Source of the DNA: Candidatus Saccharimonadota bacterium
GTDB lineage: Bacteria > Patescibacteriota > Saccharimonadia > Saccharimonadales > DTSZ01
Reading direction: 5' to 3'
Assembly (NCBI GenBank): GCA_012965045.1
Contig: DTSZ01000001.1
Coordinates: 220,937 to 284,936, forward strand
DNA: 64,000 nt
Position 1 is the first letter of the stretch, and each line of letters begins with the position of its first letter. The notes under the pieces are model-generated. The model made no database searches and had not been told where the DNA came from. It saw nothing but the letters and a program-made list of their open reading frames with translations. A program made the translations under genes and the position numbers. This document shows positions 1 to 64,000 of this stretch, piece after piece.

Positions 1-13
1 AATTCCGACAGAA

Positions 14-1072
14 GTGACAAGGGATCTTTCACTTCGCGCAAAAATCATAGATTCCTGTGGCTTAACTTGTACGTTTTGCCACAATGAAGGCACCCCTGTA
101 GCAATCGATAATCCAAGTGGAGTGATTGCAATAAGAGGTATTGGCGGTAAATCAAGTAGATCTTCCGTCTTTAGCGCCACTAATATGGTTAATTTTCTCC
201 CTGGACGGATGGAGGCCACTGACCCAGATTTTATTAGAGCGCTTAGCTCACTTCGTGGAGAGTTAGGACTCAATGAACTGCACTTAACTGGGGGTGAGCC
301 TACTCTTCACCCGAGTATTAGTAATTTGGTGCACGCTGCTCGTGAGCAGGGCTATAAGGTGAGCATGACTTCCAATGGTGAAAGTGGATCAAAACGCATC
401 AGGGAGCTTGCAGAAGCAGGTCTTAGAAAAATAAACTTTAGCATTTTTGGCACCACAGCGGAAGAATTGGCAGAAGTACAGAGTGATAAATTTATTCAGC
501 GAAAGGGGCTTGCTGAAAAAAAAATCGATGCTTTGCATGAGTCAATAAAACTTGCAGGAGATAACGGTATTAAAATCGCAGCCAATATCGTTATGGGCGG
601 CCCTGAGCACGCTCAGCGAATAGAAAGAGTGATCGACGAGTTCGACCCACGATTGGAGATAAGAATCTTACCCGACCTATCGGTAGGCTTAGAGTCTGCA
701 GTCTCAATTTACTCGTTCTTAGACCGTAGAGAAGCCAAGCCAATAATCAGGCAAGTAGAAGCAGGAAGTTCGAATACTCGAGTGAAGTATGCTTTACCAA
801 ATGGCAGGGTTATCGTTTTTAAACAGATTAGACCAACGAGATTAAATGAGTGTGATGGTTGCAAATTCAATAACCCTGACGACTGTAAAGAAGGTTTCTA
901 CGGGATCAGATTGTATGTAGATAACTTAGGAAATTATTTAGTAGGAATTTGCTTACAGAGAATGGATTTAACAACAAGCGTTAATGATTTTCTTAGTTCA
1001 GATTTAAAAGATCAAGTTTTAGGCTTGAGGTCCTCTGAGTACGAAGCAATGAAAAAAATCCATACTGTATAA
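14..1072 (+). CDS. radical SAM enzyme, MoaA-like fold (possibly 5'-truncated by the window edge)
   Basis: N-terminal CxxxCxxC motif (CGLTCTFC). LTGGEPTLHP glycine-rich SAM motif. C-terminal CDGCx8C followed by GIRLYVDNLGNYLVGIC resembles the MoaA auxiliary-cluster tail. GTG at 14, but the frame stays open back to nt 2. Confidence 0.75.
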   Translation: MTRDLSLRAKIIDSCGLTCTFCHNEGTPVAIDNPSGVIAIRGIGGKSSRSSVFSATNMVNFLPGRMEATDPDFIRALSSLRGELGLNELHLTGGEPTLHPSISNLVHAAREQGYKVSMTSNGESGSKRIRELAEAGLRKINFSIFGTTAEELAEVQSDKFIQRKGLAEKKIDALHESIKLAGDNGIKIAANIVMGGPEHAQRIERVIDEFDPRLEIRILPDLSVGLESAVSIYSFLDRREAKPIIRQVEAGSSNTRVKYALPNGRVIVFKQIRPTRLNECDGCKFNNPDDCKEGFYGIRLYVDNLGNYLVGICLQRMDLTTSVNDFLSSDLKDQVLGLRSSEYEAMKKIHTV

Positions 1073-1075
1073 TAG

Positions 1076-1615
1076 ATGGCTATGAAGAACATTGAATATG
1101 AAGCACGAATACTTGAAATTGAACCAGTACCATTAATTAATAAGTTGAAAGCACTCGGCGCAGAGAGGGTTGGTGATCATTTTTTTAGAAGACATGTATT
1201 TGAAACACTCCCACCTATTGCTGGAAGATGGGTCAGACTCAGAACTAATGGTAAAACGAGTACTTTGACTGTCAAGCAGATCACATCCGACAAGGTAGAT
1301 GGCACTAAAGAGTGGGAGACGGTCGTCGAGGATTTTGAAAGCACCCTTATGGTTCTAGAAAAGATCGGCTTAAAATCTAAAGGGTACCAAGAAAATAAAA
1401 GACTCGAGTATAGGATGGGCGATGTAAGCATATGCATTGATCAATGGCCCAAGATCCCTGCCTACTTAGAGATAGAGGCTCCTAATAAAAAATCGATTAA
1501 TGAAACAGCTAAGCTCATTGGATATAGTGACGGTGACTTATGTTACTTGAATCCAGAAAAGATATACCTTAAATATGGAATCGATATTTCAAAAAAAGCA
1601 AATATCAGTTTTTAG
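1076..1615 (+). CDS. CYTH-domain protein (triphosphate tunnel metalloenzyme / class IV adenylate cyclase-like)
   Basis: 179 aa. Ordered CYTH signature: EYEAR (ExExK-type opening), WVRLR, TLTVK, EWE, RLEYR, ICID, YLEIE. Starts 3 nt after the radical SAM stop. Confidence 0.75.
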   Translation: MAMKNIEYEARILEIEPVPLINKLKALGAERVGDHFFRRHVFETLPPIAGRWVRLRTNGKTSTLTVKQITSDKVDGTKEWETVVEDFESTLMVLEKIGLKSKGYQENKRLEYRMGDVSICIDQWPKIPAYLEIEAPNKKSINETAKLIGYSDGDLCYLNPEKIYLKYGIDISKKANISF

Positions 1616-2171
1616 TATCATTACCACATTGCTTGATCAGAAAAACTGAACATTTTATTTCTCGCTCCTCGACAGCCCACACAGCAGTCTCACCTTCTCT
1701 AGTGCCAAACAAGCCTCGCCCCATTGGGCTATCGAGAGTTAGTGTAGTTTTTTGATCAACAACATTCTTTACTTCAGCTAAAGGTATATCTGTAATATTG
1801 TGCATGGAGCCAGTAATGTAGACATATTCTCTATCGTCATCTCCCCAGTCTAATCCTACTATGCTGCCTAAGGTAGCTTGCGACTCATCTGAACTTGGGT
1901 AGTCAAAAACTACACTATTTCGGATTTTAGAAGTTATTTTTTTTGCACTATCTGATAGGCCAACGGATTCGGCCGCTATGATCTCGGCAGCTGCATTGTC
2001 GTGCCAGGTTTCGGATGACTGTGCCATTATTTCAGCTAGCTCCTGCCCCATCTGATCCTGCCTATTACCCAGCTTAGCAAGCCCAGCCAAAAGTAGACTT
2101 TCCTCAAAAGGTAGAATAGGCTTGTTGCCTGCAGTTTCAGCATCAAGTATTGCTTGGTTTCTCTCGCTCAT
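1605..2171 (-). CDS. GreA/GreB-family-like protein
   Basis: ETWHDNAAAEIIAAE resembles the Gre GDLSENAEYxAAKE segment. The C-terminal LDSPMGRGLFGTREGETAVW resembles the Gre C-terminal domain (SPlGraLlGkkvGd). ATG at 2171 is preceded by GGAGGAAATT (SD); the longer track start at 2204 has no SD. Confidence 0.6.
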   Translation of the reverse strand: MSERNQAILDAETAGNKPILPFEESLLLAGLAKLGNRQDQMGQELAEIMAQSSETWHDNAAAEIIAAESVGLSDSAKKITSKIRNSVVFDYPSSDESQATLGSIVGLDWGDDDREYVYITGSMHNITDIPLAEVKNVVDQKTTLTLDSPMGRGLFGTREGETAVWAVEEREIKCSVFLIKQCGNDTKN

Positions 2172-2467
2172 AATTTCCTCCTTATTAGTTGTTCTGAAGT
2201 GCACATATGATTACATAAATATAAGAGATTAACAATTTTTATAGACTAAGTAATTATATTAATATTCATATTGAAGAAGTTAAGAAGTATATGTACCTGA
2301 TATCTATTCTGTAATATCTATCTCGTTTTCATATCCTTTTGAATTCTACAAAACAGAAAAAAATTAATTTTTAGTTCTGCTAAATGAAATCGTTTTTTTT
2401 GCAAAAAAAGTGCTAAAAAATAGACCATTTTAATTCTCTAAATGATTCATGAATCTTTGTTATTCTC

Positions 2468-3166
2468 TTAATAACCCAAATAAGGGTCGGCTATGATTCT
2501 TGACTTCTTAACGCCAAAGCCCTTGATAGTTTTGCTAAGGCTTTTGATCATAGAAGGTGCGCCAGAAATAAAGAAGTAGGCCTGAGAATCGTATTTTTTA
2601 TTCAATTCAGTCAGTTCGTTATTAACTTGTTTGCTGTCCTTAACATAGCTGACTGACAATTTTGGATTCGATTTTGCAGCGGTATCCAGCATTTCTTTAA
2701 ACAAATACTCCCCATCCGACGAGTAAATGACATGCACATCTGACTTGGTAGGGTCTTCTTGGTATTGTTTGACCATAGCTAAAATTGGGGTTATTCCAAT
2801 GCCGGCCGCAACCATAATTACTGGTGTAGTTTCATCTTGGCGGTAAAACCAGCCGAATGGCCCGCGCATTTTGACGTGGTCACCTTTTTTTAGTTTTTGT
2901 AGCTCTTGCTTAAAACTACTGCTTGGGGAGCTAATTTTTGTACCAATTCTTATCACACCCTCACTCGGTACGCTGGCTATACTAAAGGCCCTCCATTTTT
3001 TACCCTCAACATTTCGCCCGGGCATTGAAAAAACTGCATGCTCCCCTGGCCGCCAGGTTATGTCGCCTGCTGCCATTTCGACAACTAATTTGTCTTCTTG
3101 TTTCCAAACATCGACCACCTGTATATGGTGTGTATTTTTAAGTCCTTTAAAATCTGTTATTTTCAT
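2468..3166 (-). CDS. FAD/NAD(P)-binding oxidoreductase (ferredoxin-NADP reductase-like)
   Basis: RAFSIAS (RxYS FAD motif), MRGPFG, VMVAAGIGITPILAM (NAD(P)-binding glycine motif). 232 aa two-domain size. Confidence 0.7.
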   Translation of the reverse strand: MKITDFKGLKNTHHIQVVDVWKQEDKLVVEMAAGDITWRPGEHAVFSMPGRNVEGKKWRAFSIASVPSEGVIRIGTKISSPSSSFKQELQKLKKGDHVKMRGPFGWFYRQDETTPVIMVAAGIGITPILAMVKQYQEDPTKSDVHVIYSSDGEYLFKEMLDTAAKSNPKLSVSYVKDSKQVNNELTELNKKYDSQAYFFISGAPSMIKSLSKTIKGFGVKKSRIIADPYLGY

Positions 3167-3198
3167 TTATCAACCCTCCCTGGCTGGTTCAGTTATAC

Positions 3199-3441
3199 CT
3201 ATTGCTTGTCTGCGTCTTTTACTTGATTGCGAGTATGGTCAAGATTCTCGCTCATAGCCTGCATGTGCCGTTCAAATGACTCTGGCTTGGTTACAATTAA
3301 TCCATCACAGTTAGGATCAATAAACACTAAGAGCTTATCCCCTGACTTAATTTCAAGTGATTCGCGTGCGTCAGCAGGGACCACAATTTGACCACGATCG
3401 CCCACGGTAACCGTTCCGGCTAATTTAGGTAGTTTATTCAT
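3199..3441 (-). CDS. AbrB/MazE/SpoVT-family DNA-binding protein
   Basis: 80 aa. N-terminal swapped-hairpin pattern TVGDRGQIVVPADARESLEIKSGDKLLVF. Confidence 0.7.
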   Translation of the reverse strand: MNKLPKLAGTVTVGDRGQIVVPADARESLEIKSGDKLLVFIDPNCDGLIVTKPESFERHMQAMSENLDHTRNQVKDADKQ

Positions 3442-3586
3442 TTCTCAACATCTCCCTAGTTGTGATTAGTCAGTGTATTCATACTTTTCATACATGTCAA
3501 ACAAAACGTACTAACGTCCTCTTGTCTATTCGGTTGTTCCAAAACTGTGTTAAAACAATAACCTAGTAACGTTAACTAAAGAAAAT

Positions 3587-6412
3587 CTAGACTCCTTCAA
3601 TAAAAGTTTCGATAAATCTGTTTAGCTTGGCGCTTACCCTATCTATTATCGATTGTCGTTTTAATACGCTTGGCTGTTGCGACAAAGTGTTAACGATGTC
3701 ATCGCCTCTTGGTTTGCGGCCACTATATAAATAATCTTCGATCAGTTCTTGTAGCTCTTCGGTCATTAAGCCTTCGTCATTAGCAATTTTTTCGAATGCC
3801 TTAGTCTTTTCGTCCGACCAAAATTTATCGAACCTACCTTCTACATCGTCTGCGTCAGATATTTCTGGAATGTGTGAGTTTATAAACTTTTCTATTAGCT
3901 CGCGTTTGCTCAACAGGGTTATTTCAGAGTTGATAATGCCAAGGATGTTCTTTTTAATTGCTTCCGCTTGTTCTGCGTTAGCGCTGACTAGCTTTGAAAG
4001 CAGTCGTATGATGTAGTCTACGTTTATGTCGTCGCGCCGGATTAGCTCCAGTTCGAAGTCCACATCTTCTAGTATCGATACCTTTTCTTTCTGGTAATCA
4101 GACTGTACCTTGCGATATATATCTAGGTATTTACTTTTGTAATCTTCAAACATTTGCTCGTTTATGGTGCTATCCGCAAAATCAAAGTCAGCAAAACTGT
4201 TTAAGATGTTGCGCAGGCGGATGATCTCGCGGAAGTGTTTTACAAACTCTAATTGCTGCTCTTCGCCAAATAGACTGTCTGCGTCTGGCGGGGTTGGGGT
4301 GAGCTGCTGCATCTCGCCGATTGAATCATTAAAATGCTTCAAATACACCTCGTATGGCTGCATAAAAATCGTTTCTTCGGCCTCTTTGTTGCTAAATAGC
4401 GCCACGGCGTCGTCTGTATATTTTTTAAGGTTACGGAAGCTAATAATGTTGCCCTGTGACTTCGCTTCACCATGGATCCTATTTGTTCTTGAATAGGCTT
4501 GGATTAGCCCGTGGTATCGTAGGTTCTTGTCTACGTAGAGAGTGTTCAAGGTCTTGCTGTCAAAACCAGTCAGAAACATGTTTACCACTAGCAAAATATC
4601 AATTTCGCGCTTTTTGACCTTGTCGGCCACATCACGGTAGTAGTTATAGAAGCTTTTGCTGTCTTTTGTTGTGTAGTTACTGCCAAACATCTGGTTATAG
4701 TCAGCTATGTAGCTTTCTAGCCTGTCGCGGCTGTGCTTATCTAGTGATCCCAACGAAAGTTGCAGACCACCATCATCTGCTAGCAACTCAGACACTTTGT
4801 CGTCTTCGTTTGCTGTGTAACTGAATATGGTGGCAATTTTTAATTGGCGCTCACGGCCTGCCTGCTGCTGTTTAAAAAGTTCATAATATTTACACAGGGT
4901 GTCTACGTTACTTATAGCAAATATGGCATTAAAATCCCGTGAGTGCGTTTTGCGGTCGTGATTAGCTATTATGTAGTCGACTATTTTTTCTAAACGTTTA
5001 GGCGACTCCATTAGCTCTTTGGTGTCTATGGCTTCTACCTCTATGTCTTGTTCGTTGGCGCTGTCTTTGCGCTTATAACGCCCTACGTACTCCACGCTAA
5101 ACTTTAGTACGTTTTCGTCATTTATGGCATCTGTTATGACGTATTTGTGCAAGCATTCGCCAAACAGGTCTTTGGTAGTCTTTTTAAAGCCTATGCTGCC
5201 ACTAGCGTTATCTTTAAATATCGGCGTGCCGGTAAAGCCAAACAGCTGTTTGTTGCTAAAGTATTCCACAATCCGTTGATGAGTTTCGCCAAATTGGCTG
5301 CGATGGCACTCGTCAAAAATAAATACAATCTTTTCGTCTTTGTGTTTGTTCATTTTTAGCAAGTGTTTGCCACCAGTTATTGCGTTGTTGAGCTTTTGGA
5401 TGGTGGTGACTATTAACTTTTGGTCTGGGTCGGCAAACTGTTTTACTAGTTGGCTGGTGTTGTCGGTGGCATCAACGCTGCCTTCTTTAAAGTTGTTGAA
5501 TTCTTTTATAGTCTGAGTGTCTAGGTCATTGCGGTCTACGCAAAAGACAACTTTGTAAATGTCTGGCAGGTCAACTAGTATTTGGCTGGCTTTAAACGAT
5601 GTTAGCGTTTTGCCAGACCCAGTGGTATGCCACACGTAACCGCCTTTACTGCTGTTTTGCACGCGGTCAACCAGCGCTTCTACAGCGTAATACTGGTAGG
5701 GGCGCAGTGCCATAAGAGTTTTAGTTTCGGCCAGCACTACGTACTTGGCTATCATTTTGCTAACGTGGCAGCGCTCTAAAAACTCTTGGGCAAATTCTTG
5801 CAGGTCGGTTATTTTTTGGTTGTCTTTATTTGTCCAGTAACTGGTGAATTTAAACGGAGCCTTTTTGTTATTGGCGTAGTATTTAGTGTTTACACCGTTG
5901 CTGATTACAAATAGTTGAACGTACTGGAACAACCCGTAAGATGAATCGTAGCTGTGTTTTTGGTAGCGCTGGGTTTGATTGTAGGCTTCTTTTAGCTCTA
6001 GGCCACGGCGTTTTAGTTCTATTTGCACCAGTGGCAGGCCGTTAATTAATAGCGTTACGTCGTAGCGGTTTTTGTAACTGCCCTGCATAGTTACCTGGTT
6101 TGTTACTTGGTACTGGTTTTGGCACCACTCTTTTTGGTTAAAGAACTCTACGTAGAAGTTTTTATTTTCCCTTTTAAGTACAAATTTATCGCGCAAGGTT
6201 TGAGCTTTATCAAACACATTGCCTTTGCTTAAGTGGTTTAATATTCTAGCAAATTCTTTTTCTGTAAAGGTTGTGTGGTTGTGTATTTCTAGCTGGGTTT
6301 TTAGGTTAGCCAGCAGATCTGCTTCGTCGCGAATAGTCACCCGTGCATACTTCATGCCTTGCAGCTGCTTGATTAGGTTGTTTTCTAGTGTTTGCTCAGA
6401 TTGGGTTGTCAT
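3587..6412 (-). CDS. hsdR: Type I restriction enzyme R subunit
   Basis: N-terminal nuclease-like DVTLLINGLPLVQIELKRRG. Helicase motifs WHTTGSGKT (I), FDECHRS (II), GFTGTPIF (III), QAYSRTNR (VI). 941 aa. Confidence 0.9.
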   Translation of the reverse strand: MTTQSEQTLENNLIKQLQGMKYARVTIRDEADLLANLKTQLEIHNHTTFTEKEFARILNHLSKGNVFDKAQTLRDKFVLKRENKNFYVEFFNQKEWCQNQYQVTNQVTMQGSYKNRYDVTLLINGLPLVQIELKRRGLELKEAYNQTQRYQKHSYDSSYGLFQYVQLFVISNGVNTKYYANNKKAPFKFTSYWTNKDNQKITDLQEFAQEFLERCHVSKMIAKYVVLAETKTLMALRPYQYYAVEALVDRVQNSSKGGYVWHTTGSGKTLTSFKASQILVDLPDIYKVVFCVDRNDLDTQTIKEFNNFKEGSVDATDNTSQLVKQFADPDQKLIVTTIQKLNNAITGGKHLLKMNKHKDEKIVFIFDECHRSQFGETHQRIVEYFSNKQLFGFTGTPIFKDNASGSIGFKKTTKDLFGECLHKYVITDAINDENVLKFSVEYVGRYKRKDSANEQDIEVEAIDTKELMESPKRLEKIVDYIIANHDRKTHSRDFNAIFAISNVDTLCKYYELFKQQQAGRERQLKIATIFSYTANEDDKVSELLADDGGLQLSLGSLDKHSRDRLESYIADYNQMFGSNYTTKDSKSFYNYYRDVADKVKKREIDILLVVNMFLTGFDSKTLNTLYVDKNLRYHGLIQAYSRTNRIHGEAKSQGNIISFRNLKKYTDDAVALFSNKEAEETIFMQPYEVYLKHFNDSIGEMQQLTPTPPDADSLFGEEQQLEFVKHFREIIRLRNILNSFADFDFADSTINEQMFEDYKSKYLDIYRKVQSDYQKEKVSILEDVDFELELIRRDDINVDYIIRLLSKLVSANAEQAEAIKKNILGIINSEITLLSKRELIEKFINSHIPEISDADDVEGRFDKFWSDEKTKAFEKIANDEGLMTEELQELIEDYLYSGRKPRGDDIVNTLSQQPSVLKRQSIIDRVSAKLNRFIETFIEGV

Positions 6413-6421
6413 AGAGTTTCT

Positions 6422-7981
6422 CTACATATCATAATGTGACCTTATCAGAGTTCCAAAATCCTCATCCTCTAGTAACTCTATTATGGATTCATTTTTACTT
6501 TCCTCTATGTCCTCAAAAGGTTTAAGGTTTATAAGGCTAAACTTATCCAGTTCTTTGATATCAATAGATGGTATTGGATCCCGTGCACTAAAGTTACGCG
6601 CATCAGGTGTTGAAGGATTTGAGATCATTTTGAAGATGGCCATTTTATTACTGCGCAAAAAGGCGCTTGCGTAACCTTTTGCATTGTTCAACAAAATCAT
6701 ATAAAGCCATAAATTAAACAATGTGCTTTTTGTTTCTTTATAGTGGTTAACAATTCTATCTAAAATATCTTTAATATCAATATCCTCACGTACCATAACA
6801 GTTAAAATGTGATCTATAAGTGCAAAACCGTAAGTTCCATAAGATCTACCAGTATCTATCGATGTAACAATTCTGTTTATGGAAATTTCTCCCCATGTCG
6901 ACAATTGGGATACGACAAGTTCTTTCTTCCGAAAATGCTCAAGGATTTCACGATATGCATTGTCAAGATACCTTTTGTTTGTCGCATAAGTACAAGCATC
7001 AATAATATTTACAATATTTTCATAAAAAGCCTTACCGTTTATCTCTTTACTCTTAGGTTCGGTAACGCCATTAAATACCACACCTGCTATCTGCATGTTT
7101 GCTTCGTTACCATTCACGGCATTAGGTGTTGATATAGCTGATTTAGATTGACCGAGCACGAACCCGTAGGTATCGTTTAGTAGTGCTGCAAGTGCATCAA
7201 TAACACTGCGTGCGTCTGAGTGACTTTTACACAGAAACTTATAGTCGTCTCTATATCTGAGGGCAATGATGCCTTTTTTCTCAATGTATTTACTTAGCTG
7301 TGCGTCGATATCACTTAGTACAAGCTCAGATATAATATCGCTTACATATGTTCCGGTAGGGATTCCATTTGTTTGTCCATCATTTGCATTCTGAAATAGA
7401 CGATCTAGTCTGTTTCCAACTATTCTCTCACTTTTGTTATTTTTTGCAGTCTCTTTGCCCATAACTGCCCAAGCGATTGAATGCGTATATATTGAATTGT
7501 AAAAGTTTTGGATGTCGCATGTAGCTTGTACGGGGTGTGTTATTATCCAGCGGTCTGGCTCGATGGTATCAAAATGGTGCCAAGCACTTTCCTCGCTAGG
7601 AGGAGTCTGACCAAAAATAGGTACTGTAAAAACGCTCACTTTGTTCTCTGATGATAGAAGGCTTCGTAATTCTGGCCAAAAATCTTTATGCGTCAACTCA
7701 TTGACGATTCGGATATATGCATAGGGGTGTAGAAGTGAATATTCTCTCATGCCTTTGTTTGGCTTTTGCCCGAGGAGTTTTATAGCTTTTGTCCGAGGTA
7801 TCTTAGGCTTTTTTAACCAATCAATAGTGGTAAGCGATATCGTGCTCAATCCTTCAGGCTTGATGATTCCCGGCAGAATGCCATTCTGAGAAAAATATCC
7901 ATTCTCTAGTAGGAATTGTCTTGCTTCTTTAGGCTTTGTGTTTCCAAGTATACTCCTTAGCTTATTACTATAATTACTCAT
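6422..7981 (-). CDS. reverse transcriptase, Abi/UG-like stand-alone type, embedded between hsdS and hsdR
   Basis: RT motif series in order: GMREYSLLHPYAYIRIVNEL, CDIQNFYNSIYTHSI, NGIPTGTYVSDIISELVLSDID, ALRYRDDYKFLC (YxDD box), LGQSKS. Followed by about 230 aa of unassigned, helical-looking C-terminus. ATGA overlap with the hsdS stop. Confidence 0.8.
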   Translation of the reverse strand: MSNYSNKLRSILGNTKPKEARQFLLENGYFSQNGILPGIIKPEGLSTISLTTIDWLKKPKIPRTKAIKLLGQKPNKGMREYSLLHPYAYIRIVNELTHKDFWPELRSLLSSENKVSVFTVPIFGQTPPSEESAWHHFDTIEPDRWIITHPVQATCDIQNFYNSIYTHSIAWAVMGKETAKNNKSERIVGNRLDRLFQNANDGQTNGIPTGTYVSDIISELVLSDIDAQLSKYIEKKGIIALRYRDDYKFLCKSHSDARSVIDALAALLNDTYGFVLGQSKSAISTPNAVNGNEANMQIAGVVFNGVTEPKSKEINGKAFYENIVNIIDACTYATNKRYLDNAYREILEHFRKKELVVSQLSTWGEISINRIVTSIDTGRSYGTYGFALIDHILTVMVREDIDIKDILDRIVNHYKETKSTLFNLWLYMILLNNAKGYASAFLRSNKMAIFKMISNPSTPDARNFSARDPIPSIDIKELDKFSLINLKPFEDIEESKNESIIELLEDEDFGTLIRSHYDM

Positions 7982-9207
7982 ACAAACATTTGCTGGAGGA
8001 GGGCTTTTTTGAATTGCTTGACTTGCTCCAGCTTCCTTTCCTCTCGCTTTATTTTCTCATCAATCCCGGTCAAAAACTCTGCAATTTTCTGCTGCTCTTC
8101 TTTGCCCGGTATCATAATTGTCATTTTGGCTAGCGCTTCATAACTTAGGGTATTGCGAACGCTGCCTTCGAATGAATGATGCATTTGTCTCATAAATTTA
8201 GCGCTACTAAACCAATCAAATAAAAACTTGTCTTTCACTTCAGCTTTAGCCGTGAATGTTACGTAGAGAGGGCTGACAATTGAGTCTTCTTCTTCAGATT
8301 TATATGCAAGCGAACCAACATCAATTCGTGACGGATTGTATGCGAACGTACCTTTTCTGATAACAAAGTAATTTGAAGTATTCTTGCTCGCGATATTTGC
8401 TCCCTCGAAATAGTCTGCCTGGGAGACGAACCCCTGTCTGTTACTTACGCTTTGTACATAACTTATTGCTTGGTATTTATTGCGAAGCTTATTTTTTACT
8501 AAAACACTTCCAAGTTTTTTCTCTTGCCAGGGTTCGGTGAAGCCGGGGAAGCGGAGTTCTTGGCTAAAGATTTTTTGCATTATTCCTTTTTTGTATTTTT
8601 CTAAAAGCTCTTTTTTGCGCTGCAAACCAGCAATCTTATCATCCACACCCTTTAAAAACCCTGCGATCTTTTGTTGTTCTAGGAGCGTAGGAAAAGCTAT
8701 GGGTGTAGCTTTGGCTTGCTCTATTGTGTAATGCTTAATTGTCCCAATATGAGAAATGCTGTTTAGATAACGTCTAAATTTTGGAGATGTGAAAAAAATA
8801 AACAGGAAGAATGGATTAAAATGGTCTGACTGTTTAGCCCAGAGCAGATCTGCGTCCTTAAAGTAAAGTGGTCTGTTCGACTTTACTAAATAAGGTATTC
8901 CTATTGAACCCCCACCCGTGATTAGTATGTCACCCTTTTTTATACTTCCACTTTTCAAAGTCAATTTTTCGAATAAAGCTTGCGATATGTAGGCTTTGAC
9001 GTTCACCTTCCTTTTAAATATGGCAACTACATCGCTTGATCTAAAGAACGGTACGCCGGACTTGGTCCACTCATTTTTGTGGACTCTGGAAGCTGATTTG
9101 ATCTCAAGTAAGTCCCCGAGCTTTTTTACATCCCACTCATCATTAAAGCCCGGGAATCTTAGTTTTGGTGTTTTATGATGTAAAATTTTGTTCATAGATA
9201 TGTTCAC
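7978..9207 (-). CDS. hsdS: Type I restriction enzyme S (specificity) subunit
   Basis: Two TRD halves, each opened by LRFPGF..W..KKLG. Two conserved coiled regions (LLEQQKIAGFLKGVDDKI..., EEQQKIAEFLTGIDEKI...). GTG at 9207; alternative ATG at 9195. Confidence 0.9.
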   Translation of the reverse strand: MNISMNKILHHKTPKLRFPGFNDEWDVKKLGDLLEIKSASRVHKNEWTKSGVPFFRSSDVVAIFKRKVNVKAYISQALFEKLTLKSGSIKKGDILITGGGSIGIPYLVKSNRPLYFKDADLLWAKQSDHFNPFFLFIFFTSPKFRRYLNSISHIGTIKHYTIEQAKATPIAFPTLLEQQKIAGFLKGVDDKIAGLQRKKELLEKYKKGIMQKIFSQELRFPGFTEPWQEKKLGSVLVKNKLRNKYQAISYVQSVSNRQGFVSQADYFEGANIASKNTSNYFVIRKGTFAYNPSRIDVGSLAYKSEEEDSIVSPLYVTFTAKAEVKDKFLFDWFSSAKFMRQMHHSFEGSVRNTLSYEALAKMTIMIPGKEEQQKIAEFLTGIDEKIKREERKLEQVKQFKKALLQQMFV

Positions 9208-10257
9208 CTAAAAGGGGATGTCGTTTACGTCTACTATTTCAGGCTTTCTAAGTATTAGCCTTGATTTTGGGTCTATCTCATATTTCTTGATATATTCTTG
9301 CTTAATCTTCTCCCAGTTATCACCAAGCACATAATCATCTTTTAATGTTGTAATTACAAGTTCAGTTAATGAAATGTTTTGTTCAGAGATTAGCCTGTAC
9401 AACGCGTCGTTACTAAGTCTTAGGGTGGAGCGTTCCGTATGGCGTATATCGTAGATATCATTGTTTAGCGTTTTTGATATGTTAAGCATTGCATCTAAGT
9501 GTGATTTAAGCTGTGATAATTTTTTCTCATTTGTCGGGGACTTAAGCAGTTTTTTTGATAATCTTTCCAGAATGCTTTCGATTGCTTTTGTTTTTTTGTT
9601 CTTAATGAAATCTGAGAATATTATATTTAGTATTTCTGCGCTTGTTTTTGAGCTACCAACATAATCTCCAGCGTCGTACAAATCGTAATAAATACTGATT
9701 TTTTGCCTGAGATCATCATCTTTAAGTATTGATTTTAAGGTTTTTAGAGTTTCGCCACTTTTTTTTGTAATTAGGTGTTCGATAATTCTAAAGTTCGACG
9801 CTTCTTCTTCAAAAATTAGGTTGAACCGGTTTATTACATCTTGACGCTTATCCTTCTGTGAGAACAGGATTGTTATTTCAGCCATGTCAAATAAATGATA
9901 ATCATCAAAGTATTCATATTTATCGTCTTCTGGGCCTGTAGACTTAACTTGGTGTTTAATAATCTTGAAATCATCAAACTGGAACGAGTCAGACATCTTA
10001 TATCCTAGTTCAGATAAAGAGAAACTATCAACTTTATTTGTGTCAAAGTAGATTTTTCCCTTTTTTTCATTTTCAAAAAGTATAAACCACTCAAGATAGT
10101 TATTGCTTGAGCTCAAATAACTAATTTCTGCAGCAATTCGGTTTCTAGTTTCGGCGTCTATTATCTCCCTTCGCCGTGCTCTAAACCTGCTGTACCTCAG
10201 CTCATTTACGAATGAACTATTTCTGTCTTGACGATTGCGCTTCGAAAATAATTTCAT
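9208..10257 (-). CDS. hypothetical protein embedded in the hsd operon (weak AbiJ N-terminal-domain-like opening)
   Basis: 349 aa, Lys/Asp/Ile-rich and AT-rich. The N-terminus MKLFSKRN...ETRNRIAAEI resembles the M..FS.R...LRNrlWn opening of AbiJ-NTD-type proteins. No catalytic motif recognised. Zero-nt gap to hsdS and ATGA overlap with the upstream gene. Confidence 0.6.
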   Translation of the reverse strand: MKLFSKRNRQDRNSSFVNELRYSRFRARRREIIDAETRNRIAAEISYLSSSNNYLEWFILFENEKKGKIYFDTNKVDSFSLSELGYKMSDSFQFDDFKIIKHQVKSTGPEDDKYEYFDDYHLFDMAEITILFSQKDKRQDVINRFNLIFEEEASNFRIIEHLITKKSGETLKTLKSILKDDDLRQKISIYYDLYDAGDYVGSSKTSAEILNIIFSDFIKNKKTKAIESILERLSKKLLKSPTNEKKLSQLKSHLDAMLNISKTLNNDIYDIRHTERSTLRLSNDALYRLISEQNISLTELVITTLKDDYVLGDNWEKIKQEYIKKYEIDPKSRLILRKPEIVDVNDIPF

Positions 10258-11090
10258 CTCTCGCCCTTTCGCATAACTTCGTCCATGCTTTGACCAGAGC
10301 TGTTCTTCCAGGTTGTCCAGGCATTTATGCTACGACCTGTCACAAAGTGCCCTGCAAGATTGGGCGACTTGAATGAAACATTGTCATTCAGTAGAGTGAT
10401 ATCACTTTGCGGGGTGCCATGTTTTGTAAGTAGTCTATTACGCTCTGTGAGTCTTTCGGGCCTACGCTGACGCCAGCTAGGTGCTACAGAATTATCAATC
10501 ATAGAGCCGGCTAATACTACGAATTTATCACCCCTAAACTGCGCTTTGGCTAGTGTTTTTTTGCTTTTTGCGTGCCAAATTGTCTCTTCTTGGTCGCTGC
10601 GCGAACTAAATATACTAAAACCTATAGATTCTGCAACTAGTGCAATGTCTTCTAGGATTGTTTCCATACTGTGAATTTTAAACTCGTGTATGTTGTTGCG
10701 TGCTGGAATAGTTTTATTTAAAACTTCCATAGCTGCCGTAGCTTGGGCTTTTTCTACGGCTAAAGATTCTAGATACTTTACGTCTGTTTTGCCTAAAGTA
10801 TTTGCACTAGATACAATTGCAACTGCCGTGTCCCAAAAATCTTTAGATTGGTCATGGTTTTTTATACGGTGAAAAAAGTTTTCGCTTTCGCCGATGTATA
10901 TTTGGTTATCGCCAGAATTAATAAGCAAGTATAGTGCTGGCTGCTTTAACTCTTTGCGGTCTTTTATATGATTTACTTTAATGCGTGGAACAACAAATGC
11001 TTTTATAGAGCTTTCGGACAGCTCTATAACCCGAACACCTTCTAGTGTTCCGTCTGGCAGATAGGTTTGAATTAGCCTAGGGTTATTCAT
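10254..11090 (-). CDS. GIY-YIG nuclease-domain protein with DUF4357-like C-terminus
   Basis: ALYLLINSGDNQIYIGESENFFHRIKNH...KDFWDTAVAIVS...VKYLESLAVEKA (GIY-YIG core). C-terminal FKSPNLAGHFVTGRSINAWTTWKN (DUF4357 pattern). Confidence 0.8.
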   Translation of the reverse strand: MNNPRLIQTYLPDGTLEGVRVIELSESSIKAFVVPRIKVNHIKDRKELKQPALYLLINSGDNQIYIGESENFFHRIKNHDQSKDFWDTAVAIVSSANTLGKTDVKYLESLAVEKAQATAAMEVLNKTIPARNNIHEFKIHSMETILEDIALVAESIGFSIFSSRSDQEETIWHAKSKKTLAKAQFRGDKFVVLAGSMIDNSVAPSWRQRRPERLTERNRLLTKHGTPQSDITLLNDNVSFKSPNLAGHFVTGRSINAWTTWKNSSGQSMDEVMRKGER

Positions 11091-11093
11091 AGT

Positions 11094-12653
11094 CTAAAAT
11101 GGCGCCTCGATACCGAGCTCCTTGCAATAGGCTGCAATTTTTTTATCTATCTCGCTCATATTGACATCTATCTTTTTTATTTCTGCCGTAACTTCTTTGA
11201 GGTCTATAGGCTCTTCTTCCTCGAAAGTGTCGACGTAGCGTGGAATGTTTAGGTTGTAATCGTTTTCTGCTATTTCACTTAGCTTGGCTACATGGCTGTA
11301 TTTGTCTTCTGATTTGCGGTCTTTATAAGTCTGCAAAATTTTGGAAATATCTTCTGGGCGTAGTTTGTTTTGGTTCTTGCCCTTTACGAAGTGTTGACTG
11401 GCATCTATAAATAAAACATCTTCTGGGTTTTCGCGGCACTTTTTAAAGATTAGAATGCAGGCAGGAATACTTGTGCCAAAAAAGAGGTTACTAGGCAGAC
11501 CAATAACAGCGTCTAAGTAGTTCTTTTCTTTTATAAGGTATTCGCGTATGTGGCCTTCTGCTGCTCCACGGAACAGGACACCATGTGGCATAACTACTGC
11601 CATAGTGCCGTTTTCGTCTAGCTGGTAAATCATATGCTGTATAAATGCATAGTCTGCCTTTGATTTAGGCGCTAACTTGCCGTACTGGCTGAAACGGTCA
11701 TCTTGAAGGTGTAGTGGGTTTGCAGACCATTTTGCACTAAATGGCGGATTGGCAACAACTGCCTCAAAGCGCATTTCTGCATGCTGAGGATGCTCTAAAG
11801 TGTCTTCTTGTTTTATGTTAAATCTGTCAAAACGGACATCGTGCAGAATCATGTTCATGCGAGCAAGGTTATAGGTAGTGTTGTTTAGCTCTTGCCCGTA
11901 GTAATTGCTAACTTCCTCTACTTGTCGGGCTACACGCAATAGTAGTGAGCCCGAGCCACACGTGGGGTCGTATACACTTTTTAGCTTTTTCTTACCGTTT
12001 GTAACTATTTGAGCCAAAATTTCCGATACCTCTTGAGGGGTATAAAATTCACCGGCTTTTTTGCCTGCTCCTGCAGCGAACTGGCTTATAAGGTATTCGT
12101 ACGCATCGCCCAATATATCTACTTTGGAATCTTCTAGGCGAAAATCAATCTTGTCTAGATGTAATAGGACTTTTGAAATAAGCTTTCCGCGGTCTACTAC
12201 AGTTTTACCTAATTTGCTTTGGTTTAGATCTAGCTCACTAAATAGCTGCTCAAAGTCTTCTTCGCTGTCTGTCCCCATGGTGCTATTTTCGATGTTGTTA
12301 AGTATGCGTTCCAAAATTTCTATAAGATCTTCTGGGTTAGTGCTGCCTTTTAAAGCAACGTGGTGAAAGAGATCTTTGGGCCTTAGGAAGTAACCAAGGT
12401 TTTCAACGGCATGCTCTTGAATGGCTACTACATACTCTTCGCCGCTATTAGTTGATTCATCAATATCTGTATATTTAATGCCATCCGCTTTTAATAGATC
12501 GTCTGCGTACAGCTCTATTTTTTCCGATAAATATTTGTAGAAAATAAAGCCTAGTATGTAGTCGCGGAACTGACTAGCATCCATGTTGCCGCGTAGGTCA
12601 TTTGCTATATTCCAAAGCTGCTTCTGTAATTCTTTTTTTTGATCTTCTGACAT
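11094..12653 (-). CDS. hsdM: Type I restriction enzyme M subunit (N6-adenine DNA methyltransferase)
   Basis: GEFYTPQEVSEIL, VYDPTCGSGSLLL (SAM motif I), VVANPPFS (motif IV NPPF). HsdM N-terminal helical domain. Confidence 0.95.
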   Translation of the reverse strand: MSEDQKKELQKQLWNIANDLRGNMDASQFRDYILGFIFYKYLSEKIELYADDLLKADGIKYTDIDESTNSGEEYVVAIQEHAVENLGYFLRPKDLFHHVALKGSTNPEDLIEILERILNNIENSTMGTDSEEDFEQLFSELDLNQSKLGKTVVDRGKLISKVLLHLDKIDFRLEDSKVDILGDAYEYLISQFAAGAGKKAGEFYTPQEVSEILAQIVTNGKKKLKSVYDPTCGSGSLLLRVARQVEEVSNYYGQELNNTTYNLARMNMILHDVRFDRFNIKQEDTLEHPQHAEMRFEAVVANPPFSAKWSANPLHLQDDRFSQYGKLAPKSKADYAFIQHMIYQLDENGTMAVVMPHGVLFRGAAEGHIREYLIKEKNYLDAVIGLPSNLFFGTSIPACILIFKKCRENPEDVLFIDASQHFVKGKNQNKLRPEDISKILQTYKDRKSEDKYSHVAKLSEIAENDYNLNIPRYVDTFEEEEPIDLKEVTAEIKKIDVNMSEIDKKIAAYCKELGIEAPF

Positions 12654-12773
12654 TTAGCCTCACTATCTGTTGATATTCTATCAAATTTAGTTGTACGGCG
12701 GCACTAGTAACGATTTGACTTAAAAAGTTATGAAATCCTTACACTAAGCCCAGAGCAAAACCCACACTATTCC

Positions 12774-13259
12774 CTACTTTTCTTTCGCCAACTCATTCTC
12801 AGTCACATCTGTCACCAGCGCCAAGTAAAGGATTCTGTAATTATAAATAACGTCGTGTTCTTTTATTAATACTGAGTACGCAAAAAATACAATATGGTAG
12901 ATGACAATCCCTAGTAGATAGTACGGATAGTATTTAAAAAATATTAATCCCGGCAATAGCCCATAGTAGACATATAAATATGTCACTAACTTAGTGAAAC
13001 TGTTCCAGTAGCTGGTAAATTTTTCTTGAGCAAATGGTTTAACTAATTGGTGCCGGTACAAGTGGTCTGCATAAGTAATGGTATATTTATTTTCTAGCCT
13101 TATAACTTCGTAAAAAGGTTCGTTTTGATGAAGGTCGAAAATTTCTTCGTATCTGTTGCGGTAGTTAAAGTGATAAAAAAGTATTAAAAAATAATGCCCC
13201 GCTCGCTTGGCAAGAAAATACGAAACTGCCAAGCCAGAAACGAACGCAACATACTCCAT
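12774..13259 (-). CDS. hypothetical membrane protein
   Basis: 161 aa, Tyr/Phe-rich, with several hydrophobic segments. No motif recognised. Confidence 0.5.
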   Translation of the reverse strand: MEYVAFVSGLAVSYFLAKRAGHYFLILFYHFNYRNRYEEIFDLHQNEPFYEVIRLENKYTITYADHLYRHQLVKPFAQEKFTSYWNSFTKLVTYLYVYYGLLPGLIFFKYYPYYLLGIVIYHIVFFAYSVLIKEHDVIYNYRILYLALVTDVTENELAKEK

Positions 13260-13354
13260 AGTTTAGTATTTTATCACCCAGACCTTATATAAAGGATGAT
13301 GCTAAAATAAAGCCATGGACGTCTACCTATTTAAAGATATAAAGGATTAAACTT

Positions 13355-13726
13355 GTGGAGACGGTAGCGTGGGTGCTTTGCACATTACTTATAGTTCAGA
13401 TAGTGTTTCAAGCCATGCTTGCTAGTGGAGCTCGCTTGGGCCATATTGCCTACGGCGGCAAACACAAAGGCACATTACCAAACAAGCTGCGCCTAATAAG
13501 TGCTGTTGCTGTGGTATTTTATGTTTTCTTTTTTAGCGTTGCGTTAACATATGCAACGGAAATGGTTATTTATCCGCAGCGACTTAACGGTGTAGTGCTG
13601 TGGGTAATGAGCGTATTTTTTGGACTTGGAATACTTGCTAATGCTGCTTCGCCCAGTAAGCCTGAACGATGGTGGGCGCTATACGCACTTGCAGCTTTTG
13701 TTTGCACGGTAGCTCTTTTGACCTAG
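13355..13726 (+). CDS. hypothetical membrane protein
   Basis: 123 aa with about 4 hydrophobic helices. Confidence 0.55.
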   Translation: METVAWVLCTLLIVQIVFQAMLASGARLGHIAYGGKHKGTLPNKLRLISAVAVVFYVFFFSVALTYATEMVIYPQRLNGVVLWVMSVFFGLGILANAASPSKPERWWALYALAAFVCTVALLT

Positions 13727-13889
13727 TTGGCTGTTTTCGATTATTACTTTTAAGTTGTATTTATTGGTTCTGTCCTTGATGACTGCCACCCCAAGGGCTT
13801 AGGTGTGAAATTGCCTACATCTTAGGAGTTATGCTAAAAACAGGTTATAATCTTTGATAATCCATTAAGTAAGCGAGGGAGAAGCAAAA

Positions 13890-14081
13890 ATGGTCACAGG
13901 ATACTGTGTTAAATGTAAAGAAAAAGGTGTTGAACTAACTGCACCAGAAGTTACAAAAACTGCTAAAGGTGGTTTCATGGCTAAAGGTAAGCACGCAAAG
14001 TGTGGCACTACCGTTTGTGCAATGATGTCAAAAGACAACGCTGAAAAAGCAGTCGCTGACGGAGCAACAAAGAGCTACTAA
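13890..14081 (+). CDS. small zinc-ribbon protein (DUF5679-like)
   Basis: 63 aa. CVKC ... CGTTVC Cys pairs. SD-like GAGGGAG upstream. Strong terminator immediately downstream. Confidence 0.6.
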   Translation: MVTGYCVKCKEKGVELTAPEVTKTAKGGFMAKGKHAKCGTTVCAMMSKDNAEKAVADGATKSY

Positions 14082-14105
14082 CATAACCTAATTGTAGCTA
14101 GAAAA

Positions 14106-14134
14106 TTAAAAAAAGCCCGTTTAGGGCTTTTTTT
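14106..14134. terminator. bidirectional rho-independent terminator
   Basis: AAAAAAAGCCC-GTTTA-GGGCTTTTTTT: GC stem 14115-14118/14124-14127, flanked by an A-run and a T-run. Confidence 0.75.
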
Positions 14135-14290
14135 GGTTTAAATACTCTTAATTCTTACCCAATGAAGATATGTGGCGGTGGTTTAGCTATTGTAGCCTTG
14201 ATTCGCTTTGTCTGTTGGCAGGTCAACAAGTCCTGTTCTGGCTGCGATGTACAGATCAGCGGCTTCACTGCCTACAATGCAAGGGCGAGC

Positions 14291-14569
14291 TTAAAGCAAG
14301 AATAACGCAGCTAAACCAACCCCTAAGCTATTGAACGCCAAGTCGGAAACTATGTTGATCCAGCCTTCGTGGCCGAATAATATACCGAATTTTCCAGCGA
14401 TTGGCGATATGACAAAAATTTCGAGTGGCTCCCAGGCGAACGTCATACAAAGGGCAATAAACGGCGTGTAGATATAGGCTAAGGCTGCCGAAGTAAGAAG
14501 ATGTACAAAACTCCAGATGTCTATTAACGAATTATTTCTTTTATTGTTTGATTTTGGGTTAGCGTGCAT
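14291..14569 (-). CDS. hypothetical membrane protein
   Basis: 92 aa, 3 hydrophobic segments. Confidence 0.5.
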   Translation of the reverse strand: MHANPKSNNKRNNSLIDIWSFVHLLTSAALAYIYTPFIALCMTFAWEPLEIFVISPIAGKFGILFGHEGWINIVSDLAFNSLGVGLAALFLL

Positions 14570-14674
14570 ATGCTTAAGATTAGCAGTTTAGCGAGGTAAC
14601 GCAAAAATCAATCACGACCGTATGGCGTTGATACAGCAGCGGCTTTGCCGCCGATACTAATTAAAAAACAAAAA

Positions 14675-14902
14675 CTACTGTTCCATTAAGAGCAGGTCCT
14701 GTGCGTCGGCTTGTGAACTGAGCTGTCGCATTTCCCATTTTAAAAATGCAATGAGCAGTATGGTGAACAGTAATGCGCCCACTACAAAGCCTAAGACGGC
14801 CTGAGAAAATAAGGCGTGTGCGATAAACATTGTGCTAAGGGGGATCCCGATAGCAAACATTTCGATTACGAAGTTGTTGTTATTGTTGTAGTGCGTATCC
14901 AT
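14675..14902 (-). CDS. hypothetical small membrane protein
   Basis: 75 aa, two hydrophobic helices. The start lies 1 nt from the stop of the upstream ORF. Confidence 0.45.
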   Translation of the reverse strand: MDTHYNNNNNFVIEMFAIGIPLSTMFIAHALFSQAVLGFVVGALLFTILLIAFLKWEMRQLSSQADAQDLLLMEQ

Positions 14903-14903
14903 T

Positions 14904-15305
14904 TTAAGCTACCCCCGTTGCTAAATTATATTGCGCATCAACCATTTGCCTAAAAGAGTGGTGAGCTGTTTCTACAAGTTCTTTAGTAGGAATAATTCGG
15001 CTGCGTTTTTTGACTTTATTCGGCAAGCCAGTTAGCAGCAAGAACCCCTGCCATGAGTCCATGCCGGTTTGTAGCTCTAAGTGTTGTAGATCCACCAGTT
15101 CTGGTTCGTCTTGAATGTCGTAGAGCTTAAAGTTGCCTGTGCTGAGCGTGGCATATGGAGTTTTTTGTTCGGATAGAAAGCTAAGAATATCGCCAACGCC
15201 GGGCATGAGTATCCAAGCATAGGATTGGTCATTGAGCGTTAGGATTTTTGTGTGATTTTTCGACTCCCCTAACACGTAGGAGCCGCTATCGATTTGATTA
15301 ATCAT
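14904..15305 (-). CDS. hypothetical protein
   Basis: ATG at 15305 is preceded by AGGAGG (SD); the track start at 15344 lacks one. No motif recognised. Confidence 0.55.
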   Translation of the reverse strand: MINQIDSGSYVLGESKNHTKILTLNDQSYAWILMPGVGDILSFLSEQKTPYATLSTGNFKLYDIQDEPELVDLQHLELQTGMDSWQGFLLLTGLPNKVKKRSRIIPTKELVETAHHSFRQMVDAQYNLATGVA

Positions 15306-15431
15306 GTTCGGTCCTCCTTTTATTAACCACCTATAGTATTTCACTACTGTACGGTTGAGTCGTTGATTCAGATCAATTTATATCCACCTTACCGCCGTAT
15401 ACTAGTTGATAGTTTGATTGAAAGGACGAAT

Positions 15432-15911
15432 ATGGCGGCAACAACCGACGTACAGGGAGAGACAGCAAGCAACATTTTAAAAGAACTTCGATCAGAAGAC
15501 GTAATGACGCTGTGCACGATGAATTTAAATCTCAGGCCGCATTTGAGTGTAGTGTACTACTCTGTGTCGGACGCATTTGAGTTGTTTTTTATAACAAAAG
15601 TAAAAACCAACAAGCATAAACACCTGCAAATTAATCCGAATGTTACAGCGCTGGTATACGAAGAAAAACGTCAATTGTCGATTCAAATTACGGGGACGGC
15701 TCACGCTGAAGAACCCAGCGATGAAACGCATGACATGCTTGAGAAGGTGTTTGAAAAAGCCAGCAAACACAATTTTAATGCACCGCCGATTGCAAAACTG
15801 TGGGCTGGCGGATTTGTGATGTATAAAATCAAGCCCAGCACAATTACTATGGCCTTGTTTACGCGGCCACAAGCTGGTGGCTACGATATGTTCGAAGCAA
15901 TTAACTTTTAA
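15432..15911 (+). CDS. pyridoxamine 5'-phosphate oxidase-family (FMN-binding split-barrel) protein
   Basis: MTLCTMN..RPHLSVVYY...LFFITKVKTNKHKHLQINPNV pattern of the PNPOx-like/general stress protein 26 family. ATG at 15432 follows AAAGGA; the track TTG start at 15363 is less likely. Confidence 0.6.
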   Translation: MAATTDVQGETASNILKELRSEDVMTLCTMNLNLRPHLSVVYYSVSDAFELFFITKVKTNKHKHLQINPNVTALVYEEKRQLSIQITGTAHAEEPSDETHDMLEKVFEKASKHNFNAPPIAKLWAGGFVMYKIKPSTITMALFTRPQAGGYDMFEAINF

Positions 15912-16559
15912 TTAGAATTGTTCCAGTTGGTCTTCAAGCTTTTTTAAACTTTGTATAGTTATGCCCTCTGACGATACAGACACCAGGTTTTGTTTTTTTA
16001 ACTTTTGCATTTCGCGGCTAACAGTTTCTTTAGTTAAGCCGCAGTAGGTGGCAATTTGATACTCTTTGATTGGCAATAGGATTGTATCGCTGTCGGCATG
16101 TTGCCGGTGGGCTTGTGTTATTAATTCGTTTACTAAAATACTAAAAGCGTTGCTGCTCATAACGTGCACTAACCGACCCAAGACGCCATTTAAGCCGGAG
16201 AAAACTCGTTGTAACAGGTCAAACATAACTGCAGGGTTAGTTTTAATGAAGTCGGCAATATCGTCAGCTGGAGCTGCTTGTAGTTTGGTCGGTACGGTTG
16301 TTTCAAAAAAGAAGGTGTTTTCGGCAGTTGTTAAAATGTAGGACATAGGTAAAAATGCTGATGGTTTAAAAATGTTAACCACAACTTCGTTGCCTTTTGG
16401 ATCTATAAAATATTGCCGCACTTCTCCGTGCTCGATGTAGTAACAGTAGTCAGGGCGCTTGTGTGGGTGTAGCAAGATATGTTTTGCGTCAAAAGAACGT
16501 GCCGGGAACTGAGAAAAAAACTGACGAACTGTGTGTTTGACGTCGGGTGCGTCAGCCAC
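15912..16559 (-). CDS. Crp/Fnr-family transcriptional regulator
   Basis: N-terminal cNMP-binding-like beta-barrel. C-terminal HTH IATYCGLTKETVSREMQKLKKQNLV. Confidence 0.8.
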   Translation of the reverse strand: MADAPDVKHTVRQFFSQFPARSFDAKHILLHPHKRPDYCYYIEHGEVRQYFIDPKGNEVVVNIFKPSAFLPMSYILTTAENTFFFETTVPTKLQAAPADDIADFIKTNPAVMFDLLQRVFSGLNGVLGRLVHVMSSNAFSILVNELITQAHRQHADSDTILLPIKEYQIATYCGLTKETVSREMQKLKKQNLVSVSSEGITIQSLKKLEDQLEQF

Positions 16560-16561
16560 GA

Positions 16562-17368
16562 CTAGCCGCGAGTTTTCTTTTTAAATAATATCGCTGATAG
16601 TGGAATCGCTACCGCAAGTAAGCCAATGCACCATGCAATCGATAGCCAGCCGTAGTTTCCTATAGGCGTACCAAGAATGAGCGCCCGGATTGCTTCAACA
16701 ACCTGTGTAATTGGCTGGTTTTCAGCAAATAGTTTTACTGCCGAGCTCATGTTTTCGGTCGGAACAAAGGTCGAGCTGGCAAACGTAATTGGGAAAATAA
16801 TTACAAAGGTTAGCCATTGAACCGCTTCAACGCTTTTTGCTAAGACACCCATTATTGCCGATAGCCACGACATAGTGAATGTAAACAAAATTAGAATACC
16901 TACAATCATTAACCACTGCACAAAATTGGCTTCGGGCCGGAAACCTATCGCGAGCCCTGTTAAAATCATGACTATTGTTGAGATTGAGTTTCTAAAGATG
17001 TCAGAAATAACATGACCGTTTAAAACAGCCAAATTGCCCATTGGCAAACTGCGAAACCGATCCATAACTCCTTTTTGAAGGTCATTAGTTATGGCAATAG
17101 CTGTTGTTGTCGAACCAAACGCTACTGTTTGTACGATTATTCCAGCCATTAAGAAGTCGATGTAGGTTACGCCGTCAGGCAAAGATTGTTCAATAGCGCC
17201 GCCGAAAACAGAGGCAAATAATGCCAAAAACATGATTGGCTGAAAAAACGCTCCCAGTAATTGGTCGATATTGCGCAAAATGTGACGCGAGCTGCGCTTT
17301 ATCATGATGAACGAGTCGATCAACATTAGGCTTACTTTAGATTTTTCGACATATTTGAGTTCGGCCAT
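16562..17368 (-). CDS. ABC-2 type transporter permease
   Basis: 268 aa, about 6 TM. DrrB-like organisation. 1-nt overlap with the ATPase gene. Confidence 0.8.
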   Translation of the reverse strand: MAELKYVEKSKVSLMLIDSFIMIKRSSRHILRNIDQLLGAFFQPIMFLALFASVFGGAIEQSLPDGVTYIDFLMAGIIVQTVAFGSTTTAIAITNDLQKGVMDRFRSLPMGNLAVLNGHVISDIFRNSISTIVMILTGLAIGFRPEANFVQWLMIVGILILFTFTMSWLSAIMGVLAKSVEAVQWLTFVIIFPITFASSTFVPTENMSSAVKLFAENQPITQVVEAIRALILGTPIGNYGWLSIAWCIGLLAVAIPLSAILFKKKTRG

Positions 17369-18300
17369 TAGTTGTCCCCTTTTGTTATAGACAAAAACAC
17401 GTCGTCGAGCGTTGGTTTGTGGATGTCGGTGGCCAGGATTGAAAGATTGGCTTTCTTAATTGCGTCTAGCACTTTTTGGATGTCGCTACCGTCGTTTTTA
17501 ATACCAACAGACACAGCCATATTAGGAGTATCATGGACGGCATTTTTACCAAGAACTTTTGTTGCTTTTTGAGCGTCGTCTATTGATTTAAAGGTCAAAA
17601 CAAACAAGTCTTTGCCGATTTTCTTTTTAAGATCTTTAGCGGTGCCTTCGGCTGCTACTTTGCCTTGGTCGATTAGTATTATATTGTCTGCCAGTTGGTC
17701 GGCTTCTTCAAGATACTGAGTAGTTAACAGTATGGTTGCACCAGATTTTTTAAGGTTATTAATGATGTCCCACATAACCAGCCGAGACCGTGGGTCAAGA
17801 CCAGTGGTTGGTTCGTCTAAAAACAGTATTGGCGGTGCGGCAATCAAGCTGACCGCTAGGTCGAGTCGTCGGCGCATGCCGCCGGAATAGGTTTTTGCAG
17901 GTCGGTCAGCAGCTTCTTCTAGGTCGAATTCGTCGAGGAGTTCTTTTGCCCTTTGTGAGGCACTGTCTTTTGTAAGGCGGTATAGCCGTCCCATCATAAT
18001 TAAATTTTCGCGGCCAGTTAGTAAGCCGTCTATAGAGGCCGATTGACCAGTTAAACCAATCTGTTCCCTAACAGAGTCAGCGTCACGTACAACATCGTTA
18101 CCGTTAACTGTTACGCTACCGCCGTCGCTGGAAACAAGCGTACTTAAAATTTTTACTGTAGTAGTTTTGCCAGCTCCGTTTGGGCCTAACAGGGCCAACA
18201 TTGTTCCCTTTTTTACCTCAAAAGAAATCCCATCCAGTACAAGATTGTCCCCATAGGATTTTTTAAGATTTTTTACTGATATAGAAACTTCGGCGCTCAT
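17368..18300 (-). CDS. ABC transporter ATP-binding protein (DrrA-like)
   Basis: Walker A GPNGAGKTT, signature YSGGMRRRL, Walker B ILFLDEPTTGLD. Confidence 0.9.
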   Translation of the reverse strand: MSAEVSISVKNLKKSYGDNLVLDGISFEVKKGTMLALLGPNGAGKTTTVKILSTLVSSDGGSVTVNGNDVVRDADSVREQIGLTGQSASIDGLLTGRENLIMMGRLYRLTKDSASQRAKELLDEFDLEEAADRPAKTYSGGMRRRLDLAVSLIAAPPILFLDEPTTGLDPRSRLVMWDIINNLKKSGATILLTTQYLEEADQLADNIILIDQGKVAAEGTAKDLKKKIGKDLFVLTFKSIDDAQKATKVLGKNAVHDTPNMAVSVGIKNDGSDIQKVLDAIKKANLSILATDIHKPTLDDVFLSITKGDN

Positions 18301-18319
18301 CGTTATGTAGTACTATACG

Positions 18320-19651
18320 CTATTTATTAGCTACCGGCAGTTCAACGGTAAATTCCGAACCAACATCTTCAAGGCTGTCGACGTATATTCTGCCTTTCAT
18401 TTTTTCTACATATTGCTTTGTTATCCAAAGACCAAGACCGGTGCCGCTGATATTTTGAGTTTTTTCATTACGAATACGGGCAAATCGTTGAAACAGCCTG
18501 TCTCGTTCTGCAGCTGACATGCCAATGCCAGTGTCTTTTATGTGGGTAGAAACCACATTCTTTTTGACGTCTTGACGTATGGTTACGCTGCCCTGACGGG
18601 AATATTTTATTGCGTTATCGATAAGGTTGGTAAACACTTCTTCGAGTCGGCTTGGGTCCGCCATGACTAGCGGGATATCGGTAGGTTGAAGTTCAAGCTG
18701 TATGTTTTTGGCCTCAGCCTTGGCGCTAAATTGGGTAACCAGCATCTGCAGAATTTTCGTAGAGTCAACTGCCTCTATTTCAAAATTAGTACGGTTTTGT
18801 TCAAGCCGCGCAACATTTAATAGGTCGTCGATTAAGTTATTTAAGCGGTCGATTTGACGTACAACTTCCGTAAGTGGAGCTTTGAGGCTTTTTTTAGCTT
18901 TTTTTGGCAACTCGTCCAGTGCCATGTCCATATTGCCTTTGATCGCAGTCAGTGGTGCACGTAATTCGTGAGTGGCAACTTGTATAAAATCGTTTTTCAT
19001 CTGATCAACTTCTTCGAGTTTTTTGAACAGACTGGCGTATTCGACAAACTTAAAGTGGTTAAGCAGTAGTAAGATTACTACGACTAAGGTTATGGAAAGC
19101 ACAATCAAAGATTTTTGAAAGGAAGCAGACACAAGCTTGTCGGACGCACTCAACGACACCTCTGAACTGACCACGCCGGTCACAACACCGTCGTCTTGAG
19201 CTATTGGCGTTATTACGCGCCACGCTCGATCGCCACTGTCCTGGTTAACTAGGGCGGCAATAGAGCGGTTTTGACTAGTAGCCAGTGATACCTGAATATT
19301 ATTTGATGTCTGCCCAATTTCAGCTTGGTCGGTGCTGGCGACGGTCGTGTATTGACCGGAATCGAAACGAATAATTTTTGCCGCTGATACTTCTTCGGTA
19401 TTTTGCATTACATTGTCTACGACTGACTGTAAGCGGTCAGGGGTATCAAGACTGTCCTTTACCGATGCACTTAGAACTTCGTTTGCTAAGTCGGCCTTGC
19501 GACGGAGTTCTATGTCAAAGTCGGCGCGGGCGTTTTGTACAGTTATAACAGTGTTAAAAACCAGCGCGGCTGGAATAACAAACAACAGAACGACCGAGTA
19601 GAGTAACTCTAATCGCTGGCGAGAGAATTCAAGTTTGTCCTTGAAGGCCAT
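18320..19651 (-). CDS. sensor histidine kinase (no cognate response regulator nearby)
   Basis: Two TM segments flank a periplasmic-type domain. H-box THELRAPLTAI. N/G boxes NLIDNAIKY, DTGIGM, GTGLGL. Confidence 0.9.
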   Translation of the reverse strand: MAFKDKLEFSRQRLELLYSVVLLFVIPAALVFNTVITVQNARADFDIELRRKADLANEVLSASVKDSLDTPDRLQSVVDNVMQNTEEVSAAKIIRFDSGQYTTVASTDQAEIGQTSNNIQVSLATSQNRSIAALVNQDSGDRAWRVITPIAQDDGVVTGVVSSEVSLSASDKLVSASFQKSLIVLSITLVVVILLLLNHFKFVEYASLFKKLEEVDQMKNDFIQVATHELRAPLTAIKGNMDMALDELPKKAKKSLKAPLTEVVRQIDRLNNLIDDLLNVARLEQNRTNFEIEAVDSTKILQMLVTQFSAKAEAKNIQLELQPTDIPLVMADPSRLEEVFTNLIDNAIKYSRQGSVTIRQDVKKNVVSTHIKDTGIGMSAAERDRLFQRFARIRNEKTQNISGTGLGLWITKQYVEKMKGRIYVDSLEDVGSEFTVELPVANK

Positions 19652-21149
19652 CTACGTTTTTTGGTTTATGTTTTTGATGAGCAATAATATAGCCAGTTAA
19701 GAATCCGAACGACAAGATAACCAGTAGCGTAGCTATAGCAATAAAGCTTATGTCACGGCTTGAAGATGCATCATCAACGACCAAATCGAGACTAGCGCCA
19801 ACAGGGTTTTGTTCGCTAGATTCGGCTGCGGCGATTTCGATGAAAAACGGAGCTGACTTACGTGCAATTCCAGCCTCATCTTCTACGGCGATATATACTT
19901 CGTGGTCTCCTGGCTCAAGGGGCTCTTCAAGCGTGTATGACCAATTACCATCACCGTCGGAAACCGTGGCGAGTACGAGTGGCTCGGAGAAAATATAAAT
20001 TAATACAGGCTTATTCGGTTCTGCGGTTCCAGAAAAGGTTAGGCCGTCAGTTATAGTGTCTTCGTCAATAACTTCTACAGAATCAACAGTAGTTACTGAT
20101 AAAGACTCTAGTTCGTCAAGAGATTCTATTTGCTCTGGTGCAACTGGGGCTAAGTTTGCTGGAACCACAAACTTCCGTTGTGAAAAACAGCCTAGGTTAC
20201 GAGACAATTCGGCAAACGCCAGCCGCTGGTTTTTTTCGGTAAGGCTTTTGTAGCGTTCGCTTTGTAGGGTTTCTAGTAGACATGTTTCTAGCACGTCGTC
20301 GCCACGTGCGGTCACTGGCTGTGTTGCGTCTGTAGTCTCAGAGGTAGTGCCGTCGGTCTGGGTAGACGAGGTGTTGGTGCTGTCACTGTTTAGGCTAGTG
20401 TCTTTTGAGGCGGCAGTACTGGGATAGTCATTGCTACTACTATTATTGGCAAAAACTGTTACCGGAATTGTGATTTTGCGTTGTTGCCCTGAATATTCAA
20501 CCGTGGCGGTAATGGTGCCTCCTCCGCTGCGGCTGCCAGAGAAAAAGCGCAGTGCGCTGCCTTCTTGTTTGAGTGAACCGATAGTTGTCGTGTAATTGTA
20601 GGCAGCTTGATCTGTTACATTATTTTTTGCTCCACCCTGTTGAGTTTGCGCGCTAAATTTAAATAAATAACTGACATTTGTTGGACCGACCCACTGGGAT
20701 CGGTTAACTGATGCATTTAATGTGACTTGTGGCTGCTGCGCTGGTTGAGACTGGTTGTTGACTGCGACAGTTATTTCTTGGCCTGTGCAAATTGCGTCGT
20801 TTTGGTATTTGGCAACAGCACGGACTGTTTTTTCACCGTTATCAACAAGCGTTGTGTCCCAATTCATTTCCCATAATGCTCCTTGCTGCTGACTAGCCGT
20901 ACCAAGCACCGCCCCGTTCGATACAAACCGTACGTATTCGACACTACTGCTACCTGAAGGAAGATAGGCTTTAAGTATATGGACACCTTGAATTGTTTGC
21001 CCGGTTTCTGGTGCAGCAATAAACGGCCCATTAGGGCAGTTTTGTGTAGTTGTGTTGGCGTCGCCTTCATTTGCTAATACATAACTTGGTATCAGAAATA
21101 GACTACATATCAGCAGCGCCCAGTTAATTGCTTTTAAATACCTAACCAT
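19629..21149 (-). CDS. secreted, C-terminally membrane-anchored surface protein
   Basis: N-terminal signal peptide (ALLICSLFLIPSYVLA), Ser/Thr-rich linker, C-terminal TM plus basic tail (IAIATLLVILSFGFLTGYIIAHQKHKPK). The stop overlaps the HK start by 23 nt. Confidence 0.6.
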   Translation of the reverse strand: MVRYLKAINWALLICSLFLIPSYVLANEGDANTTTQNCPNGPFIAAPETGQTIQGVHILKAYLPSGSSSVEYVRFVSNGAVLGTASQQQGALWEMNWDTTLVDNGEKTVRAVAKYQNDAICTGQEITVAVNNQSQPAQQPQVTLNASVNRSQWVGPTNVSYLFKFSAQTQQGGAKNNVTDQAAYNYTTTIGSLKQEGSALRFFSGSRSGGGTITATVEYSGQQRKITIPVTVFANNSSSNDYPSTAASKDTSLNSDSTNTSSTQTDGTTSETTDATQPVTARGDDVLETCLLETLQSERYKSLTEKNQRLAFAELSRNLGCFSQRKFVVPANLAPVAPEQIESLDELESLSVTTVDSVEVIDEDTITDGLTFSGTAEPNKPVLIYIFSEPLVLATVSDGDGNWSYTLEEPLEPGDHEVYIAVEDEAGIARKSAPFFIEIAAAESSEQNPVGASLDLVVDDASSSRDISFIAIATLLVILSFGFLTGYIIAHQKHKPKNVDGLQGQT

Positions 21150-21193
21150 AAGAGTTATATGTATCCTAGCAGCCAGGATGCCGTTTGTATAGA

Positions 21194-21568
21194 TTAGCTG
21201 TTGGGTTTTTCTTGTAGTTTGTAGATTTGCTCGTCTGATAAGCCAAAATGGTGACCGACTTCATGCCAAACTGTTTCGATTACTTTTTGCCTCACGTCTT
21301 CTTCGGTCGCCGATATTCGTAAAATTGGATTTTTAAAAATAGTTATTTTGTCTGGCAGTTGATATGGACTGTTTCGGCGCTTGGTTTTTGGCACTCCTTC
21401 GTATAAGCCAAACAGCAAGCTCCACGGCCGTAGCTTTAGTTTGTGAATTTGAGCAGGGGTTGGCTCGTCTTGTGCAACCACTGCGACGTTTTCCATAGCG
21501 TCGCCAAACTGGGCGGGAATAGCATCGATTCCCTCTGCGATAAATTTCTCAAATAGTTCGTCGTCCAT
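21194..21568 (-). CDS. zincin-like minimal metallopeptidase-family protein
   Basis: 124 aa with a C-terminal HEVGHHFG (HExxH) motif. Confidence 0.7.
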   Translation of the reverse strand: MDDELFEKFIAEGIDAIPAQFGDAMENVAVVAQDEPTPAQIHKLKLRPWSLLFGLYEGVPKTKRRNSPYQLPDKITIFKNPILRISATEEDVRQKVIETVWHEVGHHFGLSDEQIYKLQEKPNS

Positions 21569-21629
21569 GAACCTAACTATAAAGCAAATGCTTAAACTTT
21601 AAAACAGCAATATAGTGTAGACTAAATGA

Positions 21630-22655
21630 GTGAAAAACATGAGCGTGAAACTGAAGCAAACCCACATTAAAAATTACGCACCACCACTGCTAATCGTGGT
21701 GGCAACCTACACACTTCTGACAATAATTGATGCTGTGCAATCCAGCAGCTACCTGCCTAATACACTCCAAGATTTTGTGACGTTGTCGTTAAGTATTTTT
21801 GTTGAGGCTTTTCCGTTCTTAGTACTGGGATCAATATTGGCGGCTGTCGTAAATACTTATGTGCCTGCTCATGCCTTTGAAAAAATTCTTCCTAAACAAG
21901 GTGTGTTGCGTCGAGGAATAATTTCGTTGCTCGGATTTTTGTTTCCAGTTTGTGAATGCGGCAATGTGCCATTGTCTCGAGCACTCATGCAACAAGGGCT
22001 TAAGCCGTCTGAATCAATCACCTTTTTACTCGCGGCACCGGTAATTAACCCAGTAACAATATGGTCTACGGTCGTGGCCTTTGGATTTGATCAAACTATT
22101 ATTGCCGCTCGAATAATCGCTACCTTACTAATTGCGAATATTATTGGATATATTTTGTCGACAAAAAAGAACGAGAATGATTTTTTAACTGATGACTTTG
22201 CAGCAACCTGCACCACCATAACGGCTGCGGATACCAAAAAGTCTTCGCGAAAGGAACAGTTTACTCAGTTTGGCAGTAATTTTACACATGAGGCGTTTAG
22301 TATGGCTCGTATGCTCGCCTTTGGCGCCCTTATTGCCGGAACCGTGCAAACGTTTGTACCGCGTGATTTATTGGTGGGTATTGGTAGCAATGTTGTGCTG
22401 TCTATTGTTGCTATGTTGATTCTTGCGTTTGTAATTTCGATTTGCGCCAATGTGGACGCTTTTTTTGCTCTGTCGTTTGCCAACACCTTCACGGCTGGTT
22501 CAATTGTGAGTTTTTTGGTGTTTGGGCCGATGATAGACATAAAAATGCTTGCGCTGTTAAAAACTACATTTAAGACAAATCTTCTGATTGTTATTTCTGT
22601 ATTATCATTGTTATTAAGCTTTATAGCAGGCCTGGTGGTAGCGTATGGATTTTAA
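21630..22655 (+). CDS. permease (UPF0718/DUF318-like)
   Basis: Polytopic membrane protein with a CECGNVP motif in a loop. Followed by an overlapping TIGR03943-like partner gene. Confidence 0.7.
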   Translation: MKNMSVKLKQTHIKNYAPPLLIVVATYTLLTIIDAVQSSSYLPNTLQDFVTLSLSIFVEAFPFLVLGSILAAVVNTYVPAHAFEKILPKQGVLRRGIISLLGFLFPVCECGNVPLSRALMQQGLKPSESITFLLAAPVINPVTIWSTVVAFGFDQTIIAARIIATLLIANIIGYILSTKKNENDFLTDDFAATCTTITAADTKKSSRKEQFTQFGSNFTHEAFSMARMLAFGALIAGTVQTFVPRDLLVGIGSNVVLSIVAMLILAFVISICANVDAFFALSFANTFTAGSIVSFLVFGPMIDIKMLALLKTTFKTNLLIVISVLSLLLSFIAGLVVAYGF

Positions 22656-23352
22656 ACGTTTAGACATCCAAAGCACCCTACTCTATGTAGCGACAGCATA
22701 TGTGCTGTATCTTGGGTTTAATGACCAGCTGCGGTTATATATTCACCCTCGGTATATAGGTTTTACAGTGGCCCTGTCGTTAGCTGCGCTTGTTGTATTG
22801 CTGTCAAACGCTGCTCGTTCGCATGCCCATGCTCATTCTGGTTTCGACAAAGCAACTATATTTTTAGTCATCATTTTAGGATCAGCCGTTATTTTTCCAT
22901 CGCAGTCCCTTACGTCTGCAACAGTTAGCCAGCGCTCTGTTGGAAGCGGCAGCGCTGTTACTACGCCAACTGACGCCCCGTTACAAAGTTTATTTGCCGG
23001 GTCGTCTAAAGGCTTGAAAATCAACGACTGGTCACGGCTATTAAGCTCAACGCAAGATCCTGCGTACTATGTGAACAAACCTGCCTCTATCAGCGGTTTT
23101 GTCTATGATGCCAATATCGACAGCGATACTGTTTGGCTGGCACGTTTCGTGCTGACATGCTGCGCTGTTGACGCCCAGCCGGTTGGCGTCCCGGTTCGAA
23201 TTGAAAACTGGCAAAATAATTATTCTGAAGATCAATGGCTTGAAGTTGAAGGCCAATTTGAACATATCCAAACCACGGATGGTCTGCAAATGGTGCTCGT
23301 CCCAGAATCAGTTCAGCAGATAGAAGAACCGTCGGATCCGTATGCAAACTAG
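22645..23352 (+). CDS. TIGR03943/DUF1980-like two-TM protein
   Basis: Two N-terminal TM helices. C-terminal domain with LTCCAVDA motif. Overlaps the permease gene by 11 nt. Confidence 0.65.
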   Translation: MDFKRLDIQSTLLYVATAYVLYLGFNDQLRLYIHPRYIGFTVALSLAALVVLLSNAARSHAHAHSGFDKATIFLVIILGSAVIFPSQSLTSATVSQRSVGSGSAVTTPTDAPLQSLFAGSSKGLKINDWSRLLSSTQDPAYYVNKPASISGFVYDANIDSDTVWLARFVLTCCAVDAQPVGVPVRIENWQNNYSEDQWLEVEGQFEHIQTTDGLQMVLVPESVQQIEEPSDPYAN

Positions 23353-24748
23353 GACTAGGTTTAAAACTACTTTTGCCGCTACGGTCATTATGAGTTTGCT
23401 CATAATTGCAGTATTGGCAACGCTGTTGTTTGTTAAGGGGCCACGAGTGCGGTTCGTTCAGTTTGAGACTGATCCAGCGGCACACTCTTTGCTTCTTGGA
23501 TCAACAATTACCGTCCATTTCGATCGCCCGTTGCAAGATAACGACTACCTCGATCAAATCACGTTTTCGCCCGATCTTGAATTTACAGCCACTACAAGTG
23601 GTCAAAAGATAAACATTACCCTACAGCAAAACCCGCAAGCAGCCACTACTTACTCACTTAAAATTGGCGATCAGATTTTTGATACAACCGATCGAACCAT
23701 GAAGTCTGTCGAAACCTATGAATTTACGACCAGCCAACCCCGCTACATGTACTTAGAGCGAAACTACGGCTTTGACTTTTCGGATGATACTGACAACTTT
23801 ACCGACAAACCCGATGTTATAAAATTGGCCCAACCTGGTCTTGAGACACAGAATGTATTTGAGGCCGAACAAATCTCGATGTTTGACGCTAATAGTGACT
23901 ATGCTGTCGTAGCGATGGTTGGTGAGGAATTTGATAATTTAGTTACTATAAATTTACAGACCGGTGAAAAACGTGTCGAAGATACGCGGTTTAGCGGCCG
24001 AGTAGACAACCTCGCCATAGGTCCACGCAGTAATCATGCATTGTTTACCGTTACGCCTGACTCTGATCGTGTTAGTTCTGCATACTATGCCGCAACCGCT
24101 CATACGTTATTTTCGATAGATCTTGAAGACGGCACGGTAACACCACTGTCGCAGCAAGATGGCCGAGCAATCCAAGCCTATAGCGTTCATATGGGTATGT
24201 TTGGCCAGGTTGCACTGGTTCAGACCATCGAGCAGTCTTTTTATGCGGTGAGTGTATATGGCGAATACGACCCGGTTGTAATTGGGTCGTATGCAAATAG
24301 CTTTGGATTTAGCGATAAAGACAGTGCAATTTTATTTAACACACCAACTAACGAACTGGTAGTCTACGACGTCGCTAGTAGTGATCTCGAGCCAATACAG
24401 TCAAATTTCAGTGGTTATTTTTCTGACATTGTGAGCGGTTTGAACGCTCGCTATGTTTCGTCGTCTACCTATGCTGATGGTATTTCTCGTTATTTTATTG
24501 ATAGGATTGAGGACGATGGAGCTGTTAATTTGTTGTGGTCAAATCAATCACAAGAAAAATTACTTCGGGGGTTTTCAGTTAGTTACGACGAAAGCATCCT
24601 CGCTTTGCATGTCAACCCTGGCGGCTGTCAGTTCGATAAAGTCCTTCCCAACCCAGAGTGTCAATTAGCAAAAACCCAGTTATATGATATTGATCAGAGT
24701 AAAATAATTGATGAATTTACAGGCTTTGATTTGGTGTGGTTGCCGTAA
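23342..24748 (+). CDS. hypothetical membrane-anchored extracytoplasmic protein
   Basis: N-terminal TM (VIMSLLIIAVLATLLF). Ig-like opening (TITVHFDRPL...ITFSPDL), then beta-rich sequence. No catalytic motif. Confidence 0.55.
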   Translation: MQTRTRFKTTFAATVIMSLLIIAVLATLLFVKGPRVRFVQFETDPAAHSLLLGSTITVHFDRPLQDNDYLDQITFSPDLEFTATTSGQKINITLQQNPQAATTYSLKIGDQIFDTTDRTMKSVETYEFTTSQPRYMYLERNYGFDFSDDTDNFTDKPDVIKLAQPGLETQNVFEAEQISMFDANSDYAVVAMVGEEFDNLVTINLQTGEKRVEDTRFSGRVDNLAIGPRSNHALFTVTPDSDRVSSAYYAATAHTLFSIDLEDGTVTPLSQQDGRAIQAYSVHMGMFGQVALVQTIEQSFYAVSVYGEYDPVVIGSYANSFGFSDKDSAILFNTPTNELVVYDVASSDLEPIQSNFSGYFSDIVSGLNARYVSSSTYADGISRYFIDRIEDDGAVNLLWSNQSQEKLLRGFSVSYDESILALHVNPGGCQFDKVLPNPECQLAKTQLYDIDQSKIIDEFTGFDLVWLP

Positions 24749-24840
24749 GGGCGTACTTAAGATTGCAGTAGAAGCTATTATTGCAACAAATTTGCATTAG
24801 GTTTATTTGCCGCTCTAGTATTACATCATAAGCAAGAAAG

Positions 24841-25740
24841 GTGGTAGCAATGTCCTCATTAGTTCAAGTCGTATTCTTTTCGTTAATCGGTGGTGTTTTT
24901 TCGTTGATCGGTGGTTTTTTACTCCTTGCCAACAAGAAACGCGCCAATACCCTTGCAATGTATGCCACACCGTTCGCGGCTGGTGCCTTGTTGTCAGCAG
25001 CCTTTGTAGACCTACTATCTGAAGCATCACACAGCGGCAATATTGAAGTAGCTCTGCAATTTGCACTGGTTGGAATGTTGCTATTTTTTGTTTTAGAGCG
25101 GTTTTTGCGTTGGTTTCACCACCACCATGAAGGCGATGAACATGACACCGACCCAGATGTACCTCTGATTATTATTGGTGATACGCTTCACAATTTTATT
25201 GATGGTATAGCGATCGCGGCTGGTTTTTTGGTCGATCCATCAACTGGAATTGTCGTAACCATGGCTGTAGCGGCACATGAAATTCCTCAAGAAATTGGCG
25301 ACTTTGGTTTACTTATATCAAAAGGGTTAAGTCGTACAAAGGTTTTGCTTGTGAATATCTTCAGTGCACTGGCTACAACCGTCGCTGCAATAATTTTCTT
25401 TCAGCTTGGACAAGGCGTTGATATTCGGCTCGACATTGTACTTGGTCTTGTAGCGGGATTCTTTATCTATATTGCTGCCAGTGACATATTCCCAACTATT
25501 CAACACCAAAAGCTTAATAAACTTGCAACCACTCAAGCACTTATTGTTATTCTTGGAGCCCTGACTGTGTCGATGGTTACGACTGTCCTGCATCAGTATA
25601 TCGACCAAGGCCAGAATCATGATCACACAAGTGAAGATCATGATCACGCCGACCACGACGAATTAAACGATGACCACTCTGACGAACATCATGATGATGA
25701 CGAGCACAGCGACGAACAGCATTCTGACCACGAGATCTAA
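24841..25740 (+). CDS. ZIP-family metal (zinc) transporter with a His/Asp-rich tail
   Basis: HNFIDGIAIAAGF and HEIPQEIGDFG ZIP motifs. HHHHEGDEH loop. C-terminal HDHTSEDHDHADHDE...HHDDDEHSDEQHSDHE. Confidence 0.85.
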   Translation: MVAMSSLVQVVFFSLIGGVFSLIGGFLLLANKKRANTLAMYATPFAAGALLSAAFVDLLSEASHSGNIEVALQFALVGMLLFFVLERFLRWFHHHHEGDEHDTDPDVPLIIIGDTLHNFIDGIAIAAGFLVDPSTGIVVTMAVAAHEIPQEIGDFGLLISKGLSRTKVLLVNIFSALATTVAAIIFFQLGQGVDIRLDIVLGLVAGFFIYIAASDIFPTIQHQKLNKLATTQALIVILGALTVSMVTTVLHQYIDQGQNHDHTSEDHDHADHDELNDDHSDEHHDDDEHSDEQHSDHEI

Positions 25741-25756
25741 AATATATTTCCGGAGA

Positions 25757-27217
25757 CTATTCGGTGACGATGTATTCAACTTGATTTGAGTAGTCTGTGC
25801 AGCCGCCATCTACGTCAGACGCAGTATATTTACAGACTTTTACATAGTAGCTGCCGGCTGGTTTGTCGGGTAGCGTATAGCTGGTTGTGCCAGCGCCAAG
25901 ATACTGAATACTGTTCGCTGGGTAGCTTGGGTTACCCGATGTATTAAGAACGACCTTGAAGCCATGAGGCGCTGTTCCAGTAAATGTCCAGTTTAGTGTA
26001 GCGTCAGTAATAGAAAGACTTACCGTGCCGTTTTTTACTGCTTCGACTGGGTTGTCTGGTGCTTGGACTTGAATGGTGTTGCTGTAGGTGTCGCATGACC
26101 CAGAGGCTGCTCTATAGATACAAACTCTAAAATAGTAGGTTTTGCCGTCTTTAACATTAATTACAGAACTTCGGGACGACCCTCCGCTAACATATACGGA
26201 AGTATTTTCTTTGTAGGTAGGTGTGCTGTCTGAATGTGCTCGTACTACCTTAAAGCCGTCAGTGGACTGCGTGTTTGATAAGACCCAATTTAGTTTTACG
26301 CCATCGTCGGTTGCAGTGCCGCTTAGACTAATGCTGGCTGGTGCAGCTGGCGTTGAAGATGACGATGAGTCGTTTGTTGGTTCTGTTTCAGGCTCCTCTT
26401 TTGTAACTTCTTTTTCGAGCACACCAAGGGCTGACTTAAAGTCTTCATTTTCACTATCTTTCTGTTTATTCCACTGGACAAACTCATCTTCGCCGAGCTT
26501 GGCTAAGTCAATTGCATTAGCCTGTTTGCTTTGAGTGTCGTAGGTATTGCCCTCTTCGACTTCGGTGTCCTGCGAGTCAACTTTAACGGTGCTTTCGTAA
26601 ACCTCTACGGTGTCTTTAGTTTCATCGGTCGCAGTTTTGTAGGCTGTTCCAAGCGCTTCGAATCGTTCCCTGTCGGTAGCGACTGCATATGTTCTGTTTT
26701 GGCTTTTTACAACTCGAGAATACACCTGTCCATCTTCGAGCAGTACATTTGTCTGGTCGCTGTCGATTGTTTCGAGTTGAACAGTAGTATTGGCATCAAG
26801 TCGGAGCGCACTCCCATCGTCAAATAGAACAACTGCTCTTGATTCGTTTAGTGTACGAACGAAATAGCTTTCTGGAACTGTTTCGCCGCCCGCTGCGTCT
26901 TTCCAGGCTTCGGCGTCGGCGCTATATTGCACGGTGCCCTCAACCAGTCCTAGTGCAGAGGCGAGTTGTTGCGGTGCGTCGTCAGTTGTTTCGGACTGAG
27001 CCTGCTGTGGCGTGGTGCTGGACTGAGTGCTTAGCGTGTATATTCCGCCCACAACAACTAGAACAATACTTGCTACCCCACCAATAATCATTTTTTTGTT
27101 ATAGTTGCGTTTTCGTTTAAGGTTTACTTTGAATTTTTTTGATGTCACATCAGTTGGTTTGTTTTTTTCGTCCATGGTTACATGCCTTTTTATTATCGTT
27201 ACTGGCAATTTTAACAT
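25757..27217 (-). CDS. membrane-anchored surface protein with a FecR-like region and two FN3-like Cys-pair repeats
   Basis: N-terminal TM (IIGGVASIVLVVVGGIY). FecR-like stretch VRTLNESRAVVLFDDGSALRLDANT. Two C-terminal modules, each ending Y..VC.Y.....C..YSN. Start uncertain (27217 or 27175). Confidence 0.6.
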   Translation of the reverse strand: MLKLPVTIIKRHVTMDEKNKPTDVTSKKFKVNLKRKRNYNKKMIIGGVASIVLVVVGGIYTLSTQSSTTPQQAQSETTDDAPQQLASALGLVEGTVQYSADAEAWKDAAGGETVPESYFVRTLNESRAVVLFDDGSALRLDANTTVQLETIDSDQTNVLLEDGQVYSRVVKSQNRTYAVATDRERFEALGTAYKTATDETKDTVEVYESTVKVDSQDTEVEEGNTYDTQSKQANAIDLAKLGEDEFVQWNKQKDSENEDFKSALGVLEKEVTKEEPETEPTNDSSSSSTPAAPASISLSGTATDDGVKLNWVLSNTQSTDGFKVVRAHSDSTPTYKENTSVYVSGGSSRSSVINVKDGKTYYFRVCIYRAASGSCDTYSNTIQVQAPDNPVEAVKNGTVSLSITDATLNWTFTGTAPHGFKVVLNTSGNPSYPANSIQYLGAGTTSYTLPDKPAGSYYVKVCKYTASDVDGGCTDYSNQVEYIVTE

Positions 27218-27264
27218 AAGCTATACATATAACTTTTTTAGCTAAGCATGAAAGGACGACGCGC

Positions 27265-27561
27265 ATGTCGCAATCTTCAAAAAAACAATGGTTTAAACGT
27301 AAACGCTACGGCTATGGCTGGGTGCCGGTAACGATTGAAGGTTGGTTGACTGTATTGGCTGCGGTTGTGTTTATAGTTGTTTGTTCTGTCGTTATCTTAA
27401 AAGATGTACCTGAGAACACCTTTACCGCAGAAGTGGCTGCCTTTCTGGGAATAGTAGCGTTGACGGTTGCAGTACTTTTTTATGTAGCTAAACAACATGG
27501 GCCTCAACCAAAATGGCGTTGGGGTACAAAGCAAACAGACAACCCTGATGAAGACTACTAG
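27265..27561 (+). CDS. hypothetical membrane protein
   Basis: 98 aa, two hydrophobic helices. Confidence 0.5.
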   Translation: MSQSSKKQWFKRKRYGYGWVPVTIEGWLTVLAAVVFIVVCSVVILKDVPENTFTAEVAAFLGIVALTVAVLFYVAKQHGPQPKWRWGTKQTDNPDEDY

Positions 27562-27598
27562 ATTGACGAGTGCGGCCTGAAAGTGAAATACTAAGCTT

Positions 27599-28684
27599 AT
27601 GGCAAAAAACACTAAAACCCGTAAAGTCGTGTATGTAGATATATCAGCACGAACTATTTTTAAATTGCTGGGAATCGCGGCAATCATAGTAATGAGCATT
27701 CTGTTTGTCTATCAAACACTCAGTGCATTGACGCTCATTGTCGTGTCGTTTTTCTTAGCTCTAGCTCTTAACCCTCCTGTTAGCATGGTTGCTGCAAAAC
27801 TACCAAGTGGCAGTAGAGGTACTGCAACGGCGCTTTCTTATTCTGTCGTACTATTTTTAATCGGAGTTATTGCCTACTTCACTGTGCCGCCACTTATTAG
27901 CCAAACTCAAGATTTTGTAAGTGATTTACCAGAATACATACAAGACATCCGCACCGGTGACGGATTTATTTCCGAAACGATTCGTCGCTATGAGCTAGAA
28001 GATAAATTACTAGAAGTTCAGCAAAACTTAAGTACCGAAAACCTAACCAATGCCGGCGGGCCAGTATTAGACTTCTTCCAGCGGTTGTCAGGGAGTGCGA
28101 TTGCCTTGTTTACCATTTTAGTACTTACCTTCTTTATGCTTGTTGAAGGTCCTAAATGGATCGAGAGATTTTGGGCGATTCATCCTCGCGAACATCGCTC
28201 GCATCGACAACATATTGCCCAAAAAATGTACGCAGTTGTGGTTGGGTATGTGAATGGACAGCTTCTAGTCGCCTTTATTGCGGCCATGTCCGCACTGGTT
28301 ATGATGACTATTCTTAAGCTATTTGGCATCGATATACCGTTTATTATTCCGATGTCAGCCATAGTTGGTCTATTTGGGCTCATCCCGCTAATTGGCGCAA
28401 CGCTTGGAGCGGTTTTGGTTGTGGCTGTAGCACTGTTCGAATCAGTGGCTGCCGCAGTAATAATGGCTATATTCTTCTTGATTTACCAACAGGTCGAAAA
28501 CAATGCTATTCAACCGATAATACAAGCCAAGTCAGTTGAGCTATCGCCGCTAGCTATTTTAGTAGCAGCAATTCTTGGGGTTTCTGTGGCTGGGTTACTA
28601 GGTGCTATCTTTGCGATACCTGTCGCTGCCTGGATTCGAATTTTACTACTTGATTACTTGCAAAACCACCGCGCACAAACGTAG
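27599..28684 (+). CDS. AI-2E family transporter (PerM/UPF0118)
   Basis: 361 aa, about 8 TM. Typical GLIPLIGATLGAV and IAIFFLIYQQVENNAIQP segments. Confidence 0.8.
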   Translation: MAKNTKTRKVVYVDISARTIFKLLGIAAIIVMSILFVYQTLSALTLIVVSFFLALALNPPVSMVAAKLPSGSRGTATALSYSVVLFLIGVIAYFTVPPLISQTQDFVSDLPEYIQDIRTGDGFISETIRRYELEDKLLEVQQNLSTENLTNAGGPVLDFFQRLSGSAIALFTILVLTFFMLVEGPKWIERFWAIHPREHRSHRQHIAQKMYAVVVGYVNGQLLVAFIAAMSALVMMTILKLFGIDIPFIIPMSAIVGLFGLIPLIGATLGAVLVVAVALFESVAAAVIMAIFFLIYQQVENNAIQPIIQAKSVELSPLAILVAAILGVSVAGLLGAIFAIPVAAWIRILLLDYLQNHRAQT

Positions 28685-28695
28685 GCAAGGAAAAT

Positions 28696-29037
28696 ATGAA
28701 GCCCCTTGTAGACTTTGCTACGTTTAGTGCCCTGGATATACGCGTTGGCACAATTATTGCGTGCAGGCCATTCGAGCGAGCTCATAAACCCGCTTATCGT
28801 CTATCAATAGACTTCGGTGAACAATTAGGCACATTACACACCAGCGCGCAGCTTACGCACCGCTATGCCGTGGGCGAATTGAAGAATAAAAAAGTTGTGG
28901 CAGTTGTTAATTTCCCCGAAAAAGATATTGCTGGTTTCAAGAGTCAATGTCTAGTGCTTGGTGCAATTGGTGAAGACGGCGATGTTAGTCTGCTAGCGGC
29001 CGATGAACCTATAGAAAATGGTCAAATCATAGGTTAA
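28696..29037 (+). CDS. tRNA-binding domain protein (CsaA/YgjH-like)
   Basis: 113 aa. LDIRVGTII...HKPAYRLSIDFGE OB-fold tRNA-binding pattern. Confidence 0.75.
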   Translation: MKPLVDFATFSALDIRVGTIIACRPFERAHKPAYRLSIDFGEQLGTLHTSAQLTHRYAVGELKNKKVVAVVNFPEKDIAGFKSQCLVLGAIGEDGDVSLLAADEPIENGQIIG

Positions 29038-30437
29038 AGGATTCTGCTCCACATAATTCCGCTTGGACTATCACTCAGCTTAATGCCGTGTTCATTGGCC
29101 AGCTTGGATCGTATCTCGTCAGATTGGTCGTAGTTTTTCTGTTTTTTGGCCGATGCGTAGGCATCAACGAGCTCTTTTTCTTCGGGTTCAATGTCGATTA
29201 CCCCAAGAAAGTCGAGCCCAAGCAGCTGGTCAATTTGTTTAAGTTGTTTCTTCACTTCTTTAAGCGCAGAATCAGTAACAGATGATTCTTGAATGTGCTT
29301 TAAAAACTCTTCGAGCGACACTAAGGCTTGTGGTGTGTCGAGGTCGTTATTTAAATGCTCGACCAACTCGTCTAACTTAACCGACTGCTGCGATAGGTCA
29401 TAGCTTGGCTGAGAGTTCGGCTGATATATACGTTCAATTGTTTGATAGAACCTGTTCAAGCGTCGGCTGGCGGCGCTTAGGCTGTCCCAGCTAAAGTTAG
29501 CTTGGGTTCGGTAATGCGATTCTAGATAGAGCAGACGTAGGTCGAGCGGGTCATAGCCTTTTTCAATGATGTCGGTCAAGGTATAGACATTCCCTTTTGA
29601 TTTCGCCATTTTTTCACCATCAACTGTAATGAATTCGTTGTGCATCCATATTTTTGCAAACTCGACGCCAAAAGCACTCTCACTCTGAGCGATTTCATTG
29701 GTGTGGTGGACGGGGATGTGGTCAATTCCACCTGTGTGTATGGTGATAGACTCGCCAAGGGTAGCTGCGGCAATAGCCGAACATTCAACGTGCCAACCAG
29801 GGAACCCTACGCCCCACGGGCTTTCCCATTCCATGTCTCGTTGGTGGTTTTTTGGAGAAAACTTCCATAACGCAAAGTCAGTTGGCTGCCTTTTTTGGTC
29901 ATTTTTTTGTACCCGAGCCCCCTCTTTGAGGTTTTTTATATCTAAACGAGCTAACTTACCGTAATCAGTCAATTTTGACGTATCAAAATAAACACCATCG
30001 TCTATGACGTAGGTGTAGCCTTTGTCTTCTAGGTTTTGAACAAGGCCAATTTGTTGCTGGATGTATTCTGTTGCCCGAGCTAAGTGTTCGGGAGCTATTA
30101 TGTTTAAGTCGTGTGCTCCGTCCTTGAATTCTTCAATATAATGGTCGGCCACGTCCCATGCGGTTTTTCGTTGCGCTGTGGCGGTTTTTTGCAGTTTATC
30201 TTCACCTTCGTCGCCATCGCCAACCAAGTGTCCTACATCAGTTAAATTCATAGTTTGTACTACATCAACAAAATTAAAATCTAACACTCGTCGCAGAGTA
30301 TCGTCGAAGACAAACTTTCGCCAATTGCCAATATGTGGACTTAAATAAACGGTCGGGCCACAGGCATAAATAGAAATTGGTCGAGCATCTGGAATTGGCT
30401 CTTTTTTTCTGGTCATAGTGTTGTAGACCTGCATCAT
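29034..30437 (-). CDS. cysS: cysteine--tRNA ligase
   Basis: CGPTVYLSPHIGN (HIGH region), KMAKSKGN (KMSKS), WHVECSA zinc-site region. Confidence 0.95.
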   Translation of the reverse strand: MMQVYNTMTRKKEPIPDARPISIYACGPTVYLSPHIGNWRKFVFDDTLRRVLDFNFVDVVQTMNLTDVGHLVGDGDEGEDKLQKTATAQRKTAWDVADHYIEEFKDGAHDLNIIAPEHLARATEYIQQQIGLVQNLEDKGYTYVIDDGVYFDTSKLTDYGKLARLDIKNLKEGARVQKNDQKRQPTDFALWKFSPKNHQRDMEWESPWGVGFPGWHVECSAIAAATLGESITIHTGGIDHIPVHHTNEIAQSESAFGVEFAKIWMHNEFITVDGEKMAKSKGNVYTLTDIIEKGYDPLDLRLLYLESHYRTQANFSWDSLSAASRRLNRFYQTIERIYQPNSQPSYDLSQQSVKLDELVEHLNNDLDTPQALVSLEEFLKHIQESSVTDSALKEVKKQLKQIDQLLGLDFLGVIDIEPEEKELVDAYASAKKQKNYDQSDEIRSKLANEHGIKLSDSPSGIMWSRIL

Positions 30438-31450
30438 GCTTGCTCCGATAGGTCATAGAATTGCTTTAGAACCTCTTTTTTAAGTTCAGCTAAGTCGGTT
30501 CTTTTAACTTTAAAGCCTGCTGCAAATGGGTGCCCACCTCCACCAAAATGCTCAGCTAAACGATTGCAAAACGGAGCATCATTTATTTCGCGTAGTTTTG
30601 CTGTTATACGGTCTTCGTAAACCTTGAAGGCAATCGCCATGCGAATACCTTCAACTGGCCGGAGCTCTTCCATAAAAAGTGCGGCCGGGTTGTACAAGTC
30701 GCTGTGCTCTTTAATTTCTTCTAATGGAATGTCCACAGTTGCAAGTTGATTGTCAAAATGAAACTCTACTCTACTCATTAAGGCTTGTTTATATTTAAAT
30801 ATTGAAAAAGGTTTTTTACCGAGCTCTCGCCGTCGTTCATCGAGCTGGCCGAGATTAATATTGTGATCAATCACTAATGAAGAGAATGTCGCAATGGTAG
30901 AGTTTGTAGTTCCGTGGCTGGTTAAGCCAAGGGTGTCGCCGAGTATGGAGTAAATCATCGCTTTGGCTGCATTTTCTGGGATTTCCCATTCGAGTTCCTG
31001 AGTGCACTCGTATAATAATTCGCTTGTAGCAGCTTTTGTTGGGTCATTAAAGATAGTCGCATTTTGTATGGTTGCTTCACTCTTGTGGTGGTCAAAAATA
31101 ACCGTTGGTGTGGTGGTTATGTCAAATAATTGCATGGTTTTTTCTACCAACGACTCAGCGCTGGTATCGACAATGATTACTAAGTCACTCTTGGTATCGA
31201 ATTCTGCCGAAACCTGCTCCCAGCCGTTTATGTATCGTAAGTATTTAGGAATATCGACTGCGCAGTGTTGGTGGACAGTTTTACCGAGTTTTTGCAGTAT
31301 TTCACCAAGTGCAATGGCAGAACCGAGGCTGTCAGCGTCTGGGTTTTCGGCTTGAACAACAGTGATTGTACTTGATTGCTCGACTAAGGTTTTAAAAGCG
31401 CTGTAATTCATAGCGTTATATATTAAGTTTCTGTCTATGTTCAAGGGCAC
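30434..31450 (-). CDS. DHH/DHHA1-family phosphoesterase (NrnA-like)
   Basis: NPDADSLGS (DHH motif II region), IFDHHKS, C-terminal GGGGHPFAAGF (DHHA1). The start may be the ATG at 31411, which avoids the overlap with recR. Confidence 0.8.
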   Translation of the reverse strand: MPLNIDRNLIYNAMNYSAFKTLVEQSSTITVVQAENPDADSLGSAIALGEILQKLGKTVHQHCAVDIPKYLRYINGWEQVSAEFDTKSDLVIIVDTSAESLVEKTMQLFDITTTPTVIFDHHKSEATIQNATIFNDPTKAATSELLYECTQELEWEIPENAAKAMIYSILGDTLGLTSHGTTNSTIATFSSLVIDHNINLGQLDERRRELGKKPFSIFKYKQALMSRVEFHFDNQLATVDIPLEEIKEHSDLYNPAALFMEELRPVEGIRMAIAFKVYEDRITAKLREINDAPFCNRLAEHFGGGGHPFAAGFKVKRTDLAELKKEVLKQFYDLSEQA

Positions 31451-32021
31451 GGGCTAACGTTTGGTTGTCAGTGTATTCGATATCAACGCCAACCGGGATT
31501 CCACGAGCCAATCGAGTTACGTCAACTGCGTTATTGTCAATGTGCTGCTGAATGTACAGAGCGGTAGATTCGCCTTCGACACTGGCATTAGTAGCTAAGA
31601 TTACTTCGGTGACAGAGTCGTCTTTAATGCGCTGCAAGAGCTGACTAATAGTTAGATTCTCGGGCTGAATACCATCTAGCGGTGATACAAGTCCACCAAG
31701 AACATGATATGTCCCTTTGAACTGGTCGGTTTTTTCAATGGCGATCGCGTCAAGTGGGTCAGCAACCACTAGCACTTGGGTTTTATCGCGGTGATTGTCG
31801 AGATAATGCTCAGAAACATCTTGGCCTGGTTCTACAAACACAAAGGTTTTTTGGCAAAACGCCACACCGTTGTGCAGGTTTTTTAGAGCATCAGCTAATT
31901 TAGAGCTCACACCGGGTTCTTTAGACAATAAGGCGAGAGCATAGCGCTCTGCACTACGCGAACCAACACCAGGAAGCGATTTAAGTTCATCAATAAGGGT
32001 GTTTAGAGCCTTTGGCAGCAT
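31416..32021 (-). CDS. recR: recombination protein RecR (zinc-finger region degenerate)
   Basis: N-terminal HhH LPGVGSRSAERYA. Toprim region VLVVADPLDAIAIE...GTYHVLGG. C-terminal LARGIPVG. Confidence 0.85.
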   Translation of the reverse strand: MLPKALNTLIDELKSLPGVGSRSAERYALALLSKEPGVSSKLADALKNLHNGVAFCQKTFVFVEPGQDVSEHYLDNHRDKTQVLVVADPLDAIAIEKTDQFKGTYHVLGGLVSPLDGIQPENLTISQLLQRIKDDSVTEVILATNASVEGESTALYIQQHIDNNAVDVTRLARGIPVGVDIEYTDNQTLARALEHRQKLNI

Positions 32022-32035
32022 AGTTGACTACGTTA

Positions 32036-32335
32036 CTACAGCCCTAAATTACCAAGTCCTCCACCGCCTAAGAATGGTTTCATTTTCTCAGCAGCTTCGG
32101 CTTGTGAATTTTTTATAGCATCTCGAAAGGCGTCTTTAAGCCAGTCTTCTAGTTCGCCAATATTTTCTATATCAACTTTTTCTGGATCGATTTCTACATT
32201 TTTTACTTTTTGTTCGCCAGTCATTTGAATTTTTACAGCGCCTTCACCAGCTTCAACTTCAACCACTGTTTTGGCGAGCTGTTTCTGTACTTTACGCATC
32301 TGCATAACCATTTTAGCTTGATCAAATTTACTCAT
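32036..32335 (-). CDS. ybaB: YbaB/EbfC-family nucleoid-associated protein
   Basis: 99 aa. MQMRKVQKQLAK...VEVEAGEGAVKIQMTGEQKV pattern. Conserved dnaX-ybaB-recR neighbourhood. Confidence 0.85.
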   Translation of the reverse strand: MSKFDQAKMVMQMRKVQKQLAKTVVEVEAGEGAVKIQMTGEQKVKNVEIDPEKVDIENIGELEDWLKDAFRDAIKNSQAEAAEKMKPFLGGGGLGNLGL

Positions 32336-32407
32336 TACTCCGCTCCTTCGTTGGATTACATCTGTGTTCTAAATAGTTATTGTACAGTAGTCAGAGGACT
32401 TAGACTA

Positions 32408-33613
32408 CTAAAACTCAAGCGTGATGTCTTGGCTATACTGGCTTTGAGTTTCGCTAATTCTTCCCCAGAACAAAAAACTACGACTTACGTTTAAAAGCAG
32501 CAAAACCGCAATAACTATCCACACCATAGCAATGGCTGTGGTTTTTCCTGTTTTATTTCGAGGCAGTATTAAGTGCCAGCTGTCCCGTATGTAGCGAACC
32601 CCGCCAATAATAAAAATTATAGCTATAGGTAAGAAAGCGCCAATAAACTCGATGCTCACGCCGTGAATAACACCAACTACAACAGAGCCGATCAATAACG
32701 CACTCATAATTTTGTAACGGTTAGCTTTGAACTTCCGTCGCAGCAGCAGTACGCCTAGCAGCAGTAATGTAATTTCGGCAAAGGACAATAGCCCCCACTG
32801 AGTGGGCATAGTAAGTGGATTATTGGCTCCAATAGCTACGAACCGTCCAATTTGCTCTACGTTTGATAGTAGTGAGTCGGTGGTTATTTCTGACCACGGC
32901 CACAATTGCGGGTAGCTCCGGACAAGGAAAATCATAAACGGTAATGCCAACAAGAACATTACAATAACCGATACACGATGTCCTGTGTTTAGTTGGATCT
33001 TAGTGAGTTTCGTGACACGCAGTAACGCCAAAGCAAGAATACATATAAAAATCCAGCCATATACTCCAGCATAGAGTGCCAGGAGCATGCTTAAAACAAC
33101 CAATACAATTGCTTGGCTTCGGCCTCGACTTAACTGGGTGACGCCTATTAAACCAAGACACAGCACAATTACTAGATAGCCAAGTGATGCTTGAATTGAC
33201 GTAGCAGCTAGTAAAAAGCCAATATTGGTTGCAAGTAAGGTAGTGCCAATCAACGCGTCTTTGGTGCCAAACCATAGTTTAAGTAGTATAAAGAAACTAA
33301 AAATACCGCCCATCGACAACAGTACTGGTATAAATCGAGCAACGGACCCTGAACCTAATAGCTCCACGGTGTTTAATTGCAAAAGCCAATACGGTAAATC
33401 AATAACCGACATTGGCACATGCATAAGGTCAAAACCGAAAGTGTTTTGGTACGACTGCTGAAACTGCGATGCTTCAAGCTTTGTGAATAAGACAGGCATC
33501 ATACTGGTAAACCAAACCAGTAACGCGCTCAGAACGGCTAAAAAACTAAACGACTTTACGCCACTGCCGACGTCGTTTTCTAAAATAATTAATTTTTCTT
33601 TTTTATTGTTCAT
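32408..33613 (-). CDS. polytopic membrane protein, function unknown
   Basis: 401 aa with at least 10 hydrophobic helices. ATGA overlap with the dnaB stop. Confidence 0.65.
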   Translation of the reverse strand: MNNKKEKLIILENDVGSGVKSFSFLAVLSALLVWFTSMMPVLFTKLEASQFQQSYQNTFGFDLMHVPMSVIDLPYWLLQLNTVELLGSGSVARFIPVLLSMGGIFSFFILLKLWFGTKDALIGTTLLATNIGFLLAATSIQASLGYLVIVLCLGLIGVTQLSRGRSQAIVLVVLSMLLALYAGVYGWIFICILALALLRVTKLTKIQLNTGHRVSVIVMFLLALPFMIFLVRSYPQLWPWSEITTDSLLSNVEQIGRFVAIGANNPLTMPTQWGLLSFAEITLLLLGVLLLRRKFKANRYKIMSALLIGSVVVGVIHGVSIEFIGAFLPIAIIFIIGGVRYIRDSWHLILPRNKTGKTTAIAMVWIVIAVLLLLNVSRSFLFWGRISETQSQYSQDITLEF

Positions 33614-34965
33614 AGTTCTGCAGGAATTTCTACTGATTCATGTCTTCGATCAAGGTTTCTAAATGCCAACTGTTCTGGGTGGAAGAACAATTCTACTTTA
33701 CCAGTTGGACCATTTCTGTGCTTTCCGATAATTAGGTCTGTAATATGGCGACGTTCTGTTTCTTCATTATAATAATCTTCGCGGTATACAAACATAACAA
33801 GGTCGGCATCCTGCTCGATCGAGCCTGACTCACGCAGGTCGGATAATTGAGGAATTTGAGGGCTTCGTTGCTCTACAGTACGAGACAGCTGACTCAAGGC
33901 AATCACCGGCACATTTAGCTCCCTGGCTAAGGCTTTAATGCCCCGAGATATTTCTGAAATTTCTTGCACACGGTTACCGTCACTTTTTGTTGAACCACTC
34001 ATTAATTGTAAGTAGTCGATAATAATTAAACCAAGGTTATGCTTGTGCTGTTCGCGTCGAGCTTTGGTGCGCATTTCTAAGGCGCTGATGCCCGGCGTAT
34101 CATCTATAAATATAGGAGCTTCACTTAAGCTACCCATGGCTTCGCCAAGTTTTTGAAAATCTGCATCGGTTAAACGTCCGGTACGGAGGTTCCAGGCGTC
34201 AATACCTGACTCTGCAGACAGCATTCTGTCAACAAGCTGTTCTTTACTCATTTCCAGACTGAAAATAAGAACAGGTTGGCGTTCTTTGGTAGCAACATGC
34301 TGGGCAATGTTTAGCGCCAGTGTTGTTTTACCCATCGCAGGTCGAGCCGCCAAGACGATCATGTCGGATCGCTGCAGCCCAGCTAATTTATTGTCTAGGT
34401 CGTTAAAGCCGGTAGCGATTCCTCGTAACCCACCCTTGTTTTTGTGAAGTTCATCCAGTCGCTCAAAACTACCGTCAAGGATTTCTTCAATTGATGAAAT
34501 GTCTTGACGAATATTTTGTTGGCTAACTTTAAACAGACGCTCTTCAGCTTGGCTTAGTAGCTCACCTGTTTCAGCTGACTCGTCGTAGCCTAAATTAATT
34601 ATGTCGCTCGATGCCTGTATGAGCCGACGTAATGTTCCCTTTTTATGAACTATTTCAGCATAATGCGGCGCATGAGTCGCTGTCGGTACGCCGTTGACCA
34701 GATCTGTTAAATAAGCACTTCCGCCAATTATTTCTAATTGCTCGATTTCTTTCAGTCGATTAGAAATAGTTAAAACGTCGATAGGACGACGTTTTTCATA
34801 TAAATCTAGAATTGTTTCGTAAATTGTTTGATGTCGCTGCTCATAGAAATCTTCGGCTACCAGAACATCGCCAATGCGCACTAACGTATCACTATCAAGT
34901 AGGATTGAGCCGATTAAACTCTTTTCGGCTTCAATATTTTGTGGTGGAATTTTTGGATCTGCCAT
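33610..34965 (-). CDS. dnaB: replicative DNA helicase
   Basis: PPQNIEAEKSLIGSILLD opening, Walker A ARPAMGKTTLALN, IIDYLQLM, SQLSR. Confidence 0.95.
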   Translation of the reverse strand: MADPKIPPQNIEAEKSLIGSILLDSDTLVRIGDVLVAEDFYEQRHQTIYETILDLYEKRRPIDVLTISNRLKEIEQLEIIGGSAYLTDLVNGVPTATHAPHYAEIVHKKGTLRRLIQASSDIINLGYDESAETGELLSQAEERLFKVSQQNIRQDISSIEEILDGSFERLDELHKNKGGLRGIATGFNDLDNKLAGLQRSDMIVLAARPAMGKTTLALNIAQHVATKERQPVLIFSLEMSKEQLVDRMLSAESGIDAWNLRTGRLTDADFQKLGEAMGSLSEAPIFIDDTPGISALEMRTKARREQHKHNLGLIIIDYLQLMSGSTKSDGNRVQEISEISRGIKALARELNVPVIALSQLSRTVEQRSPQIPQLSDLRESGSIEQDADLVMFVYREDYYNEETERRHITDLIIGKHRNGPTGKVELFFHPEQLAFRNLDRRHESVEIPAEL

Positions 34966-34968
34966 ACT

Positions 34969-36468
34969 CTATGCCCCTAATTCTATAACATCGCCACCAA
35001 GTATATCAGTTACTTTCTTTAAGGAAGCTGGTCTGTCTTCCTTTTGGCTTGTTTTTTGCGACGGTATTTTTTTGTCTGCCAGTACTGTTTCGTATGGTAC
35101 TAAGCCTCCGAACACCTCTGTTAGCACCGCTTCAAAATCCTTGGACACCGAACTTTGACGGACTTTTTTTAGATGAAGCGGAAATCGAAACGCCAAAACA
35201 AGAATATTGTCTTGCATTGAAGCCGTAGACTGCCGCAGAGAGCTAAATAAGCTGTGACTTTTATTTCGTGCTTTTTCAATAACTCTCGGCCAGTCAGTTG
35301 CAAGGTCGATATCGTAGGACTCTAGAGGTTGGCTGGGTAATGTTTTAGATTTGGCTGCTTGGGTTGAGGGTTCTGGCTGGTCGCCAGCTGGCTTTGGTTT
35401 TGTCGTCGGTGGTGTCTTAGTTTTTGAGCGAACTATAGATGGTGCTGGTTTTGTAGGCTGCGGTGAGGGGCGTGGTTGCTGTGACACTGCTGGAGCACTG
35501 CGTACTGGGGTGTCAATTGTAAGATTAACCATGGCTAGTTCTAAGGCGATTTCTGGACTATGGCTAATTTGCACCTTCATCATTGCATCAACAGCCGCCG
35601 GGTTAACACTAGCTGGCTGAGAGCGCATTTGCTGGCGCCAATATTGAATCAACTGAGCCGCGACTGATTGCGCTGTTGTGCCTTGCTCATAAAAATCCTC
35701 AAGCACGCTAAAGGCGGCATGAGTATCGTTAGCCTCAATGGCATCAACCAACTGCTGAATAGACTCTACGGCTAATAAACCAAGCATGTCTAAAATACTC
35801 TGTTTGTTGATGTTTTTGCCGCTGGAGTGAGCAGCTTGATCAAGCAGAGACAGAATATCCCTAAAACTGCCTTTACCTTGCTCCGCAACGATCTGGGCTG
35901 CTTCTGAATCTATTGTAATATCCTCTTGTTTAGCTACGGCATGAATGTGCTCTATAGCCTCTTTGGTGTTAATTGGCTTAAAGCTGTGTCGTTGAGTTCG
36001 AGAAATAATTGTAGCTGGTAATTTATGCGCCTCGGTAGTAGCTAAAATAAATACTGCATGCGCTGGTGGCTCTTCTAGTGTTTTAAGCAACGCGTTAAAG
36101 GCCTCTTTAGTGAGCATATGAACTTCGTCAATAATATAGACCTTGTATTTAAGCTGGCTTGGCGCAACGTGAATAGTTTCGCGCAGGTTCCTAATTTCTT
36201 CGATACGTCGGTTACTTGCTGCATCGATTTCGATGATATCTAAATATTGTGTGCCTTCGTCCTGGAATTCGATATCGTTAATGGCATGAGCAAAAATTCG
36301 GGCAGTGGAGGTTTTTCCGACACCATGCGGACCGGTGAACAAATAAGCATGCGAAATTGAACCCTTTTTAAGAGCGTTTTTAAGTGTTGTCGTAATGTGG
36401 TCTTGGCCAATTAGTTCGTCAAACGATTTTGAACGGTATTTGCGATACAGTGCAACAGGTTGCGACAC
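34969..36468 (-). CDS. dnaX: DNA polymerase III subunit gamma/tau
   Basis: GPHGVGKTSTARI (Walker A), IIDEVHMLT, ATTEAHKLPATIISR. Pro-rich linker. Confidence 0.95.
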   Translation of the reverse strand: MSQPVALYRKYRSKSFDELIGQDHITTTLKNALKKGSISHAYLFTGPHGVGKTSTARIFAHAINDIEFQDEGTQYLDIIEIDAASNRRIEEIRNLRETIHVAPSQLKYKVYIIDEVHMLTKEAFNALLKTLEEPPAHAVFILATTEAHKLPATIISRTQRHSFKPINTKEAIEHIHAVAKQEDITIDSEAAQIVAEQGKGSFRDILSLLDQAAHSSGKNINKQSILDMLGLLAVESIQQLVDAIEANDTHAAFSVLEDFYEQGTTAQSVAAQLIQYWRQQMRSQPASVNPAAVDAMMKVQISHSPEIALELAMVNLTIDTPVRSAPAVSQQPRPSPQPTKPAPSIVRSKTKTPPTTKPKPAGDQPEPSTQAAKSKTLPSQPLESYDIDLATDWPRVIEKARNKSHSLFSSLRQSTASMQDNILVLAFRFPLHLKKVRQSSVSKDFEAVLTEVFGGLVPYETVLADKKIPSQKTSQKEDRPASLKKVTDILGGDVIELGA

Positions 36469-36591
36469 GTGGAATCCCTCACTTGTTTAGTACATATCAG
36501 TATAACCGAAGTGTGGCTATGGGCAGGGTTTTAAATTCACTACAATAAAACACCTTAATGTGAATAACTGGGAAAACTTATACTAAAAAGA

Positions 36592-37095
36592 TTAAATTGC
36601 AGCTTCGATTGCAGCCCAGTCAGCGTCTGTGTCGTCTTCTGGGACAATTACACTGATTTGGTCGCCTTTTTGTGCTCTAAAGTAGGTTACAGAGGCCATT
36701 AAGACGTGGTACATCTTACCATTTACATCAACAAAGTATTGACCGTCTTCCATAATAAGGGTGCCGATAATTGTTTTACGCGGTACTGGACCAATTTGCT
36801 TGTAGGTAAAGCCGCCGTCGTCACTGATGGTGAGTTTTAGAATATCGCCTTGGACTAATTTAGATTTAGACGCGTAGTTGGCTGGGACTGGATATTGTTT
36901 TCCGTCTGGACCCATCATGCTTTGACCGTCAAAGACACCTTCGATTACTTTTCCAGTTGGAGCTTCTTGAGGTACAACGACTTCATCGTCGCCCAATAAA
37001 CTAATAAGCAGCTCTTTAGCGGCCGCCAAATTTGTCTCTGCCTCATCAATTAATTTTCGCAGGCGTTTAACCTGCTTATCTGCTAGTTCTGCCAT
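36592..37095 (-). CDS. hypothetical protein
   Basis: 167 aa. N-terminal coiled-coil-like helix, then beta-rich sequence. No motif recognised. Confidence 0.55.
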   Translation of the reverse strand: MAELADKQVKRLRKLIDEAETNLAAAKELLISLLGDDEVVVPQEAPTGKVIEGVFDGQSMMGPDGKQYPVPANYASKSKLVQGDILKLTISDDGGFTYKQIGPVPRKTIIGTLIMEDGQYFVDVNGKMYHVLMASVTYFRAQKGDQISVIVPEDDTDADWAAIEAAI

Positions 37096-37255
37096 GTTTG
37101 TTACATACCTATCGATTTTGTTTTAAATCTGATATTGGTTTAAACGTAACAGATTATATCAGAGTAGTCAATTATGCTGTGGATAAATCACACCCTTCGT
37201 TTGTCAAACCACATAGTTAGTATATAGTATACCTACACTGTACGAAGGAGAATTT

Positions 37256-37564
37256 ATGGAAGCATACGAAAGAGAATTTATGGAAGCCCCAACTTATTCT
37301 GAGCTTGGAACAAGAAGAATACCGCCACCATGTGTCGGCAGTGTTGTCGATCAGTTAACCACCGAACCTAAGGATGGTGAGATTGACGAAATGGGTATTG
37401 AAGCTTTTGAACAAGCAATAGTGAGCGAGACTGATAGAAGTCTAACTTTCGAGTGTGCCGCAGGAAATTGTGCACTTGTCGGTGTCCTTAATAAAGAGCC
37501 GGATGGCGGCAAGAGCGTGGCTTATACAGGTGCCTGCGATAGAAACATAGACTTTAATAAATAA
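37256..37564 (+). CDS. hypothetical protein
   Basis: 102 aa, acidic. SD-like AAGGAG upstream. Terminator downstream. Confidence 0.45.
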   Translation: MEAYEREFMEAPTYSELGTRRIPPPCVGSVVDQLTTEPKDGEIDEMGIEAFEQAIVSETDRSLTFECAAGNCALVGVLNKEPDGGKSVAYTGACDRNIDFNK

Positions 37565-37575
37565 AAATCAAACAC

Positions 37576-37603
37576 TAAAAAAGGGGCATGCAGCCCCTTT
37601 TTT
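37576..37603. terminator. bidirectional rho-independent terminator between convergent genes
   Basis: AAAAAAGGGGC-ATGCA-GCCCCTTTTTT (stem 37583-37587/37593-37597). Confidence 0.8.
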
Positions 37604-37622
37604 AATATGTTTAGCAAGTCTT

Positions 37623-38054
37623 CTATGCTAATTCAACAGTAGCGCCAGCTTCTTCAAGCTTAGCTTTTGCTTCTTCAGCTTCTTCTTTGCTTACTTTTTC
37701 TTTAACGGCTTTAGGAGCGCCGTCAACGATAGCTTTTGCGTCAGCTAAGCCAAGACCAGTAATGTCTTTAACAGCCTTAATAACTGCAACTTTTTGACCG
37801 CCTGCTTCTTTAAGCATTACGTCGAATTCGCTCTTAGCGTCTTCAGCAGCTTCTTCACCGCCTGCAGCTGGTGCAGCAGCAACAGCCATTGGTGCAGCAG
37901 CGCTTACACCGAAGTGATCTTCAAGAACACTTACAAGTTCGCTTAGGTCGAGAACGCTTAGTTCTTCGATTTCTTTTACAAGTTTTTCAAACTTTTTTGG
38001 AATTTCTTTCTTTTCTTCAGCTGGTGCTGACTCAGTAGATTTGTCGTCTGCCAT
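37623..38054 (-). CDS. rplL: 50S ribosomal protein L7/L12
   Basis: Ala-rich hinge. C-terminal domain [24 protein letters not shown]...[11 protein letters not shown]. Confidence 0.95.
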
Positions 38055-38111
38055 ATTATTTCCTTATACTTTATTACTTTATGAACTTTTTACCTGAAAT
38101 TCTTAAGAATT

Positions 38112-38645
38112 TCAGCCTTCTAATTGTTGTTTGCGTGCGTTAAGTACATAACCTAACGAACGAATATTGCCACTGAGCACTCCCACAAAACCGGTAAGCG
38201 GTGCAGCGATTGTGCCAACCACTTGTCCTCGCAAAATGTCTTTGCTCGGTAGTTTTGAAAGTGCAGTAATTTGACTTGCATCAAAGACTTCGCCGTCTGC
38301 ATTAAAGCCCCCTACGAATTCTAATGCGTTGAATTCTTTCGCAAACTGAGCCAAAATTTGGGCCGGTGCTACTTCGTCTTCTACGCCAAATGCTATCGCA
38401 AGTTGACCTGTTAGCATTGAGTCGTCTACGTCTTTGAGGGTGTCATTCTTACTAAGGGCAAGTTTAACCAAACGGTTCTTTGCCACTGTAATCGTTACAC
38501 CTTCAGCTTTTGCTCGTCTTCGCAGTTCTTGGAACTGCTTAACACCTAAACCTGAGTAGTCGACCAATACAGTCATCTTTGACTGTGCTAGTAAATCACT
38601 GATCTCAGCAACAATCTCTTCTTTTTTGATCCGAGATATTGCCAT
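38112..38645 (-). CDS. rplJ: 50S ribosomal protein L10
   Basis: 177 aa. KKEEIVAEISDLL...VLVDYSGLGVKQFQELRR pattern. Directly upstream of rplL. Confidence 0.9.
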   Translation of the reverse strand: MAISRIKKEEIVAEISDLLAQSKMTVLVDYSGLGVKQFQELRRRAKAEGVTITVAKNRLVKLALSKNDTLKDVDDSMLTGQLAIAFGVEDEVAPAQILAQFAKEFNALEFVGGFNADGEVFDASQITALSKLPSKDILRGQVVGTIAAPLTGFVGVLSGNIRSLGYVLNARKQQLEG

Positions 38646-38682
38646 TAATCACCTCTTTGTTAATACTTTTTGCCTCAGAATT

Positions 38683-38711
38683 AAAAAAAACTTTGGCGCC
38701 TACTGCCAAAG
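38683..38711 (-). promoter_or_regulatory. terminator-like hairpin plus U8 inside the rplJ 5' leader (candidate attenuator)
   Basis: Minus strand reads CUUUGGC-AGUAGGC-GCCAAAG followed by UUUUUUUU. It ends about 37 nt upstream of the rplJ ATG, and no minus-strand gene lies immediately upstream. Confidence 0.45.
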
Positions 38712-38785
38712 AATCGAATCGTAAAACATTATGTTTCACTGCCTCGGTAGCTTCTTATATTCACTTATAGCGAACGCTACTGTCT

Positions 38786-39919
38786 TTGGAAGTAATCGTA
38801 CATAACAATACATCGCTCTTGACTTTTAGTCAATATACTTCATATTCGAGTTCAATGAGTGAAATTAGGTGCAATTTTCAACCACCAGATACAAACGGTG
38901 AACTATTAGAATTTCATCGCTCTAGTAATGCCCGAGCCCAGCTGGCTAGTTTAGTTGATAGTATTGCTGAACATTATGATGCTAGCGAGCCAGAAAGCGC
39001 TACTGCAGACCACGAGATAGCTACTATTACTTCTATCGCTGAGGCCGTAGGGTCATGTGTCCGTTTTCAGCCGGACGTTATGCCGTGGGAACGTAAGCCT
39101 GAAGGAGACTGCTTTACATTTACATGGTTAATCGCCGATAGCCTTGATCGATGTGGGTTTGACTCACGAATTGTTTTTAGCAACGGGCATGCCTTTAACA
39201 TGGTGCTTGGTGAAAACAATAGACACCACATAATCAACGGTGAAACAAAAGCAATGTGGCTGTTTGATGACGGGACGCCTAGCAGTGTTGCGTCGACAAT
39301 GTTTGATTATGAGCACCTAGAGCAGCAAGGGCTGCGTGAAATGAACGATAGTCACGGTTTAACGGTAAACTTTAAAACATATGACGCAAAACAACACGCT
39401 ATTCAGGCAAGTGGCGGTAAGCTCGACCTGCCGTATCTTGGTCACACGCTACCCTTTGCAACTCTCATGACGCCAACATATGGGCGACAGGCTTTGTTTA
39501 CCTACCACTATTTCCATGAAGCGTTAGTAAGCGGCTATTTTCTAGAAGTAGCGGCAGCAATTGACGGGCTTACTGCTGCAAATCCATACCCTGAAACCAG
39601 GCAACGCCTTAATCCAGATCTAAAAAAATTCAGAACAAACGTAAAATTCTGGGCTCAATTACCAGGCATAGAAAATAGCGATTTGTTGCATACGATAACG
39701 CAATATGGTTGTGCTATGCCCGACACTAAAGGTATGCGGCAGTTTCTAGGAGACTGTATTCGTGATGTTGCTCAACAGCGTCAAGACGAGCAGCTTGTTG
39801 AACTCGCTAAATCGTATTACCACGCAGCTTATGTATCAGGAAAATATGATAAAACGCTGCAAGGAAAACTTAAAAAAGCCGAAAGAATTCAAGCTGCTAT
39901 TGTAGCTGCTGCAACTTAA
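38786..39919 (+). CDS. hypothetical protein with a possible transglutaminase-like Cys-His core
   Basis: GDCFTFTWLIADSLDRCGFDSRIVFSNGHAFNMV resembles the G.C..fa.l...lR..GiPaR.V....H core. TTG start at 38786 is uncertain (alternative ATG at 38855). Confidence 0.5.
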   Translation: MEVIVHNNTSLLTFSQYTSYSSSMSEIRCNFQPPDTNGELLEFHRSSNARAQLASLVDSIAEHYDASEPESATADHEIATITSIAEAVGSCVRFQPDVMPWERKPEGDCFTFTWLIADSLDRCGFDSRIVFSNGHAFNMVLGENNRHHIINGETKAMWLFDDGTPSSVASTMFDYEHLEQQGLREMNDSHGLTVNFKTYDAKQHAIQASGGKLDLPYLGHTLPFATLMTPTYGRQALFTYHYFHEALVSGYFLEVAAAIDGLTAANPYPETRQRLNPDLKKFRTNVKFWAQLPGIENSDLLHTITQYGCAMPDTKGMRQFLGDCIRDVAQQRQDEQLVELAKSYYHAAYVSGKYDKTLQGKLKKAERIQAAIVAAAT

Positions 39920-42107
39920 ACTGGGTGTAGCGTTCGGCTGCCAAGCGAGTTAGCTCAGGGTCTTCGTCTTTATTGACGAATTTCATAGCTGCAGCAATAT
40001 TTGGGTGAACTTCACTTAAGCGCTCGTGTAGCTGGTTAATTAATCGGCGGTAGCCTGGGTGGCCTTGTGGCGCACTGCGTAATTCGTGAAAATGAAACGC
40101 CTGACGAGCGTTGTACGTTATTTTCCAGCGCATTTTGTGCCCCATTAAGGTTGCGTATTGTGCCTCTTCATACATTCCAAGCGCTTGTAGTCGACTGTAC
40201 AGCTCGTAGCTTAAGTCAAAACATTCCTCAAACAAATCACTCAAACCTGCTTCTTCTACCAGGTCAGGAATTTCATAGCCATAGCGCGGAGTAAGGAGTT
40301 GCCACTCAAGACCGTCGACAATTCGGTGGCGCTGTAGGTCGCGGAATATGCCGTAGTCGCAGACAATGTCCCAGGTATAGTGAATGTGCTCTAATGCTCG
40401 CCCTGGTTTGTGGCGACGATTGAGTCGCTCGCCAATGTACTCATTAAAAACAGCTACTTTTTTATCATACGACCATGAGTTTACTTCTTTCATGATCTCA
40501 TCAAGGCTTAGGTTCGACTGTTCGTATAGCATATATGGCACAATATCGATTTCGTTTCGGTGGGACACATCAACGAGAGTTGATGCTGGATAATCATTAC
40601 TATATGACGGCAACGACTCCTCTACGAGCTTTTTAAGATTGTTTCGCTTCGTAGCCATGTAGGCACTTGTGGCTCCGCCTCGATCGGGCTTGTCGGCTCG
40701 TTCAAAAAAGGTTGGCGCTACTTTTCTGACTTCGTCGAGTAGTTGATTTCCAACTGTTTGTGATTCTGTTAGTTCTTCGCTTCTGAGCCGCATAATTAAC
40801 GCTTCTAATGCCTGACCGCTGGCAAAAATACCAACTGTAGCGGTTGTTGCTACTGGTAGAAGTGGCCGAGCAGCGTCACAGGCCTGAGCCCGAGTTGCAC
40901 CTTTCCAGGCAACGTCACGTTCTGACTCTGGAGTTTCGTCATTACTGCGCACATAATCCGTTAATTTATGTACAATTTCCGAGTAACGATCAAATATTTG
41001 ATCCATAGTTTGGGTGTAATGCTGCGCTGTTGTGGAGTCGAAATTATTTGGGGTGTAATACCGATAGTTGCCGTTTTTGTCTTTTTGATCAAAATAAATG
41101 TAGCGAGTAGATTGCTCTAAGTAGGCAGCTAAGCGGCCCCACTCCAGCTTTTTCGTCATTAGATTAGAGGCGTTTTCTACGACAACATGCATTCCAGTTA
41201 ACTGCTGTACAGAATCATCGCCGTAGGCGGTAATCACTCGCTTAAGAAGATTTTCGTCTTTACCGGCTTTACCTGCAAATTCATCTAGCAAAGTAACTCG
41301 CATGTCGTCACCGCGCCGGCTTAAGCGAGCCATAGCAGCAGCCACGGTAATTGGTGACATCTCTCCAGTAAAGGCGTATACGTTGCCGGTGGTGTTGGTG
41401 ACGGCTTTATCTAGGTAGTCTAGGCCAGCTTGGGTAATTTGGTAACGACCGTCTACTTTTTCGACAAGTTCACTGTCTTCAATTGGTTTTGAATTGCTTG
41501 GCTTGTTGATTGTCTGGCGCACCTCTTCCCATATGAGCTCAGAAACTTCAGCTACGGTGCCGGATGCATCAAGTACAGGAGCGCTCATTCGCTTTGCTTC
41601 TATTTTGTAGCCTTCTCGGACTGTATCGTGAAACTGTGAATTCATGTCCTCGAAGTAGTCAGTTACTCCACGTTCGTTTCTGCGATGTACAGCCACAGCA
41701 GGCTCTACATCTAATACTATGAATTTATCAGGTTTCTGAAGTTCAGTAGCAAAATCGCAAACCGCACGCACCTTTTCAATATCTAGTCCTTCACCATGAC
41801 CTTGGTAGACAATAGTTGATAGATAACTCCTGTCTGCAATAACCCACTTACCACTGTTAAGTATTTGACTAATTTCTTGCACCACTTCTACTCTGGCTGC
41901 GTTAAAAGCAAGCACGTTTGCTTTAGTGCTACGCGGTGGGCCTTCTAAAATTAATTTTCGCATCTCCTGAGCAAAAGGAGTGCTTCCAGGTTCACGCATT
42001 ACTACCGCGTCTATATTTGCTTGCTTTAAGTGTTCCACAAGTAACCTTGCCTGTGTCGTCTTGCCTACACCTTCCCCACCCTCAAGGACGATGTATTTAC
42101 CTCTCAC
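39897..42107 (-). CDS. thyX: fusion protein: thymidylate kinase (N-terminal) plus tandem ThyX-like (FAD-dependent thymidylate synthase) modules
   Basis: aa 1-200: VLEGGEGVGKTTQ P-loop and DRSYLSTIVYQG (Tmk). Module 1: MARLSRRG..., HVVVENASN...EWGRLAAYLEQSTRY, ALIMRLRS. Module 2: LEHIHYTWDIVCDYGIFRDLQRHRIV...LTPRY, FHFHELRSAPQGHPGYRRL (ThyX RHR/RY signature). Confidence 0.8.
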   Translation of the reverse strand: MRGKYIVLEGGEGVGKTTQARLLVEHLKQANIDAVVMREPGSTPFAQEMRKLILEGPPRSTKANVLAFNAARVEVVQEISQILNSGKWVIADRSYLSTIVYQGHGEGLDIEKVRAVCDFATELQKPDKFIVLDVEPAVAVHRRNERGVTDYFEDMNSQFHDTVREGYKIEAKRMSAPVLDASGTVAEVSELIWEEVRQTINKPSNSKPIEDSELVEKVDGRYQITQAGLDYLDKAVTNTTGNVYAFTGEMSPITVAAAMARLSRRGDDMRVTLLDEFAGKAGKDENLLKRVITAYGDDSVQQLTGMHVVVENASNLMTKKLEWGRLAAYLEQSTRYIYFDQKDKNGNYRYYTPNNFDSTTAQHYTQTMDQIFDRYSEIVHKLTDYVRSNDETPESERDVAWKGATRAQACDAARPLLPVATTATVGIFASGQALEALIMRLRSEELTESQTVGNQLLDEVRKVAPTFFERADKPDRGGATSAYMATKRNNLKKLVEESLPSYSNDYPASTLVDVSHRNEIDIVPYMLYEQSNLSLDEIMKEVNSWSYDKKVAVFNEYIGERLNRRHKPGRALEHIHYTWDIVCDYGIFRDLQRHRIVDGLEWQLLTPRYGYEIPDLVEEAGLSDLFEECFDLSYELYSRLQALGMYEEAQYATLMGHKMRWKITYNARQAFHFHELRSAPQGHPGYRRLINQLHERLSEVHPNIAAAMKFVNKDEDPELTRLAAERYTQFKLQQLQ

Positions 42108-42110
42108 GCT

Positions 42111-42716
42111 CTATGATCCCTTCTTTAGTTTTTCTTCTACAGTTTGCCAAATTTGTTCGTGGACTTCTTCGACAGTTTGGTTTGCATTAATAATTGTTTC
42201 GCCATATGGAGTTTCTCGGTAGAGCTCACGAACTCTGGTAAAGAACTCGGCGCCACGCTTTTCCCAAGCGTCTAATTTGCGCCCACTAATTCGTTGCATG
42301 CCAATCTGCCAGTCTACGTCAAGAATAATATGCACGTTTGGTGCATTTGGGCCGCTTGGATCTGCTCCAATTACCTGTAAAACAGTATCTATAGTTTGTT
42401 TGTTCACTCCTGATGCACCTTGATAGGCATAAAAACTCGACAAGCCACGGTCGAAAATAGTTACAATTTCGTTTTGAGCATTAAATTTAGCCTGAGCAAT
42501 ATTTGCCGATAACAGGCCAGCCACTACTAGTAGGTCAGTTTCTGGTGGCCGTTCGATGTCGCTTAAATGAATTGGTCGAATCGCTTCACCGTAGCCACTG
42601 CCGCCAGGCGATCGCAAAACTTGTGCTGGATAGCCCGAATTTTCTAAACGGTTTCTAAGTAGTTCAACTTGCGTAGTTTTTCCTGCCCCGTCTAGTCCCT
42701 CAAGCTCAATAATCAT
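42111..42716 (-). CDS. tmk: thymidylate kinase (second, stand-alone copy)
   Basis: IELEGLDGAGKTTQ P-loop, DRGLSSFYAYQG, 201 aa. Confidence 0.9.
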   Translation of the reverse strand: MIIELEGLDGAGKTTQVELLRNRLENSGYPAQVLRSPGGSGYGEAIRPIHLSDIERPPETDLLVVAGLLSANIAQAKFNAQNEIVTIFDRGLSSFYAYQGASGVNKQTIDTVLQVIGADPSGPNAPNVHIILDVDWQIGMQRISGRKLDAWEKRGAEFFTRVRELYRETPYGETIINANQTVEEVHEQIWQTVEEKLKKGS

Positions 42717-42718
42717 GT

Positions 42719-43498
42719 TTAATCTGCCTTATTCCATGGTTGTGTTGTTGATTTTTTCGGTGAAACAACAACTTCTTGAGGCAGTTGTCTTTTATCAAGC
42801 CACGATTTTGGAAGCATTTGCTCTGGGTGCCATCGCTGCACAATATCTTCAAGCTCGGTGCCACTTTGGTACTTACCGCTAATTCCTCCACGGCCTAGGC
42901 CATAATTACCTTCAACGGGGCCAGTATGGTGAAATACGATTTGTGCTATGCGTTCACCGACAGGCAAAACGATACTTTCGTGCTGGTTTAGGTTATAAAT
43001 TTCCATGGTTACACGGTTGATATAACCTGGGTCAATCCAACCGGCGTCAAAACAAACAGCTAGCCCGTTTCTACCCCAGCTTGATCGACTGCGCATTTCA
43101 GAAGCTCCTGGTGGTTTAATGCCTATAAATTCATGGGTATGGGCAAGAATACGCTCTTGTGGCTTAAGTACGATTATTGGGTGGTCAAGCGGGATATTGT
43201 TGAATGGTTTAAGGTTGTGTTTTTCAATCCACCGTTGGTGCGTAATTGCTTTATGCGGCCCGTCAAAATACCGTCGTACTTCATCGGCATCAAATGGGTT
43301 ATAGACGGTGCGGGTTTCTAGTTTTTCGACTGTATAAAAGTACTCACCAAGCGTAACGTCGTAGCTGGCTTCGCTAACATTGTCGGGATTGTAGGGGTTA
43401 ATAACAATATGGCCCTGTTGGTATGCCGAAACAATCTGAGTATTACTAAATACGCTGTCTGTACTATTCACGAAAGGTTCCCTCCTTATATCTGCCAC
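42719..43498 (-). CDS. dcd: dCTP deaminase / dUTPase-superfamily protein with a C-terminal extension
   Basis: INPYNPDNVSEASYDVTLG, HEFIG...RSSWGRNGL, DAGWIDPGYINRVTMEIYN, GERIAQIVF. 259 aa, versus about 185-195 for typical Dcd. Confidence 0.8.
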   Translation of the reverse strand: MADIRREPFVNSTDSVFSNTQIVSAYQQGHIVINPYNPDNVSEASYDVTLGEYFYTVEKLETRTVYNPFDADEVRRYFDGPHKAITHQRWIEKHNLKPFNNIPLDHPIIVLKPQERILAHTHEFIGIKPPGASEMRSRSSWGRNGLAVCFDAGWIDPGYINRVTMEIYNLNQHESIVLPVGERIAQIVFHHTGPVEGNYGLGRGGISGKYQSGTELEDIVQRWHPEQMLPKSWLDKRQLPQEVVVSPKKSTTQPWNKAD

Positions 43499-43640
43499 CC
43501 TGATTGCATTCTAGTGTAACGTACTGACTTGGGTTGCGCTACAAGAGTATTTACAACATTAATTGCTATTAATTGGCAGACGTATCGATTCGATAATCGC
43601 ATCAAAGCCAAACCAAGGCATAGCAATGACGACCCAGTTG

Positions 43641-43898
43641 CTAACGTTTATTGCGCTTAAAAAACTGCAAATAGAGCCTACTACCGCCTTGGTGGGCTAT
43701 GGTTATAAAGTCGCCCATCATGTCGATAAAGTACCAAATAGCCAGTAAAACGCCGACCCACTTTAGAGTTGTGTTCTCAATTTCGTGTGCCACAAAGATT
43801 AATGCGATAGCAAAAAACAAGGCAAACACCGCAAAGCGAAAATACTCGACAGCTGTTTTTTGTTGGCGTGATTTTCTTCGTCTTAGAATATTTTTCAT
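43641..43898 (-). CDS. hypothetical small membrane protein
   Basis: 85 aa with two hydrophobic helices. Competing plus-strand ORFs lack features. Confidence 0.4.
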   Translation of the reverse strand: MKNILRRRKSRQQKTAVEYFRFAVFALFFAIALIFVAHEIENTTLKWVGVLLAIWYFIDMMGDFITIAHQGGSRLYLQFFKRNKR

Positions 43899-43962
43899 AT
43901 TAAATCAGTATTTATCTTACCATGAGCGACAATCTAGTAATTAAAGTGCTATGATTTAGCAA

Positions 43963-44511
43963 ATGTCACTGATTGTAATCACTGGTCCTATGAAAAGCGG
44001 CAAGAGCTTGGAGTTAATAGGCAGAATGAGCGCCTACACCTACACCACGCTAAAGGCCGTATTGATTCAACCCAACCTTAATGTGCGCGATGATGGCATA
44101 AAATCACGCCTTGGGCCTGAATTACCCGCTAGAAAAGTCGAAAGTCTAGGCCAAATTGATACAGAGCTAACAGACACCGACATAATTGGTATCGATGAGG
44201 CGTTTATGTTTGAAGCAAGTGATGTGAAGTACATTAAAAAGTGGCTACTGGCAGGCAAAACGGTAATGATCAGTACGCTCGATATTAGTGCTATGGGTAA
44301 TACACCGGACTTTTATGCTGAGGTCCTAAAGCTCGGACCAGACGAAGTTGTGCAGCGCAGCGCTGTCTGTGAGCTTTGTAAAAACATGGGTGCCCAATTT
44401 ACAGTCATTTTAAAAGATGGCAAGCCAGTTCGCACCGGCTTGCCAGACGTTGTGCCAGAAGACGGCACCTACCACTACAGTCCTGCTTGCAGAAACTGTT
44501 TCTTTAGCTAA
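43963..44511 (+). CDS. tdk: thymidine kinase
   Basis: GPMKSGKS P-loop, IDEAFMF, C-terminal zinc Cys pairs CELC ... CRNC. Confidence 0.9.
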   Translation: MSLIVITGPMKSGKSLELIGRMSAYTYTTLKAVLIQPNLNVRDDGIKSRLGPELPARKVESLGQIDTELTDTDIIGIDEAFMFEASDVKYIKKWLLAGKTVMISTLDISAMGNTPDFYAEVLKLGPDEVVQRSAVCELCKNMGAQFTVILKDGKPVRTGLPDVVPEDGTYHYSPACRNCFFS

Positions 44512-45517
44512 GTTTGTTTTCGAGTGGTATCCCAGGGCCCATACTGGTGCTTAGGGTAATTGATTTTACGTAGTCACCCTTAATTGTGTTTGGTCGAGCG
44601 CCGTTAATTGCTTTAAATAGTGCTTGAATATTTTGAGTTAAGTCTGCGTCTTTAAAGCTAACTTTGCCTACTGCTAAGTGAATAATTCCATGTTTATCAA
44701 CGCGGTATTCTACGCGGCCAGCTTTAGCTTCTTGAACAGCTTTAGCGACATTTTTTGTTACTGTACCGCTTTTCGGGTTTGGCATTAAGCCCTTCGGGCC
44801 AAGTGTTTTGGCATATTTTCCAAGTTTTGCCATTTGATCAGGAGTGGCTATTAGCACATCGAAGTTAATAGCACCTTTTTCAAGATCAGCCATAAGTGTT
44901 TGGTTATCAGCCATGTCTGCGCCAGCATCTTTAGCTGCTTTTAAGTCTTCGTCGCTTGCCAGTACAGCTACTCGCTGGGTCTTCCCTGTGCCATTTGGTA
45001 GTACGAGGCTTCCACGAATGTTTTGGTCAGCCTTTTTAGGATCAACATTCAGGCGAATGTGCAGTTCTACTGAAGCGTCAAATTTTACGGTCGAGGTTTC
45101 TTGAGCAAGTTTTACGCCGTCTTCAAGTGTATAGACTTTTGAGTTGTCAATTTTTTCAGCTGCTTGACGGTACTTTTTGCTTCGTCGCTCGATTAAAGGA
45201 CGCACCTTTGGTTTAGGTCCTTTTTTAACTTCAGCTTCTTCGTCGGCTTCAGACTCTGCTTGGTCCAATTCACCTTGTTGACGAGCAATCTTTTCGGCTT
45301 TTTCTTCTGCTTCTTCAATGCCTTTTTTGCTTCGTTTTCCGGCCTTAGCGATCTTTTCTTCAGTTTCTTGAACTTCGGCAGCTAGTTCTGCGTCGTGTGG
45401 CTTGTCAGCTCCACGAGCAGTGTCTAGTGCTGCGTTTATTTCTGCAATTGTGTTTTTTGCTGTTACATCGAGGCCCATGTCTTGGGCTTCTGCTAATAGT
45501 TCGGCTTTCTTTGCCAT
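44504..45517 (-). CDS. rplA: 50S ribosomal protein L1 with an N-terminal extension of about 110 aa
   Basis: The canonical L1 core starts near RSKKYRQAAEKIDNSKVYTLEDG and runs ...LPNGTGK...GPKGLMPNPKSGTV. 337 aa total. Confidence 0.9.
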   Translation of the reverse strand: MAKKAELLAEAQDMGLDVTAKNTIAEINAALDTARGADKPHDAELAAEVQETEEKIAKAGKRSKKGIEEAEEKAEKIARQQGELDQAESEADEEAEVKKGPKPKVRPLIERRSKKYRQAAEKIDNSKVYTLEDGVKLAQETSTVKFDASVELHIRLNVDPKKADQNIRGSLVLPNGTGKTQRVAVLASDEDLKAAKDAGADMADNQTLMADLEKGAINFDVLIATPDQMAKLGKYAKTLGPKGLMPNPKSGTVTKNVAKAVQEAKAGRVEYRVDKHGIIHLAVGKVSFKDADLTQNIQALFKAINGARPNTIKGDYVKSITLSTSMGPGIPLENKLS

Positions 45518-45607
45518 GGTATAACTCCTTTAGTGGTGCTAGCGAGTGTTCGACTCTCCCACTGATTATTCTAAACTTTAATACGATACTACAATTTTGA
45601 ACGTATG

Positions 45608-46105
45608 TTAAGAGGTGGAAGAGGTTATTTCCTGGATAACTTTTCCGAAAATTGTAAAGTCCTCTTGTCCTTCACGAGCTTTTAACCCTCCGTCATAATC
45701 AAATATGCTAGAAACAGGCTGTGTCCCGACTCCCCCGGTACCCGATGCAGTAACTGTGAATTCTTCCCCGTTTACAGCATTTATTTTCGCCACACTGGCT
45801 ATAAATACTTTTTCATCCGACCCTGGTTCAGCGGCTACGAAAAATGCAATTTGTGGTGTGTTGCGTGTGGTTTTGCGTTGTTCTTTTAGGCGAGTAACGA
45901 TAATAGCATGTGACATTGAACCACCGGAATCTCCATCGTTAAATATCGGAAAAGCGACACTGTCTTGGTGCTCAAGTTCGACAAATAAAGCATCGAGTCG
46001 TGTTGTAATTGCTTCAAGTTCGTGTTTTTTCTGCGATTCTTCGTACTGTTTCGTCAAGCCAGTCTGCAGATGGTCAGATAATTCTTGGAAGTCTCTTGGG
46101 TTCAT
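45608..46105 (-). CDS. hypothetical protein inserted between rplK and rplA
   Basis: 165 aa. Start lies 17 nt after the rplK stop. No motif recognised. Confidence 0.55.
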   Translation of the reverse strand: MNPRDFQELSDHLQTGLTKQYEESQKKHELEAITTRLDALFVELEHQDSVAFPIFNDGDSGGSMSHAIIVTRLKEQRKTTRNTPQIAFFVAAEPGSDEKVFIASVAKINAVNGEEFTVTASGTGGVGTQPVSSIFDYDGGLKAREGQEDFTIFGKVIQEITSSTS

Positions 46106-46122
46106 TCTACTTACTTGTTTGC

Positions 46123-46560
46123 CTATTTTTCTACTTCAACACCCATAGATCGGGCTGTACCAGCTACAACTTTTTTAGCAGATTCAACTGTGTCGCAATT
46201 TAGGTCTTTCATTTTGCTTTCAGCAATTTTTGTCAGCTGTGCGTCAGTTAGTTTACCAACTTTGTCTTTTTGTGGTACGCCAGACCCTTTTTGAATACCA
46301 AGCTCTTTACGAATAAGTTCGTCTACTGGAATGCCGACTACTCTAAAGTCGAATGATCGATCTTCGTAAATTGTAACGTGCACAGTTACGTCACCTTGGC
46401 CGCGTAGATCTGCCGTTTGTTCGTTGAACGGGTTAATAAAGTCTTGTGTGTTAACACCGTATTGACCGAGCGTTGAACCTACCGGTGGTGCTGGTGTTGC
46501 TCCGCCTGCTGGTACCCGCATTTTTAAGTTTGCTGTTACTTTCTTGCCTTGTTTTGCCAT
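46123..46560 (-). CDS. rplK: 50S ribosomal protein L11
   Basis: PAGGATPAPPVGSTLGQYGVN... typical L11 N-terminal domain. Confidence 0.95.
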   Translation of the reverse strand: MAKQGKKVTANLKMRVPAGGATPAPPVGSTLGQYGVNTQDFINPFNEQTADLRGQGDVTVHVTIYEDRSFDFRVVGIPVDELIRKELGIQKGSGVPQKDKVGKLTDAQLTKIAESKMKDLNCDTVESAKKVVAGTARSMGVEVEK

Positions 46561-46838
46561 TATTCTTGTCCTTCATTACTTTCGTTAGTGTTATCTCCGT
46601 TGATAGAGCTCAGCAGGAAATCAATGCCAATTGTAGCTGCCGCCAAAGCTAACGCCTTGCCGTCCTCATTGTTAGCTGCCGCCACAACTGCTCCAGTTGC
46701 GATCAAAATCTGTACAAATCGAGCCGATACGTTTCTAGCAACCGTTCTTTCTTCGTCGCTCCACTGCCTGAATTCGTTGCCAAGTGCTTGGCCGTATCGT
46801 GGAAACTCGTCCGGGTAATCGCTGAAGTTTATGGCCAT
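46560..46838 (-). CDS. hypothetical protein inserted between nusG and rplK
   Basis: 92 aa. 2-nt gap to the nusG stop and 1-nt overlap with the rplK start. Central Ala-rich hydrophobic stretch. Confidence 0.5.
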   Translation of the reverse strand: MAINFSDYPDEFPRYGQALGNEFRQWSDEERTVARNVSARFVQILIATGAVVAAANNEDGKALALAAATIGIDFLLSSINGDNTNESNEGQE

Positions 46839-46840
46839 GA

Positions 46841-47377
46841 CTAGACTTTCTTTACCTGCAAGCCATCTAATTCAACCGGTGTTTCACGGCCGAACATATT
46901 TACGAGTACTTTTATTTTACCTTTAGTTTCGTCCAGCTCGCTAATTGCACCGTCAAAGCCTTTGAAAGGACCGTCGATAATGCTCACAACTTCGCCGACA
47001 CTAAAGTCAATGCGGTGAGTTGGGTCAGAAATCCCCATTCGACGTTGGATTTTTTCCATTTCGTCGTCACTTACAGGGGTTGGGTCGTTCCCAGTTCCGA
47101 CAAACCCAGTTACATTTGGCGTATTACGTACGACATACCAAGCGTCGTCGCTCATTTTCATTTGAACTAAAACGTAGCCTTGGAAGATTCGTTTCTCAAC
47201 AACTCGTCTTTTGCCGTTTTTAATTTCGATCTGTTTTTCTTTAGGGACGATAACATCAAAAATTTTATCGGCCATGTCCAAAGATTCAGTTCGTTGCTTT
47301 ATGCTCTCTGCTACTTTTTCTTCGTAGCCACTGTATGTGTGGATCGCAAACCAAAGCTTTTCATCTTTTTTTGCCAT
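46841..47377 (-). CDS. nusG: transcription termination/antitermination protein NusG
   Basis: NGN domain WFAIHTYSGYEEKV. KOW motif GEVVSIIDGPFKGFDGAISELD. Confidence 0.95.
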   Translation of the reverse strand: MAKKDEKLWFAIHTYSGYEEKVAESIKQRTESLDMADKIFDVIVPKEKQIEIKNGKRRVVEKRIFQGYVLVQMKMSDDAWYVVRNTPNVTGFVGTGNDPTPVSDDEMEKIQRRMGISDPTHRIDFSVGEVVSIIDGPFKGFDGAISELDETKGKIKVLVNMFGRETPVELDGLQVKKV

Positions 47378-47394
47378 GATTATTTCTTTCTTCC

Positions 47395-47586
47395 TTAATT
47401 TAAAATTACTTTGTCAAAAACTTGGTCAAGACCATAGTCGATTACAGTAGTAAACAAGACAAACACTAGAGTAAAAACAACTACTGCTATTGTAAGTTTT
47501 GTACTTTCCTTGCGAGACGGCCACGTGACTTTAGAAAGCTCACGACGGGCACCTTTTAAGTAGTTGATGATCTTTTTCATCTCCAT
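47395..47586 (-). CDS. secE: preprotein translocase subunit SecE
   Basis: 63 aa. ELSKVTWPSRKE followed by a single TM. Directly upstream of nusG. Confidence 0.8.
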   Translation of the reverse strand: MEMKKIINYLKGARRELSKVTWPSRKESTKLTIAVVVFTLVFVLFTTVIDYGLDQVFDKVILN

Positions 47587-47610
47587 CCCCCGATCGTTTG
47601 TGTAAAAATA

Positions 47611-47643
47611 CGATCAAAATAATAAAAGAGCCTAAATTGGCTC
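47611..47643 (-). terminator. weak terminator-like hairpin upstream of secE
   Basis: Minus strand reads GAGCC-AAUUUA-GGCUC followed by UUUUAUUAUUUU. The stem is only 5 bp. Confidence 0.3.
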
Positions 47644-47710
47644 ACTGCGTCAATACTAGCAAACCTAACAACTGTGGTCAATCTGTAATGATTCCTGTAG
47701 CATAAGGACT

Positions 47711-49096
47711 ATGCTGAACCTGGTTTTGCTGGTTGTTGTGAACATTATATTTGTGCTGTTTTATCTTAGCCGACAACGACTTTTGCTATTGTCCATACCT
47801 ATCATTTTTGCTGTAGTGATTGCGACAAATATTTCTTGGGTACTTCTACCGTTAGCGCTTATTATTTACTATAGTGTTCTGGCCGCTAATGCCTACTATC
47901 GACTGGGTAGTCCCCAATACGGTATGCAGTGGTTTGAGCAGCAGATACTTCTTGGTTTTGTGCTATATATTTCGTATTTTGATTTTAAAACCCAAACGCT
48001 ACCGATTTTGACTATTACCTCAGTGCTGTTGTCGATTTATTGTGTGGTTAAAATTGGGTTAAGCCGGCACGTTAACCGCTTTAAACAGACGTATTCCGAA
48101 AGTTCATTGCCTAATCCCACCGTAAGTTTGGCTATTCCTGCACGGAACGAAGGCCAAAGCCTGACCAATACACTAAAAAGTGCTGTTACCTCTACCTACG
48201 AAAAACTTGAAGTGTTGGTACTTGACGACTGCTCGCACGACCGCACCCCAGAGATAATACGAGCATATGCAAATGACGGAGTACGATTTATTGAAGGACA
48301 GCCATTGCAAGAGGACTGGCTAGGGCGAAACTTTGCCTTGCATCAACTGTCCGTGGCTGCCAACGGGGAAATTTTTATTTTTGCAGACGTAGATGTGCAC
48401 TTTTCTGAAGAAACCATATCGAACATTGTAGCTACCATGCAAAATAACAATGTTGATCTGGTGAGCGTACACCCCGGTTTTAGAAACACGTGGCAGTTAA
48501 GTAGCTTATTTAACACGCTACGTACGTACTGGAAGTCGCTATTATTTGCTACACCGATTCATGGTCAGTGTATTGCAGTCAAAAAAGATGCCCTTTTAGA
48601 CGTCGGTGGCTTTGAGTCATTTAAGGACTCATTTTATTTTGAAGTTAAATTACTAGAGTCCATACAAAACTCATTAACGATAACTAATGGTAATCGTATT
48701 GGGCTTTCTGTCTATAAGTCGTTCAAGGCTCGAGTAGAAAAAGATATGCGTGGTCTTTTTCCGTTTTTAAACAAAAACTACACCGCTGCCTGCCTATTTA
48801 GTTGTGGTGCTCTACTTGCAGTCGGCTTGCCTATGGTGTTCCTGTTAAGCGACGCGTGGTTGCTTGCGACATTAGTATTAGCCACATACGGTGCTTCGGC
48901 ATTTATTATTCATTTTAGTGAACTCGGATTATTTAGTGGCTTACTGGCAGCCGCCTTGTTTCCGTTTAAGGTAGTTTTTGAAGTTGTTTTGCTGGCAATC
49001 TCGGCAGCGCTTTACAGTAATCAATATGTTTTTTGGAAAGACAGAAACATCTGCCTACCAATGTACGAAGTTACACCAAAGTTGCCAAAGGTTTAG
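47711..49096 (+). CDS. membrane-embedded family 2 glycosyltransferase
   Basis: N- and C-terminal TM bundles flank VSLAIPARNEGQSL...LEVLVLDDCSHDRTPEI...FADVDV (GT2 DxD region). Confidence 0.8.
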   Translation: MLNLVLLVVVNIIFVLFYLSRQRLLLLSIPIIFAVVIATNISWVLLPLALIIYYSVLAANAYYRLGSPQYGMQWFEQQILLGFVLYISYFDFKTQTLPILTITSVLLSIYCVVKIGLSRHVNRFKQTYSESSLPNPTVSLAIPARNEGQSLTNTLKSAVTSTYEKLEVLVLDDCSHDRTPEIIRAYANDGVRFIEGQPLQEDWLGRNFALHQLSVAANGEIFIFADVDVHFSEETISNIVATMQNNNVDLVSVHPGFRNTWQLSSLFNTLRTYWKSLLFATPIHGQCIAVKKDALLDVGGFESFKDSFYFEVKLLESIQNSLTITNGNRIGLSVYKSFKARVEKDMRGLFPFLNKNYTAACLFSCGALLAVGLPMVFLLSDAWLLATLVLATYGASAFIIHFSELGLFSGLLAAALFPFKVVFEVVLLAISAALYSNQYVFWKDRNICLPMYEVTPKLPKV

Positions 49097-50739
49097 TCTT
49101 TAGCTACTGGAACATCAATATAGAAAAACGATCCTTTATCAATTTCTGATTCCGCGCCAATTTTTGCACTAATAAGTGCCGCTAATTTATGGGCAATGTA
49201 GAGCCCAAGCCCGGTACCAGAATGTTCACGTGTTCGAAAGTCTTCGGATCGATAAAATTTTTCAAAGACTTTTTTAAGGTCAGAGCTTGAAATACCTATA
49301 CCGGTGTCACGGATACCAAGTCGAACGTATTTACGGCCTTTTGGAGCCGCCTCAATTGTTACAGTGCCTTTGTCGGTGTATTTAATAGCGTTGGTGATAA
49401 AGTCCTGCAGAATCTCTTTGAGGCGCTCTGTGTTGGTCATAATGTCAGGCGTAGACTTGGCAATTTTAATCTTAAGTTTAAGACCAGCGTCCTTGGCCTG
49501 TGTCTCATAGTTACTATGAAGTTCTTCAATGACCGTTGAGGTGTTTTCTTTTGTTAGCGTGGTATCGAGTCGACCTTGTTCGGCATGTGCTAGCAACGTA
49601 ATATCGTTCACGAGACTCGCTAAAAATACTATGTTTTTATGAGCTTGTTCTAAGAAGTCATTTTTTTGCTTGAGCGTCTTAACACTTGGCAGTAGCGCGG
49701 TTGAAATATTGGCTTCGGTAATAGCTATAGGCGTACGCAGCTCATGGCTGACAATAGAAATAAATTCATCGCGTTGTTCTTCAATGGTTTTTTCTTTTGT
49801 GATGTCCCGAAGCAAAATAATATAGCCGGTTTGACCTTCTTCAGTAACAGAAACCCGCACCGGCGCTAAGTTTACAAATATGTTAAGAGTTTCTTTTAGA
49901 TTGTTTTTGTATAAAACGTCATCGCGCTGAATAATTCTCCCAGTTTTTTGAGCTTCGGCGATTATGTTATAGGCTTTCTTTGTTTCTTTGTCTTTGAGCT
50001 TCAGATATTCTTGAAGATTTTTACCAGTTAGTGTTTCGTTTGTATTGAACAGAATTAGTGCAGCACCGTTGTAGAGCTGAATTTTTCCGTCTTGGTCAGT
50101 TGCAACCACGGCGTCAGCCATACTATTAATAAGCGAAACGATCCTATTGCGCTCTAAACTAGCTTCATTACTGAAATCTACTAACTTCCTGCGCTCTTTT
50201 TGGTCTTGTTTTGAATAGCCAACAATTGTGGCACCCAAGGCTCCCATTACAAAGACTCGCAGTATAAGGTTCGCCAGATCGTCGTAATTAACACTGCTTA
50301 GTTGGTAGAGCGGGGCCAGTGCATAGGCCGTGGTTATTGCAAAAAAACTAGTAATTAAACCAAGCCAACTTAGCCAATAACTACTCATAGCCACTAATAA
50401 AAATCCTATTAGCACTAACGAATTGCCAACTGGAATGTAGAAAATTATCAGCAAAGCAAACAAACTGTAGTTAAACACAGAAGTTGGCAGGCGGTGAGTT
50501 ATAGACCTAAATCGTTCACTAAGTAGAGGCATAAATTCATACAAGAACGCAGCGCCGATAATTGCCCAAAACCAATTTGAATTACTATAAAGCTCGCCAT
50601 TAATAAACAACAAACTTATAATCACGTAGATTGATATTTCAACAACACGTGTTACATAGTCTCTATGAATGTTCTCGTCGTAACTAGAGAACGTATATTC
50701 TTGCGGCATCTTGCTTATGATTTTAGCAGCTATTGGCAA
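49093..50739 (-). CDS. PAS-domain sensor histidine kinase (orphan)
   Basis: N-terminal polytopic membrane domain. PAS-like region (SLINSMADAVVATDQDGKI). H-box SHELRTPIAI. NAIKYT, DTGIGI, GTGLGL. Confidence 0.9.
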   Translation of the reverse strand: MPIAAKIISKMPQEYTFSSYDENIHRDYVTRVVEISIYVIISLLFINGELYSNSNWFWAIIGAAFLYEFMPLLSERFRSITHRLPTSVFNYSLFALLIIFYIPVGNSLVLIGFLLVAMSSYWLSWLGLITSFFAITTAYALAPLYQLSSVNYDDLANLILRVFVMGALGATIVGYSKQDQKERRKLVDFSNEASLERNRIVSLINSMADAVVATDQDGKIQLYNGAALILFNTNETLTGKNLQEYLKLKDKETKKAYNIIAEAQKTGRIIQRDDVLYKNNLKETLNIFVNLAPVRVSVTEEGQTGYIILLRDITKEKTIEEQRDEFISIVSHELRTPIAITEANISTALLPSVKTLKQKNDFLEQAHKNIVFLASLVNDITLLAHAEQGRLDTTLTKENTSTVIEELHSNYETQAKDAGLKLKIKIAKSTPDIMTNTERLKEILQDFITNAIKYTDKGTVTIEAAPKGRKYVRLGIRDTGIGISSSDLKKVFEKFYRSEDFRTREHSGTGLGLYIAHKLAALISAKIGAESEIDKGSFFYIDVPVAKD

Positions 50740-50917
50740 GTTTTATAACGAAGAACTTATTTTCACTTATGAATATGGCTTCTCTTATTGGATTGAAAAG
50801 AACTTTCATGAGGTTGTAAAACAAAGCTTTAGAAAATAGTATATTGTTCAATACGTACACAAGCTTACTTGGATTTATGAAGTTTAATCAGCGAATAATG
50901 TATACCTAATTGTATCT

Positions 50918-51427
50918 TTATACAACAAGCGAGCGAGCTGTTCTTAGCAGGAAAATATCCCTAGAAACATAAAAACCCACCAAGGCCAAATTGCTGGAAA
51001 CACTACGTAATAGTGTAAATATTAAAGCAGGCAATATAATCACATATAAAATGTAAACATATTTATTTGTTGTAGCTGTACTTTTCGATACTCGGTACAT
51101 CATCTCGAAGACAGATGCAGCAAGTAAAAAGCAAAAGCCTCCGATTGGCAAAGCGATCTCTACATGAGCCGCTTCACTGCTGAAAATATGTAAGACTGCA
51201 AAAATGCCGAGCGATAATGAAGAGTAAAATAGGATTTTTGCAGTAAAACTACCCTGATTTGAGACAGTTCTACTATTAGTTGTAGTGCTAGACAAGGCAA
51301 GCCACAGCTCAAAGAGAGAAGTTAATATAATTATCAGTATGCTAAAAAATAATACAATGTCTTTGTCGGCAAAATAAACGCAAACAACTCCGAGGAATTG
51401 CAGTATATATAGTTTAAGGTATTTCAT
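50918..51427 (-). CDS. hypothetical membrane protein
   Basis: Start trimmed to the ATG at 51427 (MKYLKLYILQF...), because the track start at 51490 runs into tRNA-Trp. About 5 hydrophobic helices. Confidence 0.5.
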   Translation of the reverse strand: MKYLKLYILQFLGVVCVYFADKDIVLFFSILIIILTSLFELWLALSSTTTNSRTVSNQGSFTAKILFYSSLSLGIFAVLHIFSSEAAHVEIALPIGGFCFLLAASVFEMMYRVSKSTATTNKYVYILYVIILPALIFTLLRSVSSNLALVGFYVSRDIFLLRTARSLVV

Positions 51428-51440
51428 AATACTTACAGTA

Positions 51441-51516
51441 TGGCAGGGGTACCAGGACTTGAACCCGGCCTTTGGGTTTTGGAGACCCACGTGCTAGCCA
51501 CTGACACTATACCCCT
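51441..51516 (-). tRNA. tRNA-Trp (anticodon CCA), CCA end encoded
   Basis: Reverse complement AGGGGTA...TGGGT-CTCCAAA-ACCCA...TTCAAGT...TACCCCT-G-CCA folds as a cloverleaf. 76 nt. Confidence 0.9.
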
Positions 51517-51616
51517 ATTAGGCTAGTAGTTAGTATCTGGTATTTGGTAATTAGTATCAAGTAAAAATAGGCGCTCCTAGCGAAACACCTACTACTAACT
51601 GCAGAATACGAGCTTT

Positions 51617-51805
51617 TTAGACTTCGTTTCGTCCTAGATTCTTCTTTGTTTCTTTGTACAGCACGTGCTTACGAGCTACTGGATCGTATTTCTTAAGCTC
51701 AATAGGCTCTTGTGTGTTCTGAGTGTTACGTTTTGTAACATAGGTACGATGCCCCGTCTCGGTGCTAACAAGTCCAAATAGTTTTCGTTTACCTTTTTTT
51801 GCCAT
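51617..51805 (-). CDS. rpmG: 50S ribosomal protein L33
   Basis: 62 aa. [11 protein letters not shown]...[17 protein letters not shown] pattern. Confidence 0.9.
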
Positions 51806-51909
51806 TATATTCCTCTTTCGGTGTGTAACTTTAACAGATTAGGTTCACTTAATCAATCATTCTAGGCTTGCTTTGTATAAAACTAATTGATTGTCATGAT
51901 GGATTAGAG

Positions 51910-52200
51910 TCATAGTTCTCTTTCTAACCTGCGGTAATAAGCGCGATCATAATAGATGTTTGCAATTTGTAGACAAAAACAACCAATATATATCGGAAGC
52001 ATTATGGTCCCCACATTTGGATTTAATAATAGATCGAGGATAATATACATAAATCCGAAAAAGACGATGTGAGCTTCTATAGATTTATACTTTGCAATGC
52101 GCGTTCGTAAAGCTAAGTCTGACTGCTGTGTTAATTCTACTATCGCTTGGACGATTAGCATTGGAGTAATAATTAAAAAACGTAATATTTTCATGTTCAA
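51910..52200 (-). CDS. hypothetical membrane protein
   Basis: 96 aa, 3 hydrophobic segments, AT-rich. Confidence 0.4.
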   Translation of the reverse strand: MNMKILRFLIITPMLIVQAIVELTQQSDLALRTRIAKYKSIEAHIVFFGFMYIILDLLLNPNVGTIMLPIYIGCFCLQIANIYYDRAYYRRLEREL

Positions 52201-52205
52201 TCTTA

Positions 52206-52280
52206 TGGAGCCGCGACCGGGATTTGAACCCGGGGCCCCTTCCTTACCATGGAAGTGCTCTACCCCTGAGCTATCGCGGC
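52206..52280 (-). tRNA. tRNA-Thr (anticodon GGT), CCA end encoded
   Basis: Reverse complement GCCGCGA TAGCTCAGGGGTAGAGC ACTTCC-ATGGTAA-GGAAG ... GGTTCAAATCC ... TCGCGGC-T-CCA. Confidence 0.9.
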
Positions 52281-52308
52281 ATGTTTATTGATTATAGATT
52301 AATAAATT

Positions 52309-52327
52309 AAAAAAGCCCACATGGGCT
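52309..52327 (-). terminator. short terminator-like hairpin between tRNA-Tyr and tRNA-Thr(GGT)
   Basis: Minus strand reads (A)GCCC-AUGU-GGGC(U) followed by UUUUUU. Confidence 0.45.
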
Positions 52328-52330
52328 GCA

Positions 52331-52417
52331 TGGTGCTGGGAGCAGGATTCGAACCTGCGAAGGCACTAGGCCGACAGATTTACAGTCTGTTGCGTTTGAC
52401 CGCTTCGCTATCCCAGC
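52331..52417 (-). tRNA. tRNA-Tyr (anticodon GTA), long variable arm, CCA end encoded
   Basis: Reverse complement GCTGGGA TAGCGAAGCGGTCAAACGC A ACAGA-CTGTAAA-TCTGT CGGCCTAGTGCCTTCG CAGGTTCGAATCCTG TCCCAGC-A-CCA. 87 nt. Confidence 0.9.
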
Positions 52418-52418
52418 A

Positions 52419-52495
52419 TGGAGCCGCCTGTCGGATTCGAACCGACGACCCACGGTTTACAAAACCGTTGCTCTGACCAACTGAGCTAAGGCGGC
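52419..52495 (-). tRNA. tRNA-Thr (anticodon TGT), CCA end encoded
   Basis: Reverse complement GCCGCCT TAGCTCAGTTGGTCAGAGC A ACGGT-TTTGTAA-ACCGT ... GGTTCGAATCC ... AGGCGGC-T-CCA. Confidence 0.9.
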
Positions 52496-52544
52496 AAAAA
52501 ATACTTAAAACATCGTAGCAAAGGCTACAGAAAACTCCAAGTAA

Positions 52545-53192
52545 TTACTGGACTTTTTTTGCCCGTTGTACGGTGTTTTTTCGGCCTTTGGGAACTATTA
52601 GTTTTTTTAGTTTGTCTTCTACTATCTTTACAGACTCATCATCACCCACTGCTTTATAAGCATCAATTAGTATTTTATAGGTTTGAGGATTCGGTTCTAA
52701 CTCGGCAGCTTTTATAAGCTGTTCGATCACAAGCTTACCTTTTTCTTGTTTTTGGTACACCTTTGCCAAGGCGATATGGCGAGCTGCCATAGGTTCTAGC
52801 TCAATAGCTCGTTTAAATGCATTTATTGATTTATCATACTTCTCAATTTCGTAAAAAATTAAACCCAAATTGTGTAAGCTTGATGCTTTTGGCTCTAGGC
52901 TCGAAGCAATTTCAAAACACTCTACAGCGTCGTCATAGTTATGCTGACGTGCATACAAAATGCCCAGCCGGTTATAAGCCGGTGCATTTTTGTGATCAAT
53001 CTTTAAAATAGTAAGTAAAGCTTTTTCTGCCGGCACAAATTTTCGGCTATTCATTGCTTTTTGCGCAACTGACCATAGCCGCTCTAAGCGTTGCTTAGTC
53101 TTTTTTTCTTCAGTTTTAGTTGGTAGATTGACATTTTTTGTGGCAATTAGGGCAATGGTGCCTGCACCAAAAACGATCGCAAGTTCAAACAT
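52545..53192 (-). CDS. TPR-repeat protein with an N-terminal membrane anchor
   Basis: Repeated A..A...Y..A....P pattern (e.g. AYNRLGILYARQHNYDDAVECFEIASSLEP, LHNLGLIFYEIEKYDKSINAFKRAIELEP). Confidence 0.75.
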   Translation of the reverse strand: MFELAIVFGAGTIALIATKNVNLPTKTEEKKTKQRLERLWSVAQKAMNSRKFVPAEKALLTILKIDHKNAPAYNRLGILYARQHNYDDAVECFEIASSLEPKASSLHNLGLIFYEIEKYDKSINAFKRAIELEPMAARHIALAKVYQKQEKGKLVIEQLIKAAELEPNPQTYKILIDAYKAVGDDESVKIVEDKLKKLIVPKGRKNTVQRAKKVQ

Positions 53193-53194
53193 TG

Positions 53195-54052
53195 CTACAA
53201 GTTTATCACGAGTTTAGACAATATTAACTTCGTATTAACATGTTTTTTATGATTATTTTGTAAATCCAAAAGCAACTCTACTCGTTGCTTCCATTGTTTA
53301 ATCTTTTCCTTTGGCTGGTCAGACCTTATTGCGTGCTGTAATGCCGAACGCACTACTGTCATTAGTCCATTTAGTGTATTGGCTAAGCCTGCAGAGTCTT
53401 TTGCGAGGGGTTTAATTAATTCCAGCCGCTGTGATTGGCTAGATCTAAGTAGTTTTTTAGCAAGTTCGATAGAATCATCGCCTTGGTCTTCACGGAGCGA
53501 TTCATAGGCTAGTCTGGGCTTACAGGACGTTTCATAATATAGCTTGGTAGCTTGTGGACGCTCAACACCAAGTTCACGTATAAGCCACTCTTCGAACTGG
53601 TCTTTCGAGGCTGTATAAAAATCGATTATCTGCGAACGCGAGCGTACTGTAGGCAGTAGACGATTTACATTCTGAGCCAGCAACATAGTATGCGTATTTG
53701 GTGGTGATTCTTCGAGCGTCTTTAAAAATGCATTCTGAGCTTCGGTGGTCATTTTCTCGGCTTCATTGATAATAATGTAGCGCTTTTTATTGCTGCTTAA
53801 TTTAATAATTTTCTCAAGGTCTTTAATTTCACCTATACCAATACTTGGGTCGTCGGTGTCGACTAGTAACAGTCTTTCGAAATTCAATGATTCAATTTGT
53901 TGAGCTGACTCGTTCTCAAGAAATTTAATTACTTCAAGCGCTGCGTAACGTTTACCCAGCCCGTCACTACCGGCAAAAATCACCACTTGGGGCAGATTGC
54001 TTTGGATACTTGCTAAATTACTACGTGTTTTTGGATGAATAAAAATACTCAT
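53195..54052 (-). CDS. holB: DNA polymerase III delta' subunit
   Basis: FAGSDGLGKRYAALE and IIINEAEKMTTEAQNAFLKTLEESP...RLLPTVRSR clamp-loader motifs. Confidence 0.8.
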   Translation of the reverse strand: MSIFIHPKTRSNLASIQSNLPQVVIFAGSDGLGKRYAALEVIKFLENESAQQIESLNFERLLLVDTDDPSIGIGEIKDLEKIIKLSSNKKRYIIINEAEKMTTEAQNAFLKTLEESPPNTHTMLLAQNVNRLLPTVRSRSQIIDFYTASKDQFEEWLIRELGVERPQATKLYYETSCKPRLAYESLREDQGDDSIELAKKLLRSSQSQRLELIKPLAKDSAGLANTLNGLMTVVRSALQHAIRSDQPKEKIKQWKQRVELLLDLQNNHKKHVNTKLILSKLVINL

Positions 54053-54888
54053 ATCGTAAAGCTTTCCGGTATTTTACTTTCAAATGTTCTGTGGTCGCCG
54101 TGGTGGATCGCAATGCTTAGTTTATGCGCGTGCAGCAGAAGCCTATCCGACTCCTTACCGTATAGCCTATCCCCCACTATTGGGGCGTGTAAATGTTTTA
54201 AATGTACCCTCAATTGATGAGTTCGCCCAGTTTTTGGTAATAGACGAACCAAAGTCTTACCATTACGCGTTTGCATCACCCTGACAGTCGTCTGAGCTGG
54301 CTTACCATTTGGGTCAACCACGAACCTGCCCGGATTTTTAATGGACCGGCGAATTGCTGCGTCGATTAAAAAATCGTTGTCTTTAAACACACCTTCGCAT
54401 ACCGCAACATACTCTTTTTGGACGGTTCTATTTTGAAATTGTTTCTGCAAGTACGTTTTAGTGTCGTTGTTCTTCGCCAAAATCATAACCCCAGAGGTGT
54501 CTCTGTCTAGTCGGTGCACTACGCCTGGTCGGTTGGTATCGTCGCTCGGTAGTTTATCCCGAAACACATCTACTACAGTTTGTTCTGTATGTAAGCCGCC
54601 CTTGGAGTGAACAAGTACCCCCGCTGGCTTGTCGATAACCAATACATCCTCGTCCTCATAAATAATAGATATTTCTGGTGCAGATTCTTGTTTTTTTGGA
54701 ATACTAAAGGTTATGACATCGCCAGCTTGTATTTCGTATTTGGCCTTTATAAGCTGCTCATTAACCATTACGTTGCCCGAGTCAATAAGTTTGCGCCAAC
54801 TACTGCGCGACAGCTGTGACTGCTCTGCTGCTAGATAGGCATCTATTCTGAGTGGGGTCTGGTCGTCGCTTACAACTATTTTTGTCAT
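54049..54888 (-). CDS. RluA-family 23S rRNA pseudouridine synthase (RluD-like)
   Basis: N-terminal S4-like domain (RIDAYLA...SRSSWRKLI). Catalytic HRLDRDTSGVM. RTHQLRVH. Confidence 0.9.
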   Translation of the reverse strand: MTKIVVSDDQTPLRIDAYLAAEQSQLSRSSWRKLIDSGNVMVNEQLIKAKYEIQAGDVITFSIPKKQESAPEISIIYEDEDVLVIDKPAGVLVHSKGGLHTEQTVVDVFRDKLPSDDTNRPGVVHRLDRDTSGVMILAKNNDTKTYLQKQFQNRTVQKEYVAVCEGVFKDNDFLIDAAIRRSIKNPGRFVVDPNGKPAQTTVRVMQTRNGKTLVRLLPKTGRTHQLRVHLKHLHAPIVGDRLYGKESDRLLLHAHKLSIAIHHGDHRTFESKIPESFTI

Positions 54889-55928
54889 TTGGAACGCAAA
54901 CCAACAGCTTGCTGAACTCGGAGCAGTGTTGTATTTGCTTGTTTTTTTAGTGCAGCTTCGCTTTCTTCTAGTTTAGCTATTACAGTATCATCGCTGGTTG
55001 CAGCAAGATTACCTTGAAAGTCGGCCAAGAAGTGTTTTACTGCCTTCGCTACCGCTTGCTTAAGGTCGCCGTACCGTTCTTTACCAGTCCATTCAGTTGT
55101 TACGTCATATTGTGTTCTGTTTTCGAGTAAGGCAAGTATTTGCAGTAGGTTTGTAATACCCGGTTGTTTGTCCCAGTCGAAATTAATAACACCAATACTA
55201 TCGGTCTCGGCGGACATAATTTTTTTAGCTGCTGCCTCCGGATCGTCGCTCAGTTTTATAGTTCCATTCGGATCTTCAACAGACTTACTCATTTTAGCGG
55301 TAGGGTTTCGTAAACTTCTAATGCGTACACCGTTATCTTGGTTATGAAATGCGTGTTGTTTTTTGACTTCATTAGGTACCGTAAAAACCCCATCCGGAAA
55401 TTCGGCGCTGAACTTATTGTTGATTCTTTGGGCTATATCCCGAGTAAGTTCTAGGTGTTGAGTTTGATCGTCGCCTACAGGCACCCACTGCGCACCGTAA
55501 AGCAAAATGTCGGCTGCCATAAGTACTGGGTAGCCGAAAAGTCCAGCTGGAATATTAGTTATCTTGTCGCTTTTTTCTTTGAACTGCGTCATCCGAGATA
55601 GTTCACCAAAATATGCAAAGTTATTTAGGATCACGCATAGCTCACTATGAGCTGGTATAAAGCTTTGTCTATAAATAAATGTGTTCGGGTTAGTAATATC
55701 TAGCCCAGCAGCAACAAATACCTTTAAGTTGGCCATGGTCTGTGTGTAGAGGCTGCTGTAGTCAACCTCTGTAGTAAAGCTATGTAAGTCTGGCGCAAAC
55801 ATATTAATTTGGTGAGTATTGCCATATTTTTTTTGCAGCTCAAGCATTGGCAATATAGCACCAAGGTAATTGCCTAGGTGATATTCGGCATTAGTTCTTA
55901 AGCCGGTGAGGATTACTTCTCTGTTCAT
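54885..55928 (-). CDS. trpS: tryptophan--tRNA ligase
   Basis: GLRTNAEYHLGNYLG (HIGH-type), GDDQTQHLELTRDIA, AKMSKS. Confidence 0.95.
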   Translation of the reverse strand: MNREVILTGLRTNAEYHLGNYLGAILPMLELQKKYGNTHQINMFAPDLHSFTTEVDYSSLYTQTMANLKVFVAAGLDITNPNTFIYRQSFIPAHSELCVILNNFAYFGELSRMTQFKEKSDKITNIPAGLFGYPVLMAADILLYGAQWVPVGDDQTQHLELTRDIAQRINNKFSAEFPDGVFTVPNEVKKQHAFHNQDNGVRIRSLRNPTAKMSKSVEDPNGTIKLSDDPEAAAKKIMSAETDSIGVINFDWDKQPGITNLLQILALLENRTQYDVTTEWTGKERYGDLKQAVAKAVKHFLADFQGNLAATSDDTVIAKLEESEAALKKQANTTLLRVQQAVGLRSK

Positions 55929-55972
55929 ACTTACTTTAGTGTACCGCTTCTTGAAAGGTAAGACGAGGTTTT

Positions 55973-56851
55973 TTAAGAAGTTAACATCAAACCGACTTTT
56001 ATAGACTGGATTGGAATATAATATATAGGATCATCTTCGTCACCATCTTCGCTTTTTACAATAATACAGACTGTTCTTTTAGTAGGGTTTTTTTGATCTG
56101 CTATACACACTAGATCAGTATTATAATTTAGTGTTGCCTCAAGAGGTATATTGTAGCTTCTACGCACCATGTTTTCTAAACTAACTAATCGATTACCTTC
56201 TATAAACAGTTCCATATGCTGGTCGTCAAATAGCGCAAGCTGAGTAAATTTGAGTATATCATCCATGTTTTTGTCTGATATCTCAGGTCTATCTTGTAGA
56301 TATCGGGCTACTCTATGGAGCGTTTCTATTGGCGTTCTTCTTTCGTCATATAAAATGTCTAAATATTCTTCAGTGTCGATACCAGAATCTTCAAATTTCG
56401 AATGTAGGCTTACAAGTGTTTCTTGTTCATCCTCGAACTCAATAACACTATGAGTAACATCCCCTGTTACCGATACCATCGCTTGTATATAGTAGTGTGG
56501 CGATCGCAGAGTTTGATATGTTGGGTCTGAGATTTTATAGTGCAACTCAAGTGGGCCCTCTGAGGGCTTAAACAGCTCTACACCATTGAATATTCCTTCA
56601 TGGAATGCCGGATCAATTTCTTGAACGCTAGGCGCCGTAAGATCACCCGAGGGAACAATGCATTTACCAATGATAATTGCATTCCTGCCAATAGCACCCG
56701 GAGAGATAGCCTCAATATCTCCATCAAGCATAGAAACCAACTCTTCTCTTGCATCTAAATCAAGATGAGACGTGTCTCTTACTATCTCTTGTACGGCTGG
56801 ACTTTGCACATAATGACTAATGCGCTCAGAATCACGAAACGGTGGCAACAT
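55973..56851 (-). CDS. hypothetical acidic protein
   Basis: 292 aa. No motif recognised. Lies between the rpsI terminator and trpS. Confidence 0.55.
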   Translation of the reverse strand: MLPPFRDSERISHYVQSPAVQEIVRDTSHLDLDAREELVSMLDGDIEAISPGAIGRNAIIIGKCIVPSGDLTAPSVQEIDPAFHEGIFNGVELFKPSEGPLELHYKISDPTYQTLRSPHYYIQAMVSVTGDVTHSVIEFEDEQETLVSLHSKFEDSGIDTEEYLDILYDERRTPIETLHRVARYLQDRPEISDKNMDDILKFTQLALFDDQHMELFIEGNRLVSLENMVRRSYNIPLEATLNYNTDLVCIADQKNPTKRTVCIIVKSEDGDEDDPIYYIPIQSIKVGLMLTS

Positions 56852-56864
56852 GTACGTAGAATAA

Positions 56865-56890
56865 CAAAAAACCGCCTGTTTTTGGCGGTT
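56865..56890 (-). terminator. rho-independent terminator after rpsI
   Basis: Minus strand reads AACCGCC-AAAAACA-GGCGGUU followed by UUUUUGUUAUU. Confidence 0.7.
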
Positions 56891-56914
56891 ATGCTTGTTA
56901 ATTGATCAAATTGA

Positions 56915-57310
56915 TTAACGCTTAGAGAATTGTTCTTTCTTACGTGCACCTTTAAGACCTGGCTTCTTACGCTCTTTCTCACGAGGATCACGCTTCAGTA
57001 GACCAGCTTTTTTCAAAGTACCACGTAGGTCGTCGTTCATTTCGGCCATAGCTTTTGAAATTGCCAATGTACAGGCATCAACTTGCCCACTTATTCCACC
57101 GCCAGTTACACGCAGGCTTACGTCGTATTTACCTGACAGCTCTAAAATCTCAAAAGGACGCTGTAGTTCCCACTGTAGTCGTTCGCTCTTATCAAGATAG
57201 TCTTCGGCTGGTAAATCGTTGATTGTGATTTTTCCTTTGCCAGAAGTTACTCGAGCTCTAGCAGTTGATGATTTACGTCTACCTAATCCGTAGTGGTAAC
57301 TATTAGCCAT
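56915..57310 (-). CDS. rpsI: 30S ribosomal protein S9
   Basis: GRRKSSTARA... and C-terminal RKKEQFSKR. Confidence 0.95.
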   Translation of the reverse strand: MANSYHYGLGRRKSSTARARVTSGKGKITINDLPAEDYLDKSERLQWELQRPFEILELSGKYDVSLRVTGGGISGQVDACTLAISKAMAEMNDDLRGTLKKAGLLKRDPREKERKKPGLKGARKKEQFSKR

Positions 57311-57753
57311 TATTTAATCTCCATTTTCTGTGGTTGCTGTGCTTCGTGCGGGTGATCTGACCCTGCGTACACCTTAAGTCGTTGCATTCTACCTGGGCGT
57401 AGTTTGTTTTTAGGTAACATACCGTACACAGCGTCAGTGAACACTTGCTCTGGCGTTTCTGATAACTGAGTGCCGAGAGTTTTTTCGCTTAGGCCACCAG
57501 GGAAACCGCTGTAACTATATTTTTTAGATTGTTCAGCTTTACGGCCAGTTATGACAGCTTTGTCAGCGTTGATGATAATTACAAACTCACCGTTGTCAAC
57601 GTGGGGAGTAAAAGTAGCTTTGTGTTTGCCGTTTAGGAGCGTTGCGGCTTTGGTAGCGACGCGGCCAACAGGTGCTGTTGCTGCATCAAGAACGACCCAT
57701 TTTCGGTCTACGTCTGCTGGTTTTGCAACTGGGGTTTTAGTCATTCTACGCAT
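57310..57753 (-). CDS. rplM: 50S ribosomal protein L13
   Basis: RKWVVLDAATAPVGRVATKAATLL.GKHK..FTPH pattern. Upstream of rpsI. Confidence 0.95.
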   Translation of the reverse strand: MRRMTKTPVAKPADVDRKWVVLDAATAPVGRVATKAATLLNGKHKATFTPHVDNGEFVIIINADKAVITGRKAEQSKKYSYSGFPGGLSEKTLGTQLSETPEQVFTDAVYGMLPKNKLRPGRMQRLKVYAGSDHPHEAQQPQKMEIK

Positions 57754-58235
57754 TACTTAGATTCCTTTTCTGGCTTTTTCGCTGGGGCTTTCTTTGTTGA
57801 TTCTTTTGGGGTGTCAGCTTTTGTGGTCGTAGGTTTTTTTGCTGCTTTTTTAGCCGGTGAAACAGTTTCAACATCAAGATTGTCGACAAATGACAAAGTA
57901 GCCATAGGAGCTAGATCGCCTTTTCTAAAACCAGTTTTAGTAAGTCGTATGTGACCACTAGTTCGACCCTGTAATTTTGGTGCCATTTCGTCGATTAGCT
58001 TGTGAGCTGAATCTTTTGTCATTAATTTAGAAAAAACAATTCGCTTGTCTGCTAATGTAGCGTTCTTGGCGCGTGTTACCAATTTTTCGGTATACGGTAA
58101 AACCTCTTTAGCTTTTGGCAGGGTCGTCGTGATTTCTTCATCCATAATAAGGGATGTAGCCAAACCCTTGATTAAGTTTCGGCGCTCATCGCGTTTTCGT
58201 CCTAGTTTTCGACCTTTGTATCCGTGGCGGTGCAT
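57753..58235 (-). CDS. rplQ: 50S ribosomal protein L17 with a Lys/Pro/Thr-rich C-terminal tail
   Basis: MHRHGYKGRKLGRKRDERRNL opening. Tail of about 40 aa: AKKAAKKPTTTKADTPKESTKKAPAKKPEKESK. Confidence 0.95.
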   Translation of the reverse strand: MHRHGYKGRKLGRKRDERRNLIKGLATSLIMDEEITTTLPKAKEVLPYTEKLVTRAKNATLADKRIVFSKLMTKDSAHKLIDEMAPKLQGRTSGHIRLTKTGFRKGDLAPMATLSFVDNLDVETVSPAKKAAKKPTTTKADTPKESTKKAPAKKPEKESK

Positions 58236-58244
58236 GTGTTTCTC

Positions 58245-59186
58245 CTACAATTCCAGTTCGTCTAGTTTTTCTTGTACTTCGTCCAGTGCTTTCGCTCCGA
58301 AACCTTTGAGTTCTTTCAACTCAGCGTCACCTAGAGTAACCAAGTCTTGAACAGTGTGGATGTCGTTGTTGATCAAGGCATTTGTTGTGCGTGCTGTAAG
58401 GTTAAGGTTTTCAATTGGAGTCATAAGTTCGCTAGGTTCTTCGTCACGAGCTGGTGTTTTAGCAGGTTCTTCGTGAGTGATAGTTTCAACGGTTGTTGAA
58501 CCAGCCAGCGCTGCGTATTGCGCTTTCAAAATAGCTGCTGCTTCTTCAAATGCGTCATTAGGAGTAATTGTTCCGTCAGTATCAACAGTAATTGATAGCT
58601 TGTCGAGGTTAGTAATTCGACCAACACGGGTGTGTTCAACTTTGTAGCGTACGCGAAGTACCGGGCTGAACAATGCGTCGACTGCAATCATGTCAGACGG
58701 CTTGTCGTTTTCACCCATTTCTTCAACAGTAAGATAACCACGTCCTGATTCAACAATAAGATCCATAATTAAAGCGCTCTTTGAGTCGTCAAGAGTAGCA
58801 ATTACTTGGTCGGTGTTAACAACTTCAACGTCAGACGTTACTTTAATGTCAGCTGCTGTAACTTGGCCAGCACCTTTTTTCTCGATTCTAAGTAGCTGTG
58901 GTTCGTCATTGAAAACCTTGAAACGAAGTTTCTTAAGGTTAAGTAAAATATCAACTGCGTCTTCTTTTACGCCTTTAACAGTAGTAAATTCGTGTGTAGC
59001 ACCTTCAATTTTGAAAGCTTTTACAGCTGCGCCAGAGATGCTTGAAAGCAACACTCGTCGCATGCTGTTACCCAAAGTCATACCGTAACCGGTGTGTAGG
59101 GGTGTAATTACAAATGTAGAACTAGTCGGACTGTGAACGTCTTCCTTTGTGATTCCTGGTGTTTGTACCGCGTGATTAGTTTGCAT
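58245..59186 (-). CDS. rpoA: DNA-directed RNA polymerase subunit alpha
   Basis: GYGMTLGNSMRRVLLSS NTD. CTD with LNLTARTTNALINNDIHTVQDL HhH. Confidence 0.95.
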   Translation of the reverse strand: MQTNHAVQTPGITKEDVHSPTSSTFVITPLHTGYGMTLGNSMRRVLLSSISGAAVKAFKIEGATHEFTTVKGVKEDAVDILLNLKKLRFKVFNDEPQLLRIEKKGAGQVTAADIKVTSDVEVVNTDQVIATLDDSKSALIMDLIVESGRGYLTVEEMGENDKPSDMIAVDALFSPVLRVRYKVEHTRVGRITNLDKLSITVDTDGTITPNDAFEEAAAILKAQYAALAGSTTVETITHEEPAKTPARDEEPSELMTPIENLNLTARTTNALINNDIHTVQDLVTLGDAELKELKGFGAKALDEVQEKLDELEL

Positions 59187-59208
59187 GAGATTCTCCTTAT
59201 CTTCTGTA

Positions 59209-59826
59209 CTAACGTGAGTAGTACTCTACGATTAATTGCTCATTTATTCCTGGCTCCGCTTCCTCGCGTTTTGGAGTACCAGTTACTTTAATAGTAAACT
59301 TTTTCTCATCAGCTGCCACCCAACTCAATGGTGCTTGCTCGTTATTTTCACAGATTTCTGTCATGTGCTTGAAGTATTCAGTATTTGTAGATCGTTTTCT
59401 AACAGTTAGAACGTCACCAGCTTTTACACGAATTGAAGGAATATCGATTCGTCGACCGTTCAGTTCAAAGTGTCCGTGGTTAACCAATTGTCGTGCAGCT
59501 CGTCGGCTTGGAGCAAATTTAGCTCGATATACAACATTGTCAACTCGTCGCTCTAATAGTTCGATCAAAACAACTCCAGTTCGGCCTTTTGTTCGACCGG
59601 CTTCGGTTATAAGTCGTCGGAATTGCTTTTCAAGTAGTCCGTACATTCGTTTTACTTTTTGCTTTTCGCGCAACTGTAAACCGTAGTTACTTAGTCGTTG
59701 CTGACGACCACGACCGTGTTGGCCAGGGATTGTTGCTCGTTTTACGAGTGCTTTGTGCGCTTTCGGGTGCAAAGCAATACCTTCGCGTCGACTTTGCTTA
59801 ACGATTGGACTTCTGTCTCGTGCCAT
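59209..59826 (-). CDS. rpsD: 30S ribosomal protein S4
   Basis: Begins MARDRSPIVKQSRREG at the ATG at 59826. The track start at 59883 overlaps rpsK and is unlikely. S4 domain present. Confidence 0.95.
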   Translation of the reverse strand: MARDRSPIVKQSRREGIALHPKAHKALVKRATIPGQHGRGRQQRLSNYGLQLREKQKVKRMYGLLEKQFRRLITEAGRTKGRTGVVLIELLERRVDNVVYRAKFAPSRRAARQLVNHGHFELNGRRIDIPSIRVKAGDVLTVRKRSTNTEYFKHMTEICENNEQAPLSWVAADEKKFTIKVTGTPKREEAEPGINEQLIVEYYSR

Positions 59827-59827
59827 A

Positions 59828-60223
59828 TTAGCCTCTCCTCTGCTTTCGTGGTCGAACGCCACCGTGTGGTACACCAGTAACATCGCGTATTGAAGTAACT
59901 TGAATATCTGCAGTGTGTAGTGCGCGGATAGCTGTGTCGCGACCTAGACCTATACCTTTTACAAATACATCAGCTTTTTTCATACCAAATTGAGATGCCG
60001 CGTCTGATGTAGCTTTTTCGCTAGCAATTTGCGCAGCATAGGCAGTACCTTTTTTACTTCCGCGGAAACCACTTGCACCGGCACTCGCGGCAGTTAGGGT
60101 GTTACCGCTGCTGTCGGTTACTGTAATAATTGTGTTGTTAAACGTAGCTTGAATATGAACCTGTCCGCTAACAACTGTTCGTTTTGCTTTCTTTCGTCTG
60201 GTGGTTTTTTTAACGTCTGCCAT
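59828..60223 (-). CDS. rpsK: 30S ribosomal protein S11
   Basis: GQVHIQATFNNTIITVTD...GGVRPRKQRR. Confidence 0.95.
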   Translation of the reverse strand: MADVKKTTRRKKAKRTVVSGQVHIQATFNNTIITVTDSSGNTLTAASAGASGFRGSKKGTAYAAQIASEKATSDAASQFGMKKADVFVKGIGLGRDTAIRALHTADIQVTSIRDVTGVPHGGVRPRKQRRG

Positions 60224-60326
60224 TAAAACGCTCCTATCAGTCGCTTGGAAGCTAGAAGCTGGAAGGTGGAAGATGGTGTGTTGTAGGTTGTGTTCATTCT
60301 ATATTCTTTCTTCATTATTCTATCTT

Positions 60327-60713
60327 CTAAGTTTTGGTTGCTGCTTTAGGTTGTGCGCCAGAAACGGCCATTCGTCGTCCACGCTTTGTACGAGCGTTAG
60401 TTCGAGTTCGCTGTCCTTTAACTGGAAGGTTCTTTTTGTGTCGTTCACCACGGTAAGAACCGATATCTTTCAGTCGTTTTACGTTTGCTCGGACAACACG
60501 GTGTAGTTCACCTTCAACTGTGTAGTTTGCGGTAATTTCTTCACGTATTGAACCTAGTTCTGCTTCGGTCATATCTTTAACGCGAGTTTTGTGGTCAATG
60601 CCAAGTTTGTTTAGAATTTTTTCACTTGTTGTTCTACCAATACCATGAACATACGTTAGCGATATTACTACTCGTTTGTTTGATGGTACTTCTACTCCAG
60701 CAATTCGTGCCAT
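60327..60713 (-). CDS. rpsM: 30S ribosomal protein S13
   Basis: [26 protein letters not shown] opening. Confidence 0.95.
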
Positions 60714-60716
60714 AAG

Positions 60717-60833
60717 TTAACCCTGCCTCTGTTTGTGTCGAGGTTTACGTTTGTTAATTACATACAAGCGACCTTTACGGCGAACGATTTGATCGTCTTC
60801 ACTGCGTTTTTTTATGCTTGCCTGTACTTTCAC
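60717..60833 (-). CDS. rpmJ: 50S ribosomal protein L36 (Cys-less form), not in the supplied ORF track
   Basis: Hand translation of the minus strand gives (GTG)[37 protein letters not shown]. 38 codons, fitting exactly between infA and rpsM. Confidence 0.85.
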
Positions 60834-60835
60834 GC

Positions 60836-61057
60836 TTACCCCTTACGGTATGTTATGCGACCTTTGGTTAGGTCGTATGGTGTTAATTCTACTGTTACTG
60901 TGTCGCCAGGGACGATACGAATGTAGTGTTTTCGCATTTTGCCTGCAACATGTGCCAAAATCTCATGTCCGTTTTCAAGCTCTACTCGAAACTTAGCAGC
61001 GGGTAACGCTTCTTTGATAGTCCCTTGTAACTCGATTACTTCTTTAGTCTTTGACAT
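60836..61057 (-). CDS. infA: translation initiation factor IF-1
   Basis: [64 protein letters not shown]. Confidence 0.95.
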
Positions 61058-61170
61058 ACACTAGTGAGCAACTATACACACCTCTGTTTAATATGTAAAG
61101 ACTTTTGGCGTAAAATATATACGCCGTGCGACTTATATTTGCGCAAAGCTTTAACTAATAATATCAAATA

Positions 61171-61818
61171 CTAGCTAATATCTTCAAGCGATTGTTTTAT
61201 TAGGTCTACACTCTGAGCTGCTTCAGCTAAGAATTCTTTGCGAATATCAATATTATCTTGGACATCCTTTACAATAGCTGTCGTAATAGGTCTGTGCGGA
61301 TCGTAGTCGCAGTACTTAGCTGCGAAATCACCAACAGAAGCTGGGCTCTTTGATACTGTTTCAGAGCCAAAATCACCAAACTCTACCTGCTTGGCATAAA
61401 CCACCTCGTCGTTGATTGTTGACATCGTTTCGGTATCCTCGCCTGAAAAATAACCCTTTCCGAGTGGATTTTTCAGTGCAGGGATTCCTGCAAAAGCTGT
61501 TATTTGAAAGTACTCTTCATCCGCATCATTAACTAACGAAACCCGCAAATAGCCTGTTGCTTCATTGCTACTCAAAACAGGTATAAGATGTGTGGCTACC
61601 TGAGACACATTTCCGTCTTCTTGGATCTCTTCGGTTGGCAGGCGCTCAATCAATCTACTTAAATATTCAATCATTGGCGCTTCTTCGTCTGATAAAGAGG
61701 TTAGAGCGTGTTGAACTTCGGCAAACTCGTCGCTTTTGTAATAGTCTTCCAGTTCTCTATTTCTACCAACTCGCTGACCAAGTTCCTCGCATGCATTTGT
61801 GAGTTCTTTTGCATCCAT
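61171..61818 (-). CDS. hypothetical acidic protein in the slot between secY and infA
   Basis: 215 aa. No P-loop and no adk or map motifs. 25-nt gap after the secY stop. Confidence 0.55.
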   Translation of the reverse strand: MDAKELTNACEELGQRVGRNRELEDYYKSDEFAEVQHALTSLSDEEAPMIEYLSRLIERLPTEEIQEDGNVSQVATHLIPVLSSNEATGYLRVSLVNDADEEYFQITAFAGIPALKNPLGKGYFSGEDTETMSTINDEVVYAKQVEFGDFGSETVSKSPASVGDFAAKYCDYDPHRPITTAIVKDVQDNIDIRKEFLAEAAQSVDLIKQSLEDIS

Positions 61819-61843
61819 TGAAGACTCCCTTATTATATTTTAT

Positions 61844-63280
61844 TTATTCAGGTGCGTCGTAAGTTATCATTAATGCTTTGGATTCAAGCTGACGCAATGA
61901 CTCAATAGCAACTGACACGACAATCAATAGACCCGTACCACCAACTGTTAGCAATTGATTACCGGTGAAGCGTTCGGCCAAAAACGGTAAGATAGCGATA
62001 AAGCCAAGTGCAAACGAACCAAATAATGTTAATCGGTTCACAATACCCTTAAGGTATTTTTCGGTCTTTTCGCCAGGGCGAATACCAGCCACGAAGCCAC
62101 CTTGTTTTTGTAGGTTTTCGGCGATTTCTTTTGGATTAAAATATAACCCGGCTGAAATATAGCTGAACAGCACGACCAAAGAAAAATACAAGGTTGGATA
62201 AATTACATTGCTGCTGCCGTCGGTAGACGTAGATGCACCGCCAAAGTATCCACCACCAACCGCAAACCAGTTTTGCAGATTAGTACCAATATTTTGCAGC
62301 CATTCGCTGCTTGCACTTTGCAGCAATGTCCCTAAAAACGGAGGAACCGACAAGAACGCAACAGCGAAGATGATAGGGATAACACCAGCGATGATTAGCT
62401 TAATTGGAAGCACCGTGTCGACGCCGCCGTATGCTCGGTTGCCGCGGATTCGTTTAGCGTAGCTAATAGTTACAATACGCTGCGCTTCATTTAATTTAAC
62501 GACGAAATAGGTCACGACTAACGTTATGACCAAAAACAGCAGTACTATAAATATTGCCGTCAAGTTAAACGGAACCGTAAACTCAAAGCCTAAGCCGGTA
62601 CTTATGCCCGGGATATCAGTTTTAAAAATATAGTCAGCACCTGGGGCGAATGCTGGCAGTAGTATGTTTGCAATACTCGGTAGTTGCGTAACAATACCAG
62701 CAAAGATAATAAGCGAAATACCATTACCTACACCTTGTTCGCTCATAAGTTCACCAATCCACATTAGTAGCATCGAACCAGCAACTAGTGAGGTGATCAT
62801 CACAACCCAGTCAACAAAGCTGGCAGTTGCTATAATGTCCAGCCCAGATGAGCTTTGTACAACTTGTCGAATTAAGAAGATCATTCCGAAACTTTGAGCA
62901 ATAGCCAGTGGGAGTGTTAGGTAACGAGTGTACTGGTTAATTTTTGTTCTACCAGATTGGCCTTCTTTGTTGAGTTCTTGCAGCTTAGGAATAACTTTGG
63001 TCAGAATCTGCATGATGATTGAAGAGTTAATGTACGGCCCAATACCCATCAGCATGATAGAAAATCCAGCCAATGCTCCACCGCTTAAAATATCAACAAA
63101 ACCAAATAAACGCTGATTGGCAAAAGCTGATTCAATCGCAGCGCGAATTTCTGTTGCATCACCAAACGGCACCGGAATATAGGTCAGAATTCTGAAAATA
63201 ACCACTAAAAAGGCGATAACGAAGATCTTCTTCCGCATATCAGCATTTTTAAATGCTGCTCTGATAGTCTTCCAGTTCAT
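61844..63280 (-). CDS. secY: preprotein translocase subunit SecY
   Basis: 478 aa, 10-TM pattern. LGIGPYINSSIIMQIL and GGTGLLIVVSVAIE segments. Confidence 0.95.
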   Translation of the reverse strand: MNWKTIRAAFKNADMRKKIFVIAFLVVIFRILTYIPVPFGDATEIRAAIESAFANQRLFGFVDILSGGALAGFSIMLMGIGPYINSSIIMQILTKVIPKLQELNKEGQSGRTKINQYTRYLTLPLAIAQSFGMIFLIRQVVQSSSGLDIIATASFVDWVVMITSLVAGSMLLMWIGELMSEQGVGNGISLIIFAGIVTQLPSIANILLPAFAPGADYIFKTDIPGISTGLGFEFTVPFNLTAIFIVLLFLVITLVVTYFVVKLNEAQRIVTISYAKRIRGNRAYGGVDTVLPIKLIIAGVIPIIFAVAFLSVPPFLGTLLQSASSEWLQNIGTNLQNWFAVGGGYFGGASTSTDGSSNVIYPTLYFSLVVLFSYISAGLYFNPKEIAENLQKQGGFVAGIRPGEKTEKYLKGIVNRLTLFGSFALGFIAILPFLAERFTGNQLLTVGGTGLLIVVSVAIESLRQLESKALMITYDAPE

Positions 63281-63312
63281 CTAACCTCCTAGTTTTTGCC
63301 AACCCGAATAAT

Positions 63313-63789
63313 TTATTTGCTAGCGTCGTCTTTTTTCGATGTCTTTGGACGTGCCTTTTCAACAAGTTTAACACTTCCGCCAGCATCTTTTACAGCTTTT
63401 TGTGCGCCAGCTGTTACAGCGTGAACTTCAACATCTTTGGCAGACTCTAGTTTAGTCGCACCAATCAATTTGATTTTCTCGTATGCATCTTTAACTAGTC
63501 CGGCTTCTGCAAGTACTTCTGGAGTGATTTTTTTAGTTTTTAGACTGTTTAAGTCGTCGGTAGTGACTTCTTGAGCAGCAGCGCGTTTACTTTTAAAACC
63601 TTTAAGTTTCGGAAGTCGCTTAACTAAAGGTGTCTGTCCACCTTCAAAGTTTGGCTTGGTGCGGTAGCCGCTACGCGATGCTTGTCCTTTTGTTCCGCGG
63701 CCAGCAGTTTTGCCCTGTCCAGCAGAAATACCACGACCAACTCGCTTCTTTGTCTTCTTTTTCGATACGTCTAAATCTTGGAATAACAT
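63313..63789 (-). CDS. rplO: 50S ribosomal protein L15
   Basis: [22 protein letters not shown]...GFEGGQTPL pattern. Confidence 0.95.
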
Positions 63790-64000
63790 TATTTAGCCTC
63801 CGCTTTTGCTTTAGTGGCTTTTGTCTTTTTCTTTTCTGTCGGTTCATCAAGTGTAGTAACCCAGTTTTCTTTTGGCTGTAGGGCTTTTAAGGCGTCGATT
63901 GTAGCGTAGGCAACGTTGATTTTGTTGCTTGACCCAAGTGACTTACTAAGTATGTTCTTAACCCCAATCACGTCAATGATTGAACGAACTGTACCGCCAG
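63789..64000 (-). CDS. rpsE: 30S ribosomal protein S5, 3' part (continues beyond the window end)
   Basis: The frame is open to nt 64000 (...[37 protein letters not shown]). The stop overlaps the rplO ATG by 1 nt. Lys-rich C-terminal tail. Confidence 0.85.

Follow-up and report, generated by a model that had tools for sequence, protein, structure and literature searches.

An unnamed class 1 UG/Abi reverse transcriptase nested in a type I restriction-modification operon of a Saccharimonadota bacterium, a probable stand-alone defence polymerase

What is a reverse transcriptase (RT) doing inside a restriction-modification (RM) operon? The question is raised by a stretch of 64,000 nucleotides from a Candidatus Saccharimonadota bacterium (GCA_012965045.1, contig DTSZ01000001.1, positions 220,937 to 284,936), here called the window, in which a type I RM system, complete in other respects, has an RT gene lying among its hsd genes. 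In a first-pass annotation, made from the sequence alone, the gene was proposed to code for a polymerase of the AbiA/AbiK/Abi-P2 class that belongs to a distinct clade and has no template RNA at its locus. We have followed up this proposal computationally.

The gene and its operon

The open reading frame proposed at 6422-7981 of the window is real, and it lies on the minus strand, which the first-pass annotation had left out. It begins with ATG and codes for 519 amino acids; the plus-strand translation of the same span is riddled with stops. An identical protein is present in NCBI, where it is annotated as "TPA: RNA-directed DNA polymerase". The genes around it, all on the same strand, are as follows.

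3587-6412, minus strand: hsdR, type I RM restriction subunit (Pfam HSDR_N, SWI2_SNF2, T1R_D3-like and EcoR124_C)
6413-6421, minus strand: 9-nt spacer AGAAACTCT from the RT stop to the hsdR ATG (read from the sequence)
6422-7981, minus strand: RT gene, stop codon at 6422-6424, coding for a 519-aa class 1 UG/Abi RT-like polymerase (open reading frame list, PADLOC, AF2, Foldseek)
7978-7981, minus strand: ATGA in which the stop codon of hsdS overlaps the start codon of the RT gene (read from the sequence)
7978-9207, minus strand: hsdS, type I RM specificity subunit (Pfam Methylase_S in two stretches, 1.7e-28)
9208-10257, minus strand: orf349, a third embedded cargo gene of 349 aa (weak match to PADLOC PDC-S32, 3.7e-05)
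10254-11090, minus strand: second embedded cargo gene, 278-aa GIY-YIG plus DUF4357 protein (PADLOC PDC-S14, 4.8e-74; Pfam DUF4357 and GIY-YIG)
11094-12653, minus strand: hsdM, type I RM methyltransferase and first cistron (Pfam N6_Mtase, 1.8e-115, and HsdM_N)

The order of the operon is hsdM, GIY-YIG, orf349, hsdS, RT and hsdR, with no junction longer than 9 nt (4, 9, 4, 0 and 3 nt). Both flanks of the RT gene, namely the 9 nt on one side and the ATGA overlap on the other, were found as had been described, and the overlap suggests that translation of hsdS and the RT may be coupled. The cargo gene orf349, which overlaps the GIY-YIG gene by 4 nt and abuts hsdS, had no Pfam or NCBIfam match. In a scan of the operon for promoters and terminators the sites were no more numerous than in shuffled sequences, and thus gave no evidence for internal transcription units.

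The five RT motifs named in the first-pass annotation were all present in the 519-aa translation and in canonical order (GMREYSLLHPYAYIRIVNEL, CDIQNFYNSIYTHSI, NGIPTGTYVSDIISELVLSDID, ALRYRDDYKFLC and LGQSKS). Pfam RVT_1, whose gathering score is 29.6, matched aa 153-292 with 35.1 bits, and the match to Abi-P2 in the PDB, with an E value of 5e-22 for the single sequence and 2.3e-57 for the family profile (aligned to the crystal sequence 7r08, residues 34-537), is far above chance. The protein can be divided into the following parts.

7112-7981, minus strand: RT fingers/palm domain, about aa 1-290 (RVT_1, invariant columns, secondary structure of the model)
7244-7255, minus strand: catalytic YRDD box, aa 243-246 (verified in the translation and in alignment columns)
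6425-7111, minus strand: predicted all-helical, alpha-Rep-like C-terminal domain, about aa 291-519 (model helices at 291-514, Foldseek, profile alignment)

The landmarks of the fingers/palm domain, D156 (7514-7516), QTNGIPxG, YRDD and K280, fall in invariant columns of alignments of 30 and of 100 sequences, and the catalytic residues D156, D245, D246 and K280 were invariant across all 113 sequences aligned for the phylogeny.

Fold, class and the search for a template RNA

The AlphaFold (AF2) model of the protein (pLDDT 92.9, pTM 0.92) is all-helical from residue 291 to 514, in keeping with the helical C-terminal extension that had been proposed, and places this domain where the thumb would be. 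Foldseek matched the model to Abi-P2, DRT6, UG15 and AbiK with a probability of 1.0, the full-length alignments giving TM scores of 0.69/0.73 for Abi-P2, 0.63/0.66 for DRT6 and 0.61/0.59 for UG15/DRT4, followed by 0.56 for AbiK, 0.35 for a group II intron RT and 0.31-0.32 for DRT2/DRT9. Abi-P2 of the E. coli P2 prophage (PDB 7R08) is both the best structural and the best PDB sequence match. The profile search likewise recovered an RT fold: the best PADLOC model was RT_UG14 (1.1e-61), followed by Drt6 (3e-54), AbiP2 (3e-50), Drt4 (1e-45) and AbiK (9e-43), and the eleven best matches, which comprise UG14, Drt6, AbiP2, AbiK and five Drt4 models with E values from 1e-61 to 5e-36, are all stand-alone class 1 systems. 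With a catalytic fingers/palm, an alpha-Rep domain and the HMM and phylogenetic affinity to class 1, the protein is a class 1 UG/Abi RT in which the alpha-Rep domain replaces the thumb, and the class proposed in the first-pass annotation agrees with this.

It is hardly credible that the gene codes for the RT of a group II intron, a retron or some other retroelement, or that it is a decayed and catalytically dead remnant. Weak HMM cross-matches to retron St85 (47.7 bits) and to a group II RT/maturase (45.2 bits) could be read that way, but the cut-offs of 235 and 300 bits are far above both scores, a Pfam search of the protein detected neither a maturase X nor an En or integrase domain, the locus leaves no space for an msr/msd, and the fold matches that of the Abi polymerases and not that of intron RTs. 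A dead remnant is further at odds with the intact and invariant catalytic residues and with a full-length gene that is conserved across 30 homologues. Group II intron and classical retron identity, which the first-pass annotation had dismissed, was rejected on these grounds together with the ncRNA search described below.

Class 2 systems such as DRT2 and DRT9 depend on an RNA template, and it was considered whether the present RT might be a template-dependent DRT-type system whose ncRNA lies in a neighboring coding sequence or elsewhere in the genome. No Rfam family was found in a search of positions 2500-14500 (a SNORD65 match at 3369-3443, which had E=0.49 and 22 bits where the gathering score is 41, was rejected as noise), the 300 nt upstream of the RT gene folded no better than shuffled sequences (z=+0.48), and the tight junctions leave no intergenic room. 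For the locus itself these results agree with the proposed absence of a template ncRNA; an RNA acting in trans or lying within a coding sequence would be compatible with these searches, and the absence of the known priming tyrosines, discussed below, could also speak for a template. Nonetheless, we consider such a system very unlikely. The class 2 models scored far lower (Drt2 3.9e-08, Drt3a 1.3e-11) than those of class 1 (1e-40 to 1e-61), the alpha-Rep fold is that of class 1 while the TM scores to DRT2/DRT9 are only 0.31-0.32, and in relatives, which lie in unrelated contexts, the gap upstream of the gene is no wider than about 54-106 nt.

A lineage outside the named groups and its candidate priming residues

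Membership in UG14, the best PADLOC match, was considered and rejected. When the HMM scores were calibrated with true UG14 and Abi-P2 proteins, the RT scored 207 bits on the UG14 model, where true UG14 proteins reach 647-728 bits and Abi-P2 cross-matches at the same level as the RT (203 bits), and 169 bits on the AbiP2 model, where true members reach 602-653 bits. No member of the clade of the RT reached E<=1e-90 on any PADLOC model. In a neighbor-joining tree, a distance tree only, built from 222 RT-domain columns of 113 sequences, the RT was placed in a clade of 21 members (bootstrap 99/100), to which a sister group of 11 members is related, UG14 formed a clade of its own (80/100), and grouping of the two was recovered in none of 100 replicates; by HMM scores the RT does not belong inside the group II or retron RTs either. 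The low HMM score and the replacement of the priming Tyr61 by Ile39 likewise ruled out membership in the Abi-P2 family. Judged from these sequence comparisons, the RT clade is a small unnamed lineage that lies outside every named group and appears about equally distant from Abi-P2 and UG14.

The "distinct clade" of the first-pass annotation therefore exists, but neither of the two reasons given for it holds. The Arg of the YRDD box (R244) is found in 40 of 40 Abi-P2-family sequences, including the crystallized Abi-P2, and was discarded as a clade marker; siting as an internal cistron of an hsd operon, as shown below, is shared with members of the Abi-P2 family.

The RT clade and its sister group were found mostly in genomes of Saccharibacteria and other ultra-small CPR bacteria, a group on which the main text of the 2022 paper on UG/Abi classification is silent (PMC9226505). 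The lineage is rare, with about 20 clusters at 50% identity among 1.84 billion representatives; a scan of IMG/VR gave one distant match and metagenomes added only three sequences that belong to the clade or to its sister group. The contigs of P0121 and P0123 were 2-3 kb long and added little.

Like the RT, Abi-P2 combines an RT with a helical domain at about the same length, and the two share the RYRDDY catalytic box and the invariant Trp134, but the RT domains are only about 33% identical and Abi-P2 is found in proteobacterial prophages, whereas the present lineage is mostly from CPR/Patescibacteria. UG14, a predicted and uncharacterized class 1 defence gene (Mestre et al. 2022, PMC9226505), resembles the RT in architecture and size, in a G-Y-F motif at residues 28-30 and in Tyr118-type residues, but has YKDD in place of YRDD and Phe in place of Trp at 134. 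DRT4 (UG15) and DRT6 (UG12) are single-gene class 1 systems with the same RT plus alpha-Rep fold, differing in an RT-domain identity of about 27% and in their YIDD and YVDD boxes. AbiK of Lactococcus (PDB 7R06), the founding example of protein-primed untemplated synthesis (PMC9508834), shares the two-domain plan but is a more remote match (single-sequence E=9.6e-15), is longer at about 600 aa and has a Tyr44 primer loop that could not be aligned.

Three residues bear on the question of how synthesis would be primed.

7865-7867, minus strand: Ile39, in the place of Tyr61, from which Abi-P2 primes (profile alignment to 7r08, column statistics)
7580-7582, minus strand: Trp134, an invariant residue whose position coincides with or adjoins that of Tyr125, the primer of DRT4 (profile alignment to DRT4 chains)
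7895-7897, minus strand: Tyr29, part of a GY motif where helix alpha2 ends (invariant in 30/30 sequences)

It was established that Abi-P2 primes from Tyr61 in a P-x-Y sequence on the alpha2-alpha3 loop and that the Y61F exchange kills activity (PMC9508834), and that DRT4 primes from Tyr125 (PMC12783706). In the Tyr61 column, 38/40 sequences of Abi-P2 and 11/11 of the sister group have Tyr, as opposed to 0/20 of the RT clade. DRT4 Tyr125 aligns to Trp134/His135: the profile alignment puts it at Trp134, and the MAFFT column is one residue off. Tyr29, the sole hydroxyl residue that is invariant in the segment joining alpha2 to alpha3, is tentatively put forward as a candidate priming residue. It was downgraded from a confident assignment, since Abi-P2 has an equivalent Tyr53 (SY) and yet Y61F alone abolishes its activity. 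With a counterpart that does not serve as primer in Abi-P2, the sequence of the RT does not suffice to demonstrate protein priming.

Proposed function and the hsdS-RT-hsdR arrangement

Protein-primed, template-independent DNA synthesis was shown for AbiK, Abi-P2, AbiA, DRT4 and DRT6 (PMC9508834, PMC11077055, PMC12783706). The best current mechanistic models for the RT are DRT4 and DRT6, in which a hexamer makes protein-primed random ssDNA that is degraded by a host 3'-5' exonuclease, with a phage SSB-like protein as trigger (PMC12783706). By analogy with these relatives we infer, with a probability of roughly 70%, that the RT is a stand-alone defence polymerase working like AbiK, Abi-P2, DRT4 and DRT6, and carried as autonomous cargo in the type I RM operon. 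Its most likely function would be abortive infection by means of protein-primed, untemplated ssDNA synthesis: the RT may be a trimer or hexamer, as are AbiK, Abi-P2, DRT4 and DRT6, would start DNA synthesis on a side chain of its own, and would extend ssDNA of random sequence without template or ncRNA. On phage infection its activity or product would turn toxic and the infection would be aborted. The tight and overlapping junctions could serve for co-expression with the RM operon, so that the RT would be a second layer of defence, moving together with the type I system.

It is documented that independent defence genes can be embedded in type I RM operons, and 96.7% of embedded genes were co-oriented with the operon (Payne et al., bioRxiv 10.1101/2024.01.29.577857); the PDC-S14 candidate, which is also present in the operon of the RT, was itself defined by such embedding. 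AbiP2, DRT and PDC-S14 are not named in the supplement text searched, and literature searches found no description of an RT in the hsdS/hsdR arrangement. We have found that this arrangement recurs. In the closest relative (locus L005, 41% identity) the RT gene has the identical slot and likewise overlaps hsdS by 4 nt; the operon is orthologous, its HsdR being 65% and its HsdM 74% identical to the present ones, but carries different cargo between hsdM and hsdS. A third clade member begins 4 nt after hsdS and has the start of hsdR downstream. In the Abi-P2 family, 10 of 57 unique loci have the RT between hsdM/S and hsdR, while the 84 UG14 loci include no such case (Fisher p=7e-5), and the 4-nt hsdS overlap is frequent among those Abi-P2 loci that are embedded. 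Besides L005, the overlap was seen in L044 and L086. About 11 of the 14 unique loci of the RT clade, like most Abi-P2 members, have no adjoining hsd gene, and relatives are found as single genes with unrelated neighbors, in several cases in regions rich in defence genes: beside Dcm/Vsr, beside GmrSD and a type I RM, beside SNF2 and a type III RM, and beside RhuM/SocA.

Like PrrC of the EcoprrI locus, the RT is nested, co-oriented and tightly packed in a type I RM operon, and its slot between hsdS and hsdR is the one that PrrC has at the prr locus. The RM complex physically regulates PrrC, an anticodon nuclease, whereas such coupling is only a candidate reading for the RT. According to this reading the RT would be latent on HsdM/S/R, or would sense them, and a phage anti-restriction protein that disables the type I enzyme would unleash it; its place between hsdS and hsdR would then have a function and would not be incidental. 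The recurrence of the slot in the clade and in the Abi-P2 family is in favor, as is the report that PrrC is almost exclusively embedded in type I RM systems (bioRxiv 10.1101/2024.01.29.577857). We nonetheless regard it as rather improbable, as most relatives do without an hsd neighbor, Abi-P2, DRT4 and DRT6 were protective as single cloned genes (PMC9226505, PMC12783706), and embedding is common for independent systems, co-orientation being the rule among embedded genes. Furthermore, the RT has diverged faster than HsdR and HsdM, a pattern of arms-race cargo and not of a tightly co-evolving partner. A form of this reading in which the RT is wired to the type I complex, its synthesis is triggered by an anti-restriction factor and priming proceeds from a residue other than the known tyrosines is just as doubtful. 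Should the coupling be true, the hsdS-RT-hsdR arrangement that recurs in the clade and in some fifth to a quarter of Abi-P2 loci would mark a composite RM-plus-RT system not recognized before.

The autonomous defence polymerase thus remains our preferred reading, with the qualification that the RT is maybe not fully autonomous, since its slot is kept at 41% identity in an orthologous operon and recurs in Abi-P2 loci. The finding would extend the class of protein-primed, untemplated "Abi polymerases" to a rare and unnamed lineage that is found mostly in CPR bacteria. Two leads that can be tested come with it: the repeated nesting of Abi-P2-like RTs, but not UG14, between hsdS and hsdR, and the absence of the Abi-P2 and DRT4 priming tyrosines. 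Neither alters the present picture of how these enzymes work, but a clade that lacks the mapped priming tyrosines may reveal how flexible the priming site is.

The reverse transcriptase gene and its operon

The reverse transcriptase (RT) is encoded by an ATG-start ORF of 519 aa on the minus strand (6422-7981), the plus strand of which has no coding content on translation, and an identical protein from a Candidatus Saccharibacteria genome has been deposited as an RNA-directed DNA polymerase. All the RT motifs listed in the first-pass annotation were recovered from this ORF in the same order, and both the ATGA overlap of hsdS with the RT and the 9-nt spacer ahead of hsdR proved exact. The operon has six cistrons, closely packed and all in one orientation, with no junction longer than 9 nt; the RT gene is number five.

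Cistrons of the window operon
12653-11094, minus strand: hsdM (Pfam, unambiguous), cistron 1
11090-10254, minus strand: GIY-YIG/DUF4357 protein, 278 aa, between hsdM and hsdS (PADLOC defence candidate PDC-S14, E=4.8e-74)
10257-9208, minus strand: 349-aa protein without a Pfam or NCBIfam family (weak PDC-S32 match, 3.7e-05)
9207-7978, minus strand: hsdS (Pfam, unambiguous), cistron 4
7981-6422, minus strand: RT (Pfam RVT_1; PADLOC class 1 UG/Abi), cistron 5
6412-3587, minus strand: hsdR (Pfam, unambiguous), cistron 6

The operon is flanked by ordinary chromosomal genes (radical SAM, CYTH, FAD/NAD oxidoreductase, Crp-type regulator), and its G+C content (0.37-0.43) is slightly below that of the sequence further along (0.42-0.47). 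It holds at least two embedded cargo genes, and probably three. The 349-aa ORF shares 4 nt with the GIY-YIG gene, with which it might make up a cassette of two genes, and directly adjoins hsdS. Downstream of hsdR, some 145 nt away, lies an 80-aa MazE/AbrB-type (SpoVT-AbrB) antitoxin-like ORF (3199-3441, minus strand; Pfam MazE_antitoxin, 1.3e-08), and four clustered tRNA genes (Trp, Thr, Tyr, Thr) at 51441-52495 on the minus strand bear no relation to the RT.

Class, fold and family placement

The RT exceeded the gathering score of Pfam RVT_1, and its eleven top PADLOC matches were all stand-alone class 1 UG/Abi groups, among them RT_UG14 (1.1e-61), Drt6 (3e-54), AbiP2 (3e-50), Drt4 (1e-45) and AbiK (9e-43). 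A profile of 30 homologues searched against the PDB aligned with residues 34-537 of crystallised Abi-P2 (E=2.3e-57), followed by DRT6, DRT4/UG15, Drt3b and AbiK. An AlphaFold2 model built from 100 homologues was confident (pLDDT 92.9, pTM 0.92), with alpha and beta elements mixed in the N-terminal half and nothing but helices in the C-terminal half. Compared at full length with Foldseek, it matched Abi-P2 (TM 0.69/0.73), DRT6 (0.63/0.66), UG15/DRT4 (0.61) and AbiK (0.56), as against just 0.35 for a group II intron RT. The C-terminal 230 aa or so, which had been described as helical-looking and unassigned, are indeed helical in the model and, from these full-length matches, can be named as the alpha-Rep domain, the defining trait of class 1 UG/Abi RTs (PMC9226505), which takes the place of the thumb in solved structures (PMC12783706). 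The catalytic residues Asp156, Asp245, Asp246 and Lys280 did not vary among 113 aligned sequences, and scores on retron, group II intron and class 2 DRT models were only 33-48 bits, far under the cut-offs. The initial exclusion of group II introns and retrons thus stands, a retroelement RT or a dead RT is scarcely credible, and the protein is a genuine member of the class 1 UG/Abi polymerases and is intact.

Within this class the RT does not fall into a named family. The UG14 model gives its true members 647-728 bits and the AbiP2 model gives its own 602-653 bits, while true Abi-P2 proteins reach only about 200 bits on the UG14 model; the window RT, with 207 (UG14), 183 (Drt6) and 169 bits (AbiP2), is at this cross-family level, and none of its 29 full-length relatives reached E<=1e-90 on any PADLOC model. 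Membership of UG14, the top match, was rejected on this score and on the tree. In a neighbour-joining tree of 222 RT-domain columns the RT lies inside a 21-member clade (bootstrap 99/100), apart from UG14 (80/100), the Abi-P2 group and an 11-member sister group, and RT-domain identities are about equal between clade and UG14 (34%), clade and Abi-P2 (33%) and UG14 and Abi-P2 (31%). A distinct clade, as initially proposed, is therefore upheld, but not for the reasons offered: YRDD, while differing from the YKDD of UG14, is common to 40/40 Abi-P2 sequences, and the placement among hsd genes recurs elsewhere, as described below.

The sister group (P0023-P0033, at loci such as L012-L017) is scored at much the same level by the AbiP2 and UG14 models (260-280 bits). 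It retains a P-E-Y-Y motif matching Abi-P2 Tyr61 and so forms an intermediate between Abi-P2 and the clade of the window RT; its hosts are mostly Saccharibacteria, Kaiserbacteria and Paceibacterota. Among 1.84 billion cluster representatives about 20 reached clade-level scores (>440 bits), against 1,388 at E<=1e-30, and the lineage is therefore rare. Most of the genomes carrying the clade or its sister group were CPR, namely five Saccharibacteria and single genomes of Parcubacteria, Kaiserbacteria and Paceibacterota, alongside one Bdellovibrionales and one Flavipsychrobacter MAG, and a search of IMG/VR returned a single distant relative. The RT thus represents a new, rare, mostly CPR-associated lineage within a known class.

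Predicted activity and the priming residue

AbiK and Abi-P2 (PMC9508834), like DRT4 and DRT6 (PMC12783706), assemble into trimers or hexamers, join the first nucleotide to a tyrosine of their own and make random untemplated ssDNA. With DRT4 and DRT6 this product is normally cleared by a host 3'-5' exonuclease and turns toxic when protected by a phage ssDNA-binding protein, so that infection is aborted. Homology and the modelled fold make the same protein-primed, template-free synthesis the most likely activity of the window RT (probability roughly 0.7). As a trimer or hexamer, the enzyme would start synthesis on one of its own residues, tyrosines in the relatives, and extend random ssDNA; in a working model after DRT4 and DRT6, this product would become toxic once shielded by a phage ssDNA-binding protein, aborting the infection.

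The priming residues of Abi-P2 and DRT4 do not carry over to the window RT. In the alignment the Abi-P2 primer Tyr61 corresponds to Ile39, and a tyrosine occupies this column in 38/40 Abi-P2 and 11/11 sister-group sequences but never in the window's clade, while DRT4 Tyr125 corresponds to the invariant Trp134 or the adjacent His135. Tyr29, the sole invariant hydroxyl residue on the segment equivalent to alpha2-alpha3, is a candidate, tentatively so since Abi-P2 has its counterpart (Tyr53) and yet is dead as a Y61F mutant. As each of the three families mapped so far primes from a different site, a fourth site in this clade would not be surprising.

A template-dependent, class 2-like mechanism is highly improbable. 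In agreement with the earlier reading that no template RNA locus is present, no Rfam family was found at E<=1 beside one noise match, the 300 nt upstream of the RT start codon folded no better than shuffles (z=+0.48), and the short junctions leave little space; where relatives stand alone in other surroundings, the gap upstream of the gene is about 54-106 nt. There is a small probability of an RNA concealed inside coding sequence. The absence of a detected ncRNA fits class 1, tested members of which need no template.

Recurrence of the hsdS-RT-hsdR slot

The closest relative of the window RT, P0002 at locus L005 (41% identity), occupies the same slot, sharing 4 nt with hsdS and separated from hsdR by 7 nt. 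The two operons are orthologous (HsdR 65% identical, HsdM C-terminus 74%, HsdS conserved regions in common) and differ in the genes between hsdM and hsdS; in L005 the place of the 349-aa ORF is taken by two small ORFs of 170 and 120 aa that are unrelated to it. A third clade member, P0008 at L093, starts 4 nt after hsdS, and downstream of it lie an ORF of 268 aa and the beginning of an hsdR. A large serine recombinase (L093 1020-2321) lies about 1.5 kb upstream of this hsdS-RT pair, with only a fragmentary hsdM match in between; a mobile element, or an hsd locus that is rearranged or phase-variable, could account for this.

Other clade members were found beside Dcm methylase and Vsr, downstream of type I RM and GmrSD, between a SNF2 helicase and a type III-like RM, near RhuM/SocA or in non-defence surroundings. 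At L092 a gap of 9 nt separates the RT (2974-4509) from the 948-aa SNF2/DEAD helicase upstream of it, and on its other side come an Ea47-like protein, an N6/N4 methyltransferase and a ResIII/RE_endonuc gene; the RT is there embedded in another, type III/DISARM-like, defence cluster.

In a census of 163 unique loci of related RTs, 10/57 Abi-P2-family loci (7/29 where each flank extends for 3 kb or more) lay between hsdM/S and hsdR, against 0/84 UG14 loci (Fisher p=7e-5), and in 9/57 the hsdS end was within 150 nt of the RT start. True Abi-P2-family RTs between hsdS and hsdR of type I RM, often with a 4-nt hsdS overlap, were seen at about 7000-9600 in L043, L044, L062, L086, L155, L165, L168 and L171 (Helicobacter, Verrucomicrobia, Chloracidobacterium and metagenomes). 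Being recurrent in both the Abi-P2 family and the window's clade, the placement is not peculiar to the window.

Independent defence genes nested in type I RM, BREX and DISARM operons have been published, PrrC being the classic case, and PDC-S14, matched by the GIY-YIG neighbour, is a candidate defined by the same embedding criterion (bioRxiv 10.1101/2024.01.29.577857). In our literature searches no account of Abi-P2-like RTs in the hsdS-hsdR slot came up. The window RT is likewise carried as cargo inside a type I RM operon. That it is also functionally coupled to the restriction complex in the manner of PrrC would agree with a slot that is both conserved and recurrent, but many relatives are unlinked to hsd genes and characterised homologues act as single genes, and we regard such coupling as unlikely. 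The RT is of moderate interest for this recurrent architecture and for the canonical priming tyrosines missing in its clade, and its GIY-YIG neighbour indicates that the operon holds more than one embedded cargo gene.
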